Assembly: GCA_027063755.1 (NCBI GenBank)
Contig: JAMORD010000040.1
Span: forward strand, 1 to 48,162
Source: a bacterium
GTDB lineage: Bacteria; Coprothermobacterota; Coprothermobacteria; Coprothermobacterales; JAADFF01
Direction of reading: 5' to 3'
Length of the DNA stretch: 48,162 bases
The position numbers were made by a program, and so were the translations under genes. Shown one piece after another: positions 1 through 48,162 of the stretch (positions are counted from its first letter, which is position 1; each line of letters opens with the position of its first letter). The notes beneath the pieces were generated by a model. The model was given only the letters and a program-made list of their open reading frames with translations, ran no database searches and had not been told where the DNA came from.

Positions 1-600
1 TATAAGCTTTTGAAAGAAAAAGGTGCCAATGTATGTGTAAACTGGCCGGGACATCTTCCACCTGCGGCCGATAGGGTTTTTCCTGTGCCACTGACCGGTG
101 AAGAGAAGGGAACACTTGTAAATATAGACAAGGGTGAAGTTTCTGTAGATGATAAGGTGTTTCCCTTTACATATACTCCAGCAGAGCTACTGATAGATGG
201 TCTTGATGAACCAGACGATGTGCTTGCAGCACTGTTTGTCTCTTTATATGCAGGAACAAGGGGATTTGCAATGGATGAGGTGGCTGACAATGTCCTTGAG
301 TGGTTCCAGAGGTTGCTGGAGAAAGGATTTCCACACTACAAATATGTTGACCTTATATATGTCATTTCTTCACCTGATGTTTTTCGTGTCTGGGGTGATG
401 TTATGCAAAATGCCCAGCTGAAAGACGATATAGTTGTTTCTGTATATGACAAAGACGATACCCTTATTCCACCTGAATGGTTTAAAGTGGCATCTTATCT
501 TGCAAGGTACACAGGTAAGGGCAGGGTATATGTGAAGAGGAAGCAGGGTTATGAATACTTTGATGCAGATGGCTCTCGTGGGATGGTGGATAGCATATGA
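1..600 (+). CDS. Divergent DHH-family (NrnA-like) protein, 5'-truncated by the window edge, catalytic motifs degenerate
   Basis: Frame is open from base 1 (tat aag ctt ttg...). It occupies the usual nrnA slot upstream of truB-ribF. LVNIDKG resembles IxIDHH, TPAELL resembles STAEL, and SLYAGTRGF resembles GIxTDTGxF. Overlaps truB by 4 nt (ATGA). Confidence 0.55.
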   Translation, partial: YKLLKEKGANVCVNWPGHLPPAADRVFPVPLTGEEKGTLVNIDKGEVSVDDKVFPFTYTPAELLIDGLDEPDDVLAALFVSLYAGTRGFAMDEVADNVLEWFQRLLEKGFPHYKYVDLIYVISSPDVFRVWGDVMQNAQLKDDIVVSVYDKDDTLIPPEWFKVASYLARYTGKGRVYVKRKQGYEYFDADGSRGMVDSI

Positions 601-1505
601 CAGATGGCATACTGCCTGTTATCAAGCCTGTTGGTATGCGTTCCATGGAGGTTGTAGATAGAATCAAACACCGACTAAAAAAAGTCTATGGCAAGAAGAT
701 AAAGATGGGACATACCGGCACCCTTGACAGAATGGCAGCAGGTATGTTTCCCCTGTGTATAGGCAAAGCATGTAAGTTTACATCGTTTTTTACATCGTGG
801 GATAAAGAGTATGTGGCCCATATTGTGCTGGGTAAGTCTACCAAGACCCACGATATAGAGGGAGAGGTTACATATGTTCATGAGGGACCTATTCCCGATA
901 GAAACACTGTTGTAGATGCCCTTAGCGAGCATTTTATGGGGGAGATTATGCAGGTGCCCCCTATTGTGTCTGCCGTTAGGGTAAAGGGGAGAAGGGCCCA
1001 TGAGTATTTTTACGACGATGGAAAAGATGAGGGAGAGGTAGAGATACCGCCCCGCAAAGTGTTTATATATGAAATGCAGATTATTGACTATAAGGTGGCC
1101 GACAGTTTGGGGCATTTGTTTGTGCGTATTCGTTGCTCTAAGGGCACATATATTAGGGCTATTGCCAGAGATTTAGGCAAAGTGCTTGGCACTGGTGGGT
1201 ATATGCACGGTCTTGTGCGTACGATTACAGGACCATTTAAACTTGACGGTGCCGTGCCCATGAATATGCTATGGCAGACAGACCATCCCCTTGATTATCT
1301 TGTACCCATTGAGTATGGGCTCAGGACATATCCTGAGATTGTGCTTTCTGATACCGACATCAATATGCTCCGCTTGGGAAGAGGACTTCCCCTTGGTGAC
1401 GAGGGGACTGTAGATGCCGTATTTAGGGTGAAAAATACTGCCGGTATGTTCGTTGGACTTGCGGAGATGAGGGAAGGGGTGTTAAAGGTAAAACTATGGT
1501 TATAA
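597..1505 (+). CDS. truB: tRNA pseudouridine(55) synthase
   Basis: KPVGM, GHTGTLD (catalytic Asp), KEY, QVPPIVSA and CSKGTYIR motifs; upstream of ribF. Confidence 0.97.
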   Translation: MTDGILPVIKPVGMRSMEVVDRIKHRLKKVYGKKIKMGHTGTLDRMAAGMFPLCIGKACKFTSFFTSWDKEYVAHIVLGKSTKTHDIEGEVTYVHEGPIPDRNTVVDALSEHFMGEIMQVPPIVSAVRVKGRRAHEYFYDDGKDEGEVEIPPRKVFIYEMQIIDYKVADSLGHLFVRIRCSKGTYIRAIARDLGKVLGTGGYMHGLVRTITGPFKLDGAVPMNMLWQTDHPLDYLVPIEYGLRTYPEIVLSDTDINMLRLGRGLPLGDEGTVDAVFRVKNTAGMFVGLAEMREGVLKVKLWL

Positions 1506-2470
1506 GATACTCTCTGCCTACATATAAGGTTAAAGGAGTTGTTATTGGAAGCTTTGATGGTCTACATAGAGGGCATGTAGCTCTTTTGGGGCTAGCAAGA
1601 AGGTTTGGGGTAGATAGTGTGCTAACATTCTACCCTGTACCAAAGGCTGTTAAAGAGAGAGTTGGACATATTACTGTACTTTGGGAGAAGGTTGCGGGAT
1701 TTTCTGGTATGGGATTTGATAATATATTTGTCCTGAACTTTGGGGATGACCGCATTCGTAATATGAGTGCAGAAGAATTCCTTTATGCTCTTGAGCCGTA
1801 TGTGGATATTATTGTGGTTGGTTTTAACTTTAGATTTGGGAAAGATAGGCAGGGAGATGTTGAAATGCTGAAAGAGTGGGGTAAAATCCACAATAAGAAG
1901 ATTATTATTATGGAGCCAGAGATGGAAGGGGATATTGTTATATCCAGTAGTAATATACGAAAGAGCATAGAAGAGGGCAATTTAGAAGATGCTTGGCTTA
2001 TGCTCGGTTATCCTTATTTTGCTTCAGGACCTGTAATAAGGGAGAGGGGGATGGGCACCAAGATGGGTTTTCCCACCATAAATATACAGGTGCCTTCTGA
2101 CAAGATCATGCCTCCATATGGGGTGTATAGTGGCCTCCTTGCTACCGATGATGGCAAGGTTGTTTGGGCTGTTGCCAACTGGGGAGAAGCCCCTACATTC
2201 GGAAGAAAAGAGCCCAGGCTTGAGGCACATGTACTTGATGAGGTGATAGGTGAGCTTCATCCAGAAAAGGCATTATTTGTATTTCAGCATTTTATTAGGA
2301 AAGAAAGAAAGTTTGGCAGTATTGATGAACTGAAGCATCAGATAGATATAGACCTAAAAAAGGCCATATCACTATACGATCCTGAGTTTATGCATGGATT
2401 TTACCGTGCCTTTTTACCATATACCATTTGGAGGAGTATGTCTGTTATTCCTTTTGGATACGGTAGATAA
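1496..2470 (+). CDS. ribF: Bifunctional riboflavin kinase/FAD synthetase
   Basis: GSFDGLHRGH, VGFNFRFGK, ISSSNIR, GFPTIN and LEAH motifs. Confidence 0.96.
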   Translation: MVIRYSLPTYKVKGVVIGSFDGLHRGHVALLGLARRFGVDSVLTFYPVPKAVKERVGHITVLWEKVAGFSGMGFDNIFVLNFGDDRIRNMSAEEFLYALEPYVDIIVVGFNFRFGKDRQGDVEMLKEWGKIHNKKIIIMEPEMEGDIVISSSNIRKSIEEGNLEDAWLMLGYPYFASGPVIRERGMGTKMGFPTINIQVPSDKIMPPYGVYSGLLATDDGKVVWAVANWGEAPTFGRKEPRLEAHVLDEVIGELHPEKALFVFQHFIRKERKFGSIDELKHQIDIDLKKAISLYDPEFMHGFYRAFLPYTIWRSMSVIPFGYGR

Positions 2471-2497
2471 CCTGCTTTGGGGAGGGAGGGGACTACT

Positions 2498-3337
2498 GTG
2501 AAGCTTTGGAAGACAAAGAAATTTGCCAAGGCTATAAACAAAGTTAATGGCGAGAGATTTCAGATATGTCATAAGAAGATGGGCAGACCGTCAAGGCTTG
2601 CAATATTACTTTTAACCGATGACCCGTCATCGCATGGGTATGCTCATATGCAAAAAAAAACTTTTGCTAAGCATGGAGTAGATGTGTCTCTTGTGCACTA
2701 TCCAGCTGACATTCCCGCTGACACTATCTATGAGGATGTCATTAAGTGGATAGAGTGGGCCGATGGTGTGTTTCTGCACAGGCCTTTATACAGGCATCTT
2801 GATTATAGAAAGGTGCTTGGCATGATTCCATATACAAAAGACATAGAGGGTTTGAAAGAGGCGTCTATGGGTGGCCTTGTGCTAAAAAGATTCAATGTTA
2901 TACCGGCAACGGCCTGGTCGGCTGCTCTGATTCCGATGTTATATGGGGTTAATCTTGCAGGTAAAAAGACCGTTGTCATAGGTCGTTCACCGACTGTGGG
3001 TATGCCCCTGTCTATTTTGCTCACTCATATGAATGCTACAGTGTCTACAGTGCACTCTAAGACGCCGGATATTACAGAATATACGAAAATGGCTGATATT
3101 GTCTTTGTGGCTGTGGGTCGTCCAAGATTCCTTAAAGGTGACATGATAAGGGAAGGATCTTATGTTGTAGATATAGGTATTCACTATATAGGTGATGAGA
3201 TTGTGGGGGATGTTGATGCCTATTCTATTGAAGGTAAGGCTGCGGCATATACCCCAGTTCCCGGTGGTGTGGGTACGCTGACATCGTCCCTTATTGTGTC
3301 TTCGTTTTTGAAGCTTTTAGAAAAGTATGTATGCTAA
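2498..3337 (+). CDS. folD: Methylenetetrahydrofolate dehydrogenase (FolD family); cyclohydrolase residues altered
   Basis: KDIEG, PATA, IGRSPTVGMP, VVDIG, GDVD and TPVPGGVG motifs. GTG at 2498 follows a GGAGG SD; the ORF track starts at 2477. Confidence 0.93.
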   Translation: MKLWKTKKFAKAINKVNGERFQICHKKMGRPSRLAILLLTDDPSSHGYAHMQKKTFAKHGVDVSLVHYPADIPADTIYEDVIKWIEWADGVFLHRPLYRHLDYRKVLGMIPYTKDIEGLKEASMGGLVLKRFNVIPATAWSAALIPMLYGVNLAGKKTVVIGRSPTVGMPLSILLTHMNATVSTVHSKTPDITEYTKMADIVFVAVGRPRFLKGDMIREGSYVVDIGIHYIGDEIVGDVDAYSIEGKAAAYTPVPGGVGTLTSSLIVSSFLKLLEKYVC

Positions 3338-3343
3338 GGTGCT

Positions 3344-3673
3344 ATGTATATAAGAACATCTAAGGATTGGCATAGATTTTGGCAGAAAAAACGAGGCGAG
3401 GTAAAAGTTGTGTGTATAGATGCTTCGCTAATAGATGATCCTTTATTTGGAAAGGTTTTTGATAGGCATGACTTTTTTGAAAGAGTTCTAAAGAACTATG
3501 ATGGTATTCTATTAGTTAGGGAAGAGCATGGATATTATCTTGTGTCTCGTAAATATATGGCGTTCTTCCCGAAGAAGGTTTTTAATGACTATGACAAGAC
3601 TTGTGAAAGAGAGGAATTTGATGTACAATTATTGTTTGATACCCTTATAAATCGCTTTTTAAAGGAGGTGTAG
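3344..3673 (+). CDS. Hypothetical 109-aa protein
   Basis: Tightly packed between folD (6-nt gap) and metK (3-nt gap), with AAGGTG upstream of the ATG. Confidence 0.7.
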   Translation: MYIRTSKDWHRFWQKKRGEVKVVCIDASLIDDPLFGKVFDRHDFFERVLKNYDGILLVREEHGYYLVSRKYMAFFPKKVFNDYDKTCEREEFDVQLLFDTLINRFLKEV

Positions 3674-3676
3674 AGA

Positions 3677-4924
3677 GTGAAGAGATATTTCCGTTTTACA
3701 TCTGAGTCCGTTACAGAGGGCCATCCCGACAAGGTAGCCGACCAGATTTCTGATGCTATTCTTGATGCTTACTTGTCAGGTGATCCATACAGCCGTGTTG
3801 CTGCCGAGACCGCAGTCAATACGGGTATTGTCTATGTGTTTGGTGAGATTACATCTCAGGCAAATCCAGATCTTGATGAGGTTATACGAAATGTCATAAG
3901 GAATATTGGCTATACAAAGGCAGAGTATGGATTTGCCGCAGATTCTGTAGGTATCATATTTGGACTAAAACGCCAGTCTCCCGATATAGCTATGGGTGTT
4001 AACAAGTCTCTTGAGGCTAAAGTGGGAGAGGCTGATACAGAGGAGGAGGCCATTGGTGCGGGAGACCAGGGCATGATGATAGGTTATGCTGTTGCGGAAA
4101 CCGATGTTTATATGCCTCTTCCCATTTACCTTGCCCACAAGCTTGTAAAGAGACTTGCCGATGTCCGTAAGCGTGGTGACCTTCCATTTCTTAGACCTGA
4201 TGGAAAGAGTCAGGTTACTGTTAAATATGAGCTTGATACAGAAACAGGTATTAGAAGACCAATAAAGATTACCGATGTTGTTGTATCTGCTCAGCACGAT
4301 GATATGGACATGGACGAGCTGAGGGAGAAAATTCTTAAGCATGTCATTCTTCCTGTGCTTCCTGAGAACCTTATGCCATCTAAATATGTTATCAATGTGC
4401 CAGAAGATGATCCTGCTATGGATAGTGACACATTGAGAATATTCATCAATCCAACAGGTAGATTTGTTATAGGTGGCCCTAAGGGTGATGCAGGTCTTAC
4501 TGGTCGTAAGATTATGGTTGATACATATGGTTCTATGGCAAGCCACGGTGGTGGTGCATTCAGCGGAAAAGACCCAACGAAGGTTGACCGTTCCGCAGCA
4601 TATATGGCAAGATATATTGCCAAAAATATTGTTGCCGCAGGGCTTGCTTACGAGGCAACAGTACAGCTTGCGTATGCTATTGGTGTAGCCGAACCTGTGT
4701 CTCTTATGATTGATACCCATGGTACGGGCAAGGTACCTGAAATAGAGATTGCCAAGTGGTTTGATGAAAATGTTGATATGACTCCAGGTGGCATTATAAA
4801 GAGGTTCAATCTTAGAAGACCTATTTATCTGCAGACTGCTGCCTATGGTCACTTTGGTAGAGAAGGCTTCCCGTGGGAGGAAACGGATCTTGTAGATGAG
4901 CTCAGAAGACACTTTGGCCTATAA
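3677..4924 (+). CDS. metK: S-adenosylmethionine synthetase
   Basis: [27 protein letters not shown] and GGGAFSGKD motifs. Confidence 0.99.
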
Positions 4925-6974
4925 GTATTACAAAGTTGCTATTGATACACCACTGATAGGAGAGCGGTCGGTATTTACCTACCGCTCTCTTTTTTTACTA
5001 CATCCCGGTGACCTTGTTGTTGTGCCTGTAGGTAAAGGAGATGCTCCCAGATATGGCATTGTCGTGGGTATTGCCGATGAGGTACCCGCTGGTGTAGAGA
5101 TAAAAGATGTTTCACAGATTGCATATCGTGGACTGTTTCCCTGCTGGTATGTTCATTTTGTTTTAGATGTTTCCACAAAGTTGTTAATTCCACCATTTAA
5201 TATATTTCTCATATCCTACGATAAGACCCTTATGGATATATCCCGTATTAGATTGCTAATGTATACGGGGAAAACATGTCCTATTTCTAAAAGTCCAGCG
5301 CTGAACATACTTGCTTCCGATTTACAAGAGCATGGTTATTTGTTGTGGCGTGATGTAAGAAAGCGATTTGGCTCTAAGGCTGGCAGATTGTGGAAACGAC
5401 TCAAGGATGTGGGATGTGCTACAGAGACTATTGGTAGCCGTGCATATACCCCTAAGGCATCTGCCGATGTGTGGCTTGTGTGTCAAGATAAGGAATATCC
5501 CCTGAAAATAGCCCTTGCGTCGTTTGGTAGAAAGACAGTTTTACAGATGTTGGAGGTAGGACATTGTAAAGTTGTTTACTATACACCTGATAGTGCTGAA
5601 GACAGTGGTAATGAAAGAGGGCTTTTCACTATAAAAGGCACGATAGATGATGTCATAGAGTTGGTAAAAAAGATGAGTGGTAAGGTGGCCGTGGTGGTAA
5701 GAAATCGCTCGGTAGCCACAGGACTTGCCAAAAAGATGGTAAAACAGGGTATAAATCGGGTGATATCTCCTACGCTAAAGAAAAAAGAACTCCTCTCGTA
5801 TATTGTTTCAGACATAGCAGGTGTCTTTGTTGTTTCTCCAGGCTATGTCTTCAAACCGTGGCATGGTTTGTCTACTGTGATTTTCTATGATATAGACGAT
5901 GTGTCTATACCATTTAGAGATGGGGCATATATGAGTTTGCCAGAGGTTGTTCCTATTCTTAGAAGCTATGTAGACAGTATTTACTATGTTTCACCATTTC
6001 CTAATCTGTCTATTGCCGATATGTCTGATGATGTTAAGGAGCAATATATACCGGGTAATATTACCGTGATCTCTAAGCCCCGAGACGAAGTCTTGCACGC
6101 AGATACACTACAGAAGATGAAAGATATTGTAGGGCGTGGGGGCAGGGTGCTTGTGTATGCATCCCGCCTTGGTTATAAGACGGCAGTGCTATGTCGCCAT
6201 TGTGGTTATGTGCAGAAGTGTCCTGTGTGTGGTTTTACTATGGTTTATCACCTGAAAGAAGATAAGATGATATGCCACAGATGCGGACACACGGAACATC
6301 CTATGGCTACATGTCCTAAGTGTGGTTCTTCAGACATTGTTATGGTTGGTACGGGTATAGAGCTGATAGAGACAGAACTTCGCCGTGTGTTTGGTGATGC
6401 CCTTTGTGTACAAAGTTCCAGTCGGAGGAAAAAGTGCTCTCCAGATAAACCTGTTGTGCTTGCCACTTTTCGTTTTTATAGGTATTTTGTTGGGGATCCC
6501 TTTGATATGGTATATGTCCCCGATATGGACTTTATGTGGGCTATACCAGAATATACAGTATGGGAGACAACAATGAGAAGGATTCACCGCTTGGCTATGG
6601 CTGGTAAGGAAATTGTTATAGCCACAAATATTTCCGATGTGTGGAAAGAAAGATTGGATGAGAGATATATGTCGTTTGTAAGGCGAGAACTGGGTGAGAG
6701 AAAACTCCTATCTTTCCCCCCTTTTGTACCTATACTGACACTGGAGTATGGGGGAGAAGACTATAAAGATACCCGTGCCAAGGTTGAGCATTTCTATGAA
6801 ATATTGGTGAATTCTAAATGTGGTGAAGTATGGAATCCCGAGTTTGTAGGACGCTTTTCTACCGATGGATTATATCGCTGGATGATAAGACTTTCTCTTG
6901 ACACTATACCTTCTCAGATTATAGAATTCGTTGAAAAAACGCATCCTATAAGGTATTACCTTTCTACCCTTTAA
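4896..6974 (+). CDS. priA: Primosomal protein N' (PriA), helicase motifs degenerate
   Basis: N-terminal 3'-binding-like segment (FTY...GDLVVVPVG). Eight-Cys region CRHC-CPVC-CHRC-CPKC followed by GTGIE, and FPPF near the C-terminus. Conserved position downstream of metK. Confidence 0.9.
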
Positions 6975-7010
6975 GAAAATTGATGTGTATGTACTTATTT
7001 CACCATGATA

Positions 7011-7019
7011 TGCTATAAT
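7011..7019 (+). promoter_or_regulatory. Extended -10 sigma70-type promoter for the feo operon
   Basis: TGCTATAAT (TGn + perfect TATAAT) in the AT-rich intergenic gap; no good -35. Confidence 0.6.
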
Positions 7020-7035
7020 CTTTAGCGAGTGAAAA

Positions 7036-7051
7036 GTTTAGAGATATAAAC
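7036..7051. promoter_or_regulatory. Candidate DtxR/MntR-family operator
   Basis: Inverted repeat GTTTA-GAGATA-TAAAC between the -10 element and the feoB SD, in an operon encoding a DtxR-family repressor. Confidence 0.4.
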
Positions 7052-7067
7052 AAAGGAGGTGCCACAG

Positions 7068-8990
7068 GTGAAGACACTGCACAGACTCCGAGTAGCCCTT
7101 GCTGGGAATCCCAATGTTGGCAAATCGGCTTTGTTTAATGTCTTGACAGGCATGTATCAGCATACGGCAAACTGGCCCGGTAAAACGGTAGAGAGAAAAG
7201 AAGGTTTTTTTGATATAGACGATGTTCATGTTGAAGTGATTGATCTCCCAGGTATTTATTCCCTAACTGTGACATCTCCCGAAGAAGAGGTTACAAGGGA
7301 GTTTTTAACAAATGGAGATATAGATGTGGTCATCAATGTTGTTGATGCTTCCAATCTCTTTAGAAATCTTATGTTTACAGTGCAACTTCTTGAGCTATTT
7401 CCCCGTGTGATACTTTTTGTTAATATGCTTGATGTGGCAGAGGCTAAGGGGGTAAAGATAGACCTTGACAAACTGTCTAAGAAACTTGGTATACCCGTTG
7501 TCGGCGGTGTTGTTGTAACGGGAGAGGGTATAGATGAGTTGAAACAGGTGCTGAAAGATGTTGTTAGTGGTAAGGTGCATTTTCATCCTGTGTATCCTGT
7601 GTATGGTCAGGAGGTTGAAATTCTTGAAGAATACCTTGCCAAATATGGTTGCAAATATCCGCCAAAGTTTGCCGCTGTGAAGGCACTTGAAGGTGATGAG
7701 GAGATTATCAAGTTATTGAAGGAAAAAGGAATTAGTGTTCCTGAGCCACAACCACAGGCTATTTCGCAGATTCGTGCCGAGTGGCTGAAGAATCTTCTGA
7801 GGGATGTGTTTGTTGTAGATGATTATAATCCAGAGATGACAATAACCGACCGTATAGACATGGTTGTTACACATCCTATATGGGGATATGTCGTTTTTAT
7901 ATTGGTTATGTTTCTTATGTTTTATATTACATTTACATTTGGCGGATACTTTGCCAATCTTATAGATATGTTCTTTGGTTGGTTAGGAGATGCCATATCT
8001 AAATATATTGCTTCGGATTTGTGGAGATCATTTATTGTAGATGCTGTTATTGGTGGTGTTGGTTCTGTGCTAACATTTACACCTATTATCTTTACATTTT
8101 TCCTTATGTATTCTATTCTTGAAGATAGTGGATACATTGCCCGGGCTGCGGCCATGATGGATAGACTCATGCACCTATTAGGACTTCCTGCTAAGCTGTT
8201 TTTCCCACTTATTTTGGGTATGGGATGTACAGTGCCAGCTGTTATGGGGACAACGGCTTTGGAGGAAGAGGAACGCAAGCTTGGTGTGTATCTTGTAGGG
8301 TTTATGCCATGTAGTGCAAGGCTTGCCGTGTACAGTGCTATAGTATCTGCTTTCTTTAGAGGTTATACAGGGGCACTTGTTATTGTTTCTATGTATCTTA
8401 TAGGTTTCTTAGCCGTTGTTGTAGGTGCTAAGGTACTTAAGATGTTTGGTCTGGCAAAAGATACAATGCCACTTGTTATAGAGTTGCCATCGTATCACAT
8501 TCCTCATATAAGAACTGTGCTTTACTCTACCTGGATACGCACGAAAGAGTTTATTTATAAGGCTGGTACACTTATCTTTGTATCCACTATCGTTATATGG
8601 ATGCTTGTCAATATGCCTTTTGGGGTGAAACCTGAAGATAGTTATCTTGCATGGCTTGGTAGAGTGATAGCTCCACTTTTTGCTCCACTTGGGCTTGCCG
8701 ACTGGCGAATTGTGTCTACACTGATTCCGTCATTTGCAGCCAAAGAGGCTGCCATTGCCACCATTGGTGTACTGTATGGTGGGGTAGAGATGTTGAAGCA
8801 TGCTATTACCATTCCTCAGATACTGGTGTTTTTGGTGTTCTTTACCCTATATACCCCATGTATGGCAACGCTGGGTGCCATATACAGCGTTACAAAGAGA
8901 TGGAAAGTTGTATTTTTATCAGTGCTGTTTAGTTTTGCCACAGCGTATATTTTCGCTTTCATGACACGACTAATAGTAATGGGAGTTTAG
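7068..8990 (+). CDS. feoB: Ferrous iron transporter B
   Basis: G1 GNPNVGKS, NWPGKTVE, DLPG and NMLD motifs, then a polytopic membrane domain with GCTVPA, MPCSAR and YTPC. GTG at 7068 is better spaced from the GGAGG than GTG at 7059. Confidence 0.97.
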   Translation: MKTLHRLRVALAGNPNVGKSALFNVLTGMYQHTANWPGKTVERKEGFFDIDDVHVEVIDLPGIYSLTVTSPEEEVTREFLTNGDIDVVINVVDASNLFRNLMFTVQLLELFPRVILFVNMLDVAEAKGVKIDLDKLSKKLGIPVVGGVVVTGEGIDELKQVLKDVVSGKVHFHPVYPVYGQEVEILEEYLAKYGCKYPPKFAAVKALEGDEEIIKLLKEKGISVPEPQPQAISQIRAEWLKNLLRDVFVVDDYNPEMTITDRIDMVVTHPIWGYVVFILVMFLMFYITFTFGGYFANLIDMFFGWLGDAISKYIASDLWRSFIVDAVIGGVGSVLTFTPIIFTFFLMYSILEDSGYIARAAAMMDRLMHLLGLPAKLFFPLILGMGCTVPAVMGTTALEEEERKLGVYLVGFMPCSARLAVYSAIVSAFFRGYTGALVIVSMYLIGFLAVVVGAKVLKMFGLAKDTMPLVIELPSYHIPHIRTVLYSTWIRTKEFIYKAGTLIFVSTIVIWMLVNMPFGVKPEDSYLAWLGRVIAPLFAPLGLADWRIVSTLIPSFAAKEAAIATIGVLYGGVEMLKHAITIPQILVFLVFFTLYTPCMATLGAIYSVTKRWKVVFLSVLFSFATAYIFAFMTRLIVMGV

Positions 8991-9049
8991 TATAGAGTTT
9001 AGCAATGGAAACTTTTTGTGGTATTATGTATGTTAGGAGGTGCCATTAA

Positions 9050-9304
9050 ATGTTAACACCTATGGGAGTGGGAAAGGAAGGGCTTATGAACTTAGAAATG
9101 GCCCCTGAGGGGTTTGAAGGCATAGTTGCATATATAGATGGAGGTGATCGTGTATCGCAGCGTATGATGGCACTGGGAATAGTGCCTGGTACACATATAA
9201 AGGTTATAAGAAATTCTTCATTTGGTCCACTGATTGTGGATATTGAAGGAACAAGAATAGCATTAGGAAGAGGGGTGTCAAGTAAGGTATGGCTGAGAAA
9301 ATAG
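9050..9304 (+). CDS. feoA: FeoA family protein
   Basis: RMMALGIVPG...GPLIV...RIALGRG signature; AGGAGG SD. Confidence 0.93.
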   Translation: MLTPMGVGKEGLMNLEMAPEGFEGIVAYIDGGDRVSQRMMALGIVPGTHIKVIRNSSFGPLIVDIEGTRIALGRGVSSKVWLRK

Positions 9305-9861
9305 AGGGAGCAGCAGAGGAGATGTTAGAGAGCGGGAAAAAATGCACAAATATCAATGATGTTGTGGAGATTTTACCGGTAGATTACCTTATTGCAGGTG
9401 ACAAAAAGCATTCAGCAGAAGATTACCTGGTAGCTATTTTGTATATTGCTCGTAAGCGTGGCAAGTACGGTGGTTGTTGTCGTGCGAAGGAACTTGCTGA
9501 GGTGCTTGGGGTTAGTCGTTCTTCTGTTTCACAGGTTCTCAGAAGGTTGGCTAAGGCTGGCTATGTTGATTTTAAACCCTATGCCAGAAGCATTACATTG
9601 ACCGAGAAAGGTGCCCAACTTGCACAGAGTTTGCATGCACGACGTATTGTTGTTATGCTTATGGCTGATATTCTTGGTTTTACCGAAGAGCGATCAAAAG
9701 AGATAGCATGCTTTCTTGAGCATTTCATGAATGATGACGAAAGACGGGCCGTAGCGAGATTTATTTGCTTTATGCAGAATCATCCTGATATCATGAAAGA
9801 ATGGCTGGAGTTTAGAGGTGTAGATTTGGCAAAATTTACTTCTAAGATAAGAGAAGGATGA
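9289..9861 (+). CDS. DtxR/MntR-family metal-dependent repressor
   Basis: EDYLVAI, HTH AKELAEVLGVSRSSVSQVLRRL, ITLTEKG and ACFLEH motifs; start codon uncertain. Confidence 0.9.
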   Translation: MAEKIEGAAEEMLESGKKCTNINDVVEILPVDYLIAGDKKHSAEDYLVAILYIARKRGKYGGCCRAKELAEVLGVSRSSVSQVLRRLAKAGYVDFKPYARSITLTEKGAQLAQSLHARRIVVMLMADILGFTEERSKEIACFLEHFMNDDERRAVARFICFMQNHPDIMKEWLEFRGVDLAKFTSKIREG

Positions 9862-9881
9862 GGCTTAGGCCTCATCCTTCT
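9852..9881. terminator. Perfect 13-bp hairpin at a convergent junction, candidate bidirectional terminator
   Basis: AGAAGGATGAGGC-TTAG-GCCTCATCCTTCT spans the stop codons of both convergent genes. Confidence 0.6.
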
Positions 9882-12258
9882 TTAGTTCGGGTATATACTT
9901 GGCAGGGTCATCGCCTCTGAAAACTGTTCTTAGGTTGTCTATATTTTTGTTTAGTATTTCTATTGCTATTTTTTCAGAGACTTCTTTTATGAACTTGTCT
10001 TCATCTGTGAGATGCATAAATATGAATCTGGTATATGCTTTGACAAGTTTGTAAAACGCCATAAGATATGGGACAGGTATTTTGTAATCAAAATATTTTC
10101 TAATACCTCTGTAATTTTCTATCAGTTCTTTGTAGGCCTTTTCAAGGTGTGTTGGAACAATAGTAGATGCTCTGTGAACGGTGAGACTTATAGCATTGGG
10201 ATTTTCTGTGTAAACAGCAACACCGCCAATTATAAACATAGCCTTAGCAGATTTGTATATGAAAGGAGAGTCTGGTAGATTTTTCTGAATCTTTATGGAC
10301 ATATCTCTCAACGCATCTAACATTGTGGCAGCGATATCTATGCGATTGGATTTGATAAGTTCAACAGATAAGTCTAAGGTGAATGACAGAATAGCTTCCA
10401 ATGTCGGTACATAATCTGTTACTTGTTTGGTGAGTTTGCCTACTATGTGCGAAAGACCATCTTTGAGAATGAAGTTGTCTATTGTGGCTTTATGAACGAC
10501 TTCGTGCTTAGGATATAGATTTCTTATCATGCGGAAGTAAAAGCTTAGTATGAGAATGATAATCTTATTTTTTACATCTATGTTGTAATTACCTGTGATA
10601 AAGTCTCGTGAAAAGATATTCAACTTTGTGGCTATAACACGAGGGGTCATAGGATTTTGGGGGTTCTCTGTATAAAAATCTACTATGTGTCTGATAGATG
10701 AAATAGCAAGAATTAGTAGAGAGTTATTTTTGTTGATGATAAATGTTTTCAGGGCATTAATATAAATGTCAAAGATATTTTCGGCAATGCGTACTTCGCC
10801 ACTAATGTCGGCTACCCTAAAAATTGTTTCCATAAAGTAGAGTGTCTGTTTAACAAAATATGCATATTCTTTGCTGTTGTCGTTGTAAGAAAGATAACTT
10901 CTGAAATACTTCTTTATAATCGTCTCGGCAGTGGTGATATCGCTATCTAATGTGCTTTTCTTTACGATGTCAGAAAGTTCTTCAACTCCTTGAGCGGCTT
11001 TATCGTATTCACCAAGTTCAAGGTATAGATGTATTTCACGATTAATCTTATCGGCTATTACCTGAATATTAAGTATTTTTATGATGTGGTATACATATGC
11101 AAATAATAAGATGATATTACCGAACATGAGCCATAAATTCCAGTTCATCTGAGGAAGTGGTAGTGGAATATTGTCGTTTGTTCTACCAAGTAAAAGGAAT
11201 GAGTGAATAATGGTGAATGCAGATACGGAGTATACAACCATGTTCCACGGGTCTTTGAAGTAGTATGTTGAGACCTTGGGAGTATATTTAGAGGCCATCA
11301 TCTGAACAGCTACCATAGACATAGATATCATGACACCGACAAGAGCAGCAAGTGCTGTTGCTGTTGCAGAATAGGTATATCTGGCCGTATCTTGATCTCC
11401 CCAAAAGATGAAGTTAATGGGATGGTGTGGATTAGATGGCCAATATGGATATACTTTTACAGGTGGGGGCATGTATAGCTGGTATACCCAGATGATGTAT
11501 GTAATAAGTAGAAGGAAAAACATAATAACGGCGGCAGGTATAAGATGATCGTATTTTGTTGGTTTCCATAGCCTGCTAATGGTAGGTAACTCTCCTGTAG
11601 TATGATATTTTATAATGCGTTTGAGTCCATCTTTAACAGCTTTGCTCTGGCTGAGGAATTTTACTCCAAGTTTGTATGAACCATCTTCAAGAGGAATGAC
11701 ATTGCGTATTTCTGCTTTAACATAGATACTGCGTTTGCTGCTGCCTGGCATGGGGAATTTGAGGTACACGATATCTCCTTTACTGGGAATATTATTACTT
11801 ATAGCATCTTTATCTATAATTATTCCTGCTCCGTAAATAGAGAGGTCTGTTGTTCTACCTTTGGTAATTATCTTAGTGGAGCGTGGGAGAAGACCAAAAG
11901 ATTTTGTAATTTTGTAGATGTATACCTCTGTTTCTATGGGGATACGAACAGAATTTCTTACAATAGCCTCTACCTGTTTGATAAGTTTTAGTGCAAGTAT
12001 GGTTTGTGATGTGTCAGGAAGGTATATTTGAGCTTCGTATGTAAAAATACCCTCTTCTGTTTCAAAGCGAATTTTTATATATTCATCCCAACGATGAGAA
12101 GTAAGGTCAAAAGGTACTGCTAAATATACTATGTGCTCTTTATGATTGACATTGATAACAAGTAATTTACGAGGTTTTTCATTATTATCTTCGAAAACCT
12201 CAACATATTTACCAAGTTCAGGAAGGTGAACAAATATATCTTCGTGTTTTTCACTCAT
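9865..12258 (-). CDS. PilZ-domain / DUF2254-like membrane fusion protein
   Basis: N-terminal YcgR-like beta region, PilZ motifs RNSVR (RxxxR) and DLSIYG (DxSxxG), and YKLGVKF. About 4 TM helices including SMVAVQMMASKYTPK...FKDP (DUF2254-like), then a long helical tail. Confidence 0.75.
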   Translation of the reverse strand: MSEKHEDIFVHLPELGKYVEVFEDNNEKPRKLLVINVNHKEHIVYLAVPFDLTSHRWDEYIKIRFETEEGIFTYEAQIYLPDTSQTILALKLIKQVEAIVRNSVRIPIETEVYIYKITKSFGLLPRSTKIITKGRTTDLSIYGAGIIIDKDAISNNIPSKGDIVYLKFPMPGSSKRSIYVKAEIRNVIPLEDGSYKLGVKFLSQSKAVKDGLKRIIKYHTTGELPTISRLWKPTKYDHLIPAAVIMFFLLLITYIIWVYQLYMPPPVKVYPYWPSNPHHPINFIFWGDQDTARYTYSATATALAALVGVMISMSMVAVQMMASKYTPKVSTYYFKDPWNMVVYSVSAFTIIHSFLLLGRTNDNIPLPLPQMNWNLWLMFGNIILLFAYVYHIIKILNIQVIADKINREIHLYLELGEYDKAAQGVEELSDIVKKSTLDSDITTAETIIKKYFRSYLSYNDNSKEYAYFVKQTLYFMETIFRVADISGEVRIAENIFDIYINALKTFIINKNNSLLILAISSIRHIVDFYTENPQNPMTPRVIATKLNIFSRDFITGNYNIDVKNKIIILILSFYFRMIRNLYPKHEVVHKATIDNFILKDGLSHIVGKLTKQVTDYVPTLEAILSFTLDLSVELIKSNRIDIAATMLDALRDMSIKIQKNLPDSPFIYKSAKAMFIIGGVAVYTENPNAISLTVHRASTIVPTHLEKAYKELIENYRGIRKYFDYKIPVPYLMAFYKLVKAYTRFIFMHLTDEDKFIKEVSEKIAIEILNKNIDNLRTVFRGDDPAKYIPELKKDEA

Positions 12259-12272
12259 GCCTTTTTATCACC

Positions 12273-13658
12273 TCAGCTTACGGCTATATCATCTTCAGGC
12301 AGAGTATAAAGTTCTTTTGTTGGTGTGAAGATGTAGCCTGCTAAAATTGATATACTCCCAACTCTACCCATAAACATTGTTATTATTATTATAATCTTGC
12401 CGAGGCTATTAAGATGTGTTGTCAGTCCCCTTGACAGTCCCACTGTGCCTATAGCGGAGAATGCCTCAAAGAATATGTCTTCAAATGGGGCGTTAGGCAT
12501 GGCTATACTAAGGAACAATATGCTGATGCTAACTGTTATGAGTTGAAGAATAAATATGGCGAGAGCCAGTCTTACAGTGTCTTCTGCTATACGTCTGCTT
12601 CTCAGTATAACTGCTTTTTTGTTTTGCATGAAGTTTTGGAGATATTGAATAACTACTACTAATGTTGTTGTCTTTATACCACCAGCTGTACCACCGGGAG
12701 AGCCACCGACAAACATGAGAAATGTTATGAGCAGTATGCTGGGAAGCATCATTTTGCTCATATCCAGTGTGGCAAAACCGGCCGTTCTGGGTGTAACTGC
12801 CTGAAATAGCGATGCCCATATTTTTCCGCTCAGCGATAGATTGCCGATAGTATATGGGTTAATCCACTCAAATATGAGAAGCATAATGGCAGGAACGATA
12901 ATAAGTACCACTGTTGCCGATATAACAATGCGTGTATGAATAGATAGGTCGCTAATCTTCATGCGTCTGCCTTCACCTTTTAGCCCTGCTATAAACGATT
13001 TGGAATATTCAAGAAGCTCTTCCCATACAATAAATCCCAAACCGCCGGCAATAATGAGCCCCATAATAGTGAGGTTTATCAGAGGATCTGATACATAATC
13101 TGTAAGAGACTTAAAGCCTCCCATGATGTCAAATCCGGCATTGTTAAAAGCGGATACTGAATGAAATATGGATGCCCATAGCCCTTTTACTGGTCCGAAT
13201 TGGGGAATGAATCTAAAACCCAGTAAAATGGCGCCTATGATTTCAAAAAATAGAGATACTTTTAGGGAAAATAGCAGTAGGTTAGTGACACCACCAAAGT
13301 CTGGTTTGTTGAGCTGAACAGCTACAGATATTTTCTGTCTCAAACCTACTTGTTCCCCACGGGCAAGGTATATCAGGGTCATCATGGTGACATATCCCAG
13401 ACCGCCTATCTGTATGAGAAGTAGAATGACAAGCTGACCGAAAAATGAAAAGTATGTTCCCGTGTCCTTGACGACAAGTCCCGTGACACATACAGCCGAT
13501 GTTGATGTAAAGAGGGCATCAAGGAAACTTGTCAGTTTCCCGTGTGCCTGTGATATGGGAAGCATAAGAAGAGCGGTTCCCGTTAGTATGACGGCTAAAA
13601 AGCCCATTACAATATTACGTCTTGCCTCTGTTACTGGATCCAATTTACCCTTTGCCAT
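12273..13658 (-). CDS. ktrB: Ktr/Trk-family K+ channel membrane subunit
   Basis: Four pore-loop glycines (SAVCVTGL, SAFNNAGF, TPRTAGF, SAIGTVGL), plus GGTAGGIK and MFMGRVG. Confidence 0.93.
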   Translation of the reverse strand: MAKGKLDPVTEARRNIVMGFLAVILTGTALLMLPISQAHGKLTSFLDALFTSTSAVCVTGLVVKDTGTYFSFFGQLVILLLIQIGGLGYVTMMTLIYLARGEQVGLRQKISVAVQLNKPDFGGVTNLLLFSLKVSLFFEIIGAILLGFRFIPQFGPVKGLWASIFHSVSAFNNAGFDIMGGFKSLTDYVSDPLINLTIMGLIIAGGLGFIVWEELLEYSKSFIAGLKGEGRRMKISDLSIHTRIVISATVVLIIVPAIMLLIFEWINPYTIGNLSLSGKIWASLFQAVTPRTAGFATLDMSKMMLPSILLITFLMFVGGSPGGTAGGIKTTTLVVVIQYLQNFMQNKKAVILRSRRIAEDTVRLALAIFILQLITVSISILFLSIAMPNAPFEDIFFEAFSAIGTVGLSRGLTTHLNSLGKIIIIITMFMGRVGSISILAGYIFTPTKELYTLPEDDIAVS

Positions 13659-13659
13659 A

Positions 13660-14901
13660 TTACCACCTACTTAGATACTCTGTTTGCTCCTTTGTGAGAG
13701 AGTCTATTTTAATGTTCATGCTCTGCAGTTTATATTTGGCTATCTCTATGCTGTACTCGTGTGGGAAATCATATACTTTGTTTTCCAGTTTTCCTCTGTT
13801 TTCTATGAGATATGCAAGTGCAAGCATTTGGGCAGAGAAGGAGAGGTCCATAATCTCTGCTGGGTGTCCATCACCTACAACAAGGTTGACAAGTCTTCCT
13901 TCACCAAGTAGATATACGGTATTACCACTTTTTAGCTTGTATGCCATAACATTGTCTCGGGCTTCCCACTTCTCTACGGCATTTTCTTCTAAATACTTGA
14001 CATCTATCTCTACATTGAAGTGTCCGGCGTTGCTCAGTATGGCTCCATCTTTCATGGATTCCAGATGTCTACCGGTAATGACATCTTTCATGCCTGTTGT
14101 CGTAACAAAGATATCTCCAATCTTTGCCGCCTCATCCATTGTCATGACTTGGTGGCCATCGTATATAGCCTCAAGGGCCCTAATGGGGTCTACCTCAGTG
14201 ACTATGGTATGGGCTCCCATGCCCTTCATGACCCTGGCAACCCCACGTCCGCACCAGCCATAACCGGCTATGACTACGGTTTTACCTGCAATGAGTAGAT
14301 TGGTGCCTCTGGATATGGCAACAGGCACACTTTCACCAGTTCCGTACCTGTTGTCAAACAAATGCTTGATGTATGCATCGTTGAGTGCTATAAGGGGATA
14401 TGGCAGTTTGCCGGCCTGGGCAAGGGCACGGGCTCTATGCACACCTGTTGTTGTCTCTTCAGATGCTCCCCATATGTCCTTTGATAGATGTGGCATTTCA
14501 TTGGCTACGGTCGTTGTCAAGTCAAGACCGTCGTCAAGTATGAGGTTGGGTTCTATGCGAAGAACATTCCTCTGGTTTTCCATATATTCTTCTGGTGTCT
14601 CTCCACGCCATGCAAACACCTCAATACCGGCATCGGCAAGGGCTGCTGCCACATCATCTTGGGTAGACAGTGGATTTGACGATGTTATGGCAACAAATGC
14701 CCCCAATTCTTTTAGTGTTAGGGCAAGATATGCTGTCTTTGCCTCAAGGTGTATAGACATACCTATGCGAACGCCTTTGAATATGCCTTTTTCTTCAAGT
14801 GCTTTTTTGATAAGGGGCATAACTTTCATGTGAGATTTTACCCAGTTTATCTTTTTCCAACCATGTGGTGCCAGTGATATATCTTTAACATGTGCCACCA
14901 T
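13660..14901 (-). CDS. ahcY: Adenosylhomocysteinase
   Basis: HLEAKTA, SNPLSTQDD, EETTTGV, KHLFDNRYGTG, GYGWCGRG, GRLVNL and GHP motifs. ATG at 14901 follows GGAGGG. Confidence 0.98.
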   Translation of the reverse strand: MVAHVKDISLAPHGWKKINWVKSHMKVMPLIKKALEEKGIFKGVRIGMSIHLEAKTAYLALTLKELGAFVAITSSNPLSTQDDVAAALADAGIEVFAWRGETPEEYMENQRNVLRIEPNLILDDGLDLTTTVANEMPHLSKDIWGASEETTTGVHRARALAQAGKLPYPLIALNDAYIKHLFDNRYGTGESVPVAISRGTNLLIAGKTVVIAGYGWCGRGVARVMKGMGAHTIVTEVDPIRALEAIYDGHQVMTMDEAAKIGDIFVTTTGMKDVITGRHLESMKDGAILSNAGHFNVEIDVKYLEENAVEKWEARDNVMAYKLKSGNTVYLLGEGRLVNLVVGDGHPAEIMDLSFSAQMLALAYLIENRGKLENKVYDFPHEYSIEIAKYKLQSMNIKIDSLTKEQTEYLSRW

Positions 14902-14922
14902 AATCCCTCCCTTCATACCATA

Positions 14923-14931
14923 AGTTTAGCA
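14923..14931 (-). promoter_or_regulatory. Candidate extended -10 promoter for the ahcY-ktrB-PilZ unit
   Basis: Minus strand reads TGCTAAACT (TGn + TAAACT) about 20 nt upstream of the start codon. Confidence 0.35.
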
Positions 14932-14997
14932 CGAGGTATATATTTACCTATAAACTGGCATGTTATTGTATCTTATATAAAAGATGGAGGTGAATAT

Positions 14998-16680
14998 ATG
15001 TACAACATATATGGAAAAAAGATTAATTTGCGAAAGTGGCAAAGAGAGGCAGTAGAATATCTCTCTTCTCATATGGATGGAAAACATATGCTTGCTGTTG
15101 TAGCACCAACAGGTGCCGGTAAGACACCTGTTGCCTATGAGATGATGAAAAGAGGACTTCAGCAGGGAAGAAGGGTGATATATGCATCTCCCCTGAAGGC
15201 CATTTCTAATGAACGGTTTATGGAACTGAAGTATTCTATGCTTGAAGGGGTAGAGCCCGGTATTATTACCGGTGATGTTGATGTTAATTCTTCAAGTCAG
15301 CTGCTTATGGTGACAACAGAGATATTGAGAAATTCTCCCGGAATGATGCAACATTCTCTTGTTGTGTTTGACGAGGTGCATTATGTGTCTATTAGTCCCG
15401 ATAGGGCCCGTACATTTGCCGAGGTCCTTCTTATGATGGGCGAAGCAGATATGGACGCCATACCTATGCTACTAACGGCCACTCTGGCCCCAACAAGGGA
15501 GGAAATGGATGAGGTGCTGGAGTTTTTATCATCACTGGCGGCCAAAGAGCCTGCTCTGTATGTGCATACAAAGAGGCCGGTGCCTCTGAAGGTGCCAAGA
15601 AACCCATTTTCTATGAAGAAACTCAGAAAGGCTCTGGTGTTTGTCAATTCTTATAAAGAGGCATTTGAGGTGGCACGAAAGATAGCATCTTATAGAGTCC
15701 CTGTGAGGAGCAAATGGAAAAGGTTTAAGGAGATTCTGGAAGATGTCGGTGGTGAACGCTCTGGATATATCAGGGCTAAGCTCATAAAGAGAGGGGTAGG
15801 TATGCACCATGGTAATCTTCTACCCGGTGAGAAGATAGCCATGGAGATAGCTTTTAGAGAAGGTGTAGTTGATGTTGTTGTGGGTACAACAACGCTGGCA
15901 TATGGTGTTAACATGCCAGCCGATGTTGTTGTGTTTAACTCGTCGCGTAGATACGATGGAACACCTTATACTGCCAATGAGTTTCTGCAGATGGCGGGAA
16001 GGGCGGGAAGACCGGGACTGTCTGATGTTGGCCTTATTGGCGGATTTAAAAAGAGCGTGCACAAGTGGGTGGCCCGTATGCTTAAAGAGGCAAAACCCCA
16101 GTTTGTGCTTCTGCCCCAGCCATCTCCCAGACCATTTGTAGAGGCAGTGTATGAAACAGGGAAAACAGATAAAAAGACCATGAGAAAGGTGGCCAGGCAG
16201 GAGAATGCCTTTCTTGCCAGTATTACATATGGTGCTGAGCCTATGAAGGTGTTCCCCGCTGACTATAGACGCGTGGCAGCTGTTCTTCTTGGCCTTTCAC
16301 AGCAAACGGGCATTCCTATAAATCAGTTTGCCGGTCATGTGCTCAAGGCTTGGGGCGATGAGCTTATGGAGGGTTGGAGAGAAGGTCGCTCTTGGTTCTT
16401 TGAAACAGGTCTTCCATATATTGCGGGTGGTTGGAATGGTGTATATTATGAGATAGATGCCTACCCACTGATTGCCCTGCCACTGCTTGAGGAGAAGATG
16501 GAGAAGGGTGGTATCAGTGGTAAGACACTGTATGCTGCAAGGCAGAGACTAAAATGGTTAAAATCTATAAATAGGAGAGATCCAGAGCTGTTTAGGGTGT
16601 TTGCCCTTGAAGATGCGGAGGATGTTGTAGAGTCAGTAGACCCACTGAAGGAAAGACTTGAGGTGGCAGAAGAAGACTAA
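14998..16680 (+). CDS. Ski2/HelY-like SF2 DExH helicase (compact)
   Basis: APTGAGKT, SPLKAISN, TTEILRN, DEVH, TAT, RPVPL, HHGNL, TLAYGVNMPA and QMAGRAGRPG motifs. ATG at 14998 follows GGAGGTG. Confidence 0.92.
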   Translation: MYNIYGKKINLRKWQREAVEYLSSHMDGKHMLAVVAPTGAGKTPVAYEMMKRGLQQGRRVIYASPLKAISNERFMELKYSMLEGVEPGIITGDVDVNSSSQLLMVTTEILRNSPGMMQHSLVVFDEVHYVSISPDRARTFAEVLLMMGEADMDAIPMLLTATLAPTREEMDEVLEFLSSLAAKEPALYVHTKRPVPLKVPRNPFSMKKLRKALVFVNSYKEAFEVARKIASYRVPVRSKWKRFKEILEDVGGERSGYIRAKLIKRGVGMHHGNLLPGEKIAMEIAFREGVVDVVVGTTTLAYGVNMPADVVVFNSSRRYDGTPYTANEFLQMAGRAGRPGLSDVGLIGGFKKSVHKWVARMLKEAKPQFVLLPQPSPRPFVEAVYETGKTDKKTMRKVARQENAFLASITYGAEPMKVFPADYRRVAAVLLGLSQQTGIPINQFAGHVLKAWGDELMEGWREGRSWFFETGLPYIAGGWNGVYYEIDAYPLIALPLLEEKMEKGGISGKTLYAARQRLKWLKSINRRDPELFRVFALEDAEDVVESVDPLKERLEVAEED

Positions 16681-16742
16681 GGTTGTTTTCTTTCATTAAT
16701 GATTTAAAATAGTAGCATAGTAGTTGAAAGGGGGCGCTTGAT

Positions 16743-18683
16743 ATGGCAGTAGTAAAGATTGAAGGTAAAGAGTATGAGTTTGAGGGACAAAAACAGCTAT
16801 TTGAGTTTGTGCCTGTGAGCAAGAAGAAGAAAATTATTGCGGCAAAGGTTGATGGCACACCAGTTGACCTTTCCTATACAGTAACAGGTGGGGAGAATGT
16901 AGAGTGGATTTATATTGACAGTGAAGAAGGTCTTGATATCCTCAGACACTCTGCAGCCCACATTATGGCTCAGGCTGTTAAGCACCTGTATGGCAACGAG
17001 GTAAAGCTTGGTGTAGGTCCAACCATAAAAGATGGTTTCTATTATGATATGCTGGTACCCGATGGTATATCTGCTGAAGATCTTCCCAAGATAGAGGAAG
17101 AGATGAAAAATATTGTCAAGGCAGATTATCCATTTGAGCGTATGGAAGTTTCCAAAGAAGAGGCCAGACGCATTATGAAGGAGGCCGGAGAGATTTTTAA
17201 GCTTGAGATTATTGACGATATAGAGGGCGATACAGTGTCTCTGTATAAGCAGGGAGACTTTGTAGACCTATGTCGTGGTCCACACATTCCCTCTACTGGC
17301 TTCCTGAAACACTTTAAGCTTCTGTCTGTTAGCGGTGCATACTGGCGTGGAGACGAAAACAGGGAGATGCTAACCCGTGTGTACGGCACTGCATGGGCCA
17401 AGAAAGAAGACCTTGAGGCATATCTTCACCAGCGTGAGGAGGCCATACGCAGAGACCATAGGAAGATAGGTAAGGAACAGGACCTGTTTTCTATTCAGGA
17501 GGATATTGGTCCTGGTCTTGTGCTGTGGCATCCCCGTGGTGGTATGGTGCGTAAAGTTATTGAAGATTTCTGGAGAGAGGTTCACTGGCAGAGGGGATAC
17601 GACTTTGTTTATACGCCACACATAGCAAAGATTCACCTGTGGGAGATATCTGGACACCTTGACCACTATAGGCAGAATATGTTCCCACCAATGGATGTTG
17701 AGGGACATGAGTATATGGTCAAGCCTATGAATTGCCCATTCCATATTCAGATATACAAGAGTAGACAGCGTTCTTATAAGGAGCTTCCTCTGAGATGGGC
17801 AGAGATGGGTACCGTCTATAGATATGAAAAGAGCGGTGTGCTCCATGGACTTTTAAGGGTTAGAGGTTTCACCCAAGATGATGCCCATATCTTCTGTACC
17901 CCAGACCAGATAGAAGACGAGATTAAGGGCGTGCTTGACCTTGCCCTGTTTATGTTCCGTACATTTGGATTTGACGAGTATGATATAGAGCTCTCTGTTA
18001 GAGACGATGCCAACAAGAAGGGTTATGTGGGTGAAGACGAGATTTGGGAGATAGCAGAAAAGGCCCTTGTTAAGGCTCTGGAAGATATGAAACTGCCTTA
18101 CAAGAGAATGGAAGGTGAGGCCAAGTTTTACGGTCCGGCCATTGACATCAAGCTGAAAGATGCCATTGGTCGTAGTTGGCAAGCTGCAACAGTGCAGCTG
18201 GACTTCAACCTACCAAGACGCTTTGGTATGACATATATTGGCCCTGATGGTAAAGAGCATGAGCCAGTTATGATCCACAGGGCGCTGCTTGGTTCCTTTG
18301 AACGTTTCTTTGGAACACTTATTGAGCAGTATGCAGGGGCATTTCCTACATGGTTACATCCAGAACAGGTTGTAGTTATACCAATAGCCGATGCCCAGGT
18401 AGACCGTGCTAAAGAGATATATAATACCCTCCGTGGTGAGATGATAAGGGCTATTATAGACCTTGATACAGGTGCCAAGCTGGGTGCCCGTATTAGAAAG
18501 GCCCAGCTGATGAAGATACCATATATGCTTGTTATAGGTAACCGTGAGATGGAGGCAAATACTGTTGCCGTAAGACACAGACATCTGGGAGATGTTGGTA
18601 CTATGTCTGTAGACGAGTTTGTAAAGAACATCAAAAAGGAGATAGCAGATAGAGAGAGAACACCATCTTGGATTAAGAAATAA
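16743..18683 (+). CDS. thrS: Threonine--tRNA ligase
   Basis: TGS domain, RHSAAH, DLCRGPH, RDHRK, KPMNCP, RVRGFTQDDAH and IHRA motifs. Confidence 0.99.
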   Translation: MAVVKIEGKEYEFEGQKQLFEFVPVSKKKKIIAAKVDGTPVDLSYTVTGGENVEWIYIDSEEGLDILRHSAAHIMAQAVKHLYGNEVKLGVGPTIKDGFYYDMLVPDGISAEDLPKIEEEMKNIVKADYPFERMEVSKEEARRIMKEAGEIFKLEIIDDIEGDTVSLYKQGDFVDLCRGPHIPSTGFLKHFKLLSVSGAYWRGDENREMLTRVYGTAWAKKEDLEAYLHQREEAIRRDHRKIGKEQDLFSIQEDIGPGLVLWHPRGGMVRKVIEDFWREVHWQRGYDFVYTPHIAKIHLWEISGHLDHYRQNMFPPMDVEGHEYMVKPMNCPFHIQIYKSRQRSYKELPLRWAEMGTVYRYEKSGVLHGLLRVRGFTQDDAHIFCTPDQIEDEIKGVLDLALFMFRTFGFDEYDIELSVRDDANKKGYVGEDEIWEIAEKALVKALEDMKLPYKRMEGEAKFYGPAIDIKLKDAIGRSWQAATVQLDFNLPRRFGMTYIGPDGKEHEPVMIHRALLGSFERFFGTLIEQYAGAFPTWLHPEQVVVIPIADAQVDRAKEIYNTLRGEMIRAIIDLDTGAKLGARIRKAQLMKIPYMLVIGNREMEANTVAVRHRHLGDVGTMSVDEFVKNIKKEIADRERTPSWIKK

Positions 18684-18698
18684 GGAGAGGAGCCTGCT

Positions 18699-20357
18699 AT
18701 GGCAAATGTGCTTAAGCTCAGTTTGTATACCTCTGAGCCACCGAGCGGTTGGATTTATGACTTATATGAAAATGAAGAGCACCCTGACCGCGGGTGGCTC
18801 TTTTATGCTTTAAGAGGTGTTGAGGAAGGTGATGTTGACGCTCTTGTAGAAGAATTTTTAGACGGTTCTGATGACATGTTTGAGTTTATTAAGCAGTGGC
18901 TTGAGTCTCTTCATAAGAAAAAGCGTGAAGAGGGGAAGAAGGCACAAGGTGTTATACTGTGGTTTTCTGAAGGGAAGGTGCATGCCTTTCCTTTAGGAGG
19001 TCTTCATGTCTTCCAAAATGCCCCACATAGAAAACGATGCTTGACAGACCCTATATACGACTTTACTCATTATCTTAGATGGAAAGTATTTTCTCCCGGA
19101 GATGAAAAGTATAGAGTATCGTACTCTATATATCCCATTACCGGTGAAGATAGCTTTGACATCATGCTTAAAGATGGCTCTAAACCATGGCGTATTACTG
19201 TAGATGCATTTCAAGATGTGTGGAAATCGGGGGAGAAGAAAAAGAAGAAAAGAGTGTCTCCCAAGATTGCAGCACGGAAATATGGACACAGGGCATCGGT
19301 GTGGGTGACATTACTGCTTATATTCTTTGTTGGAGTGTGGTATATTTGGTATCATCATTCGCTACAACTTAACACGCAGAAGCAGGTAGAACATACATCT
19401 ACTCAGACAACATCGTCAACGGGTAGTGCTACAGGCTCAGGTATCAGTTTTATTGAACCTTTGTCTCTTTGGAGTCTTTCTTCTCTTGCCGATATAGCCA
19501 CTCAGACCTATACCGATGTAAAACTACCATTTGGCACAGTATGGGATATGGCCTCTGTGAAGTGGACCGATGGCACATATTTCATTGCATTTACCAACGA
19601 TGTGGGGTCTGCACTGAGAATAGCCTTTGACATTTCTGGTGATATTCCCAAGTATCTTGATAAGTGGCATAAGGCTACGACGATTTCCAGATCGGCCATT
19701 GAGGGTGTTAACTGGAATAGCCCTAAGACATTTGTTAGCCCGGATTTGGCTGGAGGAAAACTTGTTCTAAAGTCTACATTTGTCAATTCCTCTTGGGGAA
19801 CATTTGATGGTTTGTCTGATGCTTTTCTTGACAAGTTAAGAGATGTCTCTATACAGGCAGAGAACTACGATACGACAATTGCTTTACTTACTGACGATAA
19901 AGTATATCTTTACAGCGGTCGTGTTGGTGGTACATTTAAACAGCTGAGGATGCCTATTGCGTTGCCAGAAGGTTATAAAGGCGAAAGAATATATCTCTCA
20001 CCTGCTGGTGATGTGTATGTTCTTGCTTATAGAAATGTCAGAGAGAAGAAGAAATATGCGCTTGTGGTTATGAGGGCATCAGATGATTTTGTACCCGATA
20101 ATCTCATTATAGAGAAGACGGAAAAGTTGCTTGATAACCTTAGTGCCACATTTATTGGGGCACCGTATTTGTGGAAAGAGGGTGTGGTAGCATTCCCAGT
20201 GTCTGGTCCTAAAGATGGTTTGGCACTGATTAATATAGTGACATGGAAGGCTACACTGATTGAGGGAAGAGGTGTAATATATCCTCTGAGTGATGACAAA
20301 CTTGGGGTTGTATTTCAATCATTCTTCTCGTTGTGGGATTTAGAAAGGAGGGACTAA
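18699..20357 (+). CDS. Single-pass membrane protein: PP2C-like (degenerate) N-terminus and beta-rich C-terminal domain
   Basis: Basic stretch KKKKKR before the TM helix SVWVTLLLIFFVGVWYIWY, a Ser/Thr linker, then repeated short beta-strand segments; GGAGGAG SD. Confidence 0.8.
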   Translation: MANVLKLSLYTSEPPSGWIYDLYENEEHPDRGWLFYALRGVEEGDVDALVEEFLDGSDDMFEFIKQWLESLHKKKREEGKKAQGVILWFSEGKVHAFPLGGLHVFQNAPHRKRCLTDPIYDFTHYLRWKVFSPGDEKYRVSYSIYPITGEDSFDIMLKDGSKPWRITVDAFQDVWKSGEKKKKKRVSPKIAARKYGHRASVWVTLLLIFFVGVWYIWYHHSLQLNTQKQVEHTSTQTTSSTGSATGSGISFIEPLSLWSLSSLADIATQTYTDVKLPFGTVWDMASVKWTDGTYFIAFTNDVGSALRIAFDISGDIPKYLDKWHKATTISRSAIEGVNWNSPKTFVSPDLAGGKLVLKSTFVNSSWGTFDGLSDAFLDKLRDVSIQAENYDTTIALLTDDKVYLYSGRVGGTFKQLRMPIALPEGYKGERIYLSPAGDVYVLAYRNVREKKKYALVVMRASDDFVPDNLIIEKTEKLLDNLSATFIGAPYLWKEGVVAFPVSGPKDGLALINIVTWKATLIEGRGVIYPLSDDKLGVVFQSFFSLWDLERRD

Positions 20358-20358
20358 T

Positions 20359-21450
20359 GTGGCGAAGCGTACGGCAATGTACGACCTCCACAAAGAATTG
20401 GGGGCTCGTTTCACGGAGTTTGGGGGATGGGAGATGCCTGTCCGCTACACAACAATTAAGGAGGAACACATGGCGGTTAGGCGAAATGCCGGTGTGTTTG
20501 ATTTGTCCCATATGGGAGAAATTAGGGTTAAAGGTCAAGATGTCGTAGATTTCTTGGGGTATGTTTTGCCTTCCCGTGTAAAGAGTGTTAAAGTGGGCAA
20601 AGCAGTGTATACACCAATGCTCAATGAAAATGCCGGTATTGTTGATGATTTGATTTTCTATCGTATTGCCGATGATGAGTATCTACTTATTGTCAACGCA
20701 TCTAATGTGGAGAAAGACTTTGCACACCTTGCTAAACATGTGGGAGAAAGAGATGTAGAGCTTATTGATGAATCTGCAGAGTGGTCTCTTGTTGCCATAC
20801 AGGGACCTAAGGCAGAAGATATTGTTGCCAAAGTAGCCGAAGGGGTGAATGTGCGTGAGATACCATTCTTTGGTTTTGCCTTTGGTAAAATTGCCGGTAT
20901 GCCAGTGTCTATTGCCCGCACAGGTTATACAGGTGAGGATGGTTTTGAGATACTTGTAGAGTGGGATAAGGGGCCAGAACTAATGAAAGTACTGCTTGAT
21001 GCTGGTAAAGATGAAGGTGTTCTTCCTTGTGGACTAGGTGCCAGAGATTCTTTGAGATTGGAAGCAGGTTTCCCACTGTACGGTGAAGATATGGATGATG
21101 GTACCACACCTGTTGAGGCTAACCTCATGAGATTTATTCGCATGAAAAAGAAGTCTTTTCTTGGCAAAGAGGCATTGCAGAAGAAGATAGAGGAAGATCC
21201 TCTTCTGAGAAGAACGGGTATTGTTATGCTGGACCGTGCTATTCCCCGTCATGGTAGTAAGATATATAAGGGGGATGAAGAGATAGGATATGTTTCCAGT
21301 GGAACATTTGGCCCGGCTGTTGGTGCCGGTATTGCACAGGTGTATATTCCATATACCCTTGAAAAGGGTACAGAAATTATGGTAGAAATAAGGGGAAAGC
21401 TCCACCCTGCTAAAGTTGTGGGGCTTCCTATATATCGCAAAGACTCTTAA
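20359..21450 (+). CDS. gcvT: Glycine cleavage aminomethyltransferase T
   Basis: FGGWEMP, FDLSHMG, RTGYTGEDGFE and GLGARDSLRLEAG motifs. Confidence 0.98.
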   Translation: MAKRTAMYDLHKELGARFTEFGGWEMPVRYTTIKEEHMAVRRNAGVFDLSHMGEIRVKGQDVVDFLGYVLPSRVKSVKVGKAVYTPMLNENAGIVDDLIFYRIADDEYLLIVNASNVEKDFAHLAKHVGERDVELIDESAEWSLVAIQGPKAEDIVAKVAEGVNVREIPFFGFAFGKIAGMPVSIARTGYTGEDGFEILVEWDKGPELMKVLLDAGKDEGVLPCGLGARDSLRLEAGFPLYGEDMDDGTTPVEANLMRFIRMKKKSFLGKEALQKKIEEDPLLRRTGIVMLDRAIPRHGSKIYKGDEEIGYVSSGTFGPAVGAGIAQVYIPYTLEKGTEIMVEIRGKLHPAKVVGLPIYRKDS

Positions 21451-21464
21451 GGAGGTGAAGAGGG

Positions 21465-21851
21465 GTGAATTTTCCAGAAAATTTGTTCTATTCTGAGGAG
21501 CACGAATGGGTTGAGAAAATTGGTCCCAAAAAGGTGCGTGTAGGTATTACAGATCACGCTCAGTCTGAGCTTGGTGACATTGTATTTGTTGAGCTTCCAG
21601 AGATTGGAAAGGAGCTTACTGCTGGAGATACATTGGCGGTCGTAGAATCTGTTAAGTCTGCTGCCGATGTTTACAGCCCTGTCAGTGGTAAAGTTATTGA
21701 AGTTAACGAGGAACTGAATGATCGCCCCGAGCTTATTAACGAGGATCCATATGGGGACGGTTGGATTGCCGTCTTGGAGCTTGAGGATCCTTCTGAGCTT
21801 GACAACCTTATGACAGCCGATGAATACAAGAGAATGATAGGGGAGGAATGA
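21465..21851 (+). CDS. gcvH: Glycine cleavage protein H
   Basis: HEW, GITDHAQ, VESVK (lipoyl Lys) and N.DPYG.GW motifs. Confidence 0.98.
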
Positions 21852-21854
21852 TAT

Positions 21855-23231
21855 ATGAGATACACACCTCATCGTCCGAACGAAATAGATGAGATGCTTC
21901 GGACGATTGGGGTGAGCAGTATAGACGACCTCTTTAAAGATATACCAGAGCAGTTGAAAGAAAAGGCAGAGGGAGCTTTTCAAGCTCTCTCTGCCCCTAT
22001 GACAGAGAAGGAACTGAGCTTTTACATGGACAACCTTGCCGATGAGAATTATGATTTGTTTGAAGTTGTCTCTTTCATGGGGGCCGGTGTATATCCACAC
22101 TATGTGCCTTCTGTTGTAGATACTATTTCTTCGCGAGGAGAGTTCTATACTGCTTACACCCCTTATCAGGCTGAAGCATCTCAGGGATCACTTCATGTCT
22201 CATTTGAGTGGCAGACGTATATTGCCAGATTGACCGGTATGGATGTGGCTAACGCATCTATGTACGATGCCGGTTCAGCTACTGCAGAAGCTGTCTACAT
22301 GGCTATTCGTATCCACCGTGGTAAGAGAAACAAGGTTATTATTGCCTCTACACTTCATCCAGAAATTAAAGAAGTGCTGAAGACATATCTTGAACCCAAG
22401 GGCACTATTATAGAAGAGATTCGCTATGATAAAGAAACAGGTCGTATAGATGTAGAACATCTAAAAGATCTTGTAGATGAGGATACCCTTGCTGTTATTG
22501 TTCAGTCTCCGAACTTCTTCGGTATTATTGAAGATGAGAAAGATGCCGTTGAGATAACCCATGAGAAAGGAGCTTTATATATAGCCACTATTCTTGAGCC
22601 TCTTGCCTACGGGCTTATTAAGCCAGCCGGCTACTATGGTGCCGATATTGTTGTAGGTGATGCCATAGGTCTTGGGAACTATCCTGCCTATGGTGGTCCC
22701 GGGGTTGGTTTTCTTGCAACGAGAAGCAAGTATATTAGACAGATGCCGGGTAGACTTGTTGGTGAGACAACAGATGTTGAGGGAACAAGAGGCTATGTGC
22801 TGACACTGCAGACAAGAGAACAGCATATTAGAAGGGCAAAGGCCACATCTAATATTACCTCTAACCACTTCCTGATGGCCTTGAGGGCCACGGTGTATAT
22901 GGCCCTTCTTGGTCGCACGGGCTTCAAGAAACTGGCATATGTTAACTACAAAATAGCCCACTATGCCAAGGAGAAACTTGAGGCCATTGAAGGTGTAGAG
23001 GTGCCATTTAGTGGTCCATTCTTTAACGAATTTACTGTGAAACTGCCTGTTTCTGCCCAGCATGTATTTGATCATATGGCTGCTGAGGGTATTTACCCCG
23101 GTGTGCCACTGCACAGGTTCTTTGGCCCTGCCTATGAAAATTACATGCTTATTGCCACAACAGAGCTTCACAGCAAAGAGGATATTGATGGGCTTGCCTC
23201 CCACCTGTTGGAGGTGATTAAGAATGGCTGA
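21855..23231 (+). CDS. gcvPA: Glycine dehydrogenase subunit 1
   Basis: TAYTPYQAEASQG, NASMYD and REQHIRRAKATSNI motifs. Confidence 0.97.
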   Translation: MRYTPHRPNEIDEMLRTIGVSSIDDLFKDIPEQLKEKAEGAFQALSAPMTEKELSFYMDNLADENYDLFEVVSFMGAGVYPHYVPSVVDTISSRGEFYTAYTPYQAEASQGSLHVSFEWQTYIARLTGMDVANASMYDAGSATAEAVYMAIRIHRGKRNKVIIASTLHPEIKEVLKTYLEPKGTIIEEIRYDKETGRIDVEHLKDLVDEDTLAVIVQSPNFFGIIEDEKDAVEITHEKGALYIATILEPLAYGLIKPAGYYGADIVVGDAIGLGNYPAYGGPGVGFLATRSKYIRQMPGRLVGETTDVEGTRGYVLTLQTREQHIRRAKATSNITSNHFLMALRATVYMALLGRTGFKKLAYVNYKIAHYAKEKLEAIEGVEVPFSGPFFNEFTVKLPVSAQHVFDHMAAEGIYPGVPLHRFFGPAYENYMLIATTELHSKEDIDGLASHLLEVIKNG

Positions 23232-24696
23232 TAAGATACTGGAATATCTCATATTTGAGCTTGATGGGCTTGGTGAGTCTACATATGAGGTAGATGACCC
23301 TATTGGAGATGATTTTTCTGTTGATGTGCCAGAGGAACTTATGAGAGATGACCTGCCTTTTCCCGATGTACCGGAGGTGGAAGTTGTTAGACACTATACA
23401 AGACTATCTCAGCTGAATTTCTCTGTTGATACGGGCTTTTATCCACTGGGTTCTTGTACAATGAAGTACAATCCTAAGATTCATGAGCATGTGGCATCTG
23501 ATGCCAGATTTGCCATGCTTCATCCGTACCAGCCCGATGAAGATGTTCAGGGAGCATTGGCTGTAATGTATCACCTGTCAGAGCTTCTTCAGGAGATTAC
23601 TGGTATGGATGCCATTTCACTCCATCCGGCAGCCGGTGCCCACGGTGAGCTGACAGGTACATTTATTGCCCGTGCTTACTTCAGACATAAAGGTGAAACG
23701 CAGAGACATATAGCTATTATTCCTGATAGTGCCCATGGCACAAATCCTGCATCTGCTGCAATGGCAGGCTTTGATGTTATAGAGGTTAAGTCTAACGAAA
23801 AAGGGCAGGTTGATATGGATGCCCTTCGTGAAATTGTTGGTAAATATGGTGATGAGATAGCTATTATTATGCTTACCAACCCCAATACACTTGGTGTATT
23901 TGAAGAGAACATTTTGGAGATTGCAGAGCTTATTCACGGTGTGGGAGGTCTTCTTTACTACGATGGTGCTAACCTCAATGGTATTCTTGGTATGGCAAGA
24001 CCCGGTGATATGGGCTTTGATATTGTGCATCTGAACCTTCACAAGACATTCTCTGCACCACACGGTGGAGGTGGTCCTGGTAGTGGTCCTATTGGTGTGA
24101 AAGAGCACCTGAAAGACTTCTTGCCAGTGCCTACCGTGATATATGACGAAGAGAGTGGTATGTTTAAGCTAAACTATGATATACCACACAGCATTGGTAG
24201 AATGAGAATGTTCCATGCCAATTTCTTGGTGCTTTTAAAGTCTTATATGTATATAATATCTTTGGGCGGCGAAGGCCTCAGACAGGTGGGAAGACTCGCG
24301 GTACTCAATGCCAACTATTTGGCAGCCAAGGTAAAGAAATACTTCCCAATACCATATGGAGAATTATATAAACATGAGTTTGTTGCCACTGGTAAGGTTC
24401 TAAAAGACCAGGGAGTGAAGACGCTGGATATTGCCAAGAGACTCATAGACTTTGGTGTGCATCCACCAACCATTTATTTCCCACTAATTGTGTCTGAGGC
24501 GTTGATGATAGAGCCTACTGAGACAGAAACAAAATACAACCTTGATATGTATGCAGCGGCACTGGAGACAATATTTAGGGAGGCCCATGAGAATCCGGAA
24601 ATGCTTCATAGTGCTCCGAATAATGCCCCTATCGGTAGGCTTGACGATGTAAAAGCCGTCAAACAGCTGAAAGTTGTATACACAGAGGAAGAGTAA
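23224..24696 (+). CDS. gcvPB: Glycine dehydrogenase subunit 2
   Basis: PLGSCTMKYN, SAHGTNPASA, LNLHKTF (PLP Lys) and PHGGGGPG motifs. Confidence 0.97.
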   Translation: MADKILEYLIFELDGLGESTYEVDDPIGDDFSVDVPEELMRDDLPFPDVPEVEVVRHYTRLSQLNFSVDTGFYPLGSCTMKYNPKIHEHVASDARFAMLHPYQPDEDVQGALAVMYHLSELLQEITGMDAISLHPAAGAHGELTGTFIARAYFRHKGETQRHIAIIPDSAHGTNPASAAMAGFDVIEVKSNEKGQVDMDALREIVGKYGDEIAIIMLTNPNTLGVFEENILEIAELIHGVGGLLYYDGANLNGILGMARPGDMGFDIVHLNLHKTFSAPHGGGGPGSGPIGVKEHLKDFLPVPTVIYDEESGMFKLNYDIPHSIGRMRMFHANFLVLLKSYMYIISLGGEGLRQVGRLAVLNANYLAAKVKKYFPIPYGELYKHEFVATGKVLKDQGVKTLDIAKRLIDFGVHPPTIYFPLIVSEALMIEPTETETKYNLDMYAAALETIFREAHENPEMLHSAPNNAPIGRLDDVKAVKQLKVVYTEEE

Positions 24697-24711
24697 AGTA
24701 GGGAGGGATTA

Positions 24712-26268
24712 ATGTTGGATGAAATGAAGAAGCGTCTTGCTATGTATCTAAAGACGAACTATAAATACAACGAGCTAAGGAAACTGGGTAAAGACATTGG
24801 TGTGTCTAAGCTGGGTAGTTTAACAAAGGCAGAGATGTCTGAAAGGATAGCAACATATGTCTTAGAGAATACTGAAGAGGCCCTTTTATCTTTAAAAGAC
24901 CATGGATATAACGATATTTATAAATTTGTGAAGGATTTGCTCCAGGAGGCTGAGGCAGAGGAAGATGTCCAGCCTCCTGTTTCTGAAGAGGCAAAAGAGA
25001 CGGAGAAAGTCAAAGAAGATACTGCAGAAGAAGTAGAAAAAGAAGAGAAGTCTACGAAGACAGCTGAGAAGAAGTCAGAGAAGAAAAGTGCCCATGTGGA
25101 GGTAAAAGACCGCACATTTGAAGAGAAAGGCATTCTTGTATTGAAACGGAATAAGGACAATAGGGGGCAACAGAAAGAACAATGGTTTTTAAAGGTTACT
25201 AAAGGCACACCACCAAGGTGGATGGATGTTTATGTGTCTCCTAAGCAGGTGGCAAGGTTTAACCTTCGCCCCGGTGACGAAATAGAGGGCCTTATGAGAG
25301 ATCCACATCCGGGGGAAAACTATCATTCTCTTCTCCAGATACACAAGATTAACCGTATACCTGTAGAAGAGTTTGATAAGAAGTATAAAAAGAGACCAGA
25401 ATTTGAAGAACTGACGCCCATCTTCCCCGAAGAGCGTTTTAACCTCTATTTGGGACCTAAAGTGCTAACGACCCGTATCATTGACCTGTTTTCACCTATA
25501 GGTAAAGGTCAGCGTGGGCTCATTGTTGCCCCTCCAAAGGCAGGTAAGACCACGATTATCAAGGATATTGCCAAAGCTATTACGAAAAATCACCCCGAGG
25601 TTGAGGTTATTATCTTGCTTATAGATGAGAGGCCTGAAGAAGTTACCTATATGAGGGATAATGTACCCAAGGCCAAAGTTATTGCATCTACATTTGATCT
25701 TGAGCCTACTTATCATGAGCAGGTGGCAGATATTGTACTGAACTATGCCAAGAGACAGGCGGAGATAGGTAGAGATGTGCTTATTCTGCTTGATGGCATT
25801 ACCCGTATGACAAGGGCATATAACCTCAACTTACCGGCTTCTGGTAGGACCCTCTCAGGTGGTCTTGATCCTGCGGCCTTTATGGGACCCAAGCGTTTCT
25901 TTGGTGCTGCCAGGAACTTTAGAGAGGGAGGTAGCCTTACTATATTGGCTACAGCGCTTGTGGAGACTGGTAGTCGCATGGATGAGGTTATCTTTGAAGA
26001 GTTTAAAGGAACGGGTAATATGGAACTGGTACTTGATAGAAAATTGGCTGAAAGGCGTATATATCCTGCTATTGATGTGCACCGCAGTGGTACGAGACAC
26101 GAGGAAAAGCTATACAGTGAGGATGAGCGTAAAGCTGTCTGGTATCTGAGGCGTATTCTCAGTGAAAGGGATAACATGGCAGCACTTCAGGAGCTTATCA
26201 ATTACCTAAAAGAAACAAATACCAATGAGGAATTTCTTGGTCTTATGATGAAAACACTTAAAGGGTGA
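24712..26268 (+). CDS. rho: Transcription termination factor Rho with a charged N-terminal insertion
   Basis: GKGQRGLIVAPPKAGKT, LIDERPEEVT and FEEFKGTGNME motifs. Confidence 0.98.
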   Translation: MLDEMKKRLAMYLKTNYKYNELRKLGKDIGVSKLGSLTKAEMSERIATYVLENTEEALLSLKDHGYNDIYKFVKDLLQEAEAEEDVQPPVSEEAKETEKVKEDTAEEVEKEEKSTKTAEKKSEKKSAHVEVKDRTFEEKGILVLKRNKDNRGQQKEQWFLKVTKGTPPRWMDVYVSPKQVARFNLRPGDEIEGLMRDPHPGENYHSLLQIHKINRIPVEEFDKKYKKRPEFEELTPIFPEERFNLYLGPKVLTTRIIDLFSPIGKGQRGLIVAPPKAGKTTIIKDIAKAITKNHPEVEVIILLIDERPEEVTYMRDNVPKAKVIASTFDLEPTYHEQVADIVLNYAKRQAEIGRDVLILLDGITRMTRAYNLNLPASGRTLSGGLDPAAFMGPKRFFGAARNFREGGSLTILATALVETGSRMDEVIFEEFKGTGNMELVLDRKLAERRIYPAIDVHRSGTRHEEKLYSEDERKAVWYLRRILSERDNMAALQELINYLKETNTNEEFLGLMMKTLKG

Positions 26269-26275
26269 TGTATCG

Positions 26276-27004
26276 GTGATAAGGGTAAAGCTCCTTGCAC
26301 ACACACCAAACCCAGATGCTGTTGTTTATTATGCTACGAAACTGACATACACTACGGATGAGCCACTACAGATGTGGGATGAGATACTAACCCACAAAGA
26401 TGAGCCCAAATATAAAAGGCGCATGAAAAAACTTATACACACTGTTTTAAAGCGAGGCCATCATAGTGTGCTTGAGCATGCAAATTTCACATTTATAGTT
26501 GATGGGTGCAGTAGAGTATGCACCCATCAACTTGTTAGGCATAGAATAGCCTCCTATAGTCAGCGGTCTCACAGATACACCGAGATAAATGATGAAGCTT
26601 TTCAGGTGCCACCTACTATTGCAAATAGTGAAGAGGCTATAGCCCTTTATCGGGAGCATATCGGTAAGTCTGTAGACATTTATCATAAACTCATTGACAT
26701 GGGCATACCCAGAGAAGATGCCCGTTTTCTCATTCCTCAAGCTGTGGCATCGCCTATTATGGTGACGATGAATGCCAGAGAGCTTATCCACTTTTTTGGT
26801 CTTAGACTTTGCACCCATGCCCAGTGGGAAATAAGGCAGGCTGCGGCTTTGATGCTAAATGAGGTAAAAAGGGTTGCTCCTATAATATTTGATGGTGTGG
26901 GACCAAGATGTGTTATGCTGGGATATTGTCCTGAAGGTGATGAAGAGTGTTATATGAATGTCGTTTTAACACAGAAAGGGAGAGGTGAAGATAGTGCTTC
27001 CTGA
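26276..27004 (+). CDS. thyX: FAD-dependent thymidylate synthase
   Basis: [22 protein letters not shown] (RHRx7S) and AQWEIR motifs. Confidence 0.97.
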
Positions 27005-28085
27005 AGAGATTCTTATAAAAAAGTGCAAAGAACTTGTAAGTGAATATGAAAATATAGAGCGTCAGCTTAGCGATCCTTCTACATATTCCGACCAAAACAA
27101 AATGGTAGAACTGTCCCGTAAGAGAAAGGCTCTTCAGAAGGTAGTGCCTACGGCTAAAAGGTATCTAGAACTTATACAGCGTAGAGAAGAAGCAAAGCAG
27201 ATTCTTGAAGAAGAAACTGATGAGGATATGCTGGAACTTGCCAAAGAAGAATTGAAAGAGGTAGAAAAAGAGCTTGAGGAGATGGAAGAGAAACTTCCAG
27301 ATGTATTGGTTCCACCTGACCCTGATGATGAGCGTAATGTCATTATGGAAATTCGTGCCGGCGTTGGGGGTGAAGAGGCAGCTCTGTTTGCTGGAGACCT
27401 CTTTAGAATGTATTCTCGCTATGCCGAGCGTAAGGGGTGGGCGGTAGATGTGCTTTCGGTCAATGAGACTGACCTTGGTGGTATTAAAGAGATTACATTT
27501 GAGGTGAAAGGGGAAGGCGTGTATTCCCATCTGAAATATGAGGGAGGAGTGCACAGGGTTCAGCGTGTGCCTGTTACAGAGTCTGGCGGTAGAATACATA
27601 CCTCTGCTGCATCGGTTGTTGTTATGAAAGAACCAGATGAAGTGGAAATTGATATTAAACCTGAAGATATTGAAATGGAGACATTTCGCTCAGGTGGGAA
27701 AGGTGGCCAACACCAGAATAAGCGTGAAAGTGGTGTGAGACTTATACATAAACCTACAGGTATTACCGTTGTTGTTACCACTGAGAGGTCTCAGCATCAG
27801 AATAGGGCTAAAGCTATGAAGATTTTAAAGGCGAGAGTATACCAGATGATGCAGCAACAACAGGAACAAGAGGTGTCTGCACTTCGTCGCTCTCTTGTGG
27901 GGTCTGGTGATAGAAGTGAGAAGATTCGTACCTATAATTTCCCACAAAGCCGTGTGACAGACCATCGCATAGGTCTAACACTGTATAATCTGGATGCCAT
28001 ACTTGACGGTGACCTTGATGAGTTGGTGCAAGCACTGAGGGTAGCAGAGACAAAAGACAAACTACAGAGTATATCCCAGAGTTGA
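26985..28085 (+). CDS. prfA: Peptide chain release factor 1
   Basis: PVT anticodon-mimic motif, GGQ and IRTYNFPQ; upstream of prmC. Confidence 0.98.
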
Positions 28086-28897
28086 TGGATGTTTTTTCTG
28101 CACGGAAAGTTATCAAAGAAGCCCTCTTGCATACTTATGGCACAGTTTATGAATATGATGTATGCTTTGTTCTAAAGTATTGTTTTGGCTTGTCCTCGTG
28201 TTGGGCTGCATCTACGGATATAGGTGATATCTGGGTGCAAAAGGTTGCTCGCGATATTAGGCAAGGTATTCCCATACAGTATATTTGTGGGATAGAAGAG
28301 TTTAAGGGGAAACCCTTTCTTGTGTTTCCCGGTGTTTTTATTCCCCGTGAGGAGACAGAGGACCTTGTAGATATAGCCATTGATGCCGTGCCTCGGGGAA
28401 GCCGTATACTTGAGATAGGTGTGGGAACAGGAGTTATAAGTATTTCTCTACTTATGAGTAGACGAGATATTATGGCCATGGGGGTAGATATTAATCCTTT
28501 GGCTGTTATCAATACTTTTACCAATGCAAGAAGGTTTGAAGTAGATAGTCGCCTTCAGTTGTATCATGCCGATGTGTTTTCTTTGATAGAAATGCCAATG
28601 TCTTTTGATTTTGTTTTATCTAATCCTCCATATCTGCCAGATAGCGATAGGTTGACTATAGATGAACTTGTCAGTAAAGAACCAGAAAGTGCACTTTATG
28701 GTGGATTTACTGGTGTTGAGTTTATACATAAGGTGATAGATATCCTTATAAAAACAGGTTTTCATGGAGGGTTGCTGTTTGAATTTGATGATACCACTCA
28801 ACACTATCTTAGAAGTCATGAGAAAATGTCTGTCTCAAGGGTAAAATATTACAAAGATAGGTTTGGGAAAGAGAGGTTTGCTCTCGTATGGCTCTAA
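28082..28897 (+). CDS. prmC: Release factor glutamine methyltransferase
   Basis: [20 protein letters not shown] and SNPPY motifs. Confidence 0.95.
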
Positions 28898-29610
28898 TAA
28901 TATCTGTTGCAGAAATAGGCAAGGTTAGAAGCAATATGGAAGATTATGTGTATCCTGCTCCTGGAACACATATGACAGTTTCACCACCATTTGCCGCTAT
29001 TGTTGCCGATGGTGTTGCCGGTAGCCCATATGGAGAACGTGCCTCTCAGGCTGCTGTAGAGATTGCCATGGCGTACTTCAAAGACATGATGGATAGAGGA
29101 GTGTCTCCCAGTCTTCAGCTTATTAAGGCCATATTTGATAAGGTACAAGAGGCGCTAATATTCTTGCAAGAGGCAGATCCTTCTATGCGGGGTGCTTCAA
29201 CTACTATGAGCATGGCTATATTTGATGATAGTACAGCCTATATTGGTTATGCCGGTGATTCTCCAATATTTCTTATTAGGGGACCCCGTATTAGGCGCAT
29301 TGATGAGCCACATGTTGTTGGCACTTGGGTATATTCTGAGGGTAGTTTAGTGCTTAATACTACACTTGTTAATTGTATGGGGGGCTATCCTGGTATATAT
29401 GCAGGTCCGGGGAAGCATGAATGTTCGCTGAAAAAGGGAGATATTATATTCTTGTCATCTGATGGTGTTACCCTTCATGTATCACCTGAAGAGATTAGAG
29501 ATGCCTTTTTAGAAAAATCCCCTCGTGAGGCTGTACAGCATATCAAACATCTTGTTTATGAGCGAGGGGCATTTGACAATTTTAGCTTCGTGGTGGTTGT
29601 ATGGGAGTAA
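28888..29610 (+). CDS. PP2C-family Ser/Thr phosphatase
   Basis: RSNMED, VADG, GDS, SSDG and DNFS metal-binding motifs intact. Confidence 0.92.
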   Translation: MALIISVAEIGKVRSNMEDYVYPAPGTHMTVSPPFAAIVADGVAGSPYGERASQAAVEIAMAYFKDMMDRGVSPSLQLIKAIFDKVQEALIFLQEADPSMRGASTTMSMAIFDDSTAYIGYAGDSPIFLIRGPRIRRIDEPHVVGTWVYSEGSLVLNTTLVNCMGGYPGIYAGPGKHECSLKKGDIIFLSSDGVTLHVSPEEIRDAFLEKSPREAVQHIKHLVYERGAFDNFSFVVVVWE

Positions 29611-31661
29611 GATATGCAAGGATTGGTGACCGTATAAGGGGTAGAGATACCGTTTACCTTATTGTTGATTTTATTGGTGAGGGCGGTATGGCACAGGTGT
29701 TTAAAGCCGTTGAAACCGATTCTGGTCTTAATGTTGCTGTGAAAATTATGAAACGCGAAAATTATGAGAGTGCGGATACATATCGTAGGGAGTTTGTTGT
29801 TCTTAGGGGACTAATGCACCCTTATATCGTAAAACTGTACGATTTTATTGATACGCCTGAATATGTCTATGTTGTTATGGAATATCTTCCCGGTGGTTCG
29901 TTAAAAGAGCGTATTGGTTCCGATGATCGTATGAAACTTATAGAAGATATTATTAAAGTGGCTCTTGCCATAGATTTTGCACATGCTAATGGGGTAATAC
30001 ACAGGGATATCAAACCTGCCAATGTCTTATACGATGAAGGAAATGAGCCCCGTATTACCGATTTTGGTATAGCCATAAATATGTTTTCCCACACTGTTAA
30101 GGGTAGGTATGCCGGTACACCGGCATATATGGCTCCAGAGCAAATAAAGGGTGAGCCCCTTGACCCGCGCACCGATATATATCAGTTAGGGCTTATGCTT
30201 TATGAAATAATGACAGGGCATTTACCGTTTGAACCTGATAATTCAAAAGAGTTTATGGATTGGATAGATAAAGGTTTGACAAGAGAACCATCTTTGTATG
30301 AAAAAAATATACCACCTGCATTTGATGAGGTATTTATAAAATCCCTGTCCTCTACAAGAGAAAATCGCTATAAGAGAGCTCTTGATTTTGCCGTTGAAGT
30401 AGTAAATGCATCACATCGTAGTGGTTTTTCTATTTCTCAAAATGTAGAGGATTTGTTTGCCGATGTTATGGCAAGAGCTGTTGTTAATGTTGAACCTGAA
30501 GAAAGTATTGTTTATATAGAAGATGAATTTGTTGGGGTGGCACCGGTTATAGTGGACAGGATATTTCCTGGCAGTAAGCACATGAAGGTTAAACGCCCGT
30601 TATTCAAAACGATAAATGCTTATGTATGGATGGAGCCAGGTGAAACTTCGTACTTTGATTTTGAGATGGAACCTTCAGATAAGAATAAAGTGGGTCCTAT
30701 TAGGTTAGTAAAGCCTGTGTTTGATGCCTATACATCAGTGTATGGTTTGTATATTCTTAGCAAAGGTATCCTTGCCCGTATAAATATAGATGGTACACCG
30801 AGTATATTTGATGAAGTAGCTGTTCCCATATCTAAGGGAGGAGAACTTTTTAGACTGGGTGATGTGTTGGCAATATTGTCATCTGATGAGCTTCTTTTCC
30901 TTGATATGCCTCGGTTTCAGCTTTATCATACAGGTATTTATATAAAAGATTTAACCCGTATTGTTGAAGGGGGAGAGCATTCTTTGGCAATATTGACAAC
31001 TCGCAAGGTGTTCTGGCTTCAAAAGGGAGGGGAGGTTAGACACTTTAAAGGATATTTTGAGAATGTAGCACCAGGAAACAATGTTATAGCCCTTTACAAC
31101 GGTGAATATATCTCTATTATGACTCCATTTGATGAAAGGGCCCGGGTCAAAACAGATAGCTGGGTTAGGGGGATTTATATTTTAGATAAAGTGGGAGTTT
31201 TAATGATAGATTATGTCAATCATCTATCATTTGTTGACTTTGATGGTAATCTCATAGGTGAAATTATCAGTCCCTTTAAATATCCTATAGAAATGGTAAG
31301 ACGTATTCGTGGAGATGCATATCTTGTTACCACAAAACACAAAGTAGCGTTGCTAATGTATGATGGGACAGAGTTTCACTTTGCAGGAAAACCAGAACCT
31401 TTGCCATCGGGAACATATACTGTTATTTTATCTATGTATGTGCCTGTTGGTCCTGTCATAGTTAGACGTAACAGATATATCTCGGTGCTGGATATCATGG
31501 GAACCAATCGTTATGTATACGATATTGGTAGGGTGCCAGGTGGATTTACCACATGGGTTAAAGGGGTTAGAACATCTGGTCCTTATATTACTATCACTTT
31601 GACCAATGATTCTGTATTTGTTTATAATGTCTTATCGTGGCAATCTTTGTGGAAAAGTTAA
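29601..31661 (+). CDS. Hanks-type Ser/Thr kinase with a PEGA-like and a beta-rich C-terminal region, no evident TM helix
   Basis: GEGGMA, VAVK, HRDIKPAN, DFG and YMAPE motifs; PEGA-like segment VNVEPEESIVYIEDEFVGVAP. Confidence 0.93.
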   Translation: MGVRYARIGDRIRGRDTVYLIVDFIGEGGMAQVFKAVETDSGLNVAVKIMKRENYESADTYRREFVVLRGLMHPYIVKLYDFIDTPEYVYVVMEYLPGGSLKERIGSDDRMKLIEDIIKVALAIDFAHANGVIHRDIKPANVLYDEGNEPRITDFGIAINMFSHTVKGRYAGTPAYMAPEQIKGEPLDPRTDIYQLGLMLYEIMTGHLPFEPDNSKEFMDWIDKGLTREPSLYEKNIPPAFDEVFIKSLSSTRENRYKRALDFAVEVVNASHRSGFSISQNVEDLFADVMARAVVNVEPEESIVYIEDEFVGVAPVIVDRIFPGSKHMKVKRPLFKTINAYVWMEPGETSYFDFEMEPSDKNKVGPIRLVKPVFDAYTSVYGLYILSKGILARINIDGTPSIFDEVAVPISKGGELFRLGDVLAILSSDELLFLDMPRFQLYHTGIYIKDLTRIVEGGEHSLAILTTRKVFWLQKGGEVRHFKGYFENVAPGNNVIALYNGEYISIMTPFDERARVKTDSWVRGIYILDKVGVLMIDYVNHLSFVDFDGNLIGEIISPFKYPIEMVRRIRGDAYLVTTKHKVALLMYDGTEFHFAGKPEPLPSGTYTVILSMYVPVGPVIVRRNRYISVLDIMGTNRYVYDIGRVPGGFTTWVKGVRTSGPYITITLTNDSVFVYNVLSWQSLWKS

Positions 31662-32419
31662 ATATCGGGTAGATATATGCCGTATACGAGAAATGCCGTG
31701 TGAGAAACCATACGCATCTCTGGATGGGCTATACCGTGATCTCCATCTATTTCCCATTCTCTTACCAAGATCTCCATTGTTGTGATATTGAAAAAGTTAT
31801 TTTCTTTTAAACTGGATACAGCCTTGGTAATCTGAGGAATGTTAGGAAGGTATAACACAATTCTACCTGAAGGTTTTAGGGCTTTTTTGATATGAGGGAT
31901 AACAACCCATGGTGTAGGTAGGTCAAGAACAGCGGCATCGTAAAAAGAGTTTTCTGGTACTTCTTCTACTTTGCCAATACGCCATTCTACTGGTATATGT
32001 TCTTTCCAACCCTCAACATTTTTCATGGCCTGCATTTGATGTTCTGGCCTGACATCATATGAAACGACAAGACCTGAGGGGGCAACAGCTCTGCCGAGGA
32101 AAAGCGTAAGACTGCCTGAGCCACTACCTGCTTCAAGAACCCTATCGCCATCTTTCAAGTCAAGTAAACTGACAATGCGAGAGCTCTCTTTAGGGTATAC
32201 GATCTGTGCTCTTCGTGGCATTTTTAAGACATAGTCTTCCAGTGATGGTTCCATAACAACGAATTTGGCACCCTTTGACGAAACAATATGTGTTTTACCT
32301 GCCAGTATCTCGTCGTGAATTATGGTGCCATGGTGAAAATGGCTTTTACCACCAGGTACAACATTAATGAGGAAACGTCTACCTTTTCTGTCTATTAGTA
32401 GTTTCAGATTTTTTTTCAA
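31658..32419 (-). CDS. trmI: tRNA (adenine-58-N1)-methyltransferase
   Basis: MPRRAQIVYPK, LEAGSGSG, LDLPTPW and HTAFL motifs. Confidence 0.93.
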   Translation of the reverse strand: MKKNLKLLIDRKGRRFLINVVPGGKSHFHHGTIIHDEILAGKTHIVSSKGAKFVVMEPSLEDYVLKMPRRAQIVYPKESSRIVSLLDLKDGDRVLEAGSGSGSLTLFLGRAVAPSGLVVSYDVRPEHQMQAMKNVEGWKEHIPVEWRIGKVEEVPENSFYDAAVLDLPTPWVVIPHIKKALKPSGRIVLYLPNIPQITKAVSSLKENNFFNITTMEILVREWEIDGDHGIAHPEMRMVSHTAFLVYGIYLPDI

Positions 32420-32798
32420 GCTTTCTTACCTCTCTTCCTTCTTTTATGCTCTGGTATGTCAAGAATAATCCCCACAGTGTTGCAAATACAAGTCCCCATG
32501 TTGAGCGAAATAGGAGTGCCAGTCCCGCAAATAGCATAAATGTCCCGAGGTATATGGGATGTGACTGTTCAGCATATATACCCTCTTTTAAAATCGTATC
32601 ACGATGTTTTTTCATAAGTATCCAATTTTCTGTTGCCCTGCCTAATAGAAAACCGGAGTAGAAAGTAATGGCAACGCTCATGAGTCTTAGCCCTAAAGTA
32701 TCTGCTACAGGGAGCTTACCTGCACCAACAGCAATACTTAAAGCAGCCGTTGTGAGTAAGACCAATTGCACAATGTTTGGTAATCTCTTTTTACCCAT
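32379..32798 (-). CDS. ICMT/phospholipid methyltransferase-family membrane protein
   Basis: Hydrophobic helices and EGIYAEQSHPIYLG (GxY..xRHPxY-like). Likely start is ATG 32798 or 32804 rather than 32906, which overlaps the divergent gene. Confidence 0.7.
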   Translation of the reverse strand: MGKKRLPNIVQLVLLTTAALSIAVGAGKLPVADTLGLRLMSVAITFYSGFLLGRATENWILMKKHRDTILKEGIYAEQSHPIYLGTFMLFAGLALLFRSTWGLVFATLWGLFLTYQSIKEGREVRKLEKKSETTNRQKR

Positions 32799-32800
32799 AG

Positions 32801-32817
32801 CCATTATATTATAATGG
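32801..32817. promoter_or_regulatory. Palindrome carrying TATAAT on both strands, candidate bidirectional promoter
   Basis: CCATTATA-T-TATAATGG between divergent genes. Confidence 0.5.
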
Positions 32818-32847
32818 AAATGAAGGACATAAAAACATCCTTGGGGG

Positions 32848-34098
32848 TTGGTTAGAGTGAGACCATATTGGTACGAAGAGAGAACATGTCCTATATGTGG
32901 TAACACATTTCAAGTGAAGATTTTAAGGTCGGGTTATGCTTATAGAGTGCTTGCTATAGATGTTGATATGTTTCCCCATGTAGATGGGGAACATCCTGTA
33001 CTTTATGAAGTTGATATGTGTCCCAAATGTGGCTATGCATATTACAGAAATGAGTTTGATAGGCCGCCAATAAAAGACAGGGCAGAACTTATAAAGTTTC
33101 TTGTAAAGGTGCCGGCATCTGATAAGGTTGTGGCGGCAAAACCCGATAGAGATCCTGAAGGGGCTTTAAGGATTTATCAGTGGGTATATAATCTCCTTGA
33201 ATTTACAAATGCTCCTAAACATAAAATAGGACTTACACTTCATAAGATGGCGTGGATATACAGACTTATAGGAAATGATGAGAAAGAGAAGGAATATCTT
33301 GGCAAAGCATTGCAGATGTATGAAGAGGCTTTATCAAGCACAAAAGAGCGTTATCCTTCAAAAGAAATGTTTGTGAAGGTTATATATTCTGCCGGTGTTA
33401 TTGCCTATATGCTGGGGTATTACGAGAAGGCCGTAAAATACCTTAATGACCTACTGAAGCTGGAACAATCTGGTCAGAAGTTATCGCCGGTGATGAGAAA
33501 ACATGTGTTTGATGTGTGGCAAGATTTAAGGGGTAAGGTTGCGTCGGCAGAAAATATAGATATTGGTAAAGAGGAGAAAAGTGCTGAGGATATATCCGAA
33601 GATGCTATGCTCTCAGCGCTGAGAAATGCTTATCGCACACTGGAGGGTAAACTATCTGTAAAAGAAATGAATATATCATCTGATAAAAAATCGTTTTATA
33701 CGCCTTTAAAGAGATTCTATTTGGCAATGGCTCATCTTTCATTTTTGGAACACTTCAATAAGATTGATGCCGGAAGTTGGAAGGATTTTATGAAGATGTT
33801 TTACCAGGTAATGGAATTTTTTGGTAGAACGGGAGCACGATATGCAGGTATTTCTTCAGGCTATGAAATGTTATTTGATGGCAGAAATGCTACATCGTGT
33901 ATTATTATTAGTCCTGTAAGTATGGTAGAAGATTATGTGAAACAGTGTGGTGGACATACTAAAAATATAATGGTAGTTGGTATAATTGAAACAGAGGAAG
34001 ATGAAGCACTTGCTTCTAATCTTGGATTTGAGGTGGTTGATGAAGGAATGTGGCTTTACGATGGACGCCTTTATCCGTGCCTTCTCTTCAAAAAGTGA
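32848..34098 (+). CDS. DUF2225-like Zn-ribbon/TPR protein with an extra C-terminal domain
   Basis: CPICG...D.D...YEVDMCPKCGYA, AWIYR and TPR-like helices; first gene of the che cluster. Confidence 0.8.
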   Translation: MVRVRPYWYEERTCPICGNTFQVKILRSGYAYRVLAIDVDMFPHVDGEHPVLYEVDMCPKCGYAYYRNEFDRPPIKDRAELIKFLVKVPASDKVVAAKPDRDPEGALRIYQWVYNLLEFTNAPKHKIGLTLHKMAWIYRLIGNDEKEKEYLGKALQMYEEALSSTKERYPSKEMFVKVIYSAGVIAYMLGYYEKAVKYLNDLLKLEQSGQKLSPVMRKHVFDVWQDLRGKVASAENIDIGKEEKSAEDISEDAMLSALRNAYRTLEGKLSVKEMNISSDKKSFYTPLKRFYLAMAHLSFLEHFNKIDAGSWKDFMKMFYQVMEFFGRTGARYAGISSGYEMLFDGRNATSCIIISPVSMVEDYVKQCGGHTKNIMVVGIIETEEDEALASNLGFEVVDEGMWLYDGRLYPCLLFKK

Positions 34099-34104
34099 GA
34101 AAGG

Positions 34105-34569
34105 GTGGTGGTGCAGATGAATGTGGGCATGGTAGTGTTTGGGCTTAAAGATAAGTATATGGCTGCCCCGATTGAGTATGTCAAAGAGATCTTAAAACTT
34201 GACAAGATTACCAGACTCCCCAATGCACCGGTTATCGTTAAAGGACTCATGAATGTTCGTGGTATCTTGCTTCCCGTTGTGGATGGTAGAAAATTGTTTG
34301 ATGTGGAAGATAACGAAGAACTAACAGAAGAACAGAAAAAACAGATGCGTATACTTTGGGTATCTACCGGTAGAGAAGGAGAAGAGGATATAGGTATACT
34401 TGTTGACCATATACTTGGTATTTTATTTGTAGATGAAGAAGAACTCAAAGAAGTTCCGGAAGGAATGGAAGGAGCAGAAAAATTTAAGGCAAGCCTTCTT
34501 TGGAATGATAAATTTGTGCTCATGATAGATATTGATAATCTTCTTAGAGGAAGGGGGGACGGTAGATGA
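34105..34569 (+). CDS. cheW: Chemotaxis coupling protein
   Basis: VKEI, ITRLPNAP, GLMNVRG.LPVVD and GILVD motifs. Confidence 0.95.
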   Translation: MVVQMNVGMVVFGLKDKYMAAPIEYVKEILKLDKITRLPNAPVIVKGLMNVRGILLPVVDGRKLFDVEDNEELTEEQKKQMRILWVSTGREGEEDIGILVDHILGILFVDEEELKEVPEGMEGAEKFKASLLWNDKFVLMIDIDNLLRGRGDGR

Positions 34570-36662
34570 GCGAGATAGATATAAATGAATACCTCCCTGT
34601 GTTTATTGATGAGGCAAGGGAATATCTTCAGATTCTCAATGAAAAACTTCTTGTGTTAGAGGAGCATCCTGGTGATCTTGATGCTATTAGGGAGATTTTC
34701 CGTGCAGCTCATACGCTGAAAGGCATGTCTGCAACTATGGGGTTTACCCATATGGCAGAGGTTACCCACCTTATGGAGAGTGCCCTTCAGCCGTTTAGAG
34801 ATAAAGAAGGTGCTGTGCTTCCAGAGGAGCTTATAGATATGCTATTTAGGGTTCTTGATTATCTTCAGGCACAGGTTGATAACCTTGCTGCTGGTGGTGA
34901 TATTGAACCACCTGAGGAGGATCTTCTAAATGCACTAAAAGAGGCTGCATCGGGGAAAGTACCCACGGGTACAGCATCTGCATCTGAGAAAAAAGAAGAG
35001 AAACAAGAGGCTAAAAAAGAGACATCAGGAGAGCCTATACAGTTTGAGCTTAACGATTATGACATCCTTGTTATTGAAGATGCCGTAAAAGCTGGTAATG
35101 TTGTTGCCAAGATACATGTCCGTATGCGCGAAGGTACCATGATGAAGAGTGTACGTGCCTACATGGTTGTAAAAACCATTGAAGATCATGAGGGAGAGGT
35201 TGTTAAATCCGTTCCCCCTGCGGAAGATATTGAACAAGAAAAGTTTGATAGAGATATATTCTTCTTGGCCATATTCCCACAGGGAACAAATGTTGATGAG
35301 GTAAAGAAGAAAATTGAGTTAATAGCAGAAATTGAAAGTGTAGAGGTGGAAGTTATAAAAGATGTTGAAGCTCTGAAACAGACCGAGGAAAAGCCTACAG
35401 AAGAGAAAAAAGAAGAAAAGCATGGAGAAGTACAGCCGCAAGTACAAGCTCAGAAGGCTGCTGCCAAGGGAGAAAAGAAGGAGAAAAAAGGAGAGCATAA
35501 GGAAAAACATCACATAGAACAGCTTATTCGTGTACCACTGTCTAAGCTTGATAAACTCATGAACCTTGTAGGTGAGCTTGTCATCTACAGAACAGAACTT
35601 CAGGTGGCCAAAGAGAAAAACTCTCAGGAGGCCCTTGAAGGTGTTATTGAGCGTATAGGTAGATCTATCATTGAGCTGCAGAATGAGGTTATGTCTATGC
35701 GAATGACTCCCATGGCCTTTGTTTTTCGTAGATTCCCCAGAATGGTAAGGGACCTTGCTAAGAGGTTTGGTAAAAAGGTTGAGTTTATTATAGAAGGTGA
35801 AGAGACAGAAATAGACAGATCTATTCTTGATAAGCTGGGTGATCCCCTTGTTCACCTGCTGAGAAATGCCATTGACCACGGCATTGAAACACCCGAAGAG
35901 AGAGTAGCTAAGGGGAAACCTGAAGAAGGACACTTATGGCTTAGAGCGTATGCTGAAGGTAACTATGTATTCATAGAGGTTGAAGATGATGGTAGGGGTA
36001 TTGACCCAGATAAAGTTAAGCAGAAGGCAATAGAGAAAGGGCTTATATCCCCTGAAGAAGCAGAGACTCTTACCAAGAGGGAAATTTATGAGCTTCTATT
36101 TAGACCTGGTTTCTCCACAGCTGAGAAAGTTACCGATGTATCTGGTAGAGGTGTAGGGCTTGATGTTGTTAAGGCTGTTATAGAACAATTGGGAGGTAGT
36201 ATTGAAATACAGTCTGAACTTGGTAAAGGCACGAAGTTTATTTTAAGACTGCCTCTGACACTGGCTATTATTACAGCACTGCTTGTTACCGTTGGTGATG
36301 AGGTATATGCTATACCTCTTGGTAGTGTTGATGAGGTTGTTGAGAAAGACGACCGTATGAAGAAGACTCAAGTTGGAGAGGTGTTCATACTCAGAGGTGA
36401 TGTGCTACCTGTTTACTATCTCAAAGATGTATTCAAAGTGCCAACAGCCGGTGAGGGACAACATCTTGTTGTTGTTAGAAGTGCTGGTACTCGTGCGGCT
36501 ATTGTAATAGATGACCTTATAGGACAGCAAGAAATCGTTATCAAGCCACTTAAAGGCAAATATGTTGGTGTACCGTATATCTCTGGTGCTACAATATTAG
36601 GTGATGGTACTATTGCGCTGATTACAGATCTGACACAGCTGCTTATGGGAGGTAGAGAATAG
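34566..36662 (+). CDS. cheA: Chemotaxis histidine kinase
   Basis: Hpt FRAAHTLKG, P2 domain, HLLRNAIDHG, DDGRG, SGRGVGLDVV and a C-terminal CheW-like domain. Confidence 0.99.
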   Translation: MSEIDINEYLPVFIDEAREYLQILNEKLLVLEEHPGDLDAIREIFRAAHTLKGMSATMGFTHMAEVTHLMESALQPFRDKEGAVLPEELIDMLFRVLDYLQAQVDNLAAGGDIEPPEEDLLNALKEAASGKVPTGTASASEKKEEKQEAKKETSGEPIQFELNDYDILVIEDAVKAGNVVAKIHVRMREGTMMKSVRAYMVVKTIEDHEGEVVKSVPPAEDIEQEKFDRDIFFLAIFPQGTNVDEVKKKIELIAEIESVEVEVIKDVEALKQTEEKPTEEKKEEKHGEVQPQVQAQKAAAKGEKKEKKGEHKEKHHIEQLIRVPLSKLDKLMNLVGELVIYRTELQVAKEKNSQEALEGVIERIGRSIIELQNEVMSMRMTPMAFVFRRFPRMVRDLAKRFGKKVEFIIEGEETEIDRSILDKLGDPLVHLLRNAIDHGIETPEERVAKGKPEEGHLWLRAYAEGNYVFIEVEDDGRGIDPDKVKQKAIEKGLISPEEAETLTKREIYELLFRPGFSTAEKVTDVSGRGVGLDVVKAVIEQLGGSIEIQSELGKGTKFILRLPLTLAIITALLVTVGDEVYAIPLGSVDEVVEKDDRMKKTQVGEVFILRGDVLPVYYLKDVFKVPTAGEGQHLVVVRSAGTRAAIVIDDLIGQQEIVIKPLKGKYVGVPYISGATILGDGTIALITDLTQLLMGGRE

Positions 36663-37300
36663 TGGATTTTGATAAGCTGATAACCCAAAACCCTCTGTTT
36701 ATAGATGCCTTTAGGGAGATAAATAATATAGGCTCTGGTAATGCTGCTTCGGCAGTGGCTTCAATGATAGGGCAAAAGGTTGATATTACTGTTCCATCTG
36801 TTATTGTTGAGAAAATACCCAATGTCATTGAGAAAATAGGTGCGCCTGACGAAGTTGCCTTTGGTGTGCAGTTAACATATGAGGGGGAACTTGATGGTGT
36901 TATTCTTCTTGTATTTAAAGAAGACACCGTAAAAAAATTAGCAAAGCTATTGATGGGTATGGAAGTGGAAGAGATAGACGATATGACGATCTCTATGATT
37001 CAGGAGATAGGCAATATCGTTTCGGCCTCGTTTCTTAATGCTATAGCTACATTCTTTAGTGTGCAAATATTGCCTTCACCACCATCTGCCGCATATGATA
37101 TGTTACAGGCTTTGCTCAATCTGGCACTTGCCAGTATTGCCGCAGAAACTGACTATGCGTTGGTGGTGAAGACAGAATTTGTTATAGGTGATGATGAAAC
37201 CAATAAGGCAGAAGGATGGATAGTTAATGTTCCTTCGCCTGACAGCTTCATTAAACTACTAAAACTTATGGGACTGCTGGGTGATGAGGATGTTGAATAA
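36662..37300 (+). CDS. cheC: CheY-P phosphatase CheC
   Basis: Two ExxN motifs (REINNIGSG, QEIGNIVSA); adjacent to cheD. Confidence 0.93.
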   Translation: MDFDKLITQNPLFIDAFREINNIGSGNAASAVASMIGQKVDITVPSVIVEKIPNVIEKIGAPDEVAFGVQLTYEGELDGVILLVFKEDTVKKLAKLLMGMEVEEIDDMTISMIQEIGNIVSASFLNAIATFFSVQILPSPPSAAYDMLQALLNLALASIAAETDYALVVKTEFVIGDDETNKAEGWIVNVPSPDSFIKLLKLMGLLGDEDVE

Positions 37301-37781
37301 TAAGAATATTGTGCATGTAGGTATCGGTCAAAGCTTTGTGCTCAAGAAGACAGGAATATTAATGGCAATAGGCTTGGGGTCATGTGTGGGGGTGGGTATG
37401 TACGATCCCGTTGAAAAAATCGGTGGGATGGTACATATTCTACTTCCCGATTCTAAAGTGGGTAAACCAACCGACTTACCGGGTAAGTTTGCAGATAAAG
37501 GTGTGCCACATTTGCTTGATATGATGCTTGAGGCTGGTGCCAAGAAAGAGAGACTCATTGTAAAGATCGCCGGTGGTGCCAGTATGTTTAAGACATCTCA
37601 ATCGCCTATTATGGATATAGGTTCAAGAAATGTTGCCGCAGTGAAGAAAGTGCTTAAGGAGTTGGGTTTACCGCTACACGGTGAGGCAGTAGGAGGTAAC
37701 GAGGGAAAAACCTTTATTTTAGATGTTGCCACCGGCAAATTTTATGTCAGAACAGTTAGGGGAGGCCAGGTAGAAATATAG
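37281..37781 (+). CDS. cheD: Chemoreceptor glutamine deamidase
   Basis: GLGSCVG, GGMVHILLP, KIAGGA and IGSRN motifs. Confidence 0.96.
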   Translation: MMRMLNNKNIVHVGIGQSFVLKKTGILMAIGLGSCVGVGMYDPVEKIGGMVHILLPDSKVGKPTDLPGKFADKGVPHLLDMMLEAGAKKERLIVKIAGGASMFKTSQSPIMDIGSRNVAAVKKVLKELGLPLHGEAVGGNEGKTFILDVATGKFYVRTVRGGQVEI

Positions 37782-37785
37782 TGAT

Positions 37786-38127
37786 ATGAAGAAGATATTA
37801 TATTTTTGGGGACTATTTATACTACTTGGCAACATCTTTGTCCTACTTGCTTTTGTCTACGGAAAATTAACTGTATATAAGTTGTCTATATATCTTTCGT
37901 TAAACGTTGCTATTGCTGCTATACTAGCCCGCGTTGTAGCCACTGTTGTTGAAACTTATGAAGAATATGTATATCAGAAGAAACTGGCAGAGGTTGAGGA
38001 ATATATTGAAAAATTGAGGAAAGAAAAAGAGGAAGAGGAGCAGAAGAAATGGGAGGCTATTAGTGTTGATGACATTGTTGAGGCTCTAACGACTTTGGGC
38101 AAAGAGCATATAGTGGAGGAAAAGTGA
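37786..38127 (+). CDS. Hypothetical two-TM protein with a charged coiled-coil tail
   Basis: Two hydrophobic helices then an E/K-rich helix; gaps of 4 nt to cheD and 1 nt to fliA. Confidence 0.75.
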   Translation: MKKILYFWGLFILLGNIFVLLAFVYGKLTVYKLSIYLSLNVAIAAILARVVATVVETYEEYVYQKKLAEVEEYIEKLRKEKEEEEQKKWEAISVDDIVEALTTLGKEHIVEEK

Positions 38128-38128
38128 T

Positions 38129-38770
38129 ATGGCTATGGATAGAGAAGAAATGGTACGCAAGTATCTGGAGCTGGTGGAGAAGGTTGTAAGAAAATTTTCT
38201 TATACCAGTTTGCCTCCTCGTATAGATGAAGATGACCTCAGGTCTGAGGCATTGCTCGCCTTGTTGAAGTCCATAGATACATATAATCCCAATAAAGGTG
38301 TTCCCTTTGAGGTATATGCCTACCGCAATATGCGTAATGCTATAGTAGATTTCTTAAGGAAGCAAGGGTATTTTAGCCGTGCCCAATATGATAAGTACAA
38401 AGACATGGAAGAAAAGTATATGCACGGTGAGATAACCGAGGCCGAATTTGATTCTCTTGAAGGTGTTGCAGAGTTGTCACTTGAGTCTTACCTTATGCGT
38501 GTATATGAAGAGTTTCCTTCACGAAGCAATATTGAAGAAGAAATAGCCAGAGAAGAGCTTATCAAGGTTGTAGCCGAGGCTATAAAAAAAGAACTTGATG
38601 AGAAAGAAAGGCTTATTATCACACTACGTTATTATGAGGGTTTGGCTTTTAAAGAAATTGCCCACATCTTAGATATATCCCCATCCCGCGTGTCTCAACT
38701 GCATACTAAAGCACTAATGAAACTAAAAAATTATGTAAAGGAGAGGTATAAGGGATGGGTTCCCTATTAG
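38129..38770 (+). CDS. fliA: Flagellar sigma factor (sigma28/SigD), short
   Basis: Region 2 DDL...YNPNKGVPFEVYA...AIVDFLR and region 4 LRYYEGLAFKEIAHILDISPSRVSQLH; lies after cheD. Confidence 0.9.
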   Translation: MAMDREEMVRKYLELVEKVVRKFSYTSLPPRIDEDDLRSEALLALLKSIDTYNPNKGVPFEVYAYRNMRNAIVDFLRKQGYFSRAQYDKYKDMEEKYMHGEITEAEFDSLEGVAELSLESYLMRVYEEFPSRSNIEEEIAREELIKVVAEAIKKELDEKERLIITLRYYEGLAFKEIAHILDISPSRVSQLHTKALMKLKNYVKERYKGWVPY

Positions 38771-39291
38771 GATATCTCGTCGTTAAGGCAGTAAGAGAGC
38801 TGGTATATATGGGTGGTATAGGAGTCTTCAACGAGTTTGGTATCCCTCAAGAGTTTCGCTACACAGACCCGGTGGAACCGACAGAAGTGCAGAGAATTCT
38901 CTTTGGCGACAGCTTAGACCTTGCTGTGAGGGTGAAAGTTGTTGGAGAGTCGCTTATTAAGGAATTGTCTGTATCACCGGAGTATATTATTACTCACACT
39001 AAAGATATGCTTCAAATTAAATCATCTATTCCCCTTGCTTATCTTGAACATACCCAGCATGCACCTCTTGACGATGTTGGTAAGTATGTCTCTGAAGGAG
39101 AAGGTTATCTTGTGCAGCTGTATCCTGCTCAATCTCCGTATTATGTGGTTCTTTCAAGTAAGAAGAAAGATATTGGTAAACTTGTTGATATATTGGTAGA
39201 CTTTGCCACCCATATTGCCGATGTCATAGAACCGCTGACAAGGGTAGAAGGTGTCATTGATTACATTTACAATACCCAGTATAAATTATGA
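38755..39291 (+). CDS. Conserved-looking hypothetical protein
   Basis: LGYL...GGIGVFNEFGIPQEFRYTDPVEPTEVQRILFG...EPLTRV; overlaps fliA. Confidence 0.8.
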   Translation: MGSLLGYLVVKAVRELVYMGGIGVFNEFGIPQEFRYTDPVEPTEVQRILFGDSLDLAVRVKVVGESLIKELSVSPEYIITHTKDMLQIKSSIPLAYLEHTQHAPLDDVGKYVSEGEGYLVQLYPAQSPYYVVLSSKKKDIGKLVDILVDFATHIADVIEPLTRVEGVIDYIYNTQYKL

Positions 39292-39938
39292 GTGTAAAGG
39301 TTAACAAGGTCAATGTGGCCTTTTCACCTTATATTATCCGCCTAGGGTATATCAGAAGAGTACATTCTAAACCTCTTGATGTATGGTCTTATGAGACCCA
39401 TGAGCCTGATTATCTCTTATCTTTGCCATCTCATATGCTTCACAGCGAGCCATTAGAGGTCAGCTCTCACAGACTAAATATATCCAGGCTATCTGCCCAT
39501 ATAGAAAACATGCATGTTAGACCGCTTATGACTAAAGTGAGACAAAAGCGTATGCTGAAGGTCTATCAGAGGCGATATCGTAACATCTCTTTGCGTGTTT
39601 ATAAAAGGCATGTTTCTATTTTGCTAAAAGTCGTTGTTCATACCATTGTGGGTTTTTACGGTGTGCCTATGAAAAGAAGGGGGATACCCGCTGATGATGT
39701 ACCATCTCATGTGAAATCGGCATTTCGTGTGCTTCTCATGAAAAGGAAAATACGGGCATCTGTAAAACTGAAATATTATTTCCCCAATGTTGCTATTACT
39801 CCTTCAGGTAAACTGAAATATCTGGGGGGCGGTTATCTGCTGGTAATACCGTCAAGGGGCACACGGATTATGCTCAATGTATATATTATTGAAGATAGTA
39901 AGGGAAAGGAGCATATGCTTATGGAGGTGGTTCAGTGA
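39288..39938 (+). CDS. Hypothetical basic protein
   Basis: Four-nt start/stop overlaps at both ends; rich in R, K and H. Confidence 0.65.
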   Translation: MSVKVNKVNVAFSPYIIRLGYIRRVHSKPLDVWSYETHEPDYLLSLPSHMLHSEPLEVSSHRLNISRLSAHIENMHVRPLMTKVRQKRMLKVYQRRYRNISLRVYKRHVSILLKVVVHTIVGFYGVPMKRRGIPADDVPSHVKSAFRVLLMKRKIRASVKLKYYFPNVAITPSGKLKYLGGGYLLVIPSRGTRIMLNVYIIEDSKGKEHMLMEVVQ

Positions 39939-40345
39939 TAGTTTGGACTATTGTGGGTATTTTGCTTGTTCTTATTGTCAATATCATTATGTTCTTTGTT
40001 GCCTATCGTTGGCTTAAGCAGACAGTTGAAGATTATCTTCATGAGAAAGAATATGAGTATCAAAAACTTTTGGAAGATATGGAACAGGAGAAAATCCATA
40101 TGCGTGCATATATGGAGTCTCTTGCGTCTGTGTATCGTGATTATCTGAAGCGGGTAGATACTATTGTTGAGCGACTTGTTGATGTGCAGTGGAAAGAGTT
40201 TGATAAAGATGCAAGGGATATTATTATGCTCTATCTGAAGGGGTATAATATAAATGAGATAGTGGCAAAGTTAGGTGTACCTAAGGAGACTGTAAAGTTT
40301 ACTCTCATGGTCGCCTTAGGACGGGAGGGCGATGATGATGCTTAG
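39935..40345 (+). CDS. Hypothetical TM + coiled-coil + C-terminal HTH protein
   Basis: N-terminal TM helix, coiled coil, and GYNINEIVAKLGVPKETVKF HTH-like tail. Confidence 0.75.
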   Translation: MIVWTIVGILLVLIVNIIMFFVAYRWLKQTVEDYLHEKEYEYQKLLEDMEQEKIHMRAYMESLASVYRDYLKRVDTIVERLVDVQWKEFDKDARDIIMLYLKGYNINEIVAKLGVPKETVKFTLMVALGREGDDDA

Positions 40346-41054
40346 AGGAATATATCAGGCTACTTCAAAACTTATAACCAATCTCAGGTGGCAGGAAGTT
40401 ATAGAAGATAATCTGTCTAACCTCAATACGCCAGGTTTTAGAGAGAAACTTGTAGCTATTGGCATAGATGAGGAGCATGTGCTAAAGAGGGTTGAAAAAG
40501 GTCAGGCCCCTGATATTGGCACATTGACCTTCAATGTGCAGATTGATGCCCTGACATATTCCAGTGAACAGGGTGGTCTAAAACCTACCGATAGTCCTTA
40601 TCACTTTGCCATTGTTGGCGATGGGTATTTTGCCGTCAGTAGAAATGGCCAGAGGGTATATACCCGTAATGGTGAGTTTATTAGACAATCTGATGGCACA
40701 TTGGCTCTGGCCGATGGTTCGGTGCTTTTGGGTGAAAATGGAGCACCTATTAGGGTGCCAGAAGATTTCTATGTAGATCCTGCAGGTCGTATGTTTAATG
40801 CCACAGGTAGATATATAGGCACTATACCCACATACAACCTTACAGGTATCAATGATCTTGGAGGAGGTTTTTATACAGGCGGTGCCACGAGAAGTGGTTC
40901 TGTTGTGTTGCAGGGTTATTTAGAGGAACCTAATATTGATGTCATTAAGCAGATGACCGATATGATTCGTGCAGCAAGGTCATTTCAGGCGTCTTCCAAG
41001 GTTGTGACAACCGAATATGACACGGTTGGTAGACTCATTAATACCGTGTCTTAA
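40332..41054 (+). CDS. flgF: Flagellar basal-body rod protein (FlgF/FlgG family)
   Basis: NLSNLNTPGF, AIVGDGYF, YTRNGEF and QGYLE motifs; first of a tandem pair. Confidence 0.8.
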   Translation: MMMLRGIYQATSKLITNLRWQEVIEDNLSNLNTPGFREKLVAIGIDEEHVLKRVEKGQAPDIGTLTFNVQIDALTYSSEQGGLKPTDSPYHFAIVGDGYFAVSRNGQRVYTRNGEFIRQSDGTLALADGSVLLGENGAPIRVPEDFYVDPAGRMFNATGRYIGTIPTYNLTGINDLGGGFYTGGATRSGSVVLQGYLEEPNIDVIKQMTDMIRAARSFQASSKVVTTEYDTVGRLINTVS

Positions 41055-41062
41055 TGAGGTGA

Positions 41063-41806
41063 TTGTGTATGTCTGAGTGGACTTATTCAATAGCAAGGGC
41101 TGGATTGTGGGCATCGGCATCTAAGATTAATGCCCATGCTCAGAATATAGCCAATGCGGGAACTGTTGGATATAAGCCCTTTGAGAGGGCTGTCATGACA
41201 GGTATTATCAATAAGTTTTATGGTATTACTAAACCTGTTGGTATTTCTACAGGCTCTTTGGCTGTTCGTGAATACGAGATGCCATTTCAGGGCAATTTTA
41301 TTGAAGGTGCAACTCCAATTAATATGGCGATACTCGGTAAAGGATATTTTGCCGTTAGAGATCAAGCAGGCAATGTGTTTTATACCCGCAATGGTGATTT
41401 CAAGATAGATGTTAATGGCGATCTTGTAAATGATGAAGGTATGTATGTTCTTGATAATAAGGGTAAATCTATAAACTTAAAAGATGTAAGCTTAGATGAA
41501 GTTATGGTAGATGAGAGGGGGAATATCTGGTATAAAGATCAGGTTGTTGCCACGGTTGGTGTGTATTATTCGCAGACGGCTGATAATTTTGTGAAGGCGG
41601 GTAATAATAAGTATGTGGCCCGTGGCCCTGTTTTTCTACTACAAAATGGTTATAATGTATTAGGAGGATATTTAGAGGCGTCCTCTGTTGATATAACAGA
41701 GGAGATGACTGGTATCATTAAAGCACAGCGGGCTTATCAGTTTGCAGCCCGTAGTTTGAAAAATGCAGATGAAATGATACAAACAAGTATAAATATGAGG
41801 GGTTGA
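41063..41806 (+). CDS. flgG: Flagellar basal-body rod protein (FlgG family)
   Basis: NIANAGTVGYK, YTRNGDF, GYLEASSVD and AQRAYQ motifs. Confidence 0.82.
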   Translation: MCMSEWTYSIARAGLWASASKINAHAQNIANAGTVGYKPFERAVMTGIINKFYGITKPVGISTGSLAVREYEMPFQGNFIEGATPINMAILGKGYFAVRDQAGNVFYTRNGDFKIDVNGDLVNDEGMYVLDNKGKSINLKDVSLDEVMVDERGNIWYKDQVVATVGVYYSQTADNFVKAGNNKYVARGPVFLLQNGYNVLGGYLEASSVDITEEMTGIIKAQRAYQFAARSLKNADEMIQTSINMRG

Positions 41807-41813
41807 TTGAGCG

Positions 41814-42665
41814 GTGGTGAAAGTTCCGGATTTACAAAAACTCATAGATAAGATAGAAGAGGTAGTACCGCTTCCAAGTGTTGCGATGAGGATCATCAAT
41901 TATATTGATGATCCTGATGCGGAAATTTCTCAGCTTGCCAAGCTTATATCCATGGACCAAGCGCTCACCACCGAAGTTCTGAAGCTTGCAAACTCTGCTT
42001 ATTATGGTTTTCCCAGAAGGGTTTCAACAATTAGTGAGGCAGTTGTCATTTTAGGCTTCAGTACTACTCGCAGTGTTGTGTGGAGCGTTATTCTCAGCAG
42101 TACACTTAAGAAGCCAGTGCTTGGTTATGCTTTGCCCGAAGGTGCCTTGTGGCGCCATAGTGTTGCTGTTGCCGTCGGCAGTAAGCTGATTCTCCAACAT
42201 GCCAATGTCAAAGGTGTAAACATGGAAGAGGCATTTGTTGCCGGTCTTATTCATGACATAGGTAAGCTCTTGCTTGCCACATATGTGGCTGGGGCCTATG
42301 AAGAAATTGTTAAAGTTATAGCTGAAGGCAAAACATTTGACGAGGCGGAGAGACAGGTGCTCGGATATGACCATGCTATTGTTGGTTCTATGGCAGCTGA
42401 GAAGTGGAATCTACCGAATATATATGTTGATGCTATAAAGTATCATCACAGACCTAATGAGACAGATAACCTGATGGCAAAGGTTGTTCACCTTGCTGAT
42501 TATATAGCATATTCTATGGGATGGGGTAGTGAAGGGTTGGAAGGTTTAAACTATACGCTTGATGAAAGTGTCTTAGAGGAGTTGGGCATTGCACCTGAAG
42601 AAATAGATGTGCTCTTTAATGAAACGCTTGATCAGGCCGAGCTATTCTTGTCTTCAATAGGCTAA
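41814..42665 (+). CDS. Stand-alone HDOD-domain protein
   Basis: LPSV, DQALT.EVLKLANSAYYG, WRHS, GLIHDIGK, DHA and YHH motifs. Confidence 0.93.
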   Translation: MVKVPDLQKLIDKIEEVVPLPSVAMRIINYIDDPDAEISQLAKLISMDQALTTEVLKLANSAYYGFPRRVSTISEAVVILGFSTTRSVVWSVILSSTLKKPVLGYALPEGALWRHSVAVAVGSKLILQHANVKGVNMEEAFVAGLIHDIGKLLLATYVAGAYEEIVKVIAEGKTFDEAERQVLGYDHAIVGSMAAEKWNLPNIYVDAIKYHHRPNETDNLMAKVVHLADYIAYSMGWGSEGLEGLNYTLDESVLEELGIAPEEIDVLFNETLDQAELFLSSIG

Positions 42666-42670
42666 AGTAG

Positions 42671-42697
42671 TGAATTTTGTACCCGACTTTCCGATAT
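42671..42697 (+). promoter_or_regulatory. Sigma28-type promoter for flgM-flgN-flgK-flgL-fliW-csrA
   Basis: TGAA-N15-TCCGATAT matches the TAAA-N15-GCCGATAA consensus just upstream of flgM. Confidence 0.6.
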
Positions 42698-42717
42698 TGA
42701 TTATGAGGTGATAGGCC

Positions 42718-42999
42718 ATGCGTGCAAGTCTTGAGAGGTTGTATGTGCATCTGTCAGACATATCAATTAGGTTAGCCCGAGCAGACAAGGCAGAAGATAT
42801 TAAACCAGCGGATAAAAAAAGCAGGGTATTAAGTAAAAAAGATGATGTCAGAATCAATGTGGCAAAGTCTCTTGAGAGAATACAAGAGGAAAGAGCTGCA
42901 TATATAGAGGCTTTAAAAGAGAAAATAGCCAGAGGTGAATATAGGGTATCTGCTGAAGAAGTTGCCGCAAGAATATTAGGAGTGATAGACGATGTCTAA
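42718..42999 (+). CDS. flgM: Anti-sigma28 factor
   Basis: DDVRI...RAAYIEALKEKIARGEYRVSAEEVAARIL, the typical FlgM C-terminus. Confidence 0.88.
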   Translation: MRASLERLYVHLSDISIRLARADKAEDIKPADKKSRVLSKKDDVRINVAKSLERIQEERAAYIEALKEKIARGEYRVSAEEVAARILGVIDDV

Positions 43000-43333
43000 A
43001 GGTGCGGATCAGTATCTGGCTCTGATTAGAGAGCTGAAGGATCTGATCCGCACCCAGGGCCGCTATATCTCACAGTGGGACAGCAAAAAAGTTGAAGAGC
43101 TAACCCCGCTGATAGAGGAAAAAGCGGCCATTTTTCGTAGTTGGTGGGATGATCCTCAGCAAAGAGAAAAGTTGCTTTCTAATGAAGAGATTTTAATGGA
43201 ACTTCCTGAGCTCCTTGAGCTTTTGGATAACAACCTCGTGATGCTTAGCATGGCCGTCAGTATGTACAAAGAAGTATTTAAAACTCTGGAGAGTGGTGTA
43301 TCTACTTACGACTTTTCCGGCAGGGTGAGGTGA
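42992..43333 (+). CDS. flgN: Flagellar export chaperone (FlgN-like)
   Basis: Helical protein between flgM and flgK ending in TYDFSG. Confidence 0.65.
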   Translation: MSKGADQYLALIRELKDLIRTQGRYISQWDSKKVEELTPLIEEKAAIFRSWWDDPQQREKLLSNEEILMELPELLELLDNNLVMLSMAVSMYKEVFKTLESGVSTYDFSGRVR

Positions 43334-43339
43334 TGGCCT

Positions 43340-45121
43340 ATGCTAGGTGCAGGGAATATTGCCCTTGAGATAGCAAAGCGTTCTCTTGGTGCACATATGC
43401 TCCTTATGGATGTTGTGTCCCATAATATTGCCAATGTCAATACGCCTGGCTATACAAGACAGCGTGGGATTGCCGAAACAACTTATCCGTTTGGTGTGCC
43501 CGGTATGGGCTATATGGGAATTCCCGGTCAGATAGGAACAGGTGTTGAAGTTAAATATATTCAGAGACTGAGAAATGATTTTCTTGATAGGCAATTTAGG
43601 CAGGAAAATGGTGTGCTCGGTCAAGAAGAGGCCAAAGAGGGGGTTTACGATGTCATAGAAACCATGCTTCAAGAACCCAGTGATATAGGTTTAGGCTCTG
43701 TTATATCTGCATACTTTGATGCGTGGCAAGAGCTTAGTGTGACTCCAGAAGACCCTGCCATACGCAATATGGTTATTGAACGCACGAAAAATCTTATTGA
43801 CACTTTCCATCACTATGCCAATCAGCTTATTGATCTTAGGGCTGAGATAGATTTTCAGATAAAGGAAACTGTAAAGAAGATTAATACCTTGGCCCATCAG
43901 ATAGCTGATCTCAACGGAAAGATAGAGCAGGCTCTGGCTGCTAACCAGAGACCTAACGATATGTTAGATAAGAGAGATTATCTTATAGACCAGCTTAGTA
44001 AACTTGTCAATGTCAGGGTTGAAAAGCTAGATAATGGTGGAGTTTCGCTATTTGTGGGTTCTATGAATATCATAGATGACAGAAGGGTTAATCCTATAGA
44101 GGTATTTAAGAATACAGAGATTAATGCATCCGATGTATCCGACCTTTCCAGTGCCACAACAAAGTTTGTTAGTTCTTATGGCAACAAGGGTTGGAATGGT
44201 GAAAAGGTTCGCTTCAATGGTTCACCTGATGGTGATGGGGGCACATTCAGTGGTGTAGATCCTTACAACACATCGGTGAATACATTGTGGGTGAAGTTCT
44301 TTAGTGATTCACCTGATGAGTCTGTAAAATATGTTGCTCTTGACAATAAGAGTTTAAGAAGTGGAAAACTGTTTGGCCTCATAGAGGCCCGCGATGATGT
44401 CATATGGAATACCCTTGAAAAGCTTGATAAGCTTGTATGGGGACTCGTTTCCCGTGCTAATGAAGTTCATAGACAGGGTGCAGACCTCCATGGTAATACC
44501 GGTGAAGATATATTCCTTGTACCTGATAGTATTTATACATCTTCAAGACCACAAGATTTGGTAGCCACATTGTATGCTGGTGATGATTCTAGTGGTTTGT
44601 GGAAGAGTTCAAACTTCAGGGGTATTGCTGCCCATGTGTATCTCAATCCCGATATAGATGGGCATCCTGAAAAACTGGCTGCGGCAAGACAAGACTCTTC
44701 TGCTGGGGTTGGTCCCGATGGATATTACAACCTGTCTGGTGATTCTACAGTTGCTGTTGCTATGGCCCAGTTGAGAGATATTAATATGGGACAAACTTCT
44801 ATTACCGTAAACAATTATCCCATCAGTTTGACATCTCCGGCTAACTTTACCAGCGATATGGTGCTTAAGAGCACCCGTGAATATTTTGATTCATGGGTAT
44901 CTGGTATAGGCTCTGATTCTGAAAACAACAAGACTATAAAGAGCAATGTAGAAAATTTGACGAAAATGCTTGACCTGAAGAGAAAGCAGGAAAGTGGTGT
45001 CAATTTAGACGAAGAGGCCGCTGACATGATACGCTTTCAAAAAGCCTATAATGCTGCTGCTCGTATTGTCTCAGTAATGGAACAGGTGATGGATACGATT
45101 ATTAATTTAGGAAGGGCATAA
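43340..45121 (+). CDS. flgK: Hook-associated protein 1
   Basis: SHNIANVNTPGYTRQ and SGVNLDEE...FQKAYNAAAR motifs. Confidence 0.97.
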   Translation: MLGAGNIALEIAKRSLGAHMLLMDVVSHNIANVNTPGYTRQRGIAETTYPFGVPGMGYMGIPGQIGTGVEVKYIQRLRNDFLDRQFRQENGVLGQEEAKEGVYDVIETMLQEPSDIGLGSVISAYFDAWQELSVTPEDPAIRNMVIERTKNLIDTFHHYANQLIDLRAEIDFQIKETVKKINTLAHQIADLNGKIEQALAANQRPNDMLDKRDYLIDQLSKLVNVRVEKLDNGGVSLFVGSMNIIDDRRVNPIEVFKNTEINASDVSDLSSATTKFVSSYGNKGWNGEKVRFNGSPDGDGGTFSGVDPYNTSVNTLWVKFFSDSPDESVKYVALDNKSLRSGKLFGLIEARDDVIWNTLEKLDKLVWGLVSRANEVHRQGADLHGNTGEDIFLVPDSIYTSSRPQDLVATLYAGDDSSGLWKSSNFRGIAAHVYLNPDIDGHPEKLAAARQDSSAGVGPDGYYNLSGDSTVAVAMAQLRDINMGQTSITVNNYPISLTSPANFTSDMVLKSTREYFDSWVSGIGSDSENNKTIKSNVENLTKMLDLKRKQESGVNLDEEAADMIRFQKAYNAAARIVSVMEQVMDTIINLGRA

Positions 45122-45134
45122 GGAGGTGTAAAAG

Positions 45135-46136
45135 ATGAGAGTATCTAACACATTTTTACATGAAAGAATGCTTTACGATATACAGTCGGTTATGACCCGT
45201 CTTGTGAGGGCTCAGAATGAGCTGTCTTCTGGTAAGCGTATACTGAAGCCGTCTGATGACCCGCTGGGAACAGCGCTTGTTCTTCGTTGGCGTGGACAGA
45301 TTTCTAAGATGGATAGGTGGCAGAAAAACATAGAGGAACTTCAAAGCAGATTTGAGATGTCTGAAAGTAATCTTGATACGGTTAAAGATTTGCTGACAAG
45401 GGCGAGAGATATTTTTATCAGGGGTGGTTCTGACTCTCTTGGTCCAGATGAGAAGAAGGCCCTTGCCGACGAACTTGACCAGATACTTCAGGAGCTTGTT
45501 AATAGAATGAATGCCAAGTATGGTGATAGATATCTGTTTGCCGGGGCTGATGTCTTGCATAGACCCTTTGAGGTGCAGAAAGATGCCACAGGTAAGATTA
45601 TCGCTGTGACATATCACGGTTATCCTATACCTTCCCGTGATCCTTCTACAGGCAATCTCAATGAAGAAGCTTGGCTTCCCGTTGAGGTAGGTGAAGGTGT
45701 AACAATGCCTCAGAATGTGCCTGGTGATTGGGCTGTTATGAAAGAAACAAATGCTACATCACCATCTGATGACCTAAAGATGTTTAGGGTTATTATCCAA
45801 GCAAGGGATGCCCTGGTTCAAGATAAAAATTTGTCTGTGGAGCAGTATACCGATGCCAATGGGAATCAAGAGGCCTTTATTGACAGCATAGATAAAGTAC
45901 TTGCCCGTGTAGGTGAGGCTTTGGCGTATATAGGCACAAAGGTTGAGAGGCTGCAGGGACTTCATACATTTTATGAAAAAATGCGGGTAAACTATGAGGG
46001 ACTGCGTAGCAAACTGGAAGATGCCGATGTGGCCGAGGTGTATATCAACTATTCTAAGGAGCAACTTGTATATCAGAGTGCACTAAAGGTTGCATCTAAC
46101 ATACTGACCCCAAGCCTTATTGATTACATCAGGTAG
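45135..46136 (+). CDS. flgL: Hook-associated protein 3
   Basis: MRVS, SSGKRILKPSDDP, YLFAG and SLIDYIR motifs. Confidence 0.96.
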   Translation: MRVSNTFLHERMLYDIQSVMTRLVRAQNELSSGKRILKPSDDPLGTALVLRWRGQISKMDRWQKNIEELQSRFEMSESNLDTVKDLLTRARDIFIRGGSDSLGPDEKKALADELDQILQELVNRMNAKYGDRYLFAGADVLHRPFEVQKDATGKIIAVTYHGYPIPSRDPSTGNLNEEAWLPVEVGEGVTMPQNVPGDWAVMKETNATSPSDDLKMFRVIIQARDALVQDKNLSVEQYTDANGNQEAFIDSIDKVLARVGEALAYIGTKVERLQGLHTFYEKMRVNYEGLRSKLEDADVAEVYINYSKEQLVYQSALKVASNILTPSLIDYIR

Positions 46137-46146
46137 GTGATATTAG

Positions 46147-46599
46147 ATGGTTGTCAATACCAAGATATTTGGTCCTATAGATGTGCCTGAAGAGTCTATA
46201 ATTCTGTTTCCACAAGGACTTGTCGGGCTTCCTTGGCTTCAGAGGTTTGTGCTTATTCAGGAAGAAGGATTGGAGCCGTTTTTTACCCTGCAGTCTGTAG
46301 ATGAGGCAGACTTTGCCTTGTGGATAGTGCCTTCTTTGTTTATTGACCCTGAATATGCTCCCCCTGTTGATGAGATAGAGATAGCGGATCTTGGTAATAA
46401 AGACGATATACTACCCATGATTATTGTGTGGACCGAGGAAACAGATGATGGCAGTCATAAGACATATGCCAACTTGAAGGCACCACTTCTCATCAATCCT
46501 AAAATAAAGAAGGGGAGACAAGTTGTTATAGACATAGAAGAGTATCCTCTGAAAAAAGACATAACGGCGGTGGTAGACAGTGCTGGTACTAACGCGTAA
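46147..46599 (+). CDS. fliW: Flagellar assembly factor FliW
   Basis: FPQGLVG, LQS and ANLKAPLLIN...GRQ motifs. Confidence 0.94.
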   Translation: MVVNTKIFGPIDVPEESIILFPQGLVGLPWLQRFVLIQEEGLEPFFTLQSVDEADFALWIVPSLFIDPEYAPPVDEIEIADLGNKDDILPMIIVWTEETDDGSHKTYANLKAPLLINPKIKKGRQVVIDIEEYPLKKDITAVVDSAGTNA

Positions 46600-46849
46600 A
46601 AAGGGAGAGGCAATAGTAATTGGCGATAACATTAAGATTGTTGTCGTCTCTGTTAGTGGTGATTCTGTAAAGATTGGTATTGAGGCTCCTTCTGATGTCA
46701 AGATATTAAGGGCAGAACTCCTTGAGGCTGTCAAAGATATCAATGTTGTAGCATCAAAGGCTATTCCCCATGTAAAGATGAAAAAGGGAGGGACAAAGCC
46801 CTCCATTCTTACCGACCTTACTATTAAGGCACAAAGAAAAGAAAATTAG
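46580..46849 (+). CDS. csrA: Carbon storage regulator
   Basis: MLVLTRKKGEAIVIGD...VKIGIEAP...R.EL signature. Confidence 0.96.
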   Translation: MLVLTRKKGEAIVIGDNIKIVVVSVSGDSVKIGIEAPSDVKILRAELLEAVKDINVVASKAIPHVKMKKGGTKPSILTDLTIKAQRKEN

Positions 46850-47823
46850 AAGAAGATAGATGCCTCTTCGTAGAGTTTTATATCGGCATATTTAGGTTTT
46901 TCTACTACAATCTCCAGTGGTTTTGTTGTTAGTGTTTCTCCTTCTATAGCAACAAACATACCATTTTCACCGTTTAGTATGGCATCTACAGCCTTGATAC
47001 CCATACGTGTAGCCAAGAGTCTATCGGTCACTGTAGGCGAACCTCCCCTTAGCTGGTGACCCAGTACGGTAGCCCTTGCTTCAAAGTTGCCTCTTTCGGA
47101 TATGAGTTTTTTCAATGCACTGCCTACACCGTTTTTCTCTTTACCGGGAATATCTGCTCCTTCGGCCACTACGATAATGCTGAAGTCTTTACCCCTTCTT
47201 TTTCTATCCATAATATGGTCTATAAGCTTGTCAATATCAAAGGATATTTCTGGTATGACTATGTAATCTGCACCACCTGTGATACCACCTATCAAGGCTA
47301 GCCAGCCAACATCGCCCCCCATAACTTCTACCACCATAACTCTGTGGTGGGATTCAGCTGTTGTATGTAATCTATCAAGAGCTTCGGCCACTGTTGTTAC
47401 TGCCGTGTTAAATCCAATCGTGGTATCTGTACCGATAATATCATTGTCTATTGTTTGTGGTATACCAATAACATTGATGCCTGCTTGATACAATTTATGG
47501 GAAGCTATAAGTGATGGTCTATCGCCGACGACAACGAGGTAATCAATACCGTATCTTTCCATTTCATCTTTGATGATGGCAATATCCTCTTCATTTTCCG
47601 TAGGGTCAAATGTTGATGATCCCAATATCGTGCCTCCGGCGGGGAGTATTCCCGATACACTCCTTGAAGTTAATACGATGATATCATCATTGAGAAATCC
47701 CAGAAATCCTTTTCTAATACCAACAAGCTCTATATCGTGCCTAAGGGCATATCTGACGATACTTCTTACCGCTGGATTACCTCCGGGTGCATCAGCGCCG
47801 GTTGTTACTACACCGATTTTCAT
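46846..47823 (-). CDS. pfkA: PfkA-family phosphofructokinase homologue with altered active-site motifs
   Basis: GADAPG, GGTILG, TIDND, GFNTA, VEVMG and LGH..RGG motifs; GGAGG SD. Confidence 0.85.
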   Translation of the reverse strand: MKIGVVTTGADAPGGNPAVRSIVRYALRHDIELVGIRKGFLGFLNDDIIVLTSRSVSGILPAGGTILGSSTFDPTENEEDIAIIKDEMERYGIDYLVVVGDRPSLIASHKLYQAGINVIGIPQTIDNDIIGTDTTIGFNTAVTTVAEALDRLHTTAESHHRVMVVEVMGGDVGWLALIGGITGGADYIVIPEISFDIDKLIDHIMDRKRRGKDFSIIVVAEGADIPGKEKNGVGSALKKLISERGNFEARATVLGHQLRGGSPTVTDRLLATRMGIKAVDAILNGENGMFVAIEGETLTTKPLEIVVEKPKYADIKLYEEASIFF

Positions 47824-47843
47824 AGGGCAAACCTCCCTTGTAT

Positions 47844-47872
47844 TTGATTGAATGATATCTGTCTAATACAAT
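47844..47872 (+). promoter_or_regulatory. Sigma70-type promoter for tadA
   Basis: TTGATT-N17-TACAAT, 16 nt upstream of the ATG. Confidence 0.55.
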
Positions 47873-47888
47873 TATAACGGTGAGGAGT

Positions 47889-48162
47889 ATGGAAGATATA
47901 GTTGCAGAGGACATATATTTTATGAAATTGGCACTAAAAGAAGCAGGGCTTGCATGGAATCACGAGGATGTGCCCATAGGTGCTGTTGCCGTGAAAGATG
48001 GGAAGGTTATTGCCAGGGCTCATAATATGAGACAGGTGCTTGGTGACCCAACAGCCCATGCGGAAATCTTACTTCTTAGGAAGGCTTCCCATGTGCTTGG
48101 TACATGGTATTTAACCGATGTTGTTGTATATGTAACCCTTGAGCCTTGCATGATGTGTACAG
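47889..48162 (+). CDS. tadA: tRNA adenosine(34) deaminase, 3'-truncated by the window edge (absent from the ORF track)
   Basis: Manual translation gives MEDIVAEDIYFMKLALKEA...VPIGAV...AHN...DPTAHAEI...VTLEPCMMC, with HAE and PCxxC; GAGGAG SD. Confidence 0.92.
   Translation, partial: MEDIVAEDIYFMKLALKEAGLAWNHEDVPIGAVAVKDGKVIARAHNMRQVLGDPTAHAEILLLRKASHVLGTWYLTDVVVYVTLEPCMMCT

Follow-up and report, generated by a model that had tools for sequence, protein, structure and literature searches.

In cellulose synthase BcsA and in Alg44, membrane proteins are switched by c-di-GMP at a cytoplasmic PilZ domain. The YcgR-type proteins, compared here through E. coli YcgR, B. subtilis MotI/YpfA (PDB 5VX6), P. 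putida PP4397 and V. cholerae PlzD, are soluble adaptors of approximately 230 residues. DUF2254 (PF10011 / IPR018723) is a large family for which, to our knowledge, the function is not known. The literature found established no function for it, and offers predicted knots (PMC11184937), a 'mechanochannel' label derived from STRING (PMC12440251) and an orphan-enzyme guess (PMC3377989).

The protein P0001 (Table 1), encoded in a stretch of 48,162 nucleotides of a Coprothermobacterota genome that was analyzed as a whole (the window), combines features of these systems. Like the YcgR-type proteins, it contains a PilZN-like domain and a PilZ domain with the RxxxR and DxSxxG motifs, and a mixed profile of fusion N-termini and paralogues matches 5VX6 over both domains (E 2e-9). 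In contrast to these soluble two-domain adaptors, the module is the N-terminus of an integral membrane protein of 797 residues, with a four-helix transmembrane module and a tail of 400 residues attached. As in BcsA and Alg44, the PilZ domain is predicted to be cytoplasmic and to sit on a membrane protein, but there is no glycosyltransferase or periplasmic adaptor, and PilZN and a four-helix output module are present; the PilZ domains of Alg44 and cellulose synthase are weak profile matches. With DUF2254 it shares the membrane helices (61.7 bits, cut-off 28.8), covering profile positions 7-168 of 368 only, whereas canonical members cover 1-367. In place of the C-terminal half, the fusion has a predicted alpha-solenoid, as in the long-tailed subfamily of DUF2254-like proteins.

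Table 1. Features of the fusion gene and its neighbors, in window coordinates
Feature	Position	Strand	Basis
Fusion gene P0001 (PilZN-PilZ / DUF2254-like 4-TM / alpha-solenoid)	9865..12258	-	Single ORF, 797 aa
YcgR-N-like (PilZN-type) domain, aa 1-97	11968..12258	-	HHalign and Atlas leads
PilZ domain, aa 98-220	11599..11967	-	Pfam PF07238 above cut-off
RxxxR motif RNSVR, aa 101-105 (R101, R105)	11944..11958	-	Invariant, 5/5 orthologues
D-x-S-x-x-G motif DLSIYG, aa 138-143 (D138, S140, G143)	11830..11847	-	Invariant, 5/5 orthologues
Four-helix membrane module, aa 239-395, N-half of DUF2254	11074..11544	-	Pfam, hydrophobicity, AlphaFold
Predicted cytoplasmic alpha-solenoid tail, aa 398-797	9868..11067	-	AlphaFold pLDDT 78.6
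ktrB, 461 aa, only TrkH/KtrB-family gene of the genome	12273..13658	-	Profile and homology searches
ahcY (S-adenosylhomocysteine hydrolase), first gene of the block	13660..14901	-	ATG at 14901 behind GGAGGG
Perfect 13-bp hairpin over the convergent stops of the fusion and a DtxR/MntR-like gene	9852..9881		-23.2 kcal/mol

An earlier note on this DNA had described the open reading frame, PilZ motifs, about four transmembrane helices, a DUF2254 signature and a helical tail, all of which are confirmed by the reading frame itself, Pfam and AlphaFold; the profile searches that it proposed place both PilZ and DUF2254 above the Pfam cut-offs. A frameshift or an assembly chimera is ruled out, given that three genomes, and a metagenome contig as well, have the frame open, and RNA-seq contigs of a congener (G002) span the gene without frame differences. 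Intact orthologues are 72-88% identical. The architecture was found in three of 13 genomes of the phylum, all from one small genus among deep-branching bacteria, and in none of the others; it is known as five sequence clusters from that genus, a narrow distribution, and the metagenome contigs scanned hold at least one fusion locus, where the upstream DNA is absent. The fusion has no match in NCBIfam. No description of a PilZ/DUF2254 architecture was found in the literature searched, and PilZ is absent from all 59 DUF2254 relatives scanned, which agrees with the view of the earlier note that it is undescribed. Recent horizontal transfer, judged by base composition, is a weak proposition: the GC content (36.0%) is among the lowest 4% for the 693 long ORFs, whereas GC3 is at the 27th percentile. 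A defence effector was rejected, with none of the 71 members of alignment A3 matching PADLOC models at E<=0.001.

The PilZ domain of P0001 scores 34.4 bits against PF07238 (cut-off 22.5; E 2.9e-8), with the genome-level match covering profile positions 3-100 from nt 11958, and the fusion PilZ domain reaches 39-45 bits across three genomes of the genus. Residues 1-97 have no match to Pfam PilZN or PilZNR; HHalign aligns residues 12-212 with ten stand-alone two-domain PilZ proteins from the genus and a sister family (91.8%, E 7.3e-7), and the Atlas leads, at 0.85-0.86 and so below 0.9, are supportive. This module is the fastest-changing region of the protein, with 37% of the PilZ positions (46/123) invariant versus 92% in TM2-4, yet R101, R105, D138, S140 and G143 are all invariant, as is the C-terminal GxxF in the five orthologues. 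The residue before RxxxR is V100 and not an arginine, with valine or isoleucine in the orthologues; the Arg/Lys found there in the stand-alone paralogues is absent from the fusion. On its invariant motifs, the PilZN-PilZ module is likely to bind c-di-GMP, probably as a single molecule in view of the hydrophobic residue that comes before RxxxR, as it does in PlzD.

The divergence of the module could also mean that it is a relic, degenerate or blind to c-di-GMP, and that the protein acts like its stand-alone DUF2254-like relatives. The module is only ~17-19% identical to paralogues of its own genome, and BLAST gives no stand-alone relative of it either there or among 206 short candidates. The divergence this implies, the low conservation of the module and the missing basic residue agree with decay, which is nonetheless unlikely given that five motif residues and GxxF are kept in all five orthologues against a background of 37% (0.37^5, a rough 0.007). 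The surrounding signaling network is well developed in the genus, with 16, 16 and 19 GGDEF matches in three genomes versus 2 and 5 in a pair of genomes from the sister family, and four PilZ matches per genome versus one.

The four hydrophobic helices of the membrane module match AlphaFold helices at residues 239-262, 289-324, 337-359 and 368-395, and the nearest Atlas clusters to the fusion are DUF2254 (0.94). TM2 is long, rich in small residues and ends in Q319..Y325; it is the most conserved helix among 134 relatives. Within residues 283-400, which comprise TM2-4, 109 of the 118 positions do not vary among the five orthologues, and a series R..S..Q/T..S/T..Q..Y is kept across bacteria and archaea. 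A helical stripe of small or polar residues in TM2 was not significant (p 0.32), nor was any stripe in TM1-4 (p 0.32-0.82). Against solved structures, Foldseek returned no match to the module at E<=0.001, and the best VIA matches (Z 9.7, rmsd 3.2, 109 aligned) are generic helical bundles; a search of PDB sequences with A1 gave no match and with A7 mainly designed helical repeats. Fold searches with the tail likewise returned generic HEAT/ARM or designed-repeat matches only.

The membrane module and tail also exist as a stand-alone protein: P0008 aligns with residues 284-756 (E 1.9e-24), which indicates that they can work without PilZ. Such long-tailed DUF2254-like proteins, of ~500-600 residues, occur in Alicyclobacillaceae and other lineages. 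The 3441-residue protein P0179 is a concatemer of five tandem copies of the membrane module, with full-module domains at iE 1e-24 to 1e-32. With a TM-only profile the copies score 18.8-35.3 bits, while 100 block shuffles reach no more than 12.9 and the other ORFs of that genome no more than 10.5. The five copies in this one protein suggest that the module is pentameric. The complex prediction, made for four copies of the membrane module, gave a median of 0.36 (mark 0.42), with controls at 0.00, and counts neither for nor against the ring.

On this basis it is tentatively proposed, with a confidence somewhat short of even, that the fusion is a self-contained membrane protein in which the PilZN-PilZ module, likely a c-di-GMP binder, would regulate a probably five-fold DUF2254-type ring, which may conduct, independently of KtrB. 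The PilZ module and the solenoid would lie on the same side of the membrane, because four helices lie between them, and both would face the cytoplasm. Binding of c-di-GMP to the cytoplasmic module would close PilZN onto PilZ, and this movement would be relayed through a linker of ~20 residues into TM1. The protein would form a homo-oligomer, probably a pentamer in which the conserved TM2 takes the axial position. The ring may pass an ion or a small solute. This fits the alternative raised in the earlier note, a c-di-GMP-gated membrane protein in its own right.

The helices may instead only anchor or oligomerize a c-di-GMP receptor or scaffold, in which the ligand sets the binding of partners and nothing is transported. 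The HEAT/ARM-like solenoid is typically protein-binding, and characterized YcgR-type proteins bind FliG/FliM, MotC or MotA, as stated in the available text of bioRxiv 2020.02.11.943704. Flagellar and chemotaxis genes are present in the source genome, and in some loci of long-tailed relatives a response regulator, a CHASE2 cyclase with an HD-domain gene, or an FHA protein adjoins. However, the 92% invariance of TM2-4 exceeds the needs of a plain anchor, the residue series of the module is conserved from bacteria to archaea, and the flagellar operon of the genus already includes a YcgR-type protein, so that a scaffold is rather improbable. Candidate partners of a scaffold would be a flagellar motor, pilus or signaling protein, at the PilZ module or the solenoid.

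The stronger form of the proposed ring, a c-di-GMP-gated pentameric channel of unsolved fold, with DUF2254-type proteins as a widespread and unrecognized family of five-fold pores, is speculative and considered doubtful. Conduction by the proposed ring itself has some support from canonical DUF2254 genes: one directly follows mscS (at locus L125), another betT, and one is near a K+ channel and an antiporter. Transport-related neighbors occur at three of six canonical loci versus none of six long-tailed or partial ones. None was found among the common neighbors of 39 Bacillota loci of stand-alone relatives. The hints from canonical members may not extend to the fusion, because it holds only the N-terminal half of DUF2254.

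The earlier note had raised the possibility that the fusion senses c-di-GMP as partner to a KtrB without KtrA. The absence of an RCK gene holds for the window (none among 42 proteins scanned) but not for the genome, where a 454-residue tandem KtrA-KtrA with two GLGRFG RCK units is encoded on contig C196 (G000:C196); its best PDB matches are B. subtilis KtrA. Both subunits of the system thus co-occur, KtrA is present in all three genomes of the genus, also as a tandem in both congeners, and a KtrA-less KtrB is rejected. Compared with KtrAB of B. subtilis and V. alginolyticus, the genus likewise has a typical KtrB (E 3e-91 to that of B. subtilis) and a KtrA, but the two genes are unlinked, KtrA is a two-unit tandem and the fusion does not belong to the RCK proteins: it has no match to RCK_N (TrkA_N, PF02254), for which the matches above cut-off in G000 are confined to the gene on C196. 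All 13 genomes of the phylum have a TrkH match, and ktrB and ktrA are adjacent in nine of ten others. The flanking genes indicate that a rearrangement has split ktrB from ktrA in this genus. The KtrA for the single KtrB of the genome, together with the synteny that explains its separation, removes the ground for the partnership as proposed. The source genome also has a diadenylate cyclase.

The fusion might still serve KtrB instead of or beside KtrA. It lies 11-14 nt behind ktrB, the usual place of ktrA in the phylum, in all three genomes with upstream DNA, and it is probably co-transcribed with ktrB; the last residue of KtrB is changed, the tandem KtrA is unusual, and canonical DUF2254 genes are sometimes beside osmoregulatory transporters. 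Nonetheless, the C-terminal tail of KtrB, which in B. subtilis makes contact with KtrA (in the available text of PMC4714889), is retained, and B. subtilis KtrB relies on KtrC, whose gene is in another operon (in that of PMC11067040). The linkage that was to be checked in related genomes holds within the genus, and no ktr gene occurs in the 39 loci of stand-alone relatives. A whole 20 kb is collinear in a congener, so that the adjacency of ktrB and the fusion is one inherited event. Together with the KtrA of all three genomes and the missing RCK domain, this makes such a role very unlikely; ktrB is probably a neighbor and not a partner.

The gaps of 1 nt (ahcY-ktrB) and 14 nt (ktrB-fusion) noted earlier are confirmed, but they do not stand above background, given that 29 of 37 co-oriented gene pairs in the window are at most 14 nt apart, and tight spacing was rejected as a sign of coupling. 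Indeed, the functionally unrelated ahcY, which is beside ktrB in none of four other phylum genomes tested, is coupled to ktrB more tightly than the fusion is. The hairpin behind the fusion (z -6.1; none of 200 shuffles equally stable) likely terminates ahcY-ktrB-fusion, and this shared terminator is the basis for the probable co-transcription of the last two. The RNA contigs of G002 bridge the ktrB-fusion junction and are uninformative on strand, level, operon or single transcript. A promoter scan gave 16 candidates versus 18.1 expected, which is background.

With regard to origin, a stand-alone long-tailed DUF2254-like gene may have entered the ancestor of the genus, a lineage whose c-di-GMP network is expanded, and then been fused to a YcgR-type paralogue; the fusion would have landed behind ktrB after the rearrangement took ktrA away. 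That a c-di-GMP sensor, by appearance intact, is naturally fused to a DUF2254-type module implies that such a module can be switched, and it provides a ligand for testing the module. A conducting ring would amount to a c-di-GMP-gated channel, of which the literature listings searched gave no example. In the stronger form above, DUF2254-type pores would stand alone in bacteria and archaea and form a five-copy single chain elsewhere, and this genus would have grafted a YcgR-type sensor on the pore and brought it under second-messenger control, a first ligand handle on the family. An orthologue, P0003, is carried by the close relative named 'bacterium 3DAC' at NCBI, a cultured thermophile according to the available text of PMC10356935, and this protein should therefore be stable enough for cryo-EM.

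The 797-aa ORF joins a PilZN-PilZ module (aa 1-220), a four-helix membrane module (aa 239-395) and a tail (aa 398-797). As the earlier note had expected, Pfam recognizes both PilZ (34.4 bits, cut-off 22.5) and DUF2254 (61.7 bits, cut-off 28.8), the latter over profile positions 7-168 of 368, its N-terminal half. A search of 5.8 billion proteins, in which 7993 candidates of 438-1395 aa were scored, gave four further full-length clusters with 72-88% identity to the fusion, the nearest full-length relative being annotated 'DUF2254 domain-containing protein [bacterium 3DAC]'. This bacterium is presented, in the published passages available, as a deep-branching thermophile, motile and flagellated (PMC10356935). 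The fusion profile had 313 matches in 1.84 billion representatives; among the 150 matches listed, one was full-length, and the best stretch lay in the membrane module or tail in 148 and in PilZ in one. Sixty of the 149 partial matches were scanned, of which 59 carried DUF2254 without PilZ and one PilZ without DUF2254. The protein was matched in 3/31 genomes, all of the window's genus, and DUF2254 in 3/13 phylum genomes, the identical three; in the 10 others, several of them incomplete, it is 'not found' rather than 'absent'. RNA-seq contigs, which carry no information on strand, level or single transcript, cover the orthologue of the congener G002 with 0 indels (two runs, one study). On sequence grounds, the fusion is a real PilZ-effector architecture confined to one genus.

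Features of the ktrB-fusion locus and the tandem ktrA of the same genome
Feature	Coordinates	Strand	Remarks
Fusion (797 aa)	9865-12258	minus	Pfam: PilZ + N-half of DUF2254
ktrB	12273-13658	minus	Pfam TrkH
ahcY	13660-14901	minus	Pfam AdoHcyase
13-bp hairpin	9852-9881		overlies convergent stops of fusion and DtxR/MntR-like gene; z -6.1
Tandem KtrA-KtrA	L002:229-1593 (contig C196); also L013, L014		all three genus genomes

The architecture is apparently undescribed, as had been supposed, given that no such fusion turned up in the DUF2254 or PilZ literature searched. Published passages on DUF2254 predict knots in it (PMC11184937), label it a 'mechanochannel' on the basis of STRING (PMC12440251) or guess at an orphan enzyme (PMC3377989); none mentions PilZ. 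Nor did such a fusion show in searches of openly accessible papers on PilZ or c-di-GMP with KtrB, potassium or fused ion channels; the supplementary files of a PilZ survey (bioRxiv 2020.02.11.943704) might list it.

The PilZ motifs are indeed intact, with R101, R105, D138, S140 and G143 unchanged in 5/5 orthologues; for the PilZ region as a whole, 46/123 positions are invariant. The N-terminal region is also YcgR-like as proposed: ten stand-alone PilZ proteins of the two-domain type, encoded in the genus and its sister family, match aa 12-212 of the fusion in HHalign (91.8%, E 7.3e-7). A profile of fusion N-termini and these paralogues matches MotI/YpfA across both domains, a match that the paralogues may drive. 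The residue preceding RxxxR is V or I in the fusion, whereas the stand-alone paralogues have R or K. The survey of PilZ proteins, in its published passages, attributes the monomeric c-di-GMP binding of PlzD to a missing basic residue before RxxxR (bioRxiv 2020.02.11.943704). By analogy with PlzD, the fusion would bind c-di-GMP 1:1; alternatively, its site may be weakened. That this PilZ is a ligand-blind relic, a reading that could appeal to the V or I and would have to accommodate the five unchanged motif residues, is unlikely.

The three genus genomes have 16, 16 and 19 GGDEF matches and 4 PilZ matches each, as against 2 and 5 GGDEF matches, and 1 PilZ match, in two genomes of the sister family; with such numbers, c-di-GMP should be available to the fusion. 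The c-di-GMP network is very dense for genomes of 1.4-1.6 Mb, and many of the GGDEF matches lie within ORFs of 1000-1200 aa. One YcgR-type PilZ paralogue sits in what we take, from the sequences, to be a flagellar/chemotaxis operon, so that a candidate for a motor-brake role already exists. Two divergent YcgR-type PilZ genes lie in tandem beside an ABC-transporter-like gene on contigs C82/C83 (L057:547-1818, L064, L059), one having DMNxxG in place of DxSxxG. In the window, at 32848-37781, a DUF2225/TPR gene immediately precedes cheW-cheA-cheC-cheD, and a similar gene is found near the sister family's single PilZ gene.

AlphaFold models (pLDDT 78.6 for aa 222-797, 85.5 for aa 222-451) place an all-helical tail behind four membrane helices, which, with the Pfam match, bears out the predicted four or so TM helices with a DUF2254-like signature and the long helical tail. 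Fold searches gave generic matches of the tail to HEAT/ARM and designed solenoids, and no clear match for the membrane part. In orthologues, 109/118 positions of aa 283-400 are invariant and 57% of the tail. TM2 is the most conserved helix in 134 relatives and half its residues are small or polar; a helical-stripe test on it in these relatives was not significant (p 0.32).

We tentatively favor, at somewhat less than even confidence, a c-di-GMP-switched homo-oligomeric DUF2254-type ring. The data directly show the anatomy of the protein, its conservation and its gene context; binding, assembly and transport we infer from these. c-di-GMP would bind the cytoplasmic PilZN-PilZ modules, the signal would pass through the short linker into TM1, and the switched ring would let an ion or small solute through. 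A profile search for long proteins gave one among 7991 candidates, P0179 (3441 aa, E 2.4e-124), in which the long-tailed DUF2254-like module occurs five times in tandem (iE 1e-24 to 1e-32 for the full module). A membrane-only profile finds exactly five domains in it (18.8-35.3 bits); 100 block shuffles reach no more than 12.9 bits, and the other ORFs of the window's genome 10.5. Concatenated channels include the four-repeat Nav/Cav and also KtrB, and by this analogy the single sequence of P0179 suggests that the DUF2254-type modules form a pentameric unit. A ring would not by itself imply a pore. A membrane-anchored scaffold with no transport, which the solenoid-like tail would suit and the near-invariance of aa 283-400 speaks against, is somewhat unlikely.

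The membrane module and tail also occur by themselves, as in P0008 of Collibacillus, which aligns over aa 284-756. At 39 Bacillota loci of such relatives, several incomplete, the common neighbors are NFACT/RqcH (35), pyrF (28), phosphoribosyltransferase (25) and Glu/Leu/Phe/Val dehydrogenase (25), and BLAST on up to 5 kb of flanking DNA returned neither KtrB nor KtrA, and nothing related to the PilZ module of the fusion. The placement of these long-tailed genes of Alicyclobacillaceae (L066-L104) beside NFACT/RqcH, often behind the pyr operon, is probably family synteny. Among six canonical full-length DUF2254 loci, one gene lies behind mscS (L125), one behind betT and one in the neighborhood of genes for a K+ channel and for an antiporter; the other three, including L126, have no neighbor of these types. 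At six long-tailed or partial loci the neighbors are mixed, with no channel gene. The locus with betT is on an enterobacterial plasmid (L124:2791-6146), and DUF2254 has matches on 1621 plasmid records, of which Klebsiella accounts for 1230.

The ORF coordinates confirm the gaps of 1 and 14 nt between ahcY, ktrB and the fusion gene; this spacing is ordinary for the window, where 29/37 co-oriented neighbor pairs are separated by at most 14 nt. The description of KtrB as KtrA-less holds for the window, where Pfam finds no RCK domain in 42 proteins, and fails for the genome. The genome-wide search for ktrA, which the earlier note had named as able to overturn its proposal, revealed a 454-aa protein on contig C196 consisting of two KtrA units, with GLGRFG in each and B. 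subtilis KtrA as best PDB matches; a profile search gave a single TrkH-family gene. Both congeners have this tandem protein (88-96% identity per half), whose halves are 33% identical, with a 9-residue insertion in the second, whereas elsewhere in the phylum KtrA is single (~218 aa). Joined in one chain, the two units would have to alternate in the RCK ring.

Outside the genus, nine of 10 phylum genomes carry ktrB directly beside a single ktrA; the remaining one, G007 (78% complete), yielded just a partial ktrB and no clear ktrA. The sister-family genomes G003 and G004 have the order gcv genes, aminotransferase, ktrB-ktrA, pncB-eno-oxidoreductase-tatD, followed in G004 by metG (names presumed from the sequences, orthology by BLAST to the window's genome). 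In the genus, pncB-eno-oxidoreductase-tatD-metG still abuts the tandem ktrA, and ktrB is still near the gcv genes, divergent from them. These split flanks indicate a chromosomal rearrangement with its breakpoint between the two ktr genes, ktrB now being followed by the fusion. ahcY, not beside ktrB in 4/4 other genomes, is a newcomer too.

The adjacency of ktrB and the fusion holds in 3/3 genomes with upstream DNA, as the proposed partnership would have it, and yet counts as one inherited event, since all 13 recognizable genes over 20 kb of G002 are collinear with the window. KtrB of the genus retains its C-terminal tail, which in B. subtilis makes lateral contact with KtrA, according to published passages (PMC4714889); passages of another study have B. 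subtilis KtrB depending on KtrC, encoded in a separate operon (PMC11067040). A diadenylate cyclase gene is present, and the KtrA of the genome can account for KtrB gating. The K+ uptake module is thus not supported, the rearrangement explaining the ktrB-ktrA separation, and a partner or accessory role of the fusion at KtrB is very unlikely.

The genus KtrB ends in ...IAVS (12273-12305) versus ...VG in 8/8 other phylum KtrBs read, a change that coincides with the tandem KtrA. Between thrS and gcvT, a 552-aa ORF (18699-20357) without a match in the Pfam scan probably has a single membrane helix and is 90% identical in G002.
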